Made by a program: the position numbers and the translations under genes. A DNA stretch of 64,000 nt from Cirrosporium novae-zelandiae (Eukaryota), in contig JAPETS010000022.1 in NCBI GenBank assembly GCA_026023565.1, forward strand, positions 434,001 to 498,000. Direction: 5' to 3'. Shown here in pieces: positions 1 to 64,000 of the stretch (within the stretch, counting starts at the first letter, position 1; each line of letters opens with the position of its first letter). The notes below the pieces were generated by a model, which was given only the letters and a program-made list of their open reading frames with translations, searched no databases and was not told where the DNA came from.

Positions 1-885
1 CAGATAATCGGCACCATTCCAAAACGAGTGTTCCAGCTTCAGCGATATTAGCCGTGTTGGAAGAAGAAGAGGTAGTATTGGTAGTGAAGTTGAGGGTATT
101 CAAGGGGATGCCAGTGGGCGTATTGAAACCAGTCTTTAATAAGTTTGCGATATTTTTAGACTGGGTGAGGAGAGCATTGACATTAGAGGTAGAGTTTGCA
201 AGATGAGATAGGGGCCCTGTGAGCAGGTCATAGGCACTCATCATGCCACCTAGGTAGCGAATGTTGGTTTCGAATAGACTGACACTGGTACTGGTATGTC
301 GAAAATCGATTGTAGGTATGTAGTCGAGAATTTGGTTGACGATATCAGGGAGTTCCATCACGAGAGCGGTACTGAGAGCGTCGACGGCGCTTGCACCTAC
401 ATAAAATGATTAGAAGGGACAACAGAGTGAAATAAAGGCTGCAATCGAGTTGTGGTTGCGGTAGTGGGAAAATTAGCAACACCCTCCTAATGATTTTTTT
501 TTCATCCTCGAGAATTATATGCAGTATCTAAGAGATTCTCGAGTCCTAGGACTGCAGAGTATGCTAATCAAACTAAAAGATCGCTCACCCCAACCATTTC
601 TATTAAAAGATATTAGTGTAAAATATGCTTAGTTTGTTGATACATGTTGTAAATTCACCTAGACTCTCCACAGGTATTAGACACAGGGAGCAGTTCGTCA
701 TAACCCCAGCAAAGGCTGCTATATCCATTCCAGGCAAATATAAAGGCCTCTTTAACTGCATCAGCTCTTTCCTTACTCTGTCTCTTAACGATAGTATGTG
801 GGGTATAGGTTGGCGCTCCAAGGACGCCGATTTGAAGGAGAATGATAGACCCTAGGCCCACCAAAGGCATAGAAGAGAAGTGCAT
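1..885 (-). CDS. Secreted class I alpha-1,2-mannosidase (GH47), 5' part; runs off the window edge
   Basis: Signal peptide, then RADAVKEAFIFAWNGY..CWGYDELLPVS. Spliced through an 11-nt exon (599-589) it gives SRNGWGASAVDALSTALVM..., then SLFETNIRYLGGMMSAYDLL, all typical GH47 motifs. Introns at about 658-600 and 588-397. Confidence 0.9.
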
Positions 886-1612
886 GTTTGTTGAGCAAAG
901 GCTCGTGCCTCATGTATAGGGAATTGATACAATAATCAACCAAGGGAATGATAGAAGGTACCAAGGAGCGGATAAGAATAGAACAACGTGAAGAGAATGA
1001 AAGGACAGCGAAAGCGTATAGGAAAGTAAAAATCAAAACAATCGAGAGAAAAGCATTATCAATAAATAGCTTGACCAGAGAAATATCCTTGTGAGGAATA
1101 TCTAGGAGCAAGGATGGAAGGAAGCACGAGTTCATGGGTGGTCATATTGACGATATATTCTACTTTTGGTGTATGAATGGAAATGATGACGGAGAAGCTG
1201 CAGGTCCGGTGGATTTATCTTGTGATAGGACCATAACCTGCGTGATGTTAGATTAGGGGTGCGGATCTGGGAAAGAGGTTGATGGGTGTGGTCGATGTGG
1301 TTGGCCAAAATTGGTGTGGTGGGCTAAAGTTGGGAGGGTCCCCCGTGGTAGCGTAATTGATCCCGTTCGGTCCGACGCGCCGCCCCTTTACATACAATGC
1401 ACTCACACCGTGACACCTAATCAATCTACCCCTCAGCGCTATCAGCAAGATATCAGTGAGACACCAGGTACCAACCATGTAAATCTTCTCCTTTTTGTAA
1501 ACAACCCTCTCAATTGTTTATCTATTGAAATAATGTTCGAAACAGAGCAGGGGATCAATCGCTTTATCGTCAAAAGGAGGAAACAATTCCAGTTAGACCA
1601 CGAGATCTGGAT

Positions 1613-2823
1613 TCATTTAACATGTATTGAATATATTTCATCCGGCTCTTCTGGATTTGTTTTCCCTCCGACGAGATGATGTTTGCACTCCTGGTATCAT
1701 ATTTCCATCAATCATGACTTTTACAAGGAAATATTTAATATACTTACCTCACAGCTTAGATAAATATCCTCTTTCAATCCAACCTCTGCTTCGTATCCTA
1801 GGATCTTCTTTGCCTTGTTCCCGCTCATGTATTCGATACTACACCTATCCCCGATACTACCTCAACTCAATATCATTCATTACTCTAGTAAGCTAGGTCC
1901 AGATATCAGTCAAGGTGCTGATACTTCCGCAACCCGCTACGGGATTCTCACTTCAGACAGTGGATGTCCAGATTCCCTCCAAGCCGTATGTTGGAATTAT
2001 CTGAATGCAATTGGTTCATCTTGTATGAAAAAGAGCTCTCCAGCTGCTATAGGATGAGAGGAAAGGTTATTTTGGGCAGCAAGGCCATGAGCATGGGCAA
2101 CATTAGGCGCATATGAAACGTCCCAAAGCTTTAGGCCCAAGTCGATGATAAAAGGCGTCTCACGTTTGTGGATGCAAATATGTATTAGCAGTATGAGTTT
2201 GTAATCATTTAAATCAAATAAGATTGAGGGACACAAGATGCAAGTAAAAAAGGTAGCATCGGAGGCAGAGAGAATTGTAGAATATAGATCCAGCGTGAGT
2301 CTATGCATATAAGGTAAGTAGTTAGATCATCAAAGGAATCCTAGAATGACGGGCATTATCAGAGGCAAAGACCTTGGATTCACCGTAAATAAGAGCTTTC
2401 ATCTCTATTAGGATACTCCCGATTCATGTCACTTGTCACCGTACAGCAGCTGCTTGTATATATAAAAGCCCTAAGACATTTTTTTTTTGCTACCTATAGC
2501 ACGTTTCTTGTGCCTTTGGCATTAACCATCTTATTTTCCATCCTAATTCTTTCTCATATCGATGGCTAGGTGAAGGGGTAGACCCAACCATATAAATTAC
2601 CACCGCAGGTTTTGTATTCGCAGGCGCAGAAGCAATTGAGAGAAAAGATGTGACATCGCCACAAATATACCCCACAGCTGAGCGGATGAAGTTTGGGTCT
2701 AGCTTGCGGAGATCGAAGACGATGGTACGACAATTGGGATGATGTTTGCAAAAGGAATCGATAATGTGGAACCCAACGAAACTCTCCACCAGTTATGAAT
2801 ACATTTGAAGTAGGCGAAGCCAT
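1613..2823 (-). pseudogene. Decayed 3-beta-hydroxysteroid dehydrogenase / ERG26-like extended SDR
   Basis: Collinear fragments in different frames: MASPTSNVFITGG / ESFVGFHII (Rossmann start, frameshifted), YICGDVTS, WDVSYAPNVAHAHGLAAQN...AAGELFFIQDEPIAFR, and MSGNKAKKILGYEAEVGLKE. Multiple stops and frameshifts. Confidence 0.75.
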
Positions 2824-3274
2824 TAAAAGGATATCATATTCGGTGTAAAATAAATGATTGGGATGCCACGGGAGGGTTATGACTAGATTGCTGATGGAAA
2901 GATGCAATGATATTTACTACGGTACTACATCCCTTTGCAAGAGGTTGACATGGCCTTCCTCTCCGTTGCAGAAGTGGAAATGTTAGCGAATAATATGCCT
3001 AGAGATATCAATTAATTAGCATCCATTCATTTCCGCACTTGTATGCATTGGATTGGAGACGAATCTCCCTCGCCAACAAGGTATATAAAGCTTCTTTCCT
3101 CGGGGTGATGATATACGTCATTATGTATATTCCCGTAGACTTTCTCCGCCTATGATCTCCGAGGTACTGTACAAAACCATAATGTCAAGACTCCTCTAGT
3201 ATCATGTTCAACTGATGATATATTTCTGCTACTACCCATCCAATCTCTTGAGTTAATAACAATAATCTACTATT

Positions 3275-4170
3275 ATGGCCACTCGTGTTGGGGTGAGCTC
3301 CTGCTACCTCTGATGGTGTTCACGAGGGCAAAATCCAAGAGTCACGAGGGAAAAATTGGAGATCTTGACACATACATTGCTGAACCTGAGAACAAATCAA
3401 AGATCAAAAACAGTAGTTGCCATTGTGGATGGTGAGTTTGCCTTAGATGCAATACAACCCCAAAGAATTAAGCTAATCTTCCAACTGTCTTCGGCTGAAA
3501 AGCAAAAACGTTTGGCTCCTTGTAGATAATTACACTAAGGCCAGATTATATTGCTATTTCCCCAGTATTCACCATGTGAGGCTCGTTACCTCTCGAGTTT
3601 TGGCAAAGTGTGGAACCTCCCCTAAAAGAATGAGAGAACCTTAGCTTAGTTAAAAAGGGGAATAACTAAGCTGTTGTTGTTACCACGTTCCCTCCATAGT
3701 TAATCAAGCATCGAGGAGTTACAAAACCGATTATCGACGGCTTCATCAATGCTGTAAGTCTAATTCTAGGGGCCAATAAGATCGTGACTATTGGATTTTG
3801 CTGGGCGCATGATATTATATCCTCAAGGTCCATGGGCAGGGAAAGAATGCGGAGGGGAATCTGTCGGAGGTGTCGATACTGCCTATACTACTTATCACCC
3901 ATCCTCGGCCAATTTGACCCGGTGACCAAACCGGCGAGTTTACCTGTTAGAGAAAAGGATAGCTTGCTGGATATGGGTATCGTAGGTAAATTCGGGAAAT
4001 TTTTAGACATAAAAGCAATGTCCCCATAAGCTGCGCATATATCTAAACCAAGTGCATGGATTTGCATTGCGGGCAGACCAGAGTAGTGAAAAGGACAAGA
4101 AACCCGTGAGTGATGCTGAAACACAAGGGGTTGAATGATTCAATAAGCATCTTGCATAGTTTTTCAATTT
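3275..4170 (+). pseudogene. Decayed dienelactone hydrolase family gene
   Basis: MATRVGVSSC..., HEGKIGDLDTYIAEP, nucleophile motif IGFCW (about 3790) and QVHGFALRAD (about 4050), interrupted by many stops and frameshifts. End is approximate. Confidence 0.75.
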
Positions 4171-4675
4171 AGGAATCTCTTCCTATATCTGTATGATAGT
4201 TTATGCTGTATATCAGCAGTACAAAAAGTTGGTGGCATGGCGGTTGAAGCTATCCGAAGAAAGCGCATAGCCAGTTTTGGCATCTTAAAGCCATTACGAA
4301 GTGTAATATCGTCAAGGGTATCTTCATCCTCCAGCGCCACGGCATACGCGCTATAGAATATGAAAGGTAAAGATAATAACCTCCCTCATTACTGTTGTTG
4401 ATCTTACTTTGTGTCCAAACTCTGAGCATCTGCAACTTATGTCACTCGCAAAGCCAACCTTCATATCGATGGATTGCAGGAAATTGATGACTCTGGATGC
4501 GTAGGAGAGTTCTCCCCCCACTAGAATTGGTATGCGAAACCTTCGTGTACTATCAGCAAAATGTCGAAGACTAGCGTGCCTGTTGCGTACTCGAGTAGGT
4601 CGGCTTATAATCATCAAGGACAGAGTATCGAATCCGTGATTCTCTAAGCTCCGAGCTTCTATCTTGGAATGGTAT

Positions 4676-5428
4676 TTAATATTCTTTCTCAAAAGTTTTT
4701 TGAATAGGTTTCGCAGCCTTGTATTCAATCAGCATATACTCCACCCTAAAACCTTCATCGATATACTCACATCAATAAATTTCTCCAGATCATTATCCAG
4801 GTTTGCCAAATCATCTTTCCGTTTCTTATTCTCTGCAATCAAGCGTTGCTTCCTCTTAAGCAGATCTTGTCGTTGGCGTTCAAGTGCTTCCCGTTCCACA
4901 TGCTCATGTTCGATACGCGCCATCATTAATGTGTGGTCATCATCGTCGGTATGCTCAGGATGGAGTTCCATGAATTGCTCCTCGGAGATTAATGGAAGCT
5001 TCGTGTATTTGTGGCTAGTAAAGGTCAGGTATATTCATATCAAGGACTGGAAAAAGACGATGGGTTACATACTCGTAGGATTCACAGGCTGCGATTTCTC
5101 CCAGAAGATGCTTCTGCTCGTAGTATAAATTTTGTAATTGTAGATGCAACCGATCAATTTCTTGTCTGGCCTGAGCGGTAGATTGCTTCGTTTGTCTAAC
5201 GGCGAATATGGCATTGCGATTTAGGCCTTTAAGTTGGGCGAGACTTGCGAAAAGAAGTTTCTGCTGCTTTGAGAATTCTAGTTGTATTTCCTTCGAAGCT
5301 GGTTCTGTTGAAGTGGTTGGATGAGATTCAAGGTAGTTGAGTAGACTTAGACATTGCTCTCGTGCAGAGTGTGTGGACCCAAGAACCTTTTGGAGGAAGG
5401 GATCAGTGACAACATCTTGAACAGTCAT
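4676..5428 (-). CDS. THO complex subunit 5 / Fms-interacting-protein-like, 3 exons
   Basis: ARQEIDRLHLQLQNLYYEQKHLLGEIAAC, LPLISEEQF and HTLMMARIEHE motifs. Two GT-AG introns join ORFs 5015-5494 and 4729-4971 and a last exon AAKPIQKLFEKEY*. Confidence 0.8.
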
Positions 5429-5915
5429 TTTGAGGGTAGTTTGTTGTTTAGTAGTTATGTATGTTATGTATTGACCATGGATGGTATTTAGCACGCGGGA
5501 GGATCAGCTCTTGTTGTAGGGCTGAGATTACACTCCGACATTATGGAAACCGATTACCGTACGAAACCAACTACTTTTACAAGAACAGTAACAGTAAAAC
5601 TTGCTCAAATCCTATGGACAACAAACTAATTTCAATCAAAAACATTACCCTTATCTCGAATATTATCGCACTTGGAAGTCTCCCAAAGCAGATTGAGTTA
5701 TCGGATAGGTGTCTAAGATGGCTATGGTTGAATCCCACTTTAACCAGTAGGATGCCTTATATTGTTCCTCCTCGACATACTATTCCCATGGCGCTGATAA
5801 GCTAGCTGATATATACAGTACAAGATAGGACCAAGAAAATAGGGTAAAAAGGTGAAGGGTCCCCCGAAGGTCTATCCGACCTTCTAAATAGATAAAACAA
5901 GCATACACGTACACC

Positions 5916-7706
5916 CTAATCCCAATATCGAATGGTCCCATCCTCGCCTGCCGTGGCAACCTTACTTGTCTCCTGCGGATGCCACTGTACGCATGTAACC
6001 GCCTTCTTTCCTGCACCTTTCTTCCCGTCTCCTCCGGCACCTACACTCAGTTTTTGCACTTGCCGCCCAGTTTTCCAGTCCCAGAACCAGGCGTACCCGT
6101 AGGCGTCGCCGCTAGCGATGAGACCCCCATCCGGACTGATGCTCACATCGACGCCGTAGCCAGCGGTATTGTGGCCTCTGAACGCTTTCTTTTTGTTCTG
6201 TCGGAACCGATCCGTGGCAGCGTAGACATGGATCTCGTTGTTCCCAGCCTGGAAGGCGACGTATTTCCCGCTGGGGTGTGGACAAGCACGGGACATGGCA
6301 AACATATCGGGTTCGGCGACACGCTTAATGGGGACGGGGATATCAAATTCCCAGGCGAGGAGGGAGCGGTCGTCAGATGTAGAGAGGAAGCGCCGTGCAT
6401 TGTCGACAAAGGTGAGAGTGTTTACGGGACCGAGATGATGGTCGTATTCTTGGGTGAGTTCGCCGCTGCGGACATCGTATTGGACGATTTTCTTGTCGGA
6501 CATGCCAGCAAGGAAGACGGATGCGTTCGCGGGGTCTGGGTTGAAGGCTAGACAGTGGGGGATTTTACCTGTAGTGAATTTGCTGATGCAGGTGCCGGTT
6601 TCCGTATCCCATAGTTTCATGTAGCGGTCATAAGAGGAAGAGAGAAATGTTTTGCCGTCCAGAGGGGCGAATTGTGCATCTGTAAGGCCACGCGAATGGC
6701 CGGAGAAGGTTCGTAGGAGTTCGTGGTTATGGCGGTAAATGTCGTAGATTTTGACGGTAGAATCTGCAGAGGCTGAAAGGAGAAGATGGCCAGCGGAGGG
6801 GAAGAAGCGAAGGGCGGTGACAGCTGCAGTGTGCTCTTTCCAGGTATGGATGAGTTTCTTGGGGACGTAGTTCTTGACGCTATCAGGCTGAGCGCGAAGG
6901 TCAATGTCCAAATCTTGTGGGATGTGCATATATGTCCGGCCTTGGTAGTCAAATTGCTCAGATCCATGGAATTTCGATGATTCTTGAACACTGACGTCGC
7001 TAGCATAGTCCGTTCCTGTCTTGGGGCCAGCGGGCATCAAACTAGGAACAACAGAGTCCTCTTCTTCTTCCACGTATTCTTCATCGCTGGCGAGCTCTTC
7101 TTCAGAATCGGCGTCTCGATCTTCATACATTATGTCATTTTGATATTTTGCCCACGGGCCAGCCCATTCATCAACATCACCGGGATCTCCTTTCTTCTGT
7201 CGTTTGCGCCGGATTGCTTCACTGTCAGCTTTTGTCGGGCGCATTTGTATAACGTCGCGGCCACCGAGTCGTGTTGCCTTTTCTAAATCACCAACATAGC
7301 CATTATTTGTAGGATCCCTTGTATATCCTAAACTCTGAAAAGTCCGATGTTGAACGGTAAAGGTCGCGTCAGATATGGAGGTTTCTTCAGCATGTCCGGT
7401 GAGAACGTTCTTCCTCTTCAAGGTTCCAGCTGGTTTAAAAGGGTTCTGAGGCCCTTGTGAAGGCTTTGAGAGATTATCATAGGTGATATTATAGGTTAAT
7501 TGGGTATCAGTTGGTTTAGCCAACATCATCTGCATTTGCATTGGGTCCTGTTGGATGTTAGGAATAATCCAAGGTACCATTGAGGGTAGTGGATACTTAA
7601 CCTCTAATGAGACATCTGGAGCAGCGACAACAGGCGCAGCAGTAGGGACGGTTGTAGTTTCATCATCGCTACTGGAGTCATAGTTGGCACCAAGTAAAGA
7701 AGTCAT
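5916..7706 (-). CDS. CDC40: Pre-mRNA splicing factor Prp17/Cdc40 (WD40)
   Basis: FHGSEQFDYQGRTYMHIP, then WD40 repeats ending WHPQETSKVATAGEDGTIRYWD. Likely ATG at 7706; a 54-nt in-frame intron is predicted at 7601-7548. Confidence 0.93.
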   Translation of the reverse strand: MTSLLGANYDSSSDDETTTVPTAAPVVAAPDVSLEVKYPLPSMVPWIIPNIQQDPMQMQMMLAKPTDTQLTYNITYDNLSKPSQGPQNPFKPAGTLKRKNVLTGHAEETSISDATFTVQHRTFQSLGYTRDPTNNGYVGDLEKATRLGGRDVIQMRPTKADSEAIRRKRQKKGDPGDVDEWAGPWAKYQNDIMYEDRDADSEEELASDEEYVEEEEDSVVPSLMPAGPKTGTDYASDVSVQESSKFHGSEQFDYQGRTYMHIPQDLDIDLRAQPDSVKNYVPKKLIHTWKEHTAAVTALRFFPSAGHLLLSASADSTVKIYDIYRHNHELLRTFSGHSRGLTDAQFAPLDGKTFLSSSYDRYMKLWDTETGTCISKFTTGKIPHCLAFNPDPANASVFLAGMSDKKIVQYDVRSGELTQEYDHHLGPVNTLTFVDNARRFLSTSDDRSLLAWEFDIPVPIKRVAEPDMFAMSRACPHPSGKYVAFQAGNNEIHVYAATDRFRQNKKKAFRGHNTAGYGVDVSISPDGGLIASGDAYGYAWFWDWKTGRQVQKLSVGAGGDGKKGAGKKAVTCVQWHPQETSKVATAGEDGTIRYWD

Positions 7707-7980
7707 GGTTGCCGGCACAAGTATTTGGATGAAGTGGTGATAGCTATCATCAGTATGAATTGACCTTAAGTTACCTACCACGCTAGTCCCAAAATAAGCA
7801 GGAATCAAACTCAGATCTTCACTATTTGTGTTGGGGATTAAAAGTGCGATGTAAAAAGGAAGCAGATTTGTAGAGGAAGAGGTCCTAGCTATACTCCGCA
7901 CAAACGCTCTGTGCTCAAAATTAATTCTAATGGTAGCTACAATTAACAGGAAAGACAACAACACAGCAGTTCTATAATGA

Positions 7981-8166
7981 TTTTTCGGAGGCCGAAGGTG
8001 AGTCGCAATATATATTCAAACAGGCGACTCACCCTCGGGTTTTCAAACAAAATCAGTTTTCAATAATAATTTAATTTGAAAGCCTTTTTAAAGCCTAAAA
8101 GATGAAAGGTATTTTTTTGACAGCCTCCCCAGGAAAAATAATTATAAAAAGAATTGGTGAGTCCCT
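7981..8166. mobile_element. Degenerate copy of the MITE family seen at 35368-35573
   Basis: Shares TTTCAATAATAATT..TTTGAAAGCC and CTCCCCAGGAAAAATAAT..AAAAAGAATT.GTGAGTCCC with the 35.4 kb element. No intact TIRs. Confidence 0.65.
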
Positions 8167-8852
8167 AGGTCCCTAGGTCCCTAGGTACAGTATACAGTAC
8201 AATACAGTTGCCTAGGAACATTAATTAGTGGTCTTTTCAGTTTGCACAGTTTGCATTCCATTTGTGTGGTTTGCAAATCCGTTCTAAACCTAGCGGCGGA
8301 TAGTTTCTCCATTCCCTGCCACGAGCTGGCCCGGGTGGATAGTTAACTCTATTGGAAAAGACTCTAAACGACTCTAACGGCGAACCCCATACTTTTAGGA
8401 TTCTATACGTACTAAAACCGTGTAAACTATTCCTACCTTGCTCCATTCCACCTGACACTCAACCCCTTCCCATTGCTTCAAAATACCAAAAGTATGGGTC
8501 TTGACTTTTCTAGCATGAACCATGTATCCACCTCCTACTACATAGTATGAAAAGAATCCAAGGCAGCCTGAAATGGCCTCGCCAAACCCCCAAGGAGTAC
8601 CCAACTTGACATGTGTGTTTCGGGAATAATTGGTGCTAGAAGTCATATCGGATGGGGCATCTTGAAAGAGCTTAGCATCTTAGGTAAAAGGGCCAGAACG
8701 CGAATTACCCGATGCAACTCCAGTGTTCCTTCGAAATGGGGGCACACCACTCGTCTAGTACACAGTATACACCGTATACACCCAGTTTCTGGTCTCTCTT
8801 AACTTTCATTAACCCTGAAACATTCAAGGGATACTTTTTATAAGAAAAAAAC

Positions 8853-9869
8853 ATGGCTACTCGAGAAACCACACAATCATCACAAGATATAACTGAGGAC
8901 TCTCCGGATACATTAGAAGTCGACACTTCGGAAAGTAATAGCACCCTGGACGATGACCACAAGATCCATGCAGACTCTGAGAATGATTCCTACAGCTTCC
9001 GATATGAGAATGGCCGCCGATTCCACCACTACAACAATGCTGCATACCACCTCCCCAATGACGAGCTCGAAAGTGAACGCCTAGACCTGCAGCATCAATT
9101 ATGGCTCATCGCGCTAGATGGAAAACTACACCTAGCTCCCATTTCTCAAGATATCAAGACCGCCCTTGACATTGCGACAGGAACTGGCATCTGGGCTCTG
9201 GATTTTGCAGACCAATATCCTGAGTGCAAAGTCATCGGCACAGATCTAAGTCCTATCCAACCAACACTGAACCTCCCCAATTGCAGCTTCATAGTGCAAG
9301 ACTCGCACGAAGAAGTCTGGAATTATGACCACAAATTCGATTTCATCCACTCCCGCATGGTCCTCTTCGGGTGGCGCGACTGGAGCCGATACTTCAGACA
9401 GGCATATAAAAACCTGAACCCAGGAGGGTGGTTGGAGATCCAAGAATTTTCGTTCCCCTTTGAATGCCCCGACGGTAGCTGCTCGATAGAAGATCCTGCC
9501 ATCAGGTGGACTCAACTAGTCGTCGAAGCAGCGGCCAAAAACGGCGTCAATCTGCGCGCCTTCAAGGACTGGGGAAGGCAGATGCAAGAAGCTGGATTCG
9601 TCGACATCCACTACAAAGCTTTACGATTTCCTGTCAATCCCTGGGGGAAAGGGAAGAAAGCAAAGTTAATGGGTCGGCTAGGTCTACGGGACGCCTTAAA
9701 TGGCTGTTCAGGAATTACCATGCGACCTTTAACCAAGTTCTTGGGGTGGACCCCAGAAGAGGTTGATGAACTGGTAGAGGCTGCCAAGGAACAAATGCTC
9801 GATCGAAATATACACGTATTCATGCCCATCTATGTTCTTTATGCAAGGAAACCGGAAACGGAGGTTTAA
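8853..9869 (+). CDS. SAM-dependent methyltransferase, LaeA-like/TAM family, intronless
   Basis: YENGRRFH, LPNDELESERLDLQH, LDIATGTGIWALDFA, VIGTDLSPIQP, FDFIHSR and LNPGGWLEIQE motifs in an uninterrupted 338-aa ORF. Confidence 0.92.
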   Translation: MATRETTQSSQDITEDSPDTLEVDTSESNSTLDDDHKIHADSENDSYSFRYENGRRFHHYNNAAYHLPNDELESERLDLQHQLWLIALDGKLHLAPISQDIKTALDIATGTGIWALDFADQYPECKVIGTDLSPIQPTLNLPNCSFIVQDSHEEVWNYDHKFDFIHSRMVLFGWRDWSRYFRQAYKNLNPGGWLEIQEFSFPFECPDGSCSIEDPAIRWTQLVVEAAAKNGVNLRAFKDWGRQMQEAGFVDIHYKALRFPVNPWGKGKKAKLMGRLGLRDALNGCSGITMRPLTKFLGWTPEEVDELVEAAKEQMLDRNIHVFMPIYVLYARKPETEV

Positions 9870-11054
9870 CGGAAAAAAAAAGTTTACATCCGACGGACCA
9901 AGAGTCTGATTTATCTTCTTTTCATTTCGCTTGGCTGGCTCCTATATCTATCTTTATGGATTATACATGTTATATATACATATCCTCTTCTACATTATCA
10001 GACACACGATAGACGTTGATAACGAGCAATGATGGACAACAAAAGAATTTTGATTTTACAAACCCATCAATTCATTGATTCATTATCCATCCACACAACC
10101 AATCAAACCCATCAAAATCGTCATACAAAAAAAGAGCAAGGAAAAATTTCATGAAGAAAACAACATGGCGTCATTACCATTTGGTTCCATTTGGTTCCAA
10201 TACAAAAAAAACCTCCTTCATCCCTACCACCCCCCTTCCACAACTACACACACAACATCTTAACAAATCCCCATTATTCATTCTCCATCCTCCCATCCCC
10301 TATTCAACATCTTGAAACCATCATCACATGCCCAACAAATCAGCCAACCACCCACCCAAACAAACAAAACAAACAAACAAACCACCTCACCCATGCCCAT
10401 ACATAGTAATTAATCAACACAAAAGAAACCAAGATCGACAATTTGTGGCTTGGCCCCAAATTCGTTTCCTTTTACTTAAAATAATAAAATATTTTAGCAA
10501 CTCATCAAGCTAAAATAGTTTTTTCCTAAGTAAAGTAACTAATCAAGCTGATGATTGATTAGTAAATCCGAAAAAAAAATCCCGCGGGCGCCGCGCGCTG
10601 GCTGCTCCCCTAGCCCTGAGTACCACCTAGTGCCACCCGATCAGGTCGATCGGTCGATCGGACGGCCGAATGGGGAGCGGAGGACCTTATTTACACACTT
10701 GTTGGTCTCAGAACGATAAAATAATTCCTAGTACAGTACCGTGGGTGGAGGCTCCACGTGAAATTTAACGATACCTAAGTGTCGGATGCCATAAATACTA
10801 GGTTGGATTTGATCCTCGAGCGCTAGTGATTGGTCATACTGGTATCGTACCTAACGCAAATTACCGGGAGTTGGTCACCCACCAAAAATTTACTTTTTAT
10901 ATTATTCACTTCACCAATCATTCTTATTATTTTAACAACTGGAGCTACTAGAGATTTGATATTTCTATTTATTTATTTGTTTGTTAAAACTGTTATTGTA
11001 TATTTCTTGTTAATATTTTGATTGTGACGCGTGTTTAGAATGCCTGTAAAAATT

Positions 11055-11330
11055 CTGACTGAGAAGTTGTTGATTGAGGCGTGTACTGACTCAGCTTGCG
11101 ATTGAGCTTTTGACTGAGGATTGTACTGAGGTACCGAGGTACTGACTAAGGCTCTGACAGAGGTCCTGACTGAGACTCGCCCTGAGGCTTCTACCAAGCT
11201 TGTACTGAGCTTGCATTGAGGCTTCTACTGAGCCTCTGACTAAGGTTTGTACTCAGGCTTTGACTGAGGCTCTAACTAAGCTTCTGACTGAGTTTCTACT
11301 TTCGAAAGTACTAAAGTTACAACTGAAGCT
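11055..11330. repeat. Degenerate minisatellite, about 11-12-bp unit (consensus near ACTGAGGCTT(C/G)T)
   Basis: Roughly 20 diverged tandem units such as actgaggattgt, actgagcttgc, actgagcctctg and actgaggctcta. Confidence 0.7.
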
Positions 11331-11552
11331 CCCATTAATTAAACATCCCTACTCGAGTACTAAGGTTCTAATTAAATGTTTTATCTGGAAGCTCTCGCAT
11401 TAAGATTTTAATTAACAATAATAGGGAATGGTTGGTGAAGAAGTGGATGGATGATACAGGTAGTAGATTTTTGATGGGTGATCAATTCTGGTAACTGGCC
11501 AACTCTACTCGTGTAATTAGGTAACTTATGAACTTGTTAATTACGTAGTAGA

Positions 11553-11740
11553 CTACACGCACAGTACATACACACAGTAATTATACAGTACACATAATAC
11601 ACACACAGTACAGTATATGACACACAATATATAACACACATAGTATACACACACAATACACATATCACACAACACACACAATACATAGCATACACACATA
11701 TATAACACACAATACATACATAATATACATAACATACACC
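11553..11740. repeat. Degenerate (AC/AT)-rich simple repeat
   Basis: Tract such as acacacagtacatacacacagt...cacacaatacacata. Confidence 0.8.
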
Positions 11741-14700
11741 AGCATGGACAGGTAAATTATTACATAATTAACCACTCACTCATCCATACATAGTGAATAC
11801 ATAACCACAACAACAAACAAAATAATTGCTGCGCCTTGTCTGCCACACAAGCTACAAGCTAGGTATGTATGTAGGTACTTATTTATATGTAACACATCCC
11901 CATCTCCATCTCCGCGGCACCTCACCTACTTACCTTGGACTACCCAAATAAATAATCAATAATTCCCTTTCTTTCTTTCTTCCTCTGTTCTCTCTCTCTC
12001 TCTCTCTTTTTTTCATTATATCACCTAACATAACTTACTTATTTATTTACTCTTTAGCATTTTTTGTTCTTTGTGTTGGATGCCAACAAGTGTGTGTGTG
12101 TGTATGAAATAGAAAGAAAAGAAAGAAAATAAAAACTTGGGTACTTTGAGTATAGCTTTCCGCTGGCGGGACTAAAGAGTAGGTTTGGTTCTTAGTTTGG
12201 AGGTTTTTTTTTTTTTTTTTTGGAATTAGGAGTTCATAGAAAGTAATATCATTCTATGGTACACACACGGACATAGGATGGGTACGCATGGCACGGTAGA
12301 CTGACTTATATGCGCGGTCAGTAGGTAAGCTATTTTGTCTATATACATACCTATCTACCTACCTATATACCTACCGGGTTATCTGCAGTACTACTTCTAC
12401 TCCTATTCCTACTCCTACTATTGCTATTACAGGATGGGCCTATAAACTATAAACGGGAACGGGGTGGGGTAGCTTTTGTGTATTTGTTATTGCAGAAGTT
12501 AACAAGAATGAATAGTGATGGGGGGGTTGGGGGGGGGGGATAGATATATGAAACACATATAGGTAGTATTATTTTATCCATGGTTTCAGCTTCAAGAACC
12601 TCCGAACCTACTCGAGTGGGGTAGAGTGTAGAGTATAGTGTATCATAGATAGTATTTACTGTGGGGGCGTGGGAGGGGTGTGGGAGAAAGTTAGCTTATT
12701 GTGCTATAGGTCTGCTATTATAGGCGTGGGAAGAGAGAGAGAGAGAGAGAGAGAGTTGAATATTATACTATATACACATGCAGGGTGCTTTGCTTTATAT
12801 AGGGTATTTTATATAAAAGTGGGTGTAGAAGATAAGGGTAATGAAGGGGGATTGGTATAGCCTCTCTTTCTCTTTCGTCGTCGTTGTAGCCTGTAGGTAG
12901 GAGAGAGAGAGAAAGAAAGAAAGAAAGAAAGAAAAGTTGGGTTTGCTGGTGGTTTTATGTATGCTATGAAGGGTCCGTTGGTCGCAAGGTTAGTGACATA
13001 TAGAATATCTACTTTAGTTTTCAACCCCACCCGCTGCCCACCCGCCCACATGCATTAGACGACATGCATACATAACCTGCGTTGCGTTGTATGTGTAATT
13101 ATTTGTATATGTATTTTTCCCCATCCCCATTCCCATTCCCATCTTGGCCATGCTATAGATAAATAAATTACTCAACTTACTAGGTCCCCCCAATGGGGGT
13201 TTTTTGATTTTTTTGATTCCCCAAGAAGCGTTGCGTTTGGTATTAGTGTTTCCTCTTCTTCTTCTTCTTCTTCTTCTTCTCTAATTACTTACTTATTGTA
13301 TATATTACTGTAAGTAGACTATGTATCAACGAAATTAATTACCCCTTAGAACTAGGTCATAATTTATAGACAGATAGAATAGATAGATAGACTAGATTAT
13401 AAGAAGGGAGTGGGTTTTTTTTTATAGTAATTATAAGTTATAAGTTATTTATTTATCAACCTATCCGGCAAACTCAACCCAATCTAACCCAACCGCTCTC
13501 TCTCTCCTGCTGCTAACCAACGATGAAAAAAGAAAAAGAAAGAGAAGGCTAGTCTAATTATATCAATTTCCTTTTACCCTTATCCTTTATTTTCCTAACA
13601 CTTATTTTTATTATATAAACTCCCCTCCTGCATGTGTTATATATTTATATACCCCATTCCCCCCCTCCAACAGACCCCATTCTCATTCCCAAAACCTCAA
13701 CCCCAACCCCTCACCCCCTCACCCTCATCTTCATATTCATTCTCGTTAACCCTCCAACTACAATTACAGCTAATTACAGTTAATTACACACACATACAAA
13801 TATCTGTATCCCTATTTTCCCATTTTATAATTGGTTTATATTTGTATACACAACTATATGTACGAGTATAGTAACTCGTGGGCTTTTTTTGTCTATTTAT
13901 ATTCTTAATCCTCCCATCCAAATCTTACTATCTTACTGTTTTGGGGTATTTTAGTAGTTAGGTAAGTAAGTAAAGTAGGTAGCTATTTATTTATTTGTGT
14001 ATTTACTTACACGGGTAGGTAAGTCTTCTCTATCATGTGTGTGTAATGTAATGGAAATGGAAATGGAATGGATATACTCTTTCCAATCCGCACCCCTCCT
14101 CCAAAAACAAAACCCCCCCGAAATCAAAACCAAAACCACTAGATATCTATAAGTCCCTCCCTCCAACTATAAATACATACTTACTTCTAACCAAAGCATA
14201 TTTATCCTTTTCCAGGGATGTTCCATTTCATTCTATTTCTTTCTTTTCTTCCAGTTCATATATATAAGTTCTCTCTATTCAAAGTTATAGGCATCCCGGG
14301 AATACATGGAAAAAGAAAAAGGAGGGGGGTAAATAGACTAAGTGATGTAGGTGAGATGGGATGGGATGGGATGAAAGAGAGAGAAAAAAGGAAGGAAGGG
14401 AATTATTTATTTGGATGGTCCATAGATAAAGTGGGTAGGTACTGTGGAGATTGATGGGATGGGGATGTGTTACATGTAAGTAACTAGGTGTTAGATGTTA
14501 GATGTTAGACTAGAGGGTATGAAATTATTAGGAATTCTGTGGAGCCTTACTGGTACTTCCTAAGAGTAGGGATATATATTACTGCCACCACCTGCCTGAC
14601 ACATACACAGGGGGCCATTTAATAATATACGGAGAAGAAGAAGAGACGGAGAGACAGACAGACAGACTAGTTATTTTGTCTTTGTTGTATAAAAACCCGG

Positions 14701-15332
14701 GTATCATTCATTCATTCATTCCATTCCCTTCATACCTTCCTTCCATCATCACCTTTCCATCATCCATCACCTTCATCCCCCCCCCATCACTGACTGGCAT
14801 TTAAAAATAAAAAATAAAAATCTATACAAGGGAAAGTTAAGAACTAAAAAAAAAAAAAAGGGGACGATTAATCTTAATCAAACCTTTGCCGCCTTTCCTT
14901 TCCTTTCCCTTCGTTCCTTTACAGACACAGAGGCTGAAAAGAAACATACACACACACGCAAGAGAGAAGAAAAAAACGCCAACATTTCATTTGCAATGGC
15001 CTTATTCATTTTGCCCCCCCTAGCTTCCCGAAAAAAGGGCTTACACTAGTTATGGGCTTGTGTGCCTTCTCCACTATGGGCTTTGTGTCTCTCCACTATG
15101 ACCCAATATCGGTTTTTGATAGAATGTTATTTCTTTCCACTCATATTCCCCTTCCTTCGTATGCATGCAGCTGTACATCAAACATGGTCGTGAATATAAA
15201 TCGCATAGGCAAGTCGGTAGATTAGGGAGACATAATTTTTTTTTTCACCTGACGCACATCGCAGAGATCATATCGGTATCTTTAACTATAATCCCTCCCA
15301 TGGCGCATGCTCCCGTCTACCGCCGCTTCTAG

Positions 15333-16031
15333 TCAACCCGACTCGTCCCGGATGAGAGCAACGATCATGCTGTAAAGATAGAAGAAAAACATAACTAGGT
15401 GGAAACCTAATTTGATAAATGATTCCTAGAACACAAAATATATCAGATATTGGATTGACTACCATGCACGCCAAGCATCTTGATGGAGACAACACAACAA
15501 ACATACCTTCTTATGAACATTCAGTTTCCTGAAGATTTCGGTTGCATCGAGGAGATGTTGATTGTCAAGGATCCTAATTCAATATCAATATCTGATTCCA
15601 AAGTAACTTTGAACTAGTATTGGCTATACTTCTTCGCATTGAATGCCACTAGAGGTATGTTTAAGATAAGGGCGAGCCAATATCCATTTATCAAGAAGAG
15701 GAAGGTTAGGAAGGCATGGACAGCGGCTTCAGGAACGATGTAGGTGTTGAGTCTGTTACATAGATCGATAGGGTTGATGTAATCACTGCGCGAGAAAAGC
15801 ATGTTAGTTAATCTTTACATGAGTGGGCCTTATACCGAAAAGCGCCATTGATAAGTGGGATTGGTCTCCCTTATCACCGGAATGCCAGGCATAGACGAGA
15901 CGGTCATAGGTGAATCAGAGACCAACTCACCACTCAAGATCACTGTACATGATCGTAAAGAAGACTTGGAGAAATAGATTAACAGCATTGAGTAGAACGG
16001 CTAGAAGGAATAGCCACGCTTCTCCCGACAT
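15333..16031 (-). CDS. ERV14: Cornichon family ER cargo receptor Erv14, 4 exons
   Basis: Spliced product [47 protein letters not shown]...[54 protein letters not shown]. Confidence 0.95.
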
Positions 16032-16812
16032 TTTGTATATGAATCGCCTTTCTGGGGCGGAGACCTGGTTTTCTGACTGGTGATGTACGTCGCACGCAGA
16101 GATATATATGGCCTTTGCACAAAGTACTGTCTGTAGAAATTTGTACACTCTCGATAAATCTCGAAAGAGTGGCCTCTTGGAGGGGGTAGAATATTCGAGA
16201 TTTGGTGGGGTGGCGGGTATCGATCAAAGACGTGATGCGGGGTACAAATGAAACGAGGTTGAAGTCGCGAATGAAGACAAATCCTTTGATATACTGTAAA
16301 CCGTAGAGAGGAGTGAGGAAATATCAAAAGATCAAAAGAGCATGTGTGCACTTCTGGGTGGGTAACCAGAAAGATGAGATCAGTGGTGGGCTGGATGGAA
16401 TTTGCCGAGGCGGTTAGGACCAGTGGCATGAAGCGAAATCGCAACGTAGTAGAGTGGCCTTAGCCTGCAATACGGGCTCATCGCAACGAAGAAATGGCTA
16501 GATAACTAGTTTTAACTTTGAAAGCCTGAGGCCACCTTAGTACATTAAGACCGAGTGACCAGGCCATTATCATCATCATCAAGAGTGATTATGACCACCA
16601 CTACAAAAAAAGAGTCTGGCAATTGCTCGAACACTAGTTCAGGCGCCAGCAACAAGCTGGATTAAAATCAGACATTCAAACAAAATAATGGTATTTACAC
16701 AATCCTTAATGACGCCATTCTCAATATGCTAGTCGTTGAGCAACCAAAACTTCTATATCCGTCAAGTATTTCAGCAATATACTTGGAGCATTACTAGCCA
16801 TCCCATATCTCC

Positions 16813-19800
16813 TCATCTCCGTTCAACCAACAGCACATGCATAGCAATATAGGCAATTATAATGAAGACGGTCGCGAAGACTGCCAGGCCAATCACATCG
16901 TTCCATAAGGCCAGCGTGTCAAAACCAAATGCACTCAAGATTGATGCTCCAGGTACTTCAATATCAAGCCCGTATTTATGGTCGATCAAAGTCAGGTATG
17001 TAACCTCGTTGACAATGAGGGCTTCAAAGCCATAGTGAAATATTGACAACTGAAGATTTAATTAGTGAATGGTTTTCTTGTTAGAAGTTGGGAAACTTAC
17101 GGTCTGGAGCCAAAGGGCTGCTTTTGGAATAGCATCATGATTCAACAGTAACCCTGCAAAGAGCAGACTGAAAAGCATCACCAAGGTTGCAATCAGGTTC
17201 GCCACTCCAGCATTCTTGAATATAATGCCAATGAACAAGCAGATGGCAGCTGCAGCCAGGTTGAAGAGGACCAGAATCAGGACGAAAGTAAGGAATTCTG
17301 GCCATGCTGGAATGAGACCCGTCATTGGGTAAACAATTATGCCCATGATGATTGGAGGGATTAAACGCAGAGGCACAATGTCGAACACAACCTTTGCGGC
17401 AAAATAGGTGATGGGTGCATAATATCCATTTGCCCGCTCTCGAACGAAGAGCAACCTTTCCGACGAGAAGACCGATAGACTTGTCAAGGTACTGAAACCG
17501 AATAGGGCAAGTACAAAGAAGAAGAGACCGAGACGGTTTTGAAAGCCCTTGATATCATCTGTAAGTCCGTAGAAAAGGAAACCAGAGAAGACGGCTAGTA
17601 GAATCGCAATGGCATAGTGGGTCAACATTAGCATTGGGTCTCGGTAAAGGTTTGTCCATGTTCGCTTGGAAAGAATGATGAATTGGGTAAGATATCCCAC
17701 CCGTTTATATCCCTTCATGGTGCCCAAACCAACACTACTATTGGATTCTTGAGAACCAGACCCGTTACCGTTAGCATTGTTAGCGCCCTGGACTGCAGAT
17801 GAAATTTCGTCAATGATAGAACTAGCCACATCAGACTTTGCATATGCTGATATCAGAAGATCTAGGTCAGTACCGGTCCCCGATGCAGCAGGAGGAAGCT
17901 CATCCGGATCATCGAGTATTTGAGGCGGCACTTGTGCAGGCTGTCTGGAGAGCCTGAGCCACTGTTGTGTGCTTTCGGATTGATTTTGAAGATCGGATAT
18001 CTCATCGTCTGTGTGTGGTGATGCTGGTGTCTCCGCTCCATTGTAGCTTCTTTTTCTAGTAAACAGCTGTCTGTCTTGTCGTTGCTTGAGCGATTGTCGG
18101 CGTCTGCCCCGAGGCCTTTGCGAAGATCCAGCAGGACTTCCATAATTACCGGTATCCATACTCAAATTCGATTCGCTCGCTAGAGACTTGACTGCGCGAA
18201 TACTGCTTGACATGGTTCGAGAGCCATCTCGAGGATCAAATCCAGCAAGGTCGTCGTCATCAATGGGAGTTTGAGCAGTACTGGCGTGAACAGTGAGATC
18301 GACTAGGTAGTCGGCGATGTTAAATCCTGGAGGGCAAGAGTATCCGATATGGTCAAAGTATGGTTGGCAGCTGCTGAATGGACCAGAATAGACCGTTTTA
18401 CCCTTGGCCAATATCATTAACTGGTCAAAGAGGGCGACGATATTTGAGCGTGGTTGATGGATAGTGAAAATAACAGTTCGGTTGTAGCTCTTGGCCAGAG
18501 TCACCAGGCACTCAACAACGTTAAACGCATTATAGGCATCAAGACCACTGGTTGGTTCATCAAGGAACAAAATGCTGGGACTCGTAACTAGTTCGCAAGC
18601 AATTCCGACTCTCCGCTTCTCACCACCAGATATCCCTCGGCCTTTGCCTTCTTCCGAACCTATAAGTTGATCACGGATTGCCCATATTCCAAGCTGTTTC
18701 TCAACCTCGTAGGCTCGCTGTTCCTTTGCCGATGAACTCATATCACGCGGTAGTCGAAGGAGAGCACTGTTCAAGATTGTCTCATGAACGGTCAGGGTAG
18801 GGAGCATCGTGTCTTCTTGATCAACAAAACCAATAACCCTTCTATAGTCATTATCAGGAACCTTCTCTCCGTTGACATAGAAGCTGCCCTGGACAATACC
18901 ACGTTTATTTTTCCTTGCAAGAATATCAAGGAATGTGGTTTTGCCTGCCCCTGAAGCTCCAATGATGGCTGTGAGCTGTCCTGGTTGAGCCGAACCTTGA
19001 ATATCGGATAGTATTGTCTTTCCATTCAGGCTATACGAGACTTTTTCGAATTGTAACGAGGCAGGCTTGTGGTCTATCATGAGCTTTGCGGATTCGTCGT
19101 CCGAATCATCCGAAAGATAAATGGCTCCGTATTTTCTATAAGACCTTCTAGATAGATATGCAATCCCGAGTATCACTGCCACAACGAAAAGGGCAGCGCC
19201 TGCAATAACACCTGCAATCAAGGGAGTATTGATCCGCTTCACTGGTCGTTTATAACCTGGGACATCGGTTTTGTATAGACACTCTCCGGCGTTGCATTGC
19301 AAAGTAATGCTTTCATCTCCAAAGACGCTCTTGATGAGGTCGTTCATCGCAGGTTCTGAAAACTTACTTCCGTCCTTGGAGCTTCCACCTTCTGTGGATA
19401 AGGTAGAAAATGTCGCAGGACCTCTGATGGATTCGGTCAAGAACTCGCCAATATCAATAGAGCCTTCTTCTCCGCACAGCATCCGACCAGGGATACAAGA
19501 GCAATTAACGTGTTCACATCTATAGGTTGTCGAGTTTTGATCATAGTCGTTCTGCATATCCCAGGAACAGGTATCGAGTGAGCAGTAGAAGGATTCTTTC
19601 TGATCTACCCAAAATTGAAAGTTACATTCTTCTTTCTCGGCATTGCATGAAAATGTAACTTGGGGCTTTTGTTCCTTGAGCTGATCAAGAATCTTTCTGT
19701 TTGTAACATTACACATCTGATAGTTCTCATTGACAACCATGCCCTGTTTGTAACAAACTCCACCCTCGCCTTCGGGCATCAAAGCATCGCAAGCTTGGTT

Positions 19801-20166
19801 GGTCTTGCAAACATTGCAATTTATTCCTTCCCATCCCTCTTCGCAGTCACAATAACGGCCTTTACGAGGTGTCCTATCCTTTCCCTTGGGTAGGGATCCA
19901 CAGAGCGGATCTGAACAATCTTCGCCCCCGAATCCAGAAGGACATGTACATTTTCCATTATATTTACTGCACTCGGCGTATTGGTGGCATTGAAAGGCAG
20001 GTAGCAGGCAGTTGAAACATGGGGGACAATCCGAGGGTCGGTCGTCAAGAATGGAGAAGTCGAGGAAATTGGTGGAACCAGTCACGTTATTGTAGCTCTG
20101 ATAGGCAGCAGCAAGCCATGGAGTAAAGAGTAGAGCTGTAGTGAGCGATAAATGCCTCGGCTTCAT
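16813..20166 (-). CDS. ADP1: Adp1-like ABCG half transporter with N-terminal Cys-rich EGF-like region
   Basis: Signal peptide, [11 protein letters not shown] and EGF-like Cys spacing, Walker A GASGAGKT, signature [22 protein letters not shown]2 membrane domain. One intron near 17051-17100 joins the last exon. Confidence 0.92.
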
Positions 20167-20640
20167 GGTCTTAGACAGCTGGGGGATCTTGATCTTAAAC
20201 AGCTGTCCTGGATAAGATGCAGGAAGAAAGCTTGAAAGTTGGACAGTTCATTGACTGATAGCTGACTCTGAGAGCTTTGGAGGCGGGCGGTCATGTGTTT
20301 ACTATGTAAGAGTAAGTACTGCGGTAGTTGAAACTAATACGAACTAATGGGGAGCCGGAAGTTGGATCCAAGAAGGCTGGGGACCGAGGGTTTCGGAAGA
20401 TTAAACTAATTCTGGTTAGACTCGGGCTATCTTCTTCCACCTTCCGTTGACGTAGGCCTCAGGCTGTGATTTTGTGTATGGTGCTTTATTAAATTTATCC
20501 AAAATATTCTAGTTATACTATCTAGTCTTGGCACGGCATCTTCCGGAATCCTTAACAGAAACCACAAGGCTTCCGGGCGGGTCTCACGTGTGCCGAATAC
20601 CCAAGGCCTCAGGCATCAAGCATCAAGCCACCCTTCCAAG

Positions 20641-20675
20641 CAAACACGCCAAACACGCCAAACATGTCAAACATC
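20641..20675. repeat. Short 9-bp tandem repeat (CAAACACGC-like) x4 in a divergent promoter region
   Basis: caaacacgc caaacacgc caaacatgt caaacatc. Confidence 0.6.
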
Positions 20676-21117
20676 CCCATCTAATTTAGACCACCATGCC
20701 ACAGTGTGCATCTCCATAACGAAAGTACATCTATCTACTGGAAGAAAACATTCAAGTTTGAATATTTCAATATGAGTTCAAGTAATAATTATTACTGAAA
20801 CCCAGTCCTAAATATACGATATCGCCCCCAATCTACCAGCTGTCCTGCCGAAGATCATGTAGGCTAAGAACCATGGCCAACTACTATACGCCCTTCCAGT
20901 CAGCAAGTATCATATCGGGACAAATGGGACCTCGGAACTTAATTTAATATTATTTAACCCTCGTTGAGGACTTGAATTTCTCAATGCCCATATAAGATTA
21001 TTTTATAGACTAGATACTTTCACTCCACTCCGTGACCTGCAATTCCTACAACTGGTATTCTCATTCTTGGCTTACCTCTTCCTCAAGAGCAGCATCCTAC
21101 CCCGCTAACCCCTCACC

Positions 21118-22435
21118 ATGGTCAAAATAAAACCCTTCGAGGTCGAACAATGGATGGACGCATACGAGACGACGGCCAAATACAACATCGCAGAAACATG
21201 TTCCGCCTCCATTTCCATTTCAGAGCTCAAGGAGATTTCTGACGACAAGAACACAGAGCCCATTGACTTCTCCACCATTCTTTCCTATGGCGAGATCCGT
21301 GGCTCAACAGCGTTGCGGTCAAACCTGGCTCGATTATATTCCGTGAAAACAAATGCGCCTCTTCCCGCAGATAATATCCTGGTCACCCCAGGGGCTATCA
21401 TGGCAAATACCCTCCTATTCTATGCCCTCGTTGGCCCCGGAGACCATGTCATTTGCCATTACCCCACATACCAGCAACTATACGATGTACCCGCCTCCTT
21501 GGGCGCAGAGGTTACCCTATGGAAAGCAAACGAGGAAAAAGGATGGGCCCTTGATATCGAAGAACTAAAGGCGATGATCAAGCCCAACACCAAACTAATC
21601 ATCCTCAAGTAAGCCATATCCTACCCCACCCCCAACTCAATAATCCAAACCCATCCAAATTCACCCCAAAATCTAACCATATAACCACAAAAACAGTAAC
21701 CCAAACAACCCCACGGGTGCTCTAATCCCCAAAACCCAACTCGAGTCAATCATAGAAATCGCCAAACAACACAACAACATCCCCATCCTAAGCGACGAAG
21801 TCTACCGCCCCGTCTTCCACTCCATCACCCCCCTAGACCCCGAATTCCCCCCCTCCCTCCTCTCCATGGGCTACCCAAACGCCCTAACCACCGGCTCCCT
21901 CTCCAAAGCCTACTCCCTAGCCGGCATCCGCATCGGCTGGATCGCCTCCCGCTCCCAGACCCTAATCTCTAAAATCGCAGCAGCCCGCGACTACACTACC
22001 ATCTCCGTCAGCCAGCTCGATGATCAAGTCGCCACCTTCGCCCTCAGCCAAAACACAATTCACCCTCTGCTCGCCCGCAACATCCAGCTAGCACGCACAA
22101 ACGTCCAGATCCTCGAGAAATTTATCGCACAGCACAGCTGGGCCTGCGAGTGGACGAAGCCGAAAGCGGGAACCGTCGCGTTCGTAAAGTTTTCGAAGAT
22201 GGGGGATCCAGTGGATGATGTCGAGTTCTGTAGGAGGCTGCATGAGGAGACGGGGGTTATGTTCTGTCCTGGGAGTAAGTGCTTCGGGGATGGGAAGGAA
22301 TTTCAGGGGTATGTGAGGATGGGATTCGCGTGCAAGACGGAGGTGCTTGAGGAAGGGTTAGAGAAGTTGAAGCTATGGCTTAAGGGGTCGTATAAAGAGA
22401 TTCCGTTGGCTGCTTCTTCTTCTGCTTCGCAATAA
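21118..22435 (+). CDS. PLP-dependent aminotransferase class I/II
   Basis: FEVEQWMD, LSYGEIRGS..LR, NNPNNPTG (across an intron at about 21609-21696), ILSDEVYRP and SLSKAYSLAGIRIGW (PLP lysine). Confidence 0.92.
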
Positions 22436-23323
22436 AGATGTATCTTTTCTTTCTACGAAATTATAGAGAAAAAAAAAAGATGGAATATGACCTAGAAGAA
22501 AGAAAATAAATATATATATGTATACATACCTAGGTAATTACCTCCTAAGTCCTAAACCCCTCCAAAACCCAAAACTCAAACTCAATACTTCTTTTCTACT
22601 TTCTACACAAACCCCTACCATCACGACCTCCTCCCCAAAAAAGATTTGAGTCTTAATAATCATTATTTCATACCCTCATCACCCCCTATAACCCTATAAA
22701 TTTTTAATTTCTCCATTTTCCATTTCCCATTCCCCCTAAAAAAACACCCATCCATCATCCACCCCCCACTTTCCCACTCCCCTGGCCCAAAAACAACAAC
22801 AACAACCATCATTAGTTTTTTTTTTTCATTCCACATCCCAACTTCATCCCAACATCCCATATTACCTCTTTATGAACTCGATTATTTTTTGGGGGGGGGG
22901 GTTTCCTTCCAGGCAATTAGGGGTAATCGATTGATCGATCGAGCGATTATTAATCAAAGCCTCTCAATGCGAAATGCGAAATGCGAAATAGAAAAGAGAG
23001 AGAGAATCCATCCCATTTCATCCCACCCCATCCGTCCGTTCATTCGTTTACGCCGATGCTCCATCTGTACAGTACATACATGTACAACTTCCTATACACG
23101 CCCCCCCCCCCCCCCCTTCAATCAAAAAAAGGCGTCGTTTCCGAATTCAAAAAAATTTCGCAGTCCATAGAACTTGGCGTAATGGAGAAAGAGATAGAAA
23201 CCTGCTTGGTTCCCACTTCATAGTTAATTTTTCCCCCTCTCTGCGACAAAAATTTCCTTATATATACAAACCACGCAAGTCAATAGCCCCCTTATCCTTA
23301 CCCTTAGCCTCCCCCCCAAAAAA

Positions 23324-26300
23324 CTAAAAACTAGCAAGATCAATCCACATACCCAAATACCCCAATTTACTCCCATCAGGCCCATCCATCTTCTTCTCAA
23401 ATTCCTCCAAACTCAGACTCCCCCACAGTTCTCCGCGCTCTGCGTACTCTTTCTCCACGGCCTCCATCATCAGATACCGCTCCAGCTTACGCTGGGAGGG
23501 CGGTCTTTCGGATGTTTGTTGTTGGAGGGTGTTGGAGGAGGAGAGGAGGGAGAGGCGGTTGTGGGCGAGGTTGTCGTCGAGTTTGGAGGGTTTGAGAGAG
23601 GGAGAGGGTGGGGGAGGGGTGTTGGGGCGGTTTTGGGGGAGGGTAGGGTCGCGGTATTCTTCGGAGGGTGTTTCTTTCGGGGGTTCTTGGGGTTGTGCTT
23701 GTACTTGCGCTGTAGGTGTGGCGTTTATGGAAGGGGAGTTGGGACGATTTTGTGGGAGAGTGGGGTCGGGAGTGAGAGAGGTAGGTTGCGGTAATGGATC
23801 GGTCGCAGAATTTGGTATTACGACGCTACTCTCATCAATCACAATGTTGATGATAGAGTACCCTGCATCGTCGAGGAGAGCCTGCAAAGCTTTGTCGGTA
23901 TCTTCGCTGGAGTATCTGGAGGTAATAGTGGAGGCAACAGTGGGAACTTCGGTGATCTCATTATCCAGACCTTCCTTTCTGAGAGTCTCATTCCATTTCG
24001 CTAGGCTTGGTATGCTAGCAGTGTTGTATGTAATATCGCCCTTCGTCTTTGCAAATACTTCAATTTCCTTGGCCCACTTCTTACGCTCGGCCCGTGTTTT
24101 TAAGCATTCCATTTTCAGGTCCTCCTTCTCTCGGAAAAGAGGGTCTAGCATCTCGTTTAAGCCGGATTGGGTGACCTGGTAGACAATTTCTTTTCCAACA
24201 TCCCGCTCCGCTTCTGGAATACCATAGCCTCCCCAGCGTTCACCATGAGGAATACTACGTGAACTTGTAGAGTGGTTAGACCGTGTTTCATAATCTGTGT
24301 CGGTGACGTCATCTTCGAAGCGGACTTTTGAAGAAGATCTTGAGCGTCGGGATGCTGGGCCATCATCAGAATCATCATTGGCAGATCTCGGCACATTGCC
24401 GTGAGGGTCAGTATCAGATTTCATGCCCCCTGGCAGGGCAACACCATCTTCTTCATCCAAATAAAATTCCCGTCTCTCATATCTATCTTCCAAGGCTGTT
24501 TCCCTTTCGTCATTTCGCTTCCTATCTTCGATCACCTTAATTCTTTCCATTGCAGCTGCGCGAACTTTGTCTCGTTCATCAAGGTCCGTTATCGAGTCTA
24601 GAGAACTATCTCGTCCAAGCGCAATTTCGACGTCGGCCGGTACGACAAATTGTGGAGGCCAAGAGCCATCGTCTTCCCCATCAGAGTGATCGTGATCTTC
24701 GTCATCAGCATCACTATCATCATGCATGCTCATGGTAGTATCAACAGTGGCCCGTTCTGCCGCCTCCAGTATTACTTCCACTTCTCTTGTAGTCCTGATT
24801 TCCGTTGGACTCACGGGGAGGAACATAGAATCCATATCTTGTCTTAGCCCCCCAGTGGTAATGTTACCAAAACGCCGTCTTTCCGCTACATCTTCGATAA
24901 CTTGGTGGAACTCTCCTTGGTCGTCACTACTATCGAGAACAACACCTTCATCGTCGATAAGTTCCATATCCCCAGCCTCGTTCCTCTGCTTGCCCTGTCC
25001 AGTCCTAGACTCTTCGCCGTTGCCGAATCGACCTGGGAAGGCAGAGCTTAGTGGTTGACTGGTCGAGATAACAGACCGTCCCCAGCCCATATTCTCTGGC
25101 CCATTTTCGTCATCCATTGGTATTACAATCTCCTTTGTCAGTTCTTTGGTCAATGCATAATAAGCTCTGAACATGCGCAGGAAATCCTTTCTTGTTACAT
25201 AGCCATCCTCGTTGAGGTCATAGCCCTTAAAAGTCCTACGTATCCTCTCGTCCTTACTCTTGCCATTGAGACATGACGACCCGGTTAAGAATTCATGAAG
25301 TCCGACAAGACCATTTGAATCTGTATCGTAGAAAGCGAATATTCTATCATAAACAAGATTCGGATAAGCGAAGCCATTACCGGTATTTGGGATGAAGCAT
25401 TTATCAAAGGTGGAACGGTCTATGGCCATATTGCATTGCAATGGATCTTCTGGCCAGGGCGCGTTGGCTAGGCATCTGAACTGGTCATAAAGTGCTTCGA
25501 GCTCGGGACGTTCGAATCCAGTTTCCTTTACTAAATCCTTTATGGTGTTTAGAGGTAGACTTCGTGGGAGATGGCCCGGCTTTCCGGGATACCAGACCGG
25601 TTGAGCTTGACGAGGGCTTCCGAGGAACGGGGCAGGGATGCGGATCTTATAGAATAGGTGTGTCTTCGGATGCATCTGCATTGTTTCGCAAGATTCACAG
25701 AGATCAAAGTCGAGACAGTTCGAACAACGATACCTGATACCTCTGATAGGAACCATTCCACACGAATTGCAGGTAACACCACGATGAATATAGCCTTCTC
25801 TAGTTGCCTGTTCCGCGGCTATGTGATATAAAAGGTTCAGTAGCCCTTGTCCTCCATTAACAGCATCCGTGCCTACTGTTTCGCCACTAGGATGTCTGCC
25901 ATGGTCTTGAGAGTTTGGTACATTTTCTTGATCTTGCACCGTATCCTCGACATGGATCTCTTCCACAAGATCCTCGACGTGACCATCACTAGTACCATTT
26001 GGTATTTCAGAGGAATCGTCGGGATGCTGTGAATCTTCCATTCTCCTTCGTAGTTCTTGTAGTCTCTCCGGATTATTTGCCGCTTCCCCACTTGACAAAA
26101 GCAATGAGCCATTAATAAACCTATCAAAAGCCTCCCTGATGTTGTGGACCCGAAAACCGCGATCAAGGAACATTTGTATTACCAGACGCTGATCATTGGT
26201 AGCAACAGCCAAAAGTTGTTCAGGAGGGGGACTTTGTGCGAGAAAATTGTCCAGGACTACACTTTCGATGCGATTTCGTAATTCAGAAGCCGCATCGGCA

Positions 26301-26677
26301 GAAATATGGTATTGGTTTTGTAGAGAGAGTATATCTGGCAAGGTCCTGGAGTTCACCAACATAGAAACATCTTCGCCATTATCAGTCCGTCCATGGAACA
26401 TAATAGGCGTTTCTCCTTCAGTGGTGCTTGCATCGTTCTCTTGGAGCTGCTGTCCTTGAGTTCGCTGACGCCTTCGCTGGCGTTGAGAAGGTCTTCTATA
26501 AATGGCATTTCGGCGGCGCAAAGGATACGATGGGGTAGAGGGAGGAATATCGCCATCGGAAAAGAAGTGCTGGTGGATATAGTAGATGCTATAAGCAACA
26601 GTAAGACCCGTCAAAATCAGGATCGCAGGGCGGTAGCGAGAGATGGTTGAGTAGCTGTTACTTGAGGTCAAAGCCAT
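23324..26677 (-). CDS. ZZ-type zinc finger plus EF-hand protein
   Basis: IHRGVTCNSC...RYRCSNCLDFDLCESCE..H (ZZ finger); EF-hand loops DTDSNGLVGLHE and DLNEDGYVTRKD; N-terminal hydrophobic segment; 1117-aa uninterrupted ORF. Confidence 0.9.
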   Translation of the reverse strand: MALTSSNSYSTISRYRPAILILTGLTVAYSIYYIHQHFFSDGDIPPSTPSYPLRRRNAIYRRPSQRQRRRQRTQGQQLQENDASTTEGETPIMFHGRTDNGEDVSMLVNSRTLPDILSLQNQYHISADAASELRNRIESVVLDNFLAQSPPPEQLLAVATNDQRLVIQMFLDRGFRVHNIREAFDRFINGSLLLSSGEAANNPERLQELRRRMEDSQHPDDSSEIPNGTSDGHVEDLVEEIHVEDTVQDQENVPNSQDHGRHPSGETVGTDAVNGGQGLLNLLYHIAAEQATREGYIHRGVTCNSCGMVPIRGIRYRCSNCLDFDLCESCETMQMHPKTHLFYKIRIPAPFLGSPRQAQPVWYPGKPGHLPRSLPLNTIKDLVKETGFERPELEALYDQFRCLANAPWPEDPLQCNMAIDRSTFDKCFIPNTGNGFAYPNLVYDRIFAFYDTDSNGLVGLHEFLTGSSCLNGKSKDERIRRTFKGYDLNEDGYVTRKDFLRMFRAYYALTKELTKEIVIPMDDENGPENMGWGRSVISTSQPLSSAFPGRFGNGEESRTGQGKQRNEAGDMELIDDEGVVLDSSDDQGEFHQVIEDVAERRRFGNITTGGLRQDMDSMFLPVSPTEIRTTREVEVILEAAERATVDTTMSMHDDSDADDEDHDHSDGEDDGSWPPQFVVPADVEIALGRDSSLDSITDLDERDKVRAAAMERIKVIEDRKRNDERETALEDRYERREFYLDEEDGVALPGGMKSDTDPHGNVPRSANDDSDDGPASRRSRSSSKVRFEDDVTDTDYETRSNHSTSSRSIPHGERWGGYGIPEAERDVGKEIVYQVTQSGLNEMLDPLFREKEDLKMECLKTRAERKKWAKEIEVFAKTKGDITYNTASIPSLAKWNETLRKEGLDNEITEVPTVASTITSRYSSEDTDKALQALLDDAGYSIINIVIDESSVVIPNSATDPLPQPTSLTPDPTLPQNRPNSPSINATPTAQVQAQPQEPPKETPSEEYRDPTLPQNRPNTPPPPSPSLKPSKLDDNLAHNRLSLLSSSNTLQQQTSERPPSQRKLERYLMMEAVEKEYAERGELWGSLSLEEFEKKMDGPDGSKLGYLGMWIDLASF

Positions 26678-27184
26678 GATATGATGGATGAATGTCTGAC
26701 GATGATTTAAACAAGGTAAAGTTGAGGAAATCCTATTCCGGAGGTATAGAGAGATGACTTAGGGCAGTCATGATTCGATAAGAAGGATCAAGTTTGTGTT
26801 GAGAGACCCGGATGCGCGATCTTGAAAGAGAAATGGGAAAAGCAGGAAAAGTGTCTGAATAAACATACATGTCGAGTAAGAAACGTCACACCATCAGAGC
26901 TTCCATTTACAGACAGGGCTCTTAAAGCTTGGCCACGGGTAAGGCTGACAGCAAACTTCGACTATTCAACCTTCTACTCTTTCTACAATTCTTTAACGGT
27001 CAAAGAGATGCATCACAATACCAGGTTACAAGCATCTCTATTGTCTAGTTATAGTAATAAATCTGTCGTACATGCCTCTACCTGTTTGTAACTTGAACAA
27101 AATTCATGCCAAGTTTGTGAAAGATAGTAGCATCAGTCTCCGTGCCCTATAATCCTCATCAAGATAACTTTACTCTCAGAACCA

Positions 27185-29099
27185 TCAACTAAGCTTCTTC
27201 TCTCGAATAAAAAAGCTAGATATTAGGGCGCAAGCCGATATACCAATGACAAATAAATAACTGGATCGAATCGCGTCACCATAACTCTGGACAACGACTG
27301 CCTTCTCTTGCGGATTGAGCTTTTTGATATAGTCCAAACTTTGCCGTACTTTCTTGGAGATGTTATCTGCATCTCCGCTGTTGCTGAGACCTGCTCGGAG
27401 GTTGTTGCGCAGCGATTGTTGCACAATTGTAGATCCAAGAGACAGACCAACCACGGATCCTAGGCAACGGTATAGATAGGAACAAGCAGTGACAATTGCC
27501 TGATCGTCTGGGGAGGCATTTGCAACTATATTTGTCAGTTTTGTTTCCCCAGCTCACGTTTAATGGATTATACTTACGGAGGCTGATCAATGTAGTAGTA
27601 ACTCCAACTCCAACACCAAAGGTACTCATTACCATCCCAACAGATATCCCCCAAGTACTATTCACAAGATAGCCTGAACAAAGGATCAAGGGAATTCCGC
27701 TGACTGTCAATATCGCATATCCAATAATAGTTAGCCAATAATACTTCCCCACCTTCTGCATGAAGATACCACCAAATAACGACCCAGCCACGCTAGCTAG
27801 TACTGGAGGTAGTAACCTGACTCCTGCTTGAGTGCCGCTGAAACCATCAATAACCTGGAAAAAGAGAGGTACGTAGAACAACTCGGTAACGTAAGCTCCA
27901 AAGGAAAAGAAATTGCAAAGGTAGCATGCAAAAAGGCTTCGTTCGAAAATAATATGTCCAGGTGCAAATGGCTCAGAAGCAATATTCATTTCCACAAAAA
28001 CAAAAATAGCAAAAAGTGGTAAGGTTAAGGCAAGAGGGATATAAGCCTCCTTGACTCCCCAAGAGACATTGCTTCCTCTATCCAAACCAAGAAGAAAAGC
28101 AAATGTAGCACAGACCAGTATGATTGCTCCAAGGAAATCAACCCGGCGAAGCTTCGCTCCCCAGTGTTCTGTGTCCTTAGTTGGTATCTTAAGGGTCAAA
28201 GCCACGCTAATAAGCGCAATTAAGGAAAGAGGAACTTGTCCGAGGAATGCCCTAATATCTGTTAGATATATAACTATACACATCAAGCTCTCTGCCTACC
28301 ATCTCCATCCAATATAATCAGCAAGCATACCTCCTAGACAACAGTTAGCAATGCAATATATATCTATGGAGACAATTCTAAATACCCAATGGAGCGCCAC
28401 AGCCTGCACCTGCAGCTGCAACAATGCTGAAGATGCCTTGCCAGGTTCCTCGTTCCCGGAGAGGAATAATATCACTCATCAACACAGATACGACGGTGGT
28501 CATGCCACCTCCTCCAATACCAGCGAATGCCTGAGACCGAGATATTAGCTACAAGTACCCTAAAATAGAATCTCGTCTCCTACCCTAGCCGCAATGAGCT
28601 CCCGGATATCTCGAGCAAGGCCACAGAAGAGACATCCCAAAGAGAAGACGGCGTATGCGAAAAGTAGAGCAGGTTTGCGCCCAAAGATATCGCTAAGTTT
28701 TCCATAGAGAGGCTGGAACGATGAAAGGGTTAGGAAATAGGCAGTAGCGATCCATGAAGTCATTTCAAGTGAATTCATTTCAGTTCCGATGCGACCGTAG
28801 CTGGAAACTATAAGGGTTTGATCTGCACAAGACAAAAAGATCCCAAGGCTAACGGCGGGCACAATATATTTCAATCGCTTTCGGGCCTCCGGATCGCCTT
28901 GGAATTGTTTGTTCCTGTCATCGATTGGTATGATAACGCCCTCCGAAACGTCATCTCCGCCATCTGCTATAGTAGAAGTTCCATTAGAGCCATCGTCATT
29001 CGCAAAAGTACTGCTGAAATTGTCATTCTTGGGAAAGTCGCCCGTTGATTTAGGGATGAGCGGGGAAGTTTCGGTTGCACTGCTATTTGGAGAATCCAT
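27185..29099 (-). CDS. MFS transporter, DHA2/Vba-like (14 TM), multi-exon
   Basis: FLSCADQTLIV, WIATAYFLT..FQPLYGKLSDIFGRK, GIGGGGMTTV, RERGTWQG and VDFLGA motifs across several exons. Confidence 0.9.
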
Positions 29100-29736
29100 A
29101 TGGTGGGAGACTTAAGGATCCAGGTGATAAAGAATTATTAAGATATAACAATTTCAGCGCAAACAACTTCACATAACAGTATTCAATTAATGAAGACAAC
29201 TAAGTTAAATAGAGCAAATTCCTTGGAGAGAGCAATAGATTAATCAGACATGCAAACTCTAGTTCGCGTATAAAGGGCGAAGGATGAAGGTTCTTATTCT
29301 AGCTGTGTTACGGTGACGACGCCTCCAAGCTGACAAGATAATAGTTGTTGGTTGGATTTGATAACAATGCCAATTCTGTGCTTGAAATGTTGACCAATAA
29401 ACTGGTCTGAGCTGTGCTGGGGCTTCATTAAGCTCCAATAGTACAGTAAGGCCAAGGGGACTCTTGGCCTTGTGAAGCCGCTGACATCAATAAAATCCGA
29501 AAACTTCTACCATATCTAGAGTACTCGTGCTACTCCAACATAAAACCTTTCTCCTTACCAATTTAGTGAACAATGTATATCTACGGCGTGGTCGGCGAGA
29601 GGATGCGGAGGAAGGTAATGAATAACATGAACATAATTTCTTGCTATACTAGTTTCTAAGTGAAGTTGATGTCTTTTCTTTTTTTCTCACAGACATGGTA
29701 CATGATGAACTATTTACGCAGTCAGGAATGTATTAG

Positions 29737-29845
29737 TTTTCAACAACAATTCGTTCTGAAGGCTTCCCCAAAGCCTTAAAGACAAATTAATTTTATTTGA
29801 AGGCCTCCTTAAGGTCACTTTTCTAGGTTCGTTTTTTGGGGTCTT
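29737..29845. mobile_element. Degenerate fragment of the same MITE family
   Basis: TTTCAACAACAATTCGTTCTGAAGGCTTCCCCAAAGCCTT aligns with TTTCAATAACAATTCCATTTGAAGGCCTCCCCAAAGTCCT inside the 35.4 kb element. Confidence 0.6.
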
Positions 29846-30073
29846 GGTCGCTTTCATTTCTACCTGTGTCAAAAGTAATGAAAGAGAGAAAAAAAACATC
29901 CATCACCTCAGGCACCAACTAACCATCTCAAGCTCAGTCGAAGCCTGAATATTTTGCTTCTACTCTTCTCCCCTCCATTAAGTACCTGTCTATCTCCCTG
30001 TCTCTTTATTTCTTTACAACGTCTTCTACAACCAAGGCCCCACCCACCATCACCCCCTAACCGAAAATCCAAA

Positions 30074-30724
30074 ATGGCTCCCAAGCCCCCTCCAGCCCTT
30101 CGCTACAATTCAATCCTAACCTACTTCCATACCTCGCAAACCTGCCACACCCTCCGGGACCTTGAAAAAGCCTTGCCCCCAATCGCCTCCATCGCCTCCA
30201 TTCAAGTAAAAGAATACCTACAAACCCTCCTTGACGAAAACAAGATCCGCGTGGAGAAGATCGGGTCTGGTAATTGGTATTGGAGCTTTTTGAGCGAGGG
30301 CAAGAGGGAGAGGGAGAGGGTTTTGAAGGACTTGAGGGGAGAGTTGGAGAAGGTGGAGAGGGGGCTAAGAGAGTTGGCGGGGAGGGTTGAGGAAATGGTT
30401 GAAGAGGGGGAGCAGGAAGATGGTGGCACAGATGGTGGGAGGGGGGTGTTGGTTGAGAAGAAAGAGGAGCTCGGGTTGGAGGTGGCAGCGCTGAAGAAGG
30501 AACTTGAGGCGTATAAGAGTGTTGATCCGGTTGTTGTAGCAAGGATGGAGGGGGAGACCATGGGGTTCAAACGCAGCGCCGAGATGTGGACCGAGAATAT
30601 CTGGATTTTGGAGGAGAGGATCAAGATGTTGGTTGACGGTGATAGGGAGGCTCTTGAGGGGGTGAGAAAGGAGCTCTATGGTGACGAGTATATGGAAGGA
30701 GAGGGATTGAGAGAGCTGGCATGA
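30074..30724 (+). CDS. MND1: Meiotic recombination protein Mnd1
   Basis: TLRDLEKALP..ASI..IQVKEYLQTLLDENKIRVEKIGSGNWYWSF, a coiled coil, then AEMWTENIWIL. First ATG at 30074. Confidence 0.9.
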   Translation: MAPKPPPALRYNSILTYFHTSQTCHTLRDLEKALPPIASIASIQVKEYLQTLLDENKIRVEKIGSGNWYWSFLSEGKRERERVLKDLRGELEKVERGLRELAGRVEEMVEEGEQEDGGTDGGRGVLVEKKEELGLEVAALKKELEAYKSVDPVVVARMEGETMGFKRSAEMWTENIWILEERIKMLVDGDREALEGVRKELYGDEYMEGEGLRELA

Positions 30725-31049
30725 TTTGAAGAGGCCGAGTAGACGAGAAAGTGACCTCCGATAGTATTCTTTTGATTATTTGCTTGTTGCTACTTAGTAT
30801 ATTATGAAAGTATTAGTGTCATTCTCAAACACATTCTTGTTAATGTTCGTCCGATGTAAAGAGGCATATCATACGAAACACAAAACTGGGGTGGGTGGGT
30901 TATCATCATCATTCGTTATTGTTTCCTAGCCGGCTAAATCGACTCAACCTAACTAGCTGAGCGAACATTGGCCCGATCTTCGCAGATCCGGCCCGACGTC
31001 CCCCCCAAAACAACTCATTATCCAGATTCGTAGCTAATTACATGGGTAT

Positions 31050-32730
31050 CTAAACCTTCTCCTTATGTTCCACCTGCTCCATTCCAAATGCCGTATCCTC
31101 CAAACCAATCTTCGCCGCGACTATCTTTGCCTTAGTAGTTGCAGCTTCCCCACCAACAAGGGCGTCTTCACCATCGAAGTGTTTAGCAATTTCTTCGAGA
31201 GGCGTATTCCTAGTTTCGATGTAGAACTTCCAGACAAAGACCAATTCAAAGGCCAGCCAGCAGCAGTATACAATGTAATACCTCCAGTGGATGGCATCGA
31301 GGGCGATGGGGTTGATATATTGATTGAAGAAGACTGGATGGAGACGGATTAACTTACGTCACGGTACAAAGGAGAGAAAAATACTTACGTGCGATATCAA
31401 CAAAGAGGTTCATGCAAGCCAGACCCTTTGCACGGATACTAAATGGCAGAATCTCCACGGAGTAGCCGACCAAGAGACCAGACCATGCCATGTTATAGAA
31501 GATATAGTAGACGAAAATCATGGCAATAACCGTACGACCGAGGCCAGTTGAGCTATCTTGATCATTTCGCGCAGAACAGATTGTCCAAATGATGAAGGAG
31601 CCTAGCATGCCAGAAGTAGACACCAGGAAGAGCTTACGACGGCCAACTTTATCGACGACGAAGCACATAGACAGGGCCACAATGTAATTGACGATCTGTA
31701 GAATGCCATTGATAAGTGTTTGGGTTGTGCTATTCGTGATCCCAATGCCGTCTAGGATAAGCGTCAAATAATAAGACACTAAGCCATTGCCTGACCATTG
31801 TGAGAACAAGCCAGCACTAGCTAAGATGAGTAGGCGGTGGCGATTTCCCTTGGTTCGGATAAGTTCTTTCCAGGAGTTGGCTTCCATCTCCCGCTCCATG
31901 CGAAGTGTGTCTTTGATTTCCTTCATTTCGAGTTGGACAACTTCATCCTCTGTATCGCCATTCGCATGACAATCCGCAAGGATGTGAAGAGCTTTCTCGT
32001 GTCGGCCTTTAGAGATGTGCCATCTGGGAGATTCTGGAATAAGCCAGACGAATGTCAATTGAATGACTGACGGGAAGCCTTGGACAATTGATGGGACTCT
32101 CCAACACCAATTACTCTGAACATAATCCGTACCGAATGTCAACCAGGCTGCAACGATTGCTCCAAGATACCAGGTGGTATTGTAGATAGTGGTAAAGATA
32201 GCTCGGTGTTGCGTATGAACAAGTTCAGTAACGAGAAGAGGAGATGCGCCATGGGCGATTGAGACACCGAAACCGATGAGAAACCTAGCGGCTACAAACA
32301 TGCTGAAGTTCGTACTGACTCCTTGCAAAACCACACCAACAAGCATGAGGATATCCCCAATCACGATACCCATTCTTCGACCCAAGTAATCTGCAATGTA
32401 TGGAACAATTGGAAGTGCGCAGAGGCCACCGACGGACATGATACAGTTCAGAAGCCCAAGTTGGGAGCCATGTGGATGATTGAAATAATCTTGCCAATAG
32501 CTCAAGATCTGTAGGCCATTCATCATAGACCCATCGTAGCCATTTGTAGCCTAGAAAATTCGTTCAATTGCTTGTTCATAGAGCACTATAGTAAAAAAGA
32601 TATTGCTTACCGAAGTCAAGACAACAAACAAAAGACGGAGGTAGGTCTTTCTCATACCAGAATTCTTATACCAGGTCACCCTAGGAAATCTCTTTCCCGC
32701 AAGCTCGAAAGTTCCCTCCTGAGGATCCAT
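31050..32730 (-). CDS. MFS sugar porter (lactose permease / cellodextrin transporter-like), 3 exons
   Basis: FPRVTWYK..GMRK, SATNGYDGSMMNGLQ (across an intron), ADYLGRR, PESPRW, FSQWSGNGLVSYYL, DKVGRR and IETRNTPLEEI. Confidence 0.92.
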
Positions 32731-34261
32731 AATGCTTTGAATTGGGGTTGAACCGAATGCTTCAATGTAAATATCAGAGCTGGGCCTGCTGAAGAAGCCA
32801 TCTCAATGACCTGGGACGTGATATATATTCCTTGTCCGACATTTTATTTAGCCGATATAGGGCATCCTCGTTTGGGAGAATGGATAAACAATCATCTTGA
32901 ATTGCCGTGATAGAGTCGTAGGCGCTCGACGGTCTATGCCTATCCCCTTGCGTTGTGATCTTAAGAGAAAGCCAGCGTCGGTGGTAGTGCTCTGGGTGGG
33001 GAGAAAAGCTGCAATATCATGGTCGGTTTGTGGTAATGGATGTGCTGGAATTACGCACCCGTACTGGAGGTGGTTAGATTAGTTTCAGGGTAAAGTAACT
33101 ATTGTGTAGTTATATCAGGAGACTGTGAAAGGTGGAAAAGACCCATGATACAGAGAAAACAGATAGCCTCATTATTTGTTAGGGGTGTTATCCCGCATTT
33201 GGGGGTAACCCCCATGGGGATTCGGCTAAGCACACGTCTCCACGACTATTCACGACATCTTTCCCATGGGTTTACCCCACAACTTAGGACAAAGCATATC
33301 TTGGCGCCGTCTATTTACCCGGCACCCCAGCGGAAAATTTGGCCAAAGGACTCCACATGCCCACGCCGGGGTATTTACCTGGGGTTTTGAGACCAAGTCA
33401 AGAAAAACATCAAGTTGGAGTCTTCTGACTGGTCCTGATAAGAACACCGCTAGATCTAATTATTGGTCCAAATTAATTACCTAGGTTCAGTGGGTAATCC
33501 CGAGGTTGGAGCTTTAGCTGCTGAGTACCTCGTGTAGGAGTGAACACAGGTTCATTCATCAAATGCATCCTTGGCGTGACATTGTTCCTTGCTCATTGTA
33601 CACAAAGCTCAAGCGAGTCGTCCCTCCATATCTCGAATGTTCAGCATAAGTCATTTATTTTTTCAAAGAAAGTAGCCTTGGGCGAGAAGCATGCACAATC
33701 AAATCGCTACCTATTACAAGTGCAATGTTTGCAAGGAGACGACTGAACCTTCCAAAGCTTGTTGTTACAGATGAACCATGCTATCGGAATACTCCCAAGG
33801 TCGACTGGAGATCTCCAGGCTGTACTTGAGGGGAGAATCTCCCGCCATTGAAGATCTCCGAGGTATATAAAGCCTGGTCCCAGAAACTTGGTAGAAGATT
33901 GATGGCAGACCCGCCTAAAGGGTAAACCAAGTTCCTTTTTCAGCCGGATTCTGCCACACATTTGAGGGGAAAGTTTTGCATGATCTATCTTTCTCTCCAC
34001 AGGCAACCACCAAGAGATAGCATGGCTTAATCTTTCTTGGGCCGGGTTTGAGATGCCCTTGACCAATTCTGCCTAGGGGTGGATTATCCGATCTTGATAT
34101 GATCCTATATTTCGCGTATATGCTAAATCCATGGTGAAGTTCTGTGTGGCTTACAATGTAGAATAGCCGTCTTGATCTCTCTGCAACCAATTACTTTACG
34201 TAGATGGTCTTAGCTTAATGGCTTGCAGAATTGCTTTTCCGGAATCACCATAATACGGAGC

Positions 34262-34868
34262 TCATGTATGGCCATCTGCTGGATCCAGCTTTCTCTTTTT
34301 CCTACTCCTTCCTGAATTTATCGCTGGCTCATTTGGAGTAATGACGCTTCTTTGTGTAGACGTCGTTCCCGCAGATGGATCCATATCACGTTCTTCTTCC
34401 ACAAATAGTCGATGCCCATTTTCTCCTAGCACTTCCTTTGCGGCTTCTTCCACTAATATACCAAATGCAAGCAAGGCCGTCTCATCGAGGCTATGCCAGT
34501 CATTTCGGCCACGATCAGGGCTGATACATGCATAAAAATCAGAAGCGTGCATATGGATGGCTTTGAGCAGATCTGAGTCGGGTAAGCGTTGACCAGGCTT
34601 TAGTTTCTCGTTGGCAAAGTAGAAGTCATCCTCTTCATAACGGACCGGGGCATTTTTTCTCCTAAATAGAACCTCGTCTGGAGGGTGAGGGAGTGAACCC
34701 GGGGGGAAAGCGCCTGGGCACTTCGATTGATATGGAGTGGATGGCATAAATCCATTTGTCGAGACGCGACCTGAATAAATTAATTTTAAGATTGTATTTT
34801 CTAACCAGCAAAATTCACACACCTGCAACAGCATCATAAACGTTCGCCTGTCGTCTTTTCCTATCCAT
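34262..34868 (-). CDS. RRN10: RNA polymerase I upstream activating factor subunit Rrn10-like, 2 exons
   Basis: Exon 1 MDRKRRQANVYDAVA (intron about 34822-34772), then PDEVLF, LPDSDLLKAIHMHA and LDETALLAFGILVEE. These match Rrn10 blocks as recalled from yeast (NVYEA / DEVL / IPDIDL..HYYA / FDETSL..LGLLIE). Confidence 0.75.
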
Positions 34869-35367
34869 ACTTAGACGTTTATCTGACACGATACCTCAAG
34901 TATATTCATGTACAGTTCTAGTCAGTAACAGGTGTAGGAGAAATAATCCTCAGAAAAGATCTATCGAGCTAGAATTTTCGTCAGAGAATGGATGTTAGAA
35001 ACGCGTAGTTCACGTTGAAGGAATTATCATTCTGATGGCTGGTGGTGATTGTATTCTCTTGGCCTGTGTTAATATCTCAGCATTGGCCGCTCTAGCTTTC
35101 TTACTGGTACTTTCAAACCTAGAGAATCGGCTAGACAAGCCTAGGATAACTATCTAAGTATATAATTATTACCCATTTCTATACTAGTTATTGTTCAAAA
35201 GTAGAAGTATTATTGTCATATTTTTCTTTAATTTCAAGCAGATTTAAATTCATGTACTGAAGAAGGGAGGCTCTCTATTAGTTTGGTTTTCAGATATTGA
35301 TTCCTGAGGATCAAGGTGTGAAAGAGTATGTAAGACAGCTTTCCTCGCTTAGCATTTTCAAATCCAG

Positions 35368-35573
35368 GCACGCGGGTCCCAAAAAAAATCAGAAAATGAT
35401 CCTAGGGAGGCCTTCAAACAAAATGAATTTTTAATTTCAATAACAATTCCATTTGAAGGCCTCCCCAAAGTCCTAGAATACATAAAAATTGATTTTGTTT
35501 AAAGGTCTCCCCAGGAAAAATAATAATTAAAAAAGGGAATTTGTGAGTCCCGTTTACTTTGGGACCCGCGTGC
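35368..35573. mobile_element. MITE, 206 bp, with perfect 16-bp TIRs and a 3-bp CAG target-site duplication
   Basis: Reads CAG|GCACGCGGGTCCCAAA ... TTTGGGACCCGCGTGC|CAG. AT-rich non-coding interior; related copies near 8.0 kb and 29.8 kb. Confidence 0.85.
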
Positions 35574-35940
35574 CAGCTAAGATTTTTTTACGTCAAACAA
35601 CCATTTATTCCCAGACGCAGAATACTTTGACGAACAGAGACGAGTTTTGTCGTTTACAGAGAAAGACGTGTAGATGAAGGATAGTGGAAGAATGGTCTTG
35701 TTTGAGTTGGTCTAAGGAAATGAACCTAATTACAGCCTGGGTGTATCCATTGTGGCTCTTCCTCAAGTAATCCAATGCCCATTTATTAACCCCTTCTACT
35801 TCAAAGACATCTTCTAAACAAAAGAAACTTCTTGTTTGGTCTCTCTATCATCACTGAACAATCCTAGAATCATTAGCCATGTTGATGGATACAGTCTTAA
35901 AATCAAAACTTACTGACGAGGAGAGACATTGCCCATTGGC

Positions 35941-36338
35941 TTACGCAGTAATCTCATCTTTTGCTAGCAGAACTGCATCTTCAACGCGAATTTGGAGGGT
36001 ATTCTTTGCCAATAGGGTTGTGTCGTCCGACCGCTTTGTGAAGATTATTTCATCTCCTTTATCTTGAAATGTCAGCCAAATTCGATAGTCATATAAGGAA
36101 GATAGGGAGTGTTAAAAGAGCTTAGTTGTTTGCCTAAATGTGATAGGATGGAAACGAACATATCAAACTTACCACTTTTGCCTGCTTTGAGTTCCACACG
36201 AGCAACGAAATCGCGCTCAGTTGGATTGGCTTCTTCTTCAAGACGCGCCAATAGTGCTAAGTCTTCGGTGGGAGTAGAAAGAGGTGCGCAGAACACGACC
36301 GTAGCAGCCAAAATACCAAAGAATATTCGAGGATACAT
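35941..36338 (-). CDS. Small secreted peptide (about 95 aa), candidate RiPP/KEX2-processed precursor, 2 exons
   Basis: Exon 1 is 36338-36173, intron 36172-36063 (GTAAGT...GCTGAC...AAG), exon 2 is 36062-35941. Product: MYPRIFFGILAATVVFCAPLSTPTEDLALLARLEEEANPTERDFVARVELKAGKSDKGDEIIFTKRSDDTTLLAKNTLQIRVEDAVLLAKDEITA*. It has a signal peptide, one KR site and three (E/D)DxxLLA(K/R) repeats. Confidence 0.72.
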
Positions 36339-36802
36339 GATGACCAAGACCAGAGAGTTTATTTCAATAAGAGCAGGATAAAAATAATCCTACGACTCTA
36401 TTTAAGGATATATTCAAGTCGAGTGAACGAGAGGAGTACCTAGGCACTGTGGAAATGATAGGTTTGAAAGAAGTTGTGGGTGAAACGGAATGCTAATGAA
36501 GGATGGATCGAGGGAATGAGAAAAACTGTGGAATTAATTTATAGTCTCGAGAGGAACACGCGAGCAGCGTGGTGGGTGCATGGGTTGTAGTGTTGGGAGT
36601 CAAAATTGAATATTAACCTCGCCACTCGGTGAGTGAAGACAGTAAGTCTGAGCCATCCCTAATAATATCCATCTCTTCAAGCCCCCCTCCATACTCCAAC
36701 ACTATTTATTAACGAGATCAGTCTTCGTGGGAACTTTTGGAGCGAATATCTCTTCACGGATCTTTCAAGACAATTCCAAGACCCCGGAATCCTATCTTAA
36801 GC

Positions 36803-37867
36803 ATGTATTCGTTGAAAGAGGGACACCATGTTGGATATCATCGAATGTCCATAGAATCAAACAACTCAAGCTCGACTGTGAAGTGGCATTTACTACCTGG
36901 CTTCTTGTGGATTTATGCTAGCCCGTGGATGCTTTGCTCTATGCTTATCCTTGTCTGCTTGTATTTGATCAACTCAAATGGAAAACCATGTCAATGCATG
37001 GAAAGTTTTGAGAAGGGGTTCAAGACCGATTTCAGTATGTTTCCTGTTATCCATTATTTTTCGTTTGATACTAATTCCATACCCTCTTCAGAGCCAGCAA
37101 TCTCGGCGATCAAGGTCCAGCAAATCCGGTTTACAAGTTCTTTAAAACTCAATGAGAGTGGTGAATGGTATCGAGTTCAGGATCCGACCAAGCCAACTTA
37201 CGTCGGTACTCCCTCTCCGGATATTGATCATGCTTGGAATACACTTTTGACGGGTTTGTGGGGACTTAAATCCAACCATCTTAGCACAAACTGATGAGCA
37301 TAAAGGTCGTTATGTCAATTTGACCGGTACCCAAAAGGCAGATTTAGAATCCGAGGGGGTTATTCAAGAGTTCCATCATGGATTCTATGCTGGGTGGGTA
37401 ATTTCTCAATCACATCTCACTGATGTTGATAGTAGTTGATACAATTACTAACAGGTCAACTTGCAGTCCAGATGTCTTCCACTCTTTGCATTGTCTGGTA
37501 TGAAAGCTACAAGTATATCCTATCTATATCTAATGCTAAGCCGTAACCAGAATGCTCTTCGAAAGGTCATCTACAAAGACTACTACGCGGAAGAAATCAA
37601 GTCTGATTTCGGTCTACAAAGCTTGCACATCGGTATGCATATCCCCTTTATCCCCTTACATCTAGAGTTCTACTGACCATTCCAGATCATTGCATGGACC
37701 AATTGAGGCAAGCCGTGCAATGCGCCGGCGACTTGACTCCTGTCACAATCGTTCCAGTCTATAATGGAACGCTCGGCCTTGGTGAGACAGAGAGAACCCA
37801 TACTTGTCGCAATTTTCAAAGTCTATTGGATTGGAAAGCAGAGTTGAAGACAGCAAAGCTCCCTTGA
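36803..37867 (+). CDS. DUF3328 / UstYa-family oxidase, 6 exons, intact
   Basis: N-terminal TM (WIYASPWMLCSMLILVCLYLI), KGFKTDF and YVGTPSPDIDHAWNTLL. After splicing five GT-AG introns: PDVFHSLHCLNALRK...LHIDHCMDQLRQAVQCAGDLTP...HTCRNFQSLLDW, i.e. two HxxHC motifs. The frame stays open to TGA at 37865-37867. Confidence 0.92.
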
Positions 37868-39013
37868 TAAGCTTTTCTGTTGGGGATGGAGACTTTGGAT
37901 GGTGATTGGACTTTGACTATGGATATTATTATGGTGCCCATAATGATGGGAAATAGAGTAAGACTAGGGGCCTATAATAATGTAATAGAGGTTCTTATTG
38001 TCATTATAAGACGATTATTCAGATAATAATGACAGCAAATATCATGGGACTTGCTATTCTTATAGCGACGAGCTCGTCCACTACGGATAATGAAGGTAGA
38101 ATAGACTATACTATAATGCTAAGCTTTCCCAAGTCCTTGTGGTGAGAGAGAGTTCAGATGTCAAAGCTTGTATGGAAACTAAGACTTTATAAGATCGATT
38201 CGATGTATAACGATGGGTAGGGGTAAATCACTCAGTGATGATTCATCACTGATGATGATAAGTAGGCTTGACAAGTGATGCAGCATGATCAGGAGCAGCC
38301 GGCTGATGCAGGAATCGCTATATCTAAATCTTCTAGCTTGGTGATTTCTTTTGCTCAAACGAGTCCCCTTTGGGTTCGGGATTGATGGTCTGTAAAAAAG
38401 AAAGAATTGCCGCCTTACTTTCCTACCTGGTACACTAGTTATTATTAATTTTTTTTTGGTTCAAGTTCATTACATCTATCCTTCCCAAGATGGATAATGC
38501 CCGAAAGTGTAAATTCGGAGATGGTTCGAATTAGTATGAATAGTTCAACCATATTGAGAATTGAGTATTACCAGGTTCATCTTGCAAAGGGTTTAGTGGT
38601 AGACCAAGGGGGTGGTCTCCAATAATAGTCGCCTAACTTACACAGTAGTTGGAAGCAAGAGGGAGAAAAAAGAATGAATCCGCCTGGGCCGTGGGTCCGT
38701 ATTCTATACGATAGCTACAAGTAAAAAAGTGTATGTACCAGGTATTAAAGGTATTAAGCTTGTACATTTCCTTCACCTTTCAGCGCACAGCCTCTTTTCT
38801 TTCTCTACTTCTGTACAGTCTCTTCTCCTCTTTACGTTACTGCAATAATCGGTTGATTATCATCTAAAAAGAAAGAGGACCCATCATCTTAATGGACTTT
38901 CCATCATCCTAACATTACTTTACTTAGCAAGAATATATTTCCACTAAGCCTGAATCACGTCAACGACCGTTCGCGGGATATTGGTGACTGAAAGCTTGAT
39001 CGGTGGAAGCGAG

Positions 39014-39171
39014 CTTGGCAACTTGGCAACTTGGCAAAAACACAAGTTCCTGTGTAAGAGAGTCCGTGGAGTCCGTGGAGTCCAAGACTCGGACTATCAC
39101 CCCCGGTTTCTTCTTGGGAAAGGTGAATGAACGAGGGTCGTAGCATGACGTGAAAAGCTTGGCTGCTTGGC
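39014..39171 (-). promoter_or_regulatory. Cluster of five GCCAAG (PacC/Rim101 consensus GCCARG) sites upstream of palF
   Basis: CTTGGC at 39014, 39022, 39030, 39158 and 39166, plus nearby near-matches (TTTGGC), 560-720 bp upstream of the palF ATG. Confidence 0.7.
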
Positions 39172-39733
39172 TACTTTTGGCTCTTTGGCTGGCCTTACTT
39201 TTGTGCTTTGCTATCTTTGTCCTGCATAACCAGACAGGAATCCAACCGCCGGTAAGTTCAACTCTTGACCCTTTCATCCATCTGCTTGCTGGCGAGTTGT
39301 AAAATACACCTCTGCCTTCGCAATGCCTAAATCGACCTTTAAATACCTCCAGTCCCTTCCTAACCCGTACGCCTACCTTTCCTTCCTTTGATGAACCTGT
39401 TGTCTGACGAGCAACCCATGTCGTCGTCATCTTCAACCCCACGACTCCTTATCTGGAACCTATAATGCGATGGTGTCGTCTGTCAAGTCTATCCGGCAAT
39501 TACGTCGAGTTTATGGCATGATGAACTATCGCGTTATGCGTACCAGGTCGAGATCAAGGGCCTGATAGTCGGCGCACTGCTCTGAGGTCTCTTCTATCGT
39601 CTGACATTATATCTATTGTGTTTGCGCCATGACCATAATTACTGACATGCTGGTCAGCTTAGGCGCCGATACTCGTGGGTCTGTGTTGGCCCCGAGCCTC
39701 TCATCAAAGGGGTAATCAAGATCATTTCATCCA

Positions 39734-42182
39734 ATGAGATTGGACATGCCTCTGAACTCATCCGTCCCTGCTGTACCATCGTATGCGTCAAACTCGAGAA
39801 ATCGCTCCTTACTATCTAGATTTACTGCGCCATTTACTTCAAAATCTCGTAACTTATCTGAATTTTATATCAAATTAGAGGAGCCTTATCGTCAATATGC
39901 TCCAGGGGAGGTTGTCCATGGTTCTGTCGTTTTGACAGTCGTGAAGCCGGTTAGGGTCAGCCATTTGGTGGTGTGCCTTCAGGGCTATGCCAAAGTTTTC
40001 AAGAACTCGAATTCTCCAGGAAAAGACTACTTGATCGAGAATGGGATAACTGACGGACGAGGTAAGAAAGGAATTGAATATACTGGTAATGGCTCTGTTT
40101 CAATATTCAAGGATGAACTATCGCTCTGTGGCGAAGGTCGTCTCAAGGAGGGGATTTATGAATTCCGGTTCCAGTTGGAGTTTCCAAATGGTCACCTCCC
40201 GAGTAGCATTGATGTATGATTTGTCGCACAGATATCCAGACTTCCAAAAAGGCAGTGCTGACTCTAACTTCTAGTTTGAGCGAGGGACAATCTCATATCT
40301 AATTACCTCAACTTTAACCCGACCCACCACCATCTCGCCAACATCTGCGTGTGACCGCAAAATCTTTTTGATTGAGACGATCGATATCGCTCCCTTGGTG
40401 CGGACAAAGTCTAGGACTATATCGCTTGAGCCCATCTCAAGGAGACTTAAGGCCCGAGACAAATCTCATAATAACAGTCATCTATTTCCAAGTGATGCCA
40501 CCTTGCACCGATCGGAGAACTCGAGTGTGGCAGATAGCACAGGAGAACCAAGAACTAATGTCCTTGGGAGTCTTGAAAACCCCCCAGGAAGTCCTACACC
40601 AAGCGATATTAGCTCTATTAGCGCAGTCAGCAACAGTACCAGCAGTTTTCGTGTGGTCACTGAGCCTAGCCTTCCTAGTCTTGGGAATGCAAAGTCCTTT
40701 GAGACCAGAAGCACGACTAATTCTGTTTCAGATAAAACAATCACCGCAACAACATATATCATGAGGACCGCTGGAATGGCCGGAGATACTTTGCCGATCA
40801 AGGTGTCCATCAATCACACTAAGCCGGTGAAGAGTATGTTAGGGGTTATTGTAACTCTCTATCGGCAAGGTCGGATTGACTCGAATCCAATTCTTCCATC
40901 AACCCATTCTGGCAAAGGAAAAGGGTCGGACTTCGATGACATACTTCCAAAGTCAAAGACCGGCCTTAGTGGTTTATCATTGACTTCGGCAGGTACTACC
41001 AGCACCTTCCGTAAGGATTTGTCTCAAACGGTAGCACCCTTACTTGTCGATCCTCAGACATTGAAAGCAGAGGTCAAAGCGTCTGTTCGAATACCCGAGA
41101 ACGTCTTTCCTACTATCACGGCGATCCCGGGAGACATCATCAGCTTCAAATATTTTATTGAAGTGATAATCGATTTGCGTGGAAAGCTTGCTAGGCAAGA
41201 TCGCCTTTTACAGAGATGGGGAATGTCTTCCCTCCCTTCTGCCTATGGCAATGAGAATATGATGGTTAATAGGAATGAGAACGATGGCACCCAGACAATG
41301 TCTGCCTGGAATGGTGTAGTCCTTGACACGGATCAGATTCGAAGGGATCGGAGCGTTGTTGCGTGCTCTTTTGAGATCGTTGTTGGAACTAAAGACAGCG
41401 AAAGGAAGAAGCCAAAGTCTGGTAATCTCACCTCACAAGTTTCCAGTAATGACTTAACCGATTCACCAAATGACGAATCGCCCCAATCTACCAACGGCCA
41501 GGACCATGCAAACCATGAGTCGGAAGAATATTACCAAGAGCCTATGCTGGAAGATGAAGTCTACGATTACCAAATGCCATTGCCACCAGAACAACCGTAC
41601 CCAATGCCGACAAATCTCCCTGACCAGGAGGATGTAGATGAGAAAACTAGACTGAGGCAGGCAGAACAAGTATTATTGCCCAGTCAACCGACGATCACGG
41701 ATTCAGCAGGACCATCTGCCATATTCGACTCCAGCATGGCTCCTACAGCTCCGGGTCAAGACGATTTATATGGACCCTGTGCGCCTATCCAAGATGATCT
41801 CTATGGACCTTCTCGCCACCCTCATAATGGTTTCTTACAACCAGCTCCTTCATGGACTCCTGCATCCGCATCATCTATTGAAACGGTCACTGTGTCGGCT
41901 CCAGATTACCACTCTCGAGAGACACCAGTTGGCCCCGACTCCGAACCCCAAGAAGATAAACAAGAGCTGGAGCGACGGCGTTTGCTCACGCAAGCAAGTG
42001 CTCCGGATTACACTGCGGGCGAGAGTAGTAACCCGAACACAGGTACGTATGATCAACCAGAAATTGGTCCAAGTGCTCCTGTGCTGCCGGAGGACGATGA
42101 ACAACGTCACTATAACGAACTTGAACTCGGGGTTTCCCCTCCTGCGAATTCTGGCGAAGGCCTCCCTCAGTATCAAAGATGA
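39734..42182 (+). CDS. RIM8: pH-signalling arrestin PalF/Rim8, 2 exons
   Basis: SEFYIKLEEPYRQY, VRVSHLVVCLQG, LPSSID|FERGTISY (intron about 40213-40273), FRKDLSQT..PL, FPTI..PG..ISFKYFIEVIIDL, QEDKQELERRRL and a terminal LPQYQR. Confidence 0.92.
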
Positions 42183-43319
42183 ATATAGTGCTTCAGCCAG
42201 TTGATATGGAGAACCAAGAGAGCCACGTGCTCGACGATTGATATGTATGCTATATCCATGTGCCAACTGGTGTATATATCTTGCATCCTATCAAGAAGGC
42301 AGGGAGAAACCGACTTGAAAAGGCTTATCTTCAAACTTACTCCAAAATAGCCAAATAAATGCGTAGACTCCCTGCGATCTACCTATGAGCTGTTGCATAT
42401 CTGGTCGTATGGACGAATTTCGTACTCAACAACCAATACGATATCTACGTGGAGGAAAAACGAACCCCTCCACGTTCAGGCGCCAGTGCAGAGGCCAGGG
42501 GATAGCATAAATATTAGTGAGGAGCTATTGGGTGGGTTCAGACAGGTGAAGCCCCTCGCAGGACCTTGTGTTTTTGATAGCCACGTGCTCCAAAGCATCA
42601 GCGCGGATGGAGCGGTGTGTGAGGGAGGCAAGCGGGCGGTGTTCAAGCAAGGATTGAGATGGTGAGGGGAAATACACCGACATGGTCTGGGTAACTTGGA
42701 CGGTGATATAGGTGGATATGTGGACATGTGGCTATTGGGCGACCAAGAGGAAAGTGCGGCTCTCGTCTAGAAGGGCATGATGATTTAGAGACCCGATGTA
42801 TATATTTGTGTAGTCTTCATACTTAATAAGTGGGCAATGCATTATCGATTGATAGGCTTTCCGGGACGTAAGGCTCGATGTCTACGCCGATTGCCAGTGT
42901 TCTCGGTCAGACAGGTAATAACATTTATTCGCAATCGTCCTGGATGCCTAAATTTAACCTATTTAGGTGCCAAGGCATCCTTTATCTCCAATGGTGAAAA
43001 TCTCAACTTTCTTCTCTGTAATCCGGGCGCAAGAGTCAGCATATTCCCCTGCCTGATCAATTCACATACTTTTTACTTGGACAGGACTGAAAGCAAGTCC
43101 CACTTCGCTATCTTGCTTCGGGGTCTCGGAGCATCTCCTTGCACGCAATCGCCATCTTTTCGGCAGCCTGAGCCCAACTCCAGCAATCTGGCACGCTTTG
43201 AGCTTGCGACAAAAATTTATTGAAGCTTTTTGGAGGCACTCTCGAATCCATATAGATATATCCTATCCTAACGGTAAATTCCACGTCAACTTGGAGAATA
43301 CGGAATCTGTTTCGCGGCC

Positions 43320-44005
43320 ATGGCTCGCAATGCTAGTTCCTTTGCCACCTTTCTAATCCTCTGCCGTAAGTGTTTGCTGATGCGAAAACTCGAGCAAATG
43401 CTAATGGTTGATTGCCAGCGACATGTTTTTTCCTCGGCATCCTCTTTGCCTCTTTCCCCTACGACTACCCACTGCTGTGGACGAGGGCTCCCATGGCAGA
43501 CAATTTTCTTGATCAATTAGAAAGCCATCTCAAGCTCATCCACTCAGCTCCGCCACTCATTCCTCGAATTCTACATATTGTCATCTTCTCCGGCCTTGTG
43601 GGTTTCGTCATCAAGCTCTACAAGCCCTCCGAATCCAACATGCTATTTGATGGCGCCAGCCTGGCTCTTTACATGGCTGGGGTAGTCATCTACATCACAA
43701 ACATCGTCAAGGGACTGCGCCAAGTGTCGGCGGGGCAATATGGGGAAATCATCGAAGGGGAAGCTCGTGTAGGGGGTGAAGAGGTCTTGGGTCGGGAACA
43801 AAGTTTGAGTATTCTCTCGGCAAGCAACACGATTGCAGCACTGGTGCTCTGTGGGGTGCTTGTGCTTCAGACGGGACAATGGTATGCTGAGCGCAAGGAA
43901 GCACAGGAGCTGGAGAAAATGAAGCGCGAGGAAGCAGAGGAGAAGAAGGAAAAGGGAAAGAAAGGTGTTGCTCATCGCAATCATGGGGCCCGGAAGGATC
44001 AATGA
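43320..44005 (+). CDS. SHR3: ER membrane chaperone for amino-acid permeases, Shr3 family, 2 exons
   Basis: SFATFLILC-intron-TCFFLGILFASFPYDYPLLW, IKLYKPSESNMLFDGASL.LY and LSASNTI.ALVL.GVLVLQTGQWYAE. Confidence 0.92.
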
Positions 44006-45299
44006 GATGGGGATGTCCAAGTGATGCCTACAAGATGCTACCTATGATATTGTTGTCCGAGGCATTGATAGTCAAAATCTGTATCTGTATCTGGTCTCTC
44101 TATATTTTGTGCAAACCGGATTTACGGGTTGAGGCTGATAATAGCCCATCATGGGTCATGTTACCACGATAGACGAAAGCAGGGTGCAACGGGAGTCATA
44201 ATGATGTCGGCGGCGTAGTGATTCCAGGGCCCCCTTCTCTGAAGGGGCGAATTTATGCAAATGGTGCAGCAACGTCCATGTGGCCGCCCAACCTCTATAT
44301 AATGGCATATCTGGTGTTTTTATCGTGCTGCCTGTAATCATATATACTGATTGGTGCAATTGGCAAGGCTTGCAAAATCAATTGCATGTAGTTAAAGTTG
44401 GTCAAAGTTGATTGTTGTTTTTTGTTTTTATTCGCCGGATGAGGGGTTTGAAGCGATAGGGCAGAAGGGAGGATGATGATGATATTCGCAACGCCGCATG
44501 TTTGAGGCCCGATGAAGCCACCAAAGGCGACAGCTCTAGCTAAGGGGCCGCAGCTATAATTGGAGAGGATCATATAATGGATGATGGCATTTACCACTGG
44601 AAACAGTTTACGGGTTACTGTATGGTCTGCACAGTAAATTTGGGGTAGGAACTGCTTTAGCCTTGGATGATTGATGATGAGGAGGAGGGGGGGGGGGATG
44701 TGATTTGATGTGATATGATTTGACATGAATTTATTTGGTTTTTGGATTGGTTTCTCTCATTATTCGTGGGGGGGGAGGGGGGTTGGAGGGCGCGTTGGGC
44801 ATCATTCGCTCTTACCGAATATACGCAGCAAAGGGGATGATCCACCGAAATGGATGGATTGTTTGAAGACCAAGCGTGCCCAATGAATGGGAGGGGAATT
44901 AATGGGGGAAAGCCCTGTCAGACGATAGGGTTTGACAGGATGATTTCGGATTATTTTGGACTACGGAGCATGGTTCGAGAAAAGAATAGAATACTGTAGC
45001 CCTGATGGGATGTGAGGCACAGGGGGGTTGGTTGTTGCTTTCGTCGCGTCTCTTTCTTTTTTTGCTTGTCGCTTCTTCTTCTTCTTCTTCTTCTTCTTCA
45101 GATTGTCATGTCCTTTTACCCGTTGCCCGGCTGCCGATCTAATTAACACACACACACACACATCACCAACTTGTACCCAACCTTCTCGTCTCAAAGGTAT
45201 TTCATAGCTGCCCAACCACCGTCGCATCATGTTTCTGAATATGAAATTGCCTCCGATTGAATTCGGAAAGCGGACAGGGGGGGGGGTAGAGAGTGAATA

Positions 45300-45362
45300 A
45301 GAGAGTGAGAGTGAGAGTGAAGGTGAGAGTGAAGGTGAGAGTGAAGGTGAGAGTGAGAGAGA
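45300..45362. repeat. Purine-rich GAGAGT/GAAGGT simple repeat
   Basis: gagagtgagagtgagagtgaaggtgagagtgaaggt... Confidence 0.8.
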
Positions 45363-45855
45363 AGGAGGTTGGTCGGTCGGTTCGGTCAGTCTGGGGGATG
45401 AGACCAAGGGGATCGGTCAAATTATTCAAAAGGTTAGGTAGGAAGAGAGGATGGTGTTTTGAAGTTAATCTTGACTGATCTAAGACAACAATTTCAAGAA
45501 CTTGCGATTATTATTATTATTATTATTATTTTGTTATTTTGTTTTAATTAGACTACTAGACATCCGCCCCGGGCAATGCGTTGGGGGGTGGGTTGCTAAA
45601 GGGACAGTACCATGGTACCTAGATAATTGAAGAAGATGCTAATGGATTTGATGGTAAGGGAAACAAAAAAAAAAACACATTTAGTCTTCTGTTGGCGCCA
45701 AAGTCTCGCACAATAGACTTCTCTCAAGGAAGAACCCCGTCTATCAGATCCAGCAATTCATCATCCTTTGCTTGTCGTAGTAATCTGTCCCGTCATACCC
45801 AAAGTATGTTCTACTCTGGTCGTCCCATGTTCCTGGACCTGGGAATCAAAGTCCG

Positions 45856-45931
45856 TCCCCATTGTCCCATTGTCCCATTGTCCCATTGTCCCATTGTCCC
45901 ATTGTCCCATTGTCCCCATTGTCCCCATTGT
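45856..45931. repeat. (CCCATTGT)n octamer tandem repeat, about 9 units
   Basis: Directly visible tandem array. Confidence 0.9.
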
Positions 45932-46319
45932 AACAGGAAAGGGAGCATCAGAACCATTGTTGACCACCGAAGTCCATCACTAAGAGGTCCCCTGGGCGGT
46001 GAAAATCAAACGTCTCCGCTGCCACCTCACCCAACCCATTCAAACTACCGCAGCTTCCCGTTTGCCGCCATCTTATTATTCCAGACCTTGACAATTAACT
46101 ACCTAGGTACTGGCCTATTACTCAATCGGGCCCTCTATCCTACCAGCTTAATAACTTTACTATATCCCACGACATTTCCTTCTTGTTGCTGTTTGCTTTT
46201 CTACGCCCCAAACCATAACAACTCCTGCATCACCCAACTTTCACACTTGCCCAGTTACACTCAGACACAGACACAGACATACATACACACGGACATATAT
46301 ACATTCATCCATCCATCCA

Positions 46320-46368
46320 TATACATATGCCTACATATATACCTACATATATACCTACATATATACCT

Positions 46369-46421
<53 letters not shown>

Positions 46422-46455
46422 GACATACATACTCACACCGACACACACACACACA
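46320..46455. repeat. Compound microsatellite: (CCTACATATATA)n, (AGAC)n, (AC)n
   Basis: Directly visible. Confidence 0.9.
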
Positions 46456-46701
46456 TCATCTATCCGTCTTGGAAAACCAGGCGCACCGTCGGACAGACAT
46501 TGTCTCTTGTTCCCCTTCCCCCTTCCCCTCCCAAGGATACTGCCTGATCTGACCCTGAATTGATTTGTCTCGGATTTTAATTCAAGGACTTTCCTCGACT
46601 TTATTCTCAAGTTGTCTTCTGTTACACTCCCTAGTTCTCGTTTCGGGGGTGTATTTCTAGTCTTGTTATCCTCTATGACTTGCATTCTTCCTCCATCAAC
46701 A

Positions 46702-47968
46702 ATGGCCTACCGTGGTGGTTATGCACCGGATCCCAGGAGACGATCGTCAAACGCAGAGGAATATTATAACTCGTCTGCTCCTGCCAGGGGGGCACTGACC
46801 TCCTCATCATTTAGGTATGCTAACCCCGAGAATTTTTGCAGAAAAAATAAGCAAATCTTTCCAGACATTCAATGGAGCTGACGTGGAAAAGTGCTACTGC
46901 TAGTGGACAATGCATCTACCAGGGCGCTATGCAAACACCAGCTTTGGGAAGCTCGGTCTTGCAGCACCAGAGGTAGTATTTCATTCCTTTTTTTTGCCTC
47001 GTGATCGAAATGCTGAAAAAAGTACAAGTGGCTCTCGTCCGACCAGTATTCCGACCCAGAGCATTCCCCAACGCCCCGAAATTCCATTCTACATGGAACC
47101 GCAAATATCGCAAAATATCCCAATCCAGCAGCGTGCTTACTCTCAAGCGCCTAGTCATTCCACCTCCACCACTGCATTGACAGACATCTATGGAGGTGAT
47201 GCCTATATGGATCCGCGCGGCCCGCAGCGGTCGTACTATCCATCAACATCGCAGCTCGATGAAATGGCCACCGACGTGCTAATGTCCTCAAATAAGTATC
47301 CCTGGGACCAAGACTCACCAGGGTCAAATGCTTCGTCCGAAGCACTGGGTGAACCATCCAAATCTCGTCCCACCAGCAAAGTGTCAACCAGAGGAGGTGC
47401 ACACTCCAAAAGGAGACCATCAAATCGAGATGAATTCGATGGGCCCCATCAGATGCTGGAGAAACCATCACCAGAAGTCTTCCGAGCCTTGGATCGGGAT
47501 CTCCCTCATCTTCCCACCAATTTGGATGTCCAAGACCAGGACACTATTCTTTGCAAGGTTAATGATTGTTTGTCACATTGTGCTTTCAATTTTGTTGCAA
47601 AGTACCAATTTCCTATTCCCGTTGAATCAGATAAAAGACCGGTCCGTGTCCCCGCCGACCGGGAGTGGAACGAATGGGTGTATCTGCTGAAACGCCTGGC
47701 GACCAAGAGACGCATCCCGGCCCGCGTGCTCTATAATGGACAGATCAAGCAGCTGGTGACTGTATTGGAAAATTCCCTGGAGATGCGCCATGCTGCCAAG
47801 CATCAGTCACGGCCGTTGAAGGATGACCGCAATGTGCTCCAGTTGATTTCTGCCGGACTCCAGGTCACCAAAATCCTCAAGGATGCCGCGGCCATGGAGT
47901 ATCTTGACCGGTTATACATTGAGACGGAGATGCTAATCCAACGGCAGAAAACCCTTCGTGGCATTTGA
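46702..47968 (+). CDS. Protein of unknown function with a disordered N-terminus and a conserved-looking helical C-terminal domain, 3 exons
   Basis: MAYRGGYAPDPRRR... Predicted introns at about 46815-46891 (or 46903) and 46973-47022 join in frame to ORF 46910-47968. C-terminal domain: VNDCLSHCAFNFVAKYQFPIP...REWNEWVYLLKRLATKRRIP...LKDDRNVLQLISAG. Confidence 0.75.
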
Positions 47969-50900
47969 ACGCGGCTGCAAGCTGCTGATTGTTAGCTATT
48001 TATTTGGGTTTGAATTTCTCTCGTTAGCTTTTCCGAGGAAGATATTTTCACATGGTATCCTTATCCCCCCCCCCCCCCTGCCCGGGCAATGGAACATCGA
48101 ACCAGCCGGATCGAAGTCATGCCAATCGTTGAAATACTCATCGCCCAAGGATATTGTATCCCTTTGAGATGCTGGAATTGTTCACTTGGATCAATTTTCC
48201 ACTCCCACACCTGCCATACGGAAAGCAAGAAGCCCAACTTCTTTTTCTGCTGTTTATTTCCCAAGGCGTTTTTTACTAATTTTTCTGTTCTACACCATCA
48301 ATGTTTGATCAGCCTTTGGATGCTATTCTCAAACATTCCAGTCCTTTTTCAGCTTACTTTAGTTTGTCGAGAACCCCAGGTTTTTTACACTCCGGGGAAC
48401 CCAGTCATTGCAATTCCCAGACCGACAGGAGGATTCCGTGTGTTGGAACAATTTTACAGTTTGATCGACCCAGTGGCTAAGCCAATGTACTTTACTAATG
48501 TTGCGCCATGCACGACGACCATGGACTATTTTGCATGTTTCTGTCGTTACGGCATGAGGAGCATGACGACTTTCTTGATGAAAGTAGAGCGCGACAGAAC
48601 AGAACAGGAATCACAGAAGGCGGAATTTTGCATTACATCATACCCCATCGACGTTTCCATCAACCTATTTGGTAGCCACCATAGAGGTCTGCCTTTTTTT
48701 TTTTTCATTCCAACAACCATATTATTAAGTGATTTGCCAAATTTCCCATGGATTTCAAGCTCTCCTCGCCTGAGAACCCATGATGCCCAACCTTGCTGGT
48801 CAGGACCTCACAAGCCACGTGTCCGCCTTTGTACATCCCAATCGGCCTCATTCAAAATTGCCACACCACTACACCCTCCCTATCCCCACCCATCGATCCG
48901 CCTCGCCTTCGTCCATCTCATTCAGAACGCTTTCAGCTCATCATCAACAAAAAAAGAGTTTATTCCACATTAGGCGACTCCCGGTTTCGCGGAAGCCTTA
49001 TTCCAGGACCTGAACCATGTCAGGATCGAAACCCAAACCCAAACTCTAAAAAGGGGCTAGCCATGGCTGTCCTATAAAAAACAAAAACAAAAATCCTGCT
49101 CATGTTCATGTTCATATCCTCGCATATGATTCGTGAATTCTTGATTCCGAGGCTCTTTTCCTTCCTGGCACGGTAGCGAGATATCGATATGGTGCAATAC
49201 CAATCTCACACAAAGTATCGATCGATCAATGGTATTGCCTGCCGCATTTCTATATCGTGTCAACTTGGATTGGCTTAGGAGATCTTTTCACCCCCACGCT
49301 ATGAGATGGAATGCCCTATAATGATGATGGTGACGACAATGACAATGACGATGACGATGATGGTGATGGCGATGATGGTAACGACTTAACTGAAGAAGGG
49401 AAAACAAAAGGTGTGGGGTTTTTGATGAACACCACCATATCTAAGATTCAACCGCACAGAACAAACAACAAGGAGGCTGGGGGGAGGAGGGTGTGGAGAG
49501 CTAGTACTGTATGAATGAATATTATTAATTGCGTTTACCACTTCCACTTGATCTTGATTTTGATTTTTTTAGTATTTCTTATTTGCGCCCAAACAGATCC
49601 CAGGTTAGGAAGGAAAAGGATGAATCGAAAGGCAGGGGACATGGAGACGGGGTATGAGTAAATATCGACCTAACCGAACCGAACCCCACAAACATTTCTG
49701 AAAAAAAAAAAAAAAAACACATTTTCTTCTAAATCCTTGAATGCTAAATTCCAAATGCCTAGAATGGGAGAGTGAGAGGGGGGGGGGGGATCCTGTATCC
49801 TTCCCCCATCCCTTCCTTTTACTAGAAATCCCAGAAAACCAAACCCCCCTAATAGAAAAGAACAGAAAAGTACAGAAAAGAACAGAAAAGAACAAAACGA
49901 AATAGAGAACATGGAGATGGGATTGGTATATAATGTGTGTAGGTGTAGATGTAGAGAGGGAAATAGAGAAACCTCAAACTTGGGAAACTAAACAAAACCA
50001 AACCAAAACCAAACCAAAATACCTCCTCTCCCTCTCTTTTTTTTTTTTTTTTTTTTTTGCTTATTCACATTTCCTGGTTCCTGATTCCTGTTTCCCCGTT
50101 ATCATTCCCGTATATGTATATCTGTATATGTATATCTGTATATGTATGTGTTGTCTTATCTTGTAATTTAATTAGTCTACCCCATTTCCGTAATTTCGTA
50201 TTTATTATGTATTATGTATTATGTATTATGTATTATGTATTAATATCATGAAAGATCTATTGGGGGAGGGGCTGTGTAATGAATGTTAGTATCAATACTA
50301 ATACTAATACTAATACCAATACCAGTCAGTATTAATTAATAATTACTCCTCCTTTCTTTCTGTAGTCTATCTATATCTATATCCGTATCCGTATCTGTAT
50401 CTGTATATTTTGCGTAATTATGTATATATGTATATATGTATATATGTATGTATTATAGAAAGCCCAAACCCAAACCCAACTTCCTTTACCCTTTACCCTT
50501 TTCCTTTCTCTTCTCTTCTCTTCTCTTCTCTCCCTTTTTTTTGGGGGGGGGGGGGGTTTGGTGGGTTTGATATTTTTCGCTTTATTTTCATTTTTATTTG
50601 ACAAGTTAAAAAGATTTTTTTTGTGTGTGGTTTGTGGTTTGGGGGTATATACAGTAAGGTAAATAACTAAGGTAAAAGGGGGTATATCAGTGTGTGTGTA
50701 AAGTTTGATATAATATATAGGATATAGGATATAGGATATCATACTTGGTTACTTATACATACATTAGATATATGGTACATACCATACATAGTGTAAGTAT
50801 AGTACGGTACAATATAACCAATTACATCACATCAAATCAAATACAATCAAAGAAAGAAAGAAAGAAAGCCGTAACACCAAAACACCAACACCAACAAAAA

Positions 50901-51462
50901 AAAAAAGATTATCATTATTTACCTACTTCTAGATCTAGTTACTCCCCCCCCCTTTTTTTTTTTTTTTGATTGTCTGATGATTAGGAGGAGTGAAGAAGGG
51001 GCGTACCGGGCATTAAGCTCTGGATTTCTATCTGGGTGTAGCCTAGAATTTTAGACTTGGGGATTTACTGTAGTTTAGTTTAGTTTTAGGCTTTGTCGAT
51101 GCTGATTAGAATCGACCATCGACCCGTGTGGTGTGTGTATGGTAGACGATCAAACTTAGCGATCTCCATGTAGTTTAGGTGAGTTCAGGGCTTTGCGGGT
51201 ATTATCGTTATTGATGTTGTTAGGGTCATCATTACCATTATCGTTATTAGTAGTAGTGTTGATGTTAATCAAGAATCGACCATGGTTTTCTTTTTGGTGG
51301 ACCCCTGTCTCGTGACATAAAGACCCGTGGTTTGTGTGTGGTGGATGATCTTCAAACGGGATAAAAAAAGGAACCGGATCGGTAGATATTCCGTGCGGGT
51401 GTTCGCGCTTGTGATGGTGGTGGTGGGAAAATAATTGCTCAGGATTGTGGATGGAGTTAGGT

Positions 51463-51465
51463 GGG

Positions 51466-51564
<99 letters not shown>
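51463..51564. repeat. (GGCA)n microsatellite, about 25 units
   Basis: Directly visible. Confidence 0.95.
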
Positions 51565-52559
51565 ACAGTCAGGAGTTAGGTGACTAGGAGGGAAGGTGTA
51601 GTGTATGGTGTGGATGTTCCCTTGCGGGCGTTTAGTTTGCGCTTGTGGTGTTGTAGCGGGAAAAGAATTACTCAGGATTTTGGAGATTGGGGGGTTGTGG
51701 ATAGAGTCAGTCAGTCAGTTAGTTAGCTAGGAGGGAAGGAGGGTGTGTGCTGTGTGTGCATTGCGTCGTCTGCGTGATGAAAACAGATAGGTATATCTGA
51801 GAATTGCTTTCCTTCCTGAACTATTGACGATATAGAGGTAGGTATTCTGGATAAGTTGGGCAAGGCGAGGCAACACAACGCAACACAATTCAGGCAGAGA
51901 GAGATCAACAGCTGCCTTAGCTAGGGTTAGGTAGGTAGGAAGGTAGGGCGCTCGTGGGGTGATTTTATTGACAACAACAAAAAACAACAAAAACAACAAC
52001 AACCACCAAGAAAAGTGACGATGAAGCCTTTCTGCAGCGCTTCCAGAAAGAGTAAATGTGAAGGGGTATCATGCAATTTTCTCTAGGCGACTAATCCGTT
52101 GGACAGATAATAAAACAGGATGGAAACCAAATCGGCAGTTGTTTAGGGTAGTTTTGTGGTCCTATAGAATAGGATAATTATGTATGGGCGTAAAGAAGAA
52201 TGGATGCAAGGCTTCGCTGCTGCTGCTGCTATGAGATTATGAGATACTATTTTATTGGACCCTTGATTTCCTTTGATGCCTTGAGCCGCTGACCGACCGA
52301 TGCGTTGGGGGGCATACTATTATCCATCCTTTAGGCACATGAACCCTTGAAGGAAAGAAATCACCGAGGGAGAAGAGGGTGTGCTATAGAAGGAATTAAG
52401 TATGGTTATCAAATCTCGACTGCAGATGATTTCACCGGATATAAAGCTGTATAATGAGTAATTGGTGTGTTACAAGGAGTATGATATGAGGCTACTCGAT
52501 ACTGGTTCCAAATCCAATCCTAGACTCTTGGCCTGCATTATGCATGAAATTTGGGTGGA

Positions 52560-53300
52560 TAGCTTAACTTTAGGGAATTTTGTTCGTGTTGCGTCGTGTG
52601 TTATGTAGGTTATGCACAGTGAGTTGGTGTGGGTTGCATGCTTGAGTAGGCTCAGAAGCTCGCTTAGGCGTGTACTTGTGAGTATGCATATCGGCATACC
52701 TGCCGTCGATAGCCCGCTTTATGCGTTTCACTGTCAGCGCATAGATCTGGAAAAAGATTTGCGGTTAAAATCTCAGGGCCGAATGACAGTGGGGTGGTGG
52801 GGTAGAAGCGCCAGAAATAAGCTAAATCGCTGATCAGACGAAACTGTAGATTATTGAAGAGTGAGGCTGAAGGGCCCGATGCATGGCGTCTAGGGCCAAG
52901 GAGAGTATGTATATAGCTTCTGACGAATATGAAGTTCAGGACGATCATAATCAGGGTTTTTATAATCATATCCCAGGTTTACTCGCTTTCGATAGTCAGG
53001 CAGGGCTGGAAGAACTGGCCAAGGGCGAGATGGCTGATTAAATGGGTCGATATATGCATGAGGATTAGAAGAAAGGGTGTGCAGCCTGTTCGTTCTGACG
53101 AAGGGGAGGCACAATAAGAACCATAGGAATCTTGTGTACCATTAGGTATATCGACATTAACATCAATGTCATGTCTAGTGAGCACTTAGATGGCCTCTTT
53201 TATTCAACCCGTCATTGCCACAACGCATCTAGAAAGAGGTCCATGACCACGTTCCAGGGTTGAGCATTGCCGTCCTTAGGTTCCTAGGCAGTGTAAAACA
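52560..53300 (-). pseudogene. Possible heavily decayed ankyrin-repeat gene
   Basis: Fragments LTRHDIDVNVD, GCTPFLL and ELLSLLKHATHTN resemble ankyrin consensus. Broken by stops and frameshifts. Confidence 0.3.
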
Positions 53301-55269
53301 TGGTTGGCTTGGAAGATCCGGTGATAGGGTAGCTGCTGATCAGGTAGATGAATATAAATCTAGAGGGCGGGGACCAGTGTGGGGGCTAGCGTATTTAGCC
53401 AGCCGCTGAAGAAGAGAAAAAATAAAAGACACGGAATAATTATAACTAGTTGCATATCAAACTCTCCATTCCAGGATTTTCTGTCTTTTGCTCTTGGCTT
53501 TTCGGAATGATCCTTGCATCCTTTGCTCTATGGAGCGGGCCCTTCCATATGGTGCGGAAAGAGAATCTGGAGATTTGCCCTTGGTCGAATTTGATAAGGC
53601 CCCCTATCTGAAATCATGGTAAAGCGTGCTTCTATCTGTACATCTGGCACCCATTAAGTATTTTCTAATACGTACGTGTCATCACTTACCCTTTCATCCG
53701 GATTTCCACCCTACATGGTTGCGTTGCATTCATAGTAGTCTCGTAATCGCTAATAGTCCTGATGACATTGGTTAAGGGTCAATACTGGTAGCTTCGTGCG
53801 CAGCTAGCAGAGATGGCAGTTCTAATCGACTGAGGTTTGATGGACTGAAGGCTCGATGGGCTGAAGCTCGATGCCCTGGCGCTCCGATGAGCGATGAAAG
53901 CAGAGGCGGAACTTAGCAGCGAATATCTGGTGGAAGACAACGAGTTTTTTGCCTGCTGGGCGAACAAGTAATGATTTCGGACTTGAAGCTCTCTACTGTT
54001 AGACAGAGCTGTTGAAGGGACAATGACATTTTGACCTGGCGGCATAATAGATGGGAGCGAGATGACAAGTTTGATGTATTCAACCAATGGAACGACGAAG
54101 GCAGGATAGTCAAGATAGACAAATAACGAGGAACCAGAGATTTTTTTTTGTTTCCAGTGCCTCTCGAGGTCCCTTAAGCGGTGTCACAATCCTTCTCCTA
54201 TGACCGACATTGTCATGCCTTAAGCTAGAATAGCTATAGACAATCAGAAGAAAAGGGGCTGTTTCGGCACATTTGATCTGACTACTAGCCATGGTCAAAC
54301 GGTTCCCATTCCCAACACTCCATCTATGGCGAAGAGAAGCATCGATTAGTGGGTTCTTTTTCAAGATAGGCTTCCGAAACAAAGGCAACAATCTGTCCGG
54401 TGGAGTCGAGTCTGCTTGGAGATACACTACTTGGTAAAGTTGTAACGACAGATGATGATCTGCGCGACCAAGCATCAACACGGATTCCCAAGAGTTAACT
54501 TGACCAGGATCAAAGGCTGTGAAGGATATGAGCCAAGACTATAAAATAACATTCAATACCTGGGTATCGACGAGGTCTTTTCGATCGAAGCAGTGACAGA
54601 ATTCGTCAAGTGAGGGTGATCGATACTATCGGCGAAAGGGGGCACTGTTAATATCACTTAAGTGGGCTATATTGACGTCCTTCCTAGAAGCTCCGAATTG
54701 GATCTCAACAGCCAGGAGGAAGATGATCGAGAATAGTCGTTTCACCTGTAGAGATTTCTTCGTCGAAGAAACGGGTGTCACGTCGTTCCAGTTTATAAGG
54801 GTCATATTCACTCAAAAGCAAAAGTCAAACTCCCGGTGCCATACTATGGAAGCGATGGCCACTGGCCTGATTTTTATATAGTCATTCTGAAAGCATGAAT
54901 TTTCTGCTGCACCTAAAACACCCTTTTGCGTTCAAAAACTCAAGTTGATGCGGACTGCGGTCATCTTCACCTCCTGGAACCCTTGCCTACTATTTCTCTA
55001 GACGTGAATCATTTTAACGGGCGTATCAAATAATAGTAGTCATCCTTCTCTTATAGTCGGCAAAAATCTGCTGAATGTATGTTGACCTTCCCCATAATAA
55101 AGTATTTTCATAACCGATACGCTTATATCGGTGCGCATACAATCCCGAAAGGACCAAGACAAGGAAGTGTACCTACTTTTGATCAGGCTGACTCAAATCG
55201 AAACAGCATGTCTGATTCTAAACTATCATTTCCATACCACTAATTGCAACCATATCCACATCATATATC

Positions 55270-56403
55270 GGATTATATCTCACATCCCTATCCTTGAGTT
55301 CCCCATGGCAGGGACTAGGGCTACATCAGTCTTGATCAACCCAAAAGTTATCAAGCCCTTACGAGGCTGCGTAAACAGATATTCGCCAAAAAGTCCAATG
55401 AGCGTCGACGAGCTTCAAAGTGGTCTTTATAGAAACGGAATCTTTGCCTTTGGGATTCCCATGCGAGCAGGACCATCAAAGGAACCCATGACCAGGTGGA
55501 AAGGGAAGACTGTTCCAGTAAGTTCCAGTAAGTAATCTGGATCTTTGCGATCAAACCACCAAAGCAAATCCAAATACAATGTCTTTCTCCATAAGCCGAC
55601 AAAGTATTAATCGCCAAAGATAGTGGTAAAGGGTTCTATCAGGCTAGATAAAGCTGGAAATATATTCTCACTCCGGGTAAGGATGCAGGAGGTAAATACT
55701 TCTACATTCCAACTCATCGAGGGTGGATCTTAAGAGTCAGCTTCTCTACCATTCCACCTGAAATGAATACCCCCCGCTGGGATGACCACATAGTATTCCC
55801 AAAACATTTGGCCTTGACCAAAATGCAGGGTCCTTGAGGGAAATTGCTTCTTGAAATGCCCATGCCATCCTCAAGCTTGGCGCATCGAAGGTGATTCTGG
55901 ATAATAAGCCCGTATATGGTTTTAATTCGACAAGATCTATGGATATAGGTAAAGGTGAAAGTTTGCGGGATTGAAACGGTAGCCATACCGCCAAGTAGCC
56001 GATCGTTGATCGTAATTGAAGAAATCCTCATTATCATCCTCTGCATGGTGGCACGAGAATGCAAGGTAAGCAATTGCGTATCCATCGGGCATAGTCCCGT
56101 CGCTAATCTCCAGGTTACTTCGGAATAATGCATATTGAATCCAAACCAAGACGGCAAGCCACCGTCACAGCATTAGCCATTAACTTGGGAAGAGTATCTG
56201 GTGCAACGCCGGGAGGACGCCAGGATAACCGTGTGGCATTGAGTAACCTGTGAAGACACCCTCCACAGATTCAATACAATATCGACCATAGACCCCTTGC
56301 CGCCATAGGCACTCTCAACCCTTACAAAACGGGCATCCATCAGGCAACATACTTCCATAATCTCTTCTGGTAATGGGCTTGGTTATGAGTCGGACGGCAG
56401 CAT
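55270..56403 (-). pseudogene. Possible decayed gene with an F-box-like N-terminus
   Basis: MLPSDS*PSPLPEEIMEVCCLMD at the 5' end and protein-like fragments in shifting frames (GERHCIWICF..IAKIQITY; TLIGLFGEY..KGLITFGLI). Confidence 0.3.
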
Positions 56404-57299
56404 GGTTTTGAAGATTTTGAGCGTGTCGTCTCACCCTTATGCACGTGCTCTAGGACAGCTTATATGGACTTTTTGGGATAGTAGGTCCGCGACTATAAGT
56501 CGACGATGTTCCACCTCATGGACACAACAAGGCATTATCATGCTTGACTCTGATATAGCCTCTTCAGCGATAGCCTCATAGCTCACCATGCGGAGCAAGC
56601 GCTCCTATAGAAGCCTCTTTCATTTCATCACACCAGCATAACTATTTTTGAGGTTTATGGATCTGCCCATGGTTTCACAACAGAAGCAGGTAGAAGAAAA
56701 CTTCGAATATAGAGCGCAAAGGTCTGTTCCATCTTTGCTACCTTGACCGCCTTCAGTACCAGCAAAAGGAACGACCTGTGTAACGTTACCATTGCCTGTC
56801 TTGTGAGATTAACCAACTAAAGATATAAGATCAAAATTCACATGACAGGCGCTTGAACAATTAAGTCCCGAGGATAGTAAGTGGCTAAACTCTGGGGTGC
56901 CAGCGAGATCCTCAAAGGATATTCTCGAAGCAGTCGAATAGAGAATTACCGTTTCTAGAATTGGAGGCTGATATGGTTGGCGTGTATTCGACAAGAGTCC
57001 TGAGATCGGCAAGGGAACGTGCTCACGATATGGCGGTAGAGCTCTTCTCCTATGTATATTTGTTTTATCCTCTTGAATCCTGGGTTCAGAGTCTTGACCG
57101 TAGCTGAAATTCTTGGATAGGATACCACCTGATCAGATGGGAATGGAATTTTTCAGCCTGTGATCCATATGGAATTGCAGTGCCACTTCATGGAACAATG
57201 CAACCGGAGAGCTGAAAAACTGACAATGAATCTCTCGTCCAAAAGAACATGTCACTATTCTCTAGTCAACGGCTACTAGGATTGGCTATTTCCCCTGGA

Positions 57300-58000
57300 T
57301 CTTAGCATCCTAAAGGGAAATCAACATACCAAAAGACGTCGATGCGAAAAGGGATCTCATACAGTGATGAAATCTGAGTCTGTTAAGAGACTATGTTAGT
57401 AGAAGGAGGGACGATTTTCAAGCGTGTGTGAACAGGTGGGTTGAGTATGAGTCCTCCAGAACAGGCCGCCTCTCATCCTTTTGTGATTCTTGAACCCCTC
57501 TCACAGTTTCTTATAGAGACTAGACTGACCTGTACTATGCAGTGTGGAACCACGATTACACCAACTACGTTCAGATCAATAGGATCAATTCCTCAGGCTG
57601 GACAGCACTGCATTCGGCCTGTATCTACGAAGGTTCTGACTTGTGCCTTAGCCATGAATTTACCTTCGGCGGACCGAAGTATAGCAGGTTAGGATGGGGC
57701 CCTCATCGAAAGTTAATATTTGGAGATAATACTCATCGAACATAATCAACAGAGGACAAGGGAATTATCTTGAAAGGCGAAGACTATTATATTCCTTTAC
57801 ACCGTATAGCAAACAGCGGTTGAACAAGCAATGCTAAAGCTCTGATTGAGGCAAATGCAAAGGGTATATACTCTGGACTACAGTGATCTTCAACCTGCTG
57901 GGTGAAGTATGGGTCTGGGGCAAATCATGAAATCGCAGAACTACCGCGGGAGACACTGGGACTAGATAGCTAGAAGTGTACTGAATATGCCCTTTGAGGA
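57300..58000 (+). pseudogene. Decayed ankyrin-repeat gene
   Basis: QINRINSSGWTALHSAC (about 57570-57622) and EDYYIPLHRIANSG*TSNAKALIEANAK (about 57780-57860) match the ankyrin consensus, with an in-frame TGA and frameshifts. Boundaries are approximate. Confidence 0.6.
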
Positions 58001-58530
58001 AATGGAGAAAATCCTGGCTATGGATAATGGTTGGGTTGCAATTGCCTCTTCGAAACATGGTCTTAACCACAAAGGTCAAAAAATTAATCTATGTTGAGTA
58101 GTCTGGCTGGCTAAATACCAAGAACCTGGTAGGGGCATTAAGAATTGTTAGTTATTGCACACCCTTGGTAACCAGGAGTACCCACATTAAAATTTATTTC
58201 CCCCAATATTAGTTGCTGTGTATAATAGTGGTTAAACGGGTTTTTTGTTCAATTATATACATTTTATGAAGGCTATATATAATATTTATAATACTCTTCT
58301 ATTCATGTATCAGGGTATATGCCAGACAAGATATCGTGGAACTTGTTGGATCGACATCCAGCTAATACCCTCCAGGGCAGATCCATGCCATCTATACATT
58401 TGCTCATATCATACATTTCATCATGTCCTCGGTGCTGGATTCATTGTGTGTTTTGTAGCACTCCATCCATATTAATATACAGATATCTCTCCTAGTAAAT
58501 ATACTACCTTTGAAAATGATCAAGGCATTT

Positions 58531-59337
58531 CTATTTTCCTGATCCTGAGAACATCTCCTTTCCTAATCTTCCGTCTTTCTTCCTACCTTCTATATCCCTC
58601 ACTCTCCTCTCAAAGGCCTCCATCATTGTCCCGGCTACTTTCGGCGCCGCTGCCTTGGCTAATGCTGCGTAGATCGGGTTCGCAAAAGTATACTCAATAG
58701 TTAATGAAACTTGCGTCCATTCCATCGCAGGAGTAACGGTAGGGCCTTGCGGAGATGAAGCAGATGACTCGGACGGCCCAGGTTTGTAAGGAAGTGGTCG
58801 CAAAACCCAGCGAGTTAAGAGATGACGGAACACATCTTTGCTTAGTCCTAAATCGCCCTTGCCCCGTCCACCCGGTAAAGGAGGTCTAGCATTGGGGTGA
58901 TCTGGAGGATACCAGCCTGAACATTCTTCTAGATCCTCTGATCTACTTGTTCGTCCACCAACGGCTTCCACAATCTTGTCCGGGAGACAGTACACTCGAC
59001 TTGCATATCTATCTTTGAACGTCCCGTAGCCAACGGTGAGAGTAGTGAGATGTGGCCACCGAGTGTTGGTGAGTGGGTCTGGGGATGAATAGGTGTGGAC
59101 ATCGGAAGAAATGAGAAATGGAAGGAATTCTTTGTAGGAAGAAACGTCGGCAATTATTTGAAAGAGTGGGCGGGCGGGATATGGGAGAGTCCGTGTCGCG
59201 GTTAGACGCTCAGGAGTGCTAGGTGGAGCAAGATAAGATATGAAGGGTCGAGTTTGAAGTGGTGACGGTGGATACTGCTTGCAATGAAGGACAGAGGTAC
59301 TATTGAGACGAGGGAGACGGAGATATTGTAAACGCAT
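58531..59337 (-). CDS. COQ10: Coenzyme Q-binding START-domain protein Coq10
   Basis: Basic, acid-free mitochondrial-type presequence; RTLPYPARPLFQIIADVSSYKEFLPF, LTVGYG, F..LLTRW and IEYTFANPIYAAL...MMEAFERR. Confidence 0.9.
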   Translation of the reverse strand: MRLQYLRLPRLNSTSVLHCKQYPPSPLQTRPFISYLAPPSTPERLTATRTLPYPARPLFQIIADVSSYKEFLPFLISSDVHTYSSPDPLTNTRWPHLTTLTVGYGTFKDRYASRVYCLPDKIVEAVGGRTSRSEDLEECSGWYPPDHPNARPPLPGGRGKGDLGLSKDVFRHLLTRWVLRPLPYKPGPSESSASSPQGPTVTPAMEWTQVSLTIEYTFANPIYAALAKAAAPKVAGTMMEAFERRVRDIEGRKKDGRLGKEMFSGSGK

Positions 59338-60092
59338 TTTGCTGTTTGAGTGGATGATAATTGAGAGAAGTGGAGAAGTCAATGTCACGATATGCGACTA
59401 TCCATAGTTTTATAATTTCTACTTCCTCCACGAGAGGGGCTTCAACATATTCAAGCGTTGAGGATTTCGTGTGACGTGGAAATCTTGTAGTTGTACTTTT
59501 GTATTTTCATACATTTTCACATTTTCCCCGAAACCTTCCAAGCATCCCAATGCACGGACCAGACCACTACCCACTACTCTAATCTCGAGAGGCGATTTGC
59601 CTTTTACCATTTCAACAACACAAAACGTCTATTTGGATGGAAAAACTTCGATATTTTTTGTTATAGTTTTTTATTGTCGAGACTATCTAAGTCTACCTAA
59701 GCTATTTGACTAGCGAACCTCAGAGGAGGCGCTTCTGTCGGTTGGATTTGTTTTCGTCACCTCATATCCGAGGTATTGGGTATCATTGGAAAGCTCTGCT
59801 CTCTGGAAATAGGAAAAGAAAATGCAAGGTATCTCGGCGCCGTGATTTCCAACGGGTGACCACTCAACGAAAATGTGATCAATCGAAATTCAACCTCATA
59901 TCATCATCAAGTCATCAGATGCAGTGCCATGCCACGCTATGCAGAGTGTTCAAAAAATCAGGTATAAACAAACGAGATGGTATCTTAGATGAATAATGGA
60001 AATTCGTGACGTTGTCGCTAGAAAAAAGATGACAAAAAAAAGAAAAAGCCGACGGTATCAGTAATATCGATGCAGTATAATGCACGTAACGC

Positions 60093-62427
60093 TTATATCA
60101 TGTTGCCGTTAACATTGACTTCGAAGCCATCGCCTCTTTGCTTCAAGGCCTTTGCAAGCATAAGTTCACGCATCCAATCAATGCGGTCATCTCTCGAGTT
60201 CACGGAAAAATGATGTGTTTTGCTTGTGACGGCGCCTAATAAGCCTTTCTTTTCTGCAGCAGGAATGAGCTGGAACGCAAATGCCTTTTGAGCATGGGCG
60301 TCGGCTTCAGCCTTGTTCTTGATCTTGAAGGCCCTAAAGGCAGCGCTGAGTTTGTTGGATGAAAGGGAAGAGCAGGCGACTGCATAATCATCAACGTCAA
60401 TGTATTCGAGGCAATCAGCAGAACGCTCATGTTTGCGCATCTCGAGACGGGTGCCTCGGAGAGTGCAGTGATGGTCTTGCCATTCATGTCGAAGCATCTT
60501 GGTCTTGCGTTTCTTCATCCAGCCGGAGTGAACATGAGCTCCTCCAGCTGCACGGTCAAGATCTTCAGGGCTATCAATAGGTTCAAGGATTCTGTTCTCA
60601 TGGACCGGCTTTAGGGTAAAACTTGGTTGGCGACGGTGATCAAGACGAGAAACGCCTCGTGGGACAGGATCGCGAGCCCCATATTGCATGTCTGGTGGAA
60701 CAGACTGAGAGAAGTCACGTGCGATCGGGCCCATTGGGATAGTAGTAGTGGGAACATCCATTTCAGAGAAAGGAGTGCCATGTCGATAAGTATTATTTGT
60801 AGGGAAGAGAGAGTGAGGATCAAATGGGGCGTCTACTGCAGACCTGGATTGGCCATAGGTGTTGCAGGGTGTGGTGTCTATTTCGTCAGAATTTGCGTCT
60901 TGGGGGATAGTCAACTTGGGGAGGGTTCGAAGAATGTCGTGTTGCCTTTGAGAATCGTTGGAAGGACGAGAGGGAACAGATTTTTCACGTGGCTGCTCTG
61001 CCAAAGGCTCTGGGTCCACATGCTGAAAGCTAAGGAACTGTCGCACGTTCTCTTGAGGATCCCGTGATTGGATTGCCTTGAGCTTCTCCGCGTCCAAACG
61101 GAATTCAGGACGCTGCCCGCCCAAGATGTCAGATGAAGCAACAACCGAAGGGACAGGCTCAGATGCAGGATGGAAGGATGATGCTGTGCCAGACTGGAGA
61201 CCTTGGTCTACAGTGGGGGCGGGTTTTCGGGCCAATTCCATATCTAGGTCGAACTGCTTCTTCATTCGTTCGATCTTCCGTTGTCGCTTCTGATATTTAG
61301 GGCATTCTTCACCCCTGGAGCAGACATGGGGTTTGGGGAGGAGTTGTTCGATGGCGACAATGGAGACAGACTCTGCAGGTAAAACGTCTTCATTATCTTG
61401 TTGAAGGTTTGGTTGAGCTTGTCGCCGTTTGACGCTGTGAACCTTCATGGGATTTATTTCATGAGAGACTGGCACGGTGAATTCCTTGTGCCTATAGCCC
61501 CGTGACCGTGAAGTTGCACGTGATTGGCTGGCAGATCTAGAGACGCCCATTGGAGGTGCTGATTGTGAAATCATTTTGCTATTGCGAAGATGCTCAATCT
61601 CAGTCATGAGTCTGTGTCGTTTCCCGAAAGACTGAATGTCAAGTTCCTTCAAGTCCTCAGATTGGAGGGTCACGAGGATGCTACCATCAATGTCGTTCAC
61701 TCGGAACTTCTCTACCACCGACTTTTCGAATCCGGATGCGTACATCCAGTCAACGACCTGGTTTGTACTCCAGTACTTGACCTCGGTATCATCTAGCTGA
61801 GCGATAGCTTGGTTGAGAGAACTAAGCCGACGAGATGATTGAGATCCTCTGTCCATTGCGAAGACAGGAGCTGACTCTGCTCTGATAGGAGGCTCAAAGG
61901 GAGATTCAACTGGGGACATTGAAAGGTTGAAATCAATATCCTGTGCTGCACCTTGAGAAAAACTGAAGAGATGAGGACCAACGGGGCCTTCTACGGGCTT
62001 CTCGTTATCCAGGCGGAATTCAAAGCCTCCTAGTCCATTTGAACTAGGGGTAGCAACCTCCTCGACCGAGGAGATTGTGGTTTCGCTAGTATTTGCAAGC
62101 TAGCAATAAGAATTAGGATCAGCTTTGAGGACAGAAGACAGAGTTAAGGAACTAACCGAGGCAACGCTCCTTCGGTTGGAGCTTCCCATTGTCGTACTTG
62201 AATCATCGTCAAAGTCGGTGTCGTATATCTCGGTTGCTTCAGACAATGGGCGAGTAGTTGGGGGACGACCCAACGATAAGAATGAGATAGCAGGTGCTTT
62301 CTCGCACATTTCAAATCTTTGCTGTCCAGCATATGTGCTGGAGTTTGGTACATATGCCGGCTCGAACTCCTAAGCAGAAAGATCAGCATCGAGGTTAGAA
62401 GAATACGAATGGTGTTGCTCGTACCAT
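60093..62427 (-). CDS. SAM- and PH-domain protein (Boi-related, no SH3 seen), 3 exons
   Basis: SAM domain WSTNQVVDWM...FRVNDIDGSIL..L..EDLKELDIQSFGKRHRL; PH domain HSGWMKKRK..LRHEWQ...RIDWMRELM. An ATG-only first exon (62427-62425) and two introns join in frame to ORF 60093-61919. Confidence 0.88.
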
Positions 62428-64000
62428 GGCTGGAGACGTGGGCAACAGAAGGGAATCTATGTAGAGGTTTGTGGATATAAATCTATCTCTTGTGGCTTGA
62501 GATGACGGAAAGAGGCCGAAAGCGTGGACTGTAGCGACCTCGAGCTCTTTTATGTGAAAGATTGAAGGGTACACTAGGACTTGGCAGACAATGGGGAACA
62601 AAGCGCTTGGTGATGAATATAGTGGTGACATACCTTGCAGCAGAAGTGATAAGTGTAGCCGGCGGTATCGTCGCAGGTTGGTTGGGAAAGCCAGGAACTC
62701 CGACATAGGGCCAATCATGTTCCAATCAGAAGGCAGAATTGGAGATCTCTCCAGCAGTTGGGCGGGCGCTTGGTGTGGGCACATGCGCCTAGAGAAATGG
62801 GCACCCAAGGTTACCCACTAAATTTACATCAACAATTAACTGCAAATACTTTGGGTCGACCACTCACATCCCCAGATTTGTCCTCTGATTATTTTTAGTT
62901 ATTTTTGGATATTTTTGTCCCAAATTTTATTCACCTTTACCCTTTCGAGTCAAATTTGCTTTCTTTGAATGTTTCAAACTCTGATTAGTTTCTACTTTTT
63001 TCTCTCCGATGAACCTGTCAGATGGTGGGAAATGTTTGCAAATTGTCCGATTCTTGCAACAAACGTTAAGCAATGCAAGTACTTTAATTGATTAGGCATG
63101 TACCCGGGACCCCTCGCAGACTTCTCGGCCCACCAGAAAATGCACCATAATCGCCGTACAGAATACTTTGCAGTCGTCCTTTGCCCTTTGCAAGTGTTTT
63201 TGCATCTGCTGCTCGCACTTTACTCCTCACGTCCGCATGCATGGATACGAAGTAACTTTCATCACTATCACATTTCGACACGCTATCCACATGCTATCAG
63301 TCATCTAAATTTGGTCCTGTACCCATGCGCTTTGATAAGAAAATGTTATAACATACGGTTCCCACCGCCTAGTTAACCACACGGCCGGTTTTTCAACACG
63401 CTGCATCACAGTCGGCGATACACACACAACTAGAGTGATAACTGCTGACTGATAAATATTGATTCACCTTTCTCGGGACTGCCTGCACCAAAGTTGTCTA
63501 GGTTTTGAGAACTTGTCTGCCAGATGGAGCCAACCAAGTGTTTAATGATTCCCAACACCAAGGTGGTCCTGGTGGAAAACAGTTACCCCGCAAGCTCATA
63601 TCCCTGAGACAGCCAATTGTTTGTGAAGGCCGAATGCTTCTCAGACGGCACAATCGCTAAACTCTAATATTTGTATCCAATGCTTGGAGATGGTGATAAC
63701 GGACTATATCTAAAAGCACCTTCCCGCTCACGATAATTCTTGTGTACCGGGAATATTTTCTATTCCCCGCAATGTAGCTCTCGTTTTCGATGGCCATGAG
63801 TGATGACAGTCTCAGGCCGTGCATGAAAGAGGGGAACGACATGCAAAAGGTAATATATCATATCTACGGCGTCCGCGGAGTATTGGGCGAACCATCTGCC
63901 TGCGACATGTTTCGCTCACGGCATCAGAGTCCATATGCACTATAAGTGATAGAGACGATTCCACTGGCTTCTAGTGTTTTTGGCCAGAGTTTCTGGATTG

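Follow-up and report, generated by a model that had tools for sequence, protein, structure and literature searches.

A UstYa/DUF3328 oxidase gene head-to-head with an orphan secreted-peptide gene: a candidate minimal oxidase-substrate cassette in a fungal genome

A UstYa/DUF3328 oxidase gene and a small gene for a putatively secreted 95-aa peptide face away from each other within a 64,000-nt stretch of fungal DNA (the window, whose numbering is used for all positions). We interpret the pair as a minimal cassette of one oxidase and its substrate, an atypical variant and not a canonical dikaritin locus, with a probability of roughly 0.55. On this reading, the 95-aa peptide is most likely the dedicated substrate of the oxidase. 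Judged by their sequences, both genes are real.

The oxidase gene and its divergent neighbour

The oxidase gene and the region that it shares with its neighbour comprise the following features.

36803..37867, plus strand: UstYa/DUF3328 oxidase gene, six exons, stop codon included, open spliced model of 258 aa
36803-37034, 37092-37253, 37306-37393, 37467-37497, 37551-37632 and 37686-37867, plus strand: the six oxidase exons
36893..36973, plus strand: predicted N-terminal membrane helix, approximately residues 31-57 (Kyte-Doolittle, homologue alignment)
37480..37494, plus strand: first HxxHC motif, HSLHC, residues 166-170, contiguous inside exon 4
37626..37693, plus strand: second HxxHC motif, HIDHC, residues 197-201, interrupted by intron 5 (37633-37685)
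36339..36802, unstranded: shared divergent intergenic region of 464 bp from the gene coordinates, presumed bidirectional promoter

The sequence-only reading of this DNA had described an intact six-exon oxidase gene, which is borne out by the open model, its canonical introns (all five GT..AG, each with a CTRAY-like branch site) and a public annotation with the same introns. That annotation (P0002, 193 aa) shares all five introns with the 258-aa model, starts at an internal Met and lacks the N-terminal membrane helix; homologues of 253-290 aa match the 258-aa model over its full length, membrane segment included. Its best 19-residue Kyte-Doolittle window (mean 1.92, residues 35-53) aligns with the hydrophobic segment of those homologues. 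A Pfam profile check agreed with the proposed family, P0002 matching UstYa (PF11807) at 125.3 bits (E 4.2e-36, cut-off 25) over profile positions 51-219 of 220, and the last exon alone scoring 46.2 bits. Both HxxHC motifs had been said to appear only after splicing; this is true of the second, which is split at 37632/37686, but the first lies uninterrupted in exon 4 and is visible in the raw ORF list. Together they form the arrangement HxxHC(x)26HxxHC, in which all six His and Cys columns are invariant across 22 homologues. Two Cys follow the second motif, a region where Cys is also conserved among the homologues, and the C-terminal domain carries three NxS/T sites. A search of the oxidase profile against PDB sequences gave no match. 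With every tested sequence hallmark present, the plus-strand gene is on this evidence a genuine UstYa/DUF3328 member, the one UstYa gene within the window, and its single predicted N-terminal membrane helix would place the catalytic domain in the lumen.

To our knowledge, the only biochemically characterised UstYa/DUF3328 members are binuclear-copper oxidases that depend on O2 and have their catalytic domain on the luminal side of the Golgi, endosome or vacuole. CctR, ApnU and AprY, the last from the asperipin-2a pathway, are reported to be active as disulfide-linked dimers that depend on copper and O2 (PMC12435403). CctR, the cyclochlorotine hydroxylase and DUF3328 archetype, is described in the same source as a lumen-facing enzyme whose HxxHC(x)nHxxHC motif binds two coppers and which hydroxylates unactivated sp3 C-H bonds; we liken the window's oxidase to it by architecture, since the disordered N-terminus, one membrane helix and luminal helical domain given for CctR (PMC12435403) match. 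Unlike the window's oxidase, which has two Cys after the second motif, CctR has four disulfide-forming C-terminal Cys, and its substrate is a non-ribosomal cyclic peptide.

On the opposite strand lies the small gene.

36173..36338, minus strand: peptide gene exon 1, residues 1-55 plus one base, ATG at 36338, codon score 0.19-0.20 bits/codon
36285-36338, minus strand: signal-like segment, residues 1-18, by a home-made signal-peptide rule
36063..36172, minus strand: peptide gene intron, 110 nt, GTAAGT donor at 36172, CTGAC branch, AAG acceptor at 36063
35941..36062, minus strand: peptide gene exon 2, residues 56-95 and stop (35941-35943), codon score 0.25-0.26

This two-exon gene (36338-35941, minus strand, 95 aa), as read earlier from the DNA, is identical to an independent public protein, P0001, and shows gene-like codon usage and a canonical intron. 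The P0001 model is itself only a prediction. The peptide reading frame scores 0.218 bits/codon, compared with 0.12-0.21 for trusted genes and -0.05 to -0.38 for the remaining five frames; among 282 stop-free stretches in the range of 60-110 aa, just 0.4% reach this score. The GC content of the intron is 0.35, against 0.48 in exon 1 and 0.43 in exon 2, and an in-frame read-through of the intron has a codon score of just 0.059. At the N-terminus of the peptide, an Arg-bearing n-region precedes a 12-residue hydrophobic run and is flagged by our crude home-made signal rule, which flags 28 of 307 ORFs of at least 80 aa (9%). We regard the small gene as very probably real and, from its predicted signal peptide, very probably secreted.

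The intergenic length of 464 bp given by the sequence-only reading was reproduced, so that a DUF3328 gene stands immediately beside the candidate precursor gene. Within this region, a 14-nt direct repeat occurs at 36446 and 36525. The housekeeping-type surroundings named previously were also recovered, as an Rrn10-like ORF just below the profile cut-off (20.6 bits against 20.8, E 5.5e-4) and as ORFs with Arrestin_N and Arrestin_C domains compatible with palF. The claim that no tyrosinase or peptidase adjoins the pair agrees with our domain scan: the 20 ORFs covered, each 110 aa or longer and located between 17 and 49 kb, carried no tyrosinase, methyltransferase or peptidase domain, although genes with short exons could escape such a scan. 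The accessory set named in the original dikaritin definition (tyrosinase, methyltransferase, several DUF3328 genes and transporter or peptidase) does not accompany the pair; later dikaritin definitions, as set out in PMC12048977, omit such a requirement. MFS and sugar transporters of a generic kind are found 4-9 kb away.

A three-fold motif in a peptide without detected relatives

The 95-aa peptide contains three copies of the motif [ED]DxxLLA[KR], at residues 25-32, 68-75 and 83-90 (spacings of 43 and 15 residues), and a single dibasic site.

36243-36266, minus strand: motif copy 1, EDLALLAR, in exon 1
36004-36027, minus strand: motif copy 2, DDTTLLAK, in exon 2
35959-35982, minus strand: motif copy 3, EDAVLLAK, in exon 2
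36031-36036, minus strand: dibasic site KR65-66, the only one, in exon 2

This three-fold motif is non-random, with a repeat score of 70 compared to 33.8 +/- 5.5 in shuffled sequences, none of 1000 of which reached it. Each copy ends in a single R or K, and none contains Tyr, Phe, Trp or His; the mature peptide has two aromatic residues, F44 and F63, which lie elsewhere than in the motif, and no Tyr, Trp or His. A segment reading IIFT directly precedes the single KR site. No confident fold was predicted for the peptide (pLDDT 0.44 in the ESM Atlas model, 44.4 with AlphaFold2 from the single sequence), the AlphaFold model placing a low-confidence helix across residues 26-35, over motif copy 1.

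A word-based search of 5.8 billion clusters with the 95-aa peptide returned only the peptide itself, and an exhaustive HMMER search of 1.84 billion representatives found no credible relative. Two long tandem-repeat proteins matched by HMMER were rejected as artefacts, because their scores were sums of weak matches of ~27 bits per repeat. Against PDB sequences, at E up to 1, there was nothing beyond one 13-bit match, and in the ESM Atlas the best feature score (0.84) fell in the chance range; a likeness to mating-factor alpha there scored 0.80 and was not significant. Structure matches from the Atlas were set aside, as the underlying model has a pLDDT of 0.44. Pfam assigned no family to the peptide or to six neighbour peptides of related oxidases, giving one sub-threshold stray match. 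A tblastn search of 32 related loci produced one match in L003 (E 0.02), which was discarded since it lies inside a long, cytosolic-looking ORF. Among the sequences searched, the peptide thus appears to be species- or lineage-specific.

Kex2-repeat precursors (KEPs) are defined in PMC7329392 by at least three repeats of at least 8 aa between KR, KK, RK or RR sites, and the accounts in PMC9233826 and PMC7329392 have Tyr or Phe used in every known dikaritin macrocycle. Our peptide offers neither three or more Kex2-separated repeats of that length nor an aromatic residue in its repeat units (Tyr, or Phe as in victorin), and so falls outside both precursor definitions, because it has one dibasic site and no aromatic in the motif. 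It does resemble KEPs, as described in PMC7329392, in its signal peptide, internal repeats, apparent rapid evolution (many KEPs are orphans, 2560 of 7878 having no homologue) and adjacency to a DUF3328 gene, and it differs from them in the dibasic-flanking rule and in repeats that are not tandem throughout. The earlier description as a Kex2-processed repeat precursor therefore has to be given up, as the one dibasic site does not separate repeats, and so does the label dikaritin-type, for a motif free of Tyr, Phe and Trp in a peptide that has no homologue even beside related oxidases. With no aromatic in the repeat units, a tyrosine ether macrocycle of the ustiloxin, phomopsin or asperipin type is impossible there, and any product would be a chemotype distinct from known dikaritins.

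Of the characterised systems, the asperipin-2a locus of Aspergillus flavus provides the closest parallel in gene content, since its pathway requires one DUF3328 protein (PMC7329392) and the locus, as described in PMC7329392 and PMC12048977, has that gene (AprY) adjoining a signal-peptide precursor and no cluster peptidase. Its precursor, though, is highly repeated and Kex2-cut, with a bicyclic core formed via tyrosine side chains (PMC9233826), whereas our peptide has one dibasic site and no mature Tyr. Ustiloxin and phomopsin (UstA/UstYa/UstYb; PhomA/PhomY) share with the window UstYa oxidases with two HxxHC motifs and a secreted precursor, which in their case is Golgi-processed. They differ in having many identical cores (YAIG, YVIG, YVIP) between Kex2 sites and a Tyr-Ile ether macrocycle, and in clusters where several DUF3328 genes are joined by tyrosinase, methyltransferase and further tailoring genes (PMC7329392). 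Victorin from Cochliobolus victoriae, a RiPP associated with UstYa, shows heavy modification and chlorination of aliphatic residues (PMC9233826), and therefore Leu-rich cores can be substrates. Unlike the window, victorin has a multi-core Kex2-processed precursor, a larger cluster and a macrocycle from a C-terminal Phe to an internal Leu.

Head-to-head pairs beside related oxidases

We compared the locus with 32 metagenome loci of UstYa relatives, of which 12 were non-duplicate and had at least 1.8 kb upstream of the oxidase (L001, L006, L007, L009, L011, L012, L014, L015, L017, L020, L022 and L030). A divergent upstream gene with a signal-like N-terminus is present in seven of the 12 (L006, L011, L012, L014, L015, L022 and L030), a count that depends on the home-made signal rule and manual gene models and has no formal control. 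The intergenic gaps of these seven pairs are ~0.57-1.3 kb. The other five loci (L001, L007, L009, L017 and L020) have no divergent signal-peptide neighbour, and on the downstream side of the oxidase no credible signal-peptide gene was found in the related loci. The neighbours of the related oxidases show no sequence similarity to the window peptide (pairwise z -0.6 to 1.1, not significant). Because the peptide has no homologue and is unlike these neighbours, only its position links it to the oxidase.

By sequence, the seven neighbour peptides belong to several types that are unrelated to one another, and some of them carry repeats flanked by Kex2 sites. L006 and L011 encode mutually homologous peptides (z 9.1, 0 of 1000 shuffles) with IDIA[KR]R-type repeats, and a classic Kex2-repeat precursor is encoded in L030 as well as in its near-copies L028 and L029. 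The neighbours in L012, L014, L015 and L022, those of L015 and L022 being mutually homologous (z 22.9), are predicted Gly/Leu-rich secreted proteins of 150-270 aa in which Leu/Gly-rich stretches come after KR sites (KR-Q). These four pairs adjoin housekeeping-type genes (ketoacyl synthase), indicating that stand-alone two-gene modules recur. In a quick tree, the window's oxidase groups with those of L006 and L011 (SH-aLRT 88). Its placement is weakly supported overall, as it is absent from every starred clade.

The recurrence of the head-to-head layout is the strongest support for the cassette. It accords with a published survey, in which DUF3328 gene counts are highest at the position adjoining Kex2-repeat precursor genes and 1758 such precursor genes have a DUF3328 gene nearby, making this a very common kind of locus (PMC7329392).

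A possible route to a modified peptide and the competing explanations

In the route that we propose for the cassette, the 464-bp region between the genes would act as a common promoter and drive them together. The oxidase would be a type-II membrane-anchored protein with its catalytic domain in the secretory lumen, and the signal peptide would take the 95-aa pre-pro-peptide through the ER and Golgi into that same lumen. There, the oxidase may attack C-H bonds of side chains within the three [ED]DxxLLA[K/R] units or close to them, or in IIFT before KR, by hydroxylation, halogenation or cross-linking. Kex2 would then cleave after KR66, and cleavage at the single basic residues would need other proteases. 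If functional, the pair would come close to the minimum for a fungal modified-peptide system, comprising a single oxidase and a single peptide without further tailoring genes. Its substrate would break two mining rules, the Kex2-flanked tandem repeat and the aromatic residue in the core, and would thereby broaden the search for UstYa/DUF3328 substrates. The pair would, in addition, provide a simple two-gene construct with which to probe a newly defined copper-enzyme family on aliphatic side chains.

A lesser but substantial possibility is that the two genes are coincidental neighbours, so that the oxidase acts on a substrate encoded elsewhere (a peptide, NRPS or polyketide product), and the 95-aa gene specifies an unrelated, small and fast-evolving secreted protein, such as an effector-like protein or a helical surface protein, with a Leu-rich motif that arose by internal helix duplication. 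The low-confidence helix over motif copy 1 would suit such a protein, as would the missing dibasic-flanked repeats and aromatics typical of known substrates and the dissimilarity to the neighbours of related oxidases. Moreover, about two thirds (~68%) of DUF3328 genes have no Kex2-repeat precursor within 15 genes (PMC7329392), and members of the family act in NRPS and polyketide pathways as well (PMC12048977). Set against this, only 7.7% of fungal proteins have a signal peptide, and tandem repeats occur in 6.2% of these, by the figures of PMC7329392, and therefore an immediate divergent neighbour that bears both a signal and repeats is unlikely by chance; the layout also recurs in seven of 12 examinable relatives, and L006 shares a conserved pair with L011, as does L015 with L022. 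Were the neighbours coincidental, the locus would be unremarkable: an orphan UstYa gene with an orphan secreted-protein gene next to it, both plentiful in fungal genomes.

We consider it improbable that the 95-aa gene is a gene-prediction artefact in the promoter region of a lone UstYa gene. The empty searches of 5.8 billion clusters and 1.84 billion representatives, the lack of a confident fold (pLDDT 0.44 and 44.4) and a matching public model that is likewise only predicted are what such an artefact would look like, but the codon score is gene-like in the reading frame only, is positive in both exons and drops to 0.059 through the intron, and is equalled by 0.4% of comparable ORFs. A canonical GTAAGT donor, CTGAC branch and AG acceptor bounding a low-GC intron, the signal-peptide-like N-terminus and the non-random three-fold motif likewise speak for a gene. 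Least probable is protein-level modification, in which the oxidase would, for example, hydroxylate or cross-link Leu-rich segments of its secreted neighbour with no small peptide released: the single Kex2 site of the window peptide and the length of the Gly/Leu-rich neighbours in L012, L014, L015 and L022, which are not short multi-core precursors, would suit it, but the KR sites before Leu/Gly-rich stretches in those same neighbours fit peptide release, and in the accounts cited here no DUF3328 enzyme has a folded or full-length protein as its substrate.

Returning to the oxidase-substrate cassette, we can extend it, speculatively and with more doubt than confidence, to a fungal modified-peptide chemotype outside the dikaritins, in which one-enzyme-one-gene UstYa oxidases would act on fast-evolving, secreted, aromatic-free peptides lacking Kex2 repeats, their aliphatic C-H bonds being hydroxylated, halogenated or cross-linked between Leu/Ile residues and the products released at single basic residues. 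Such cassettes, set among housekeeping genes, would escape current genome mining, because its rules require dibasic-flanked tandem repeats and an accompanying peptidase. The units in this wider set are [ED]DxxLLA[K/R] in the window and IDIA[KR]R or Leu/Gly-rich stretches after KR-Q in its relatives.

The oxidase gene and its divergent neighbour

Direct reading of the region, with enumeration of GT..AG introns, yields two spliced genes facing away from each other with start codons 464 bp apart. These models, together with the public proteins P0001 (the 95-aa peptide) and P0002 (the oxidase), bear out the coordinates and anatomy that the sequence-only reading had given for both genes and the gap.

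Features of the locus
Farther left of the pair: sugar and MFS transporters, Mnd1
Left of the pair: Rrn10-like ORF (Pfam 20.6 bits, slightly below the cut-off)
35941-36338, - strand: small-peptide gene, two-exon model, 95 aa (ATG 36338, donor GTAAGT 36172, acceptor 36063, stop 35941-35943)
36803-37867, + strand: UstYa oxidase gene, open six-exon model, 258 aa (ATG 36803, stop 37865-37867)
Oxidase residues ~31-57, + strand: predicted membrane helix, regained in the 258-aa model
Right of the pair: arrestin-domain ORFs compatible with palF, then SHR3

The oxidase introns, five in all and 52-73 nt long, are bounded by GT and AG and have CTRAY-like branch sites. P0002, which its source labels a fungal MAG hypothetical protein, represents the same locus and shares these introns, but takes an internal Met as its start and has 193 aa. 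Judged by alignment, the 258-aa model is the better one, since it matches homologues of 253-290 aa end to end, including their N-terminal hydrophobic segment, and restores the membrane helix. The part missing from the public annotation, helix included, is the first 65 residues (36803-36997). Intron 1 (37035-37091, 57 nt) is in frame and stop-free, and its retention would add 19 residues with the frame kept.

A profile search upheld the proposed DUF3328/UstYa identity (PF11807 against P0002, 125.3 bits, E 4.2e-36). The motifs HSLHC (residues 166-170) and HIDHC (197-201) occupy columns invariant across 22 homologues, along with R, Q, C, D, T, P and a C-R further on; both motifs had been said to appear only after splicing, which is true of the second, split by an intron, but not of the first, which is unsplit. 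With its short N-terminus, single membrane helix and C-terminal HxxHC(x)nHxxHC domain, the oxidase resembles CctR, the cyclochlorotine hydroxylase, shown in PMC12435403 to be a lumen-facing, dimeric, O2-dependent binuclear-copper enzyme; copper dependence is reported there for ApnU and the asperipin-2a oxidase AprY as well. The closest database relatives, scattered across Pezizomycotina, reach 45-48% identity at most, a PDB sequence search with the oxidase profile returned no related solved structure, and no second UstYa gene was found within the 64-kb window. By its sequence, the oxidase is an ordinary UstYa/DUF3328 member.

Because of its neighbours, and because none of the 20 ORFs scanned around it carries a tyrosinase, methyltransferase or peptidase domain, the pair stands isolated among housekeeping-type genes, as the sequence-only reading had held; its claim of no adjacent tyrosinase or peptidase likewise holds for the ORFs scanned.

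The small-gene model is letter-for-letter identical to P0001, and its intron has a CTGAC branch site close upstream of the acceptor. Long ORFs of this window served to train a codon-usage log-odds score, which for the gene is 0.218 bits per codon in frame (other five frames, -0.05 to -0.38; trusted genes, 0.12-0.21), a value that just 0.4% of stop-free stretches 60-110 aa long (n = 282) match. The exons score 0.20 and 0.26 and intron read-through 0.059, while GC is 0.35 in the intron against exon values of 0.48 and 0.43. At the N-terminus, a 12-residue hydrophobic run comes after a basic n-region and is flagged by our signal rule, which is crude and home-made and flags 28 of 307 ORFs of at least 80 aa (9%). 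A false gene would fit the missing homologue and the low-confidence fold predictions (pLDDT 0.44 in Atlas, 44.4 with AlphaFold2), but the in-frame codon signal, positive exons and AT-rich intron make this improbable, and the gene is probably real.

Repeats and putative processing sites of the peptide

The peptide carries three copies of an [ED]DxxLLA[KR] motif, the last two forming a 15-residue tandem.

Motif copies in the peptide
Residues 25-32: copy 1, EDLALLAR
Residues 68-75: copy 2, DDTTLLAK
Residues 83-90: copy 3, EDAVLLAK

A triple-window BLOSUM scan peaks at 70, whereas shuffles give 33.8 +/- 5.5 and none of 1000 gets that high. The only dibasic site, KR65-66, directly follows IIFT, and the only aromatics beyond the signal peptide, F44 and F63, lie outside the motif. 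As defined in section 13 of PMC7329392, Kex2-processed repeat proteins have three or more repeats, each 8 aa or longer, lying between KR, KK, RK or RR sites, and the known dikaritin macrocycles, as described in PMC9233826 and PMC7329392, link Tyr (in victorin, a C-terminal Phe) to Ile or Leu. The peptide shows neither the Kex2-repeat arrangement nor the aromatic core. With these two defining precursor features absent from its sequence, the locus should not be filed as dikaritin, and the original assignment to a dikaritin-type, Kex2-processed repeat precursor finds no support.

Searched exhaustively with HMMER, 1.84 billion representatives gave only the peptide itself and two long tandem-repeat proteins; the latter were rejected, as their E-values sum weak matches of ~27 bits per repeat. 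We treat the peptide, on this search, as an orphan, a not uncommon condition among Kex2-processed repeat proteins (2560 of 7878 without a homologue; PMC7329392).

Neighbours of related oxidases

Scanning metagenome contigs with the oxidase profile gave 32 loci, none with a relative of the peptide; the sole tblastn match (E 0.02) sits within a long unrelated ORF and was rejected. Twelve loci were non-duplicate with at least 1.8 kb upstream (L001, L006, L007, L009, L011, L012, L014, L015, L017, L020, L022 and L030). By the home-made signal rule and manual gene models, seven have a divergent upstream gene with a signal-like N-terminus, across gaps of ~0.57-1.3 kb; the sole, informal background for this count is the 9% flag rate and a published secretome fraction of 7.7% (PMC7329392). 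No such neighbour was found at L001, L007, L009, L017 or L020, and no credible signal-peptide gene was seen downstream at the related loci inspected. The head-to-head layout recurs, but the peptide does not.

Divergent neighbours at the seven loci
L006 (108 aa), L011 (83 aa): units SIDIARR, TIDIAKR, VDIAKR; mutual homology z 9.1 at full length, 4.2-4.5 without the signal
L015, L022: Gly/Leu-rich secreted proteins, KR-Q then LLGGL-type stretches; mutual homology z 22.9
L012 (near-copy L019): weaker relative of the L015/L022 type, z 3.1
L014: signal exon spliced to a 253-codon open exon
L030 (near-copies L028, L029): textbook signal peptide and 5-6 Kex2-flanked repeats; also the positive control for the screen

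The small secreted peptides L006:3094-3417(-) and L011:1131-1379(-), each head-to-head with a UstYa homologue, have IDIA[KR]R-type units with dibasic flanks and match no Pfam family; a P450 and a Zn2Cys6 regulator lie within 9 kb at L011. At L028-L031 (e.g. L030:3336-3608(-)), a Kex2-repeat precursor of 5-6 units ending DGTFG[KR]R faces away from a distant UstYa homologue (28% identity), near gamma-glutamyl cyclotransferase-like and fungal-rhodopsin-domain genes. L012, L014, L015 and L022 keep a multi-exon Gly/Leu-rich secreted protein, bearing KR-Q-LLGGL-type stretches and matching no Pfam family, with a divergent UstYa gene and then a convergent ketoacyl-synthase gene, joined in L012 and L015 by an OPT oligopeptide transporter; on gene content, these pairs are two-gene modules beside ordinary genes. 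In a quick ML tree, the window oxidase is grouped with L006 and L011 in a set of 21 rows (SH-aLRT 88) and lies in no strongly supported clade of at most half the rows, and the Gly/Leu-neighbour loci form a separate clade (support 99).

A putative enzyme-substrate pair

We favour, with a probability of about 0.55, the reading that the peptide is the substrate of the adjoining oxidase, because it has both a signal peptide and a non-random repeat and is encoded by the immediate divergent neighbour, because this layout recurs with conserved synteny beside related oxidases, and because DUF3328 gene counts peak next to precursor genes (PMC7329392). Coincidental proximity is a serious though less likely explanation: the peptide lacks Kex2-repeat and aromatic-core features and is unrelated in sequence to other oxidase neighbours, and about two thirds of DUF3328 genes have no Kex2-repeat precursor near (PMC7329392), some acting in NRPS or polyketide pathways (PMC7329392; PMC12048977). 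That the oxidase modifies its neighbour at the protein level is very unlikely.

If the peptide is the substrate, both genes would be transcribed from the shared 464-bp region, the peptide would enter the ER and lose its signal peptide, and the membrane-anchored, dimeric copper oxidase would act on side-chain C-H bonds in the Golgi or endosomal lumen, targeting either the Leu-rich units or the Ile-Ile-Phe segment ending at the sole Kex2 site. Kex2 could then cleave after KR66, and freeing single units would take a further protease that cuts at lone basic residues. Plausible chemistries are hydroxylation, halogenation (both with family precedent on aliphatic carbons) or a victorin-like Phe-to-aliphatic link at IIFT; judging by their residues, a tyrosine-ether macrocycle cannot form within the repeated units. 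As in asperipin-type clusters, the set is minimal, one oxidase and one precursor with no peptidase. The pair offers a testable two-gene construct and hints that UstYa substrates reach beyond Kex2 repeat proteins; UstYa-plus-secreted-peptide neighbourhoods are very numerous in fungi, and this locus is one unverified candidate among them.

Three further elements lie in or beside the locus. A 162-aa stop-free stretch between the UstYa and palF-like arrestin genes (38960-39448, - strand) has no Pfam match and is probably non-coding. Between the Rrn10-like gene and the small-gene 3' end, a nested palindrome of ~208 bp (35367-35574; outer arms 22 nt, 91% complementary; inner arms 34 nt, 88% complementary) looks like a MITE-type foldback element. 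The shared intergenic region holds a 14-nt direct repeat, ACTGTGGAA-type, at 36446-36459 and 36525-36538 (86% identical, 79 nt apart), a possible regulator-binding site.
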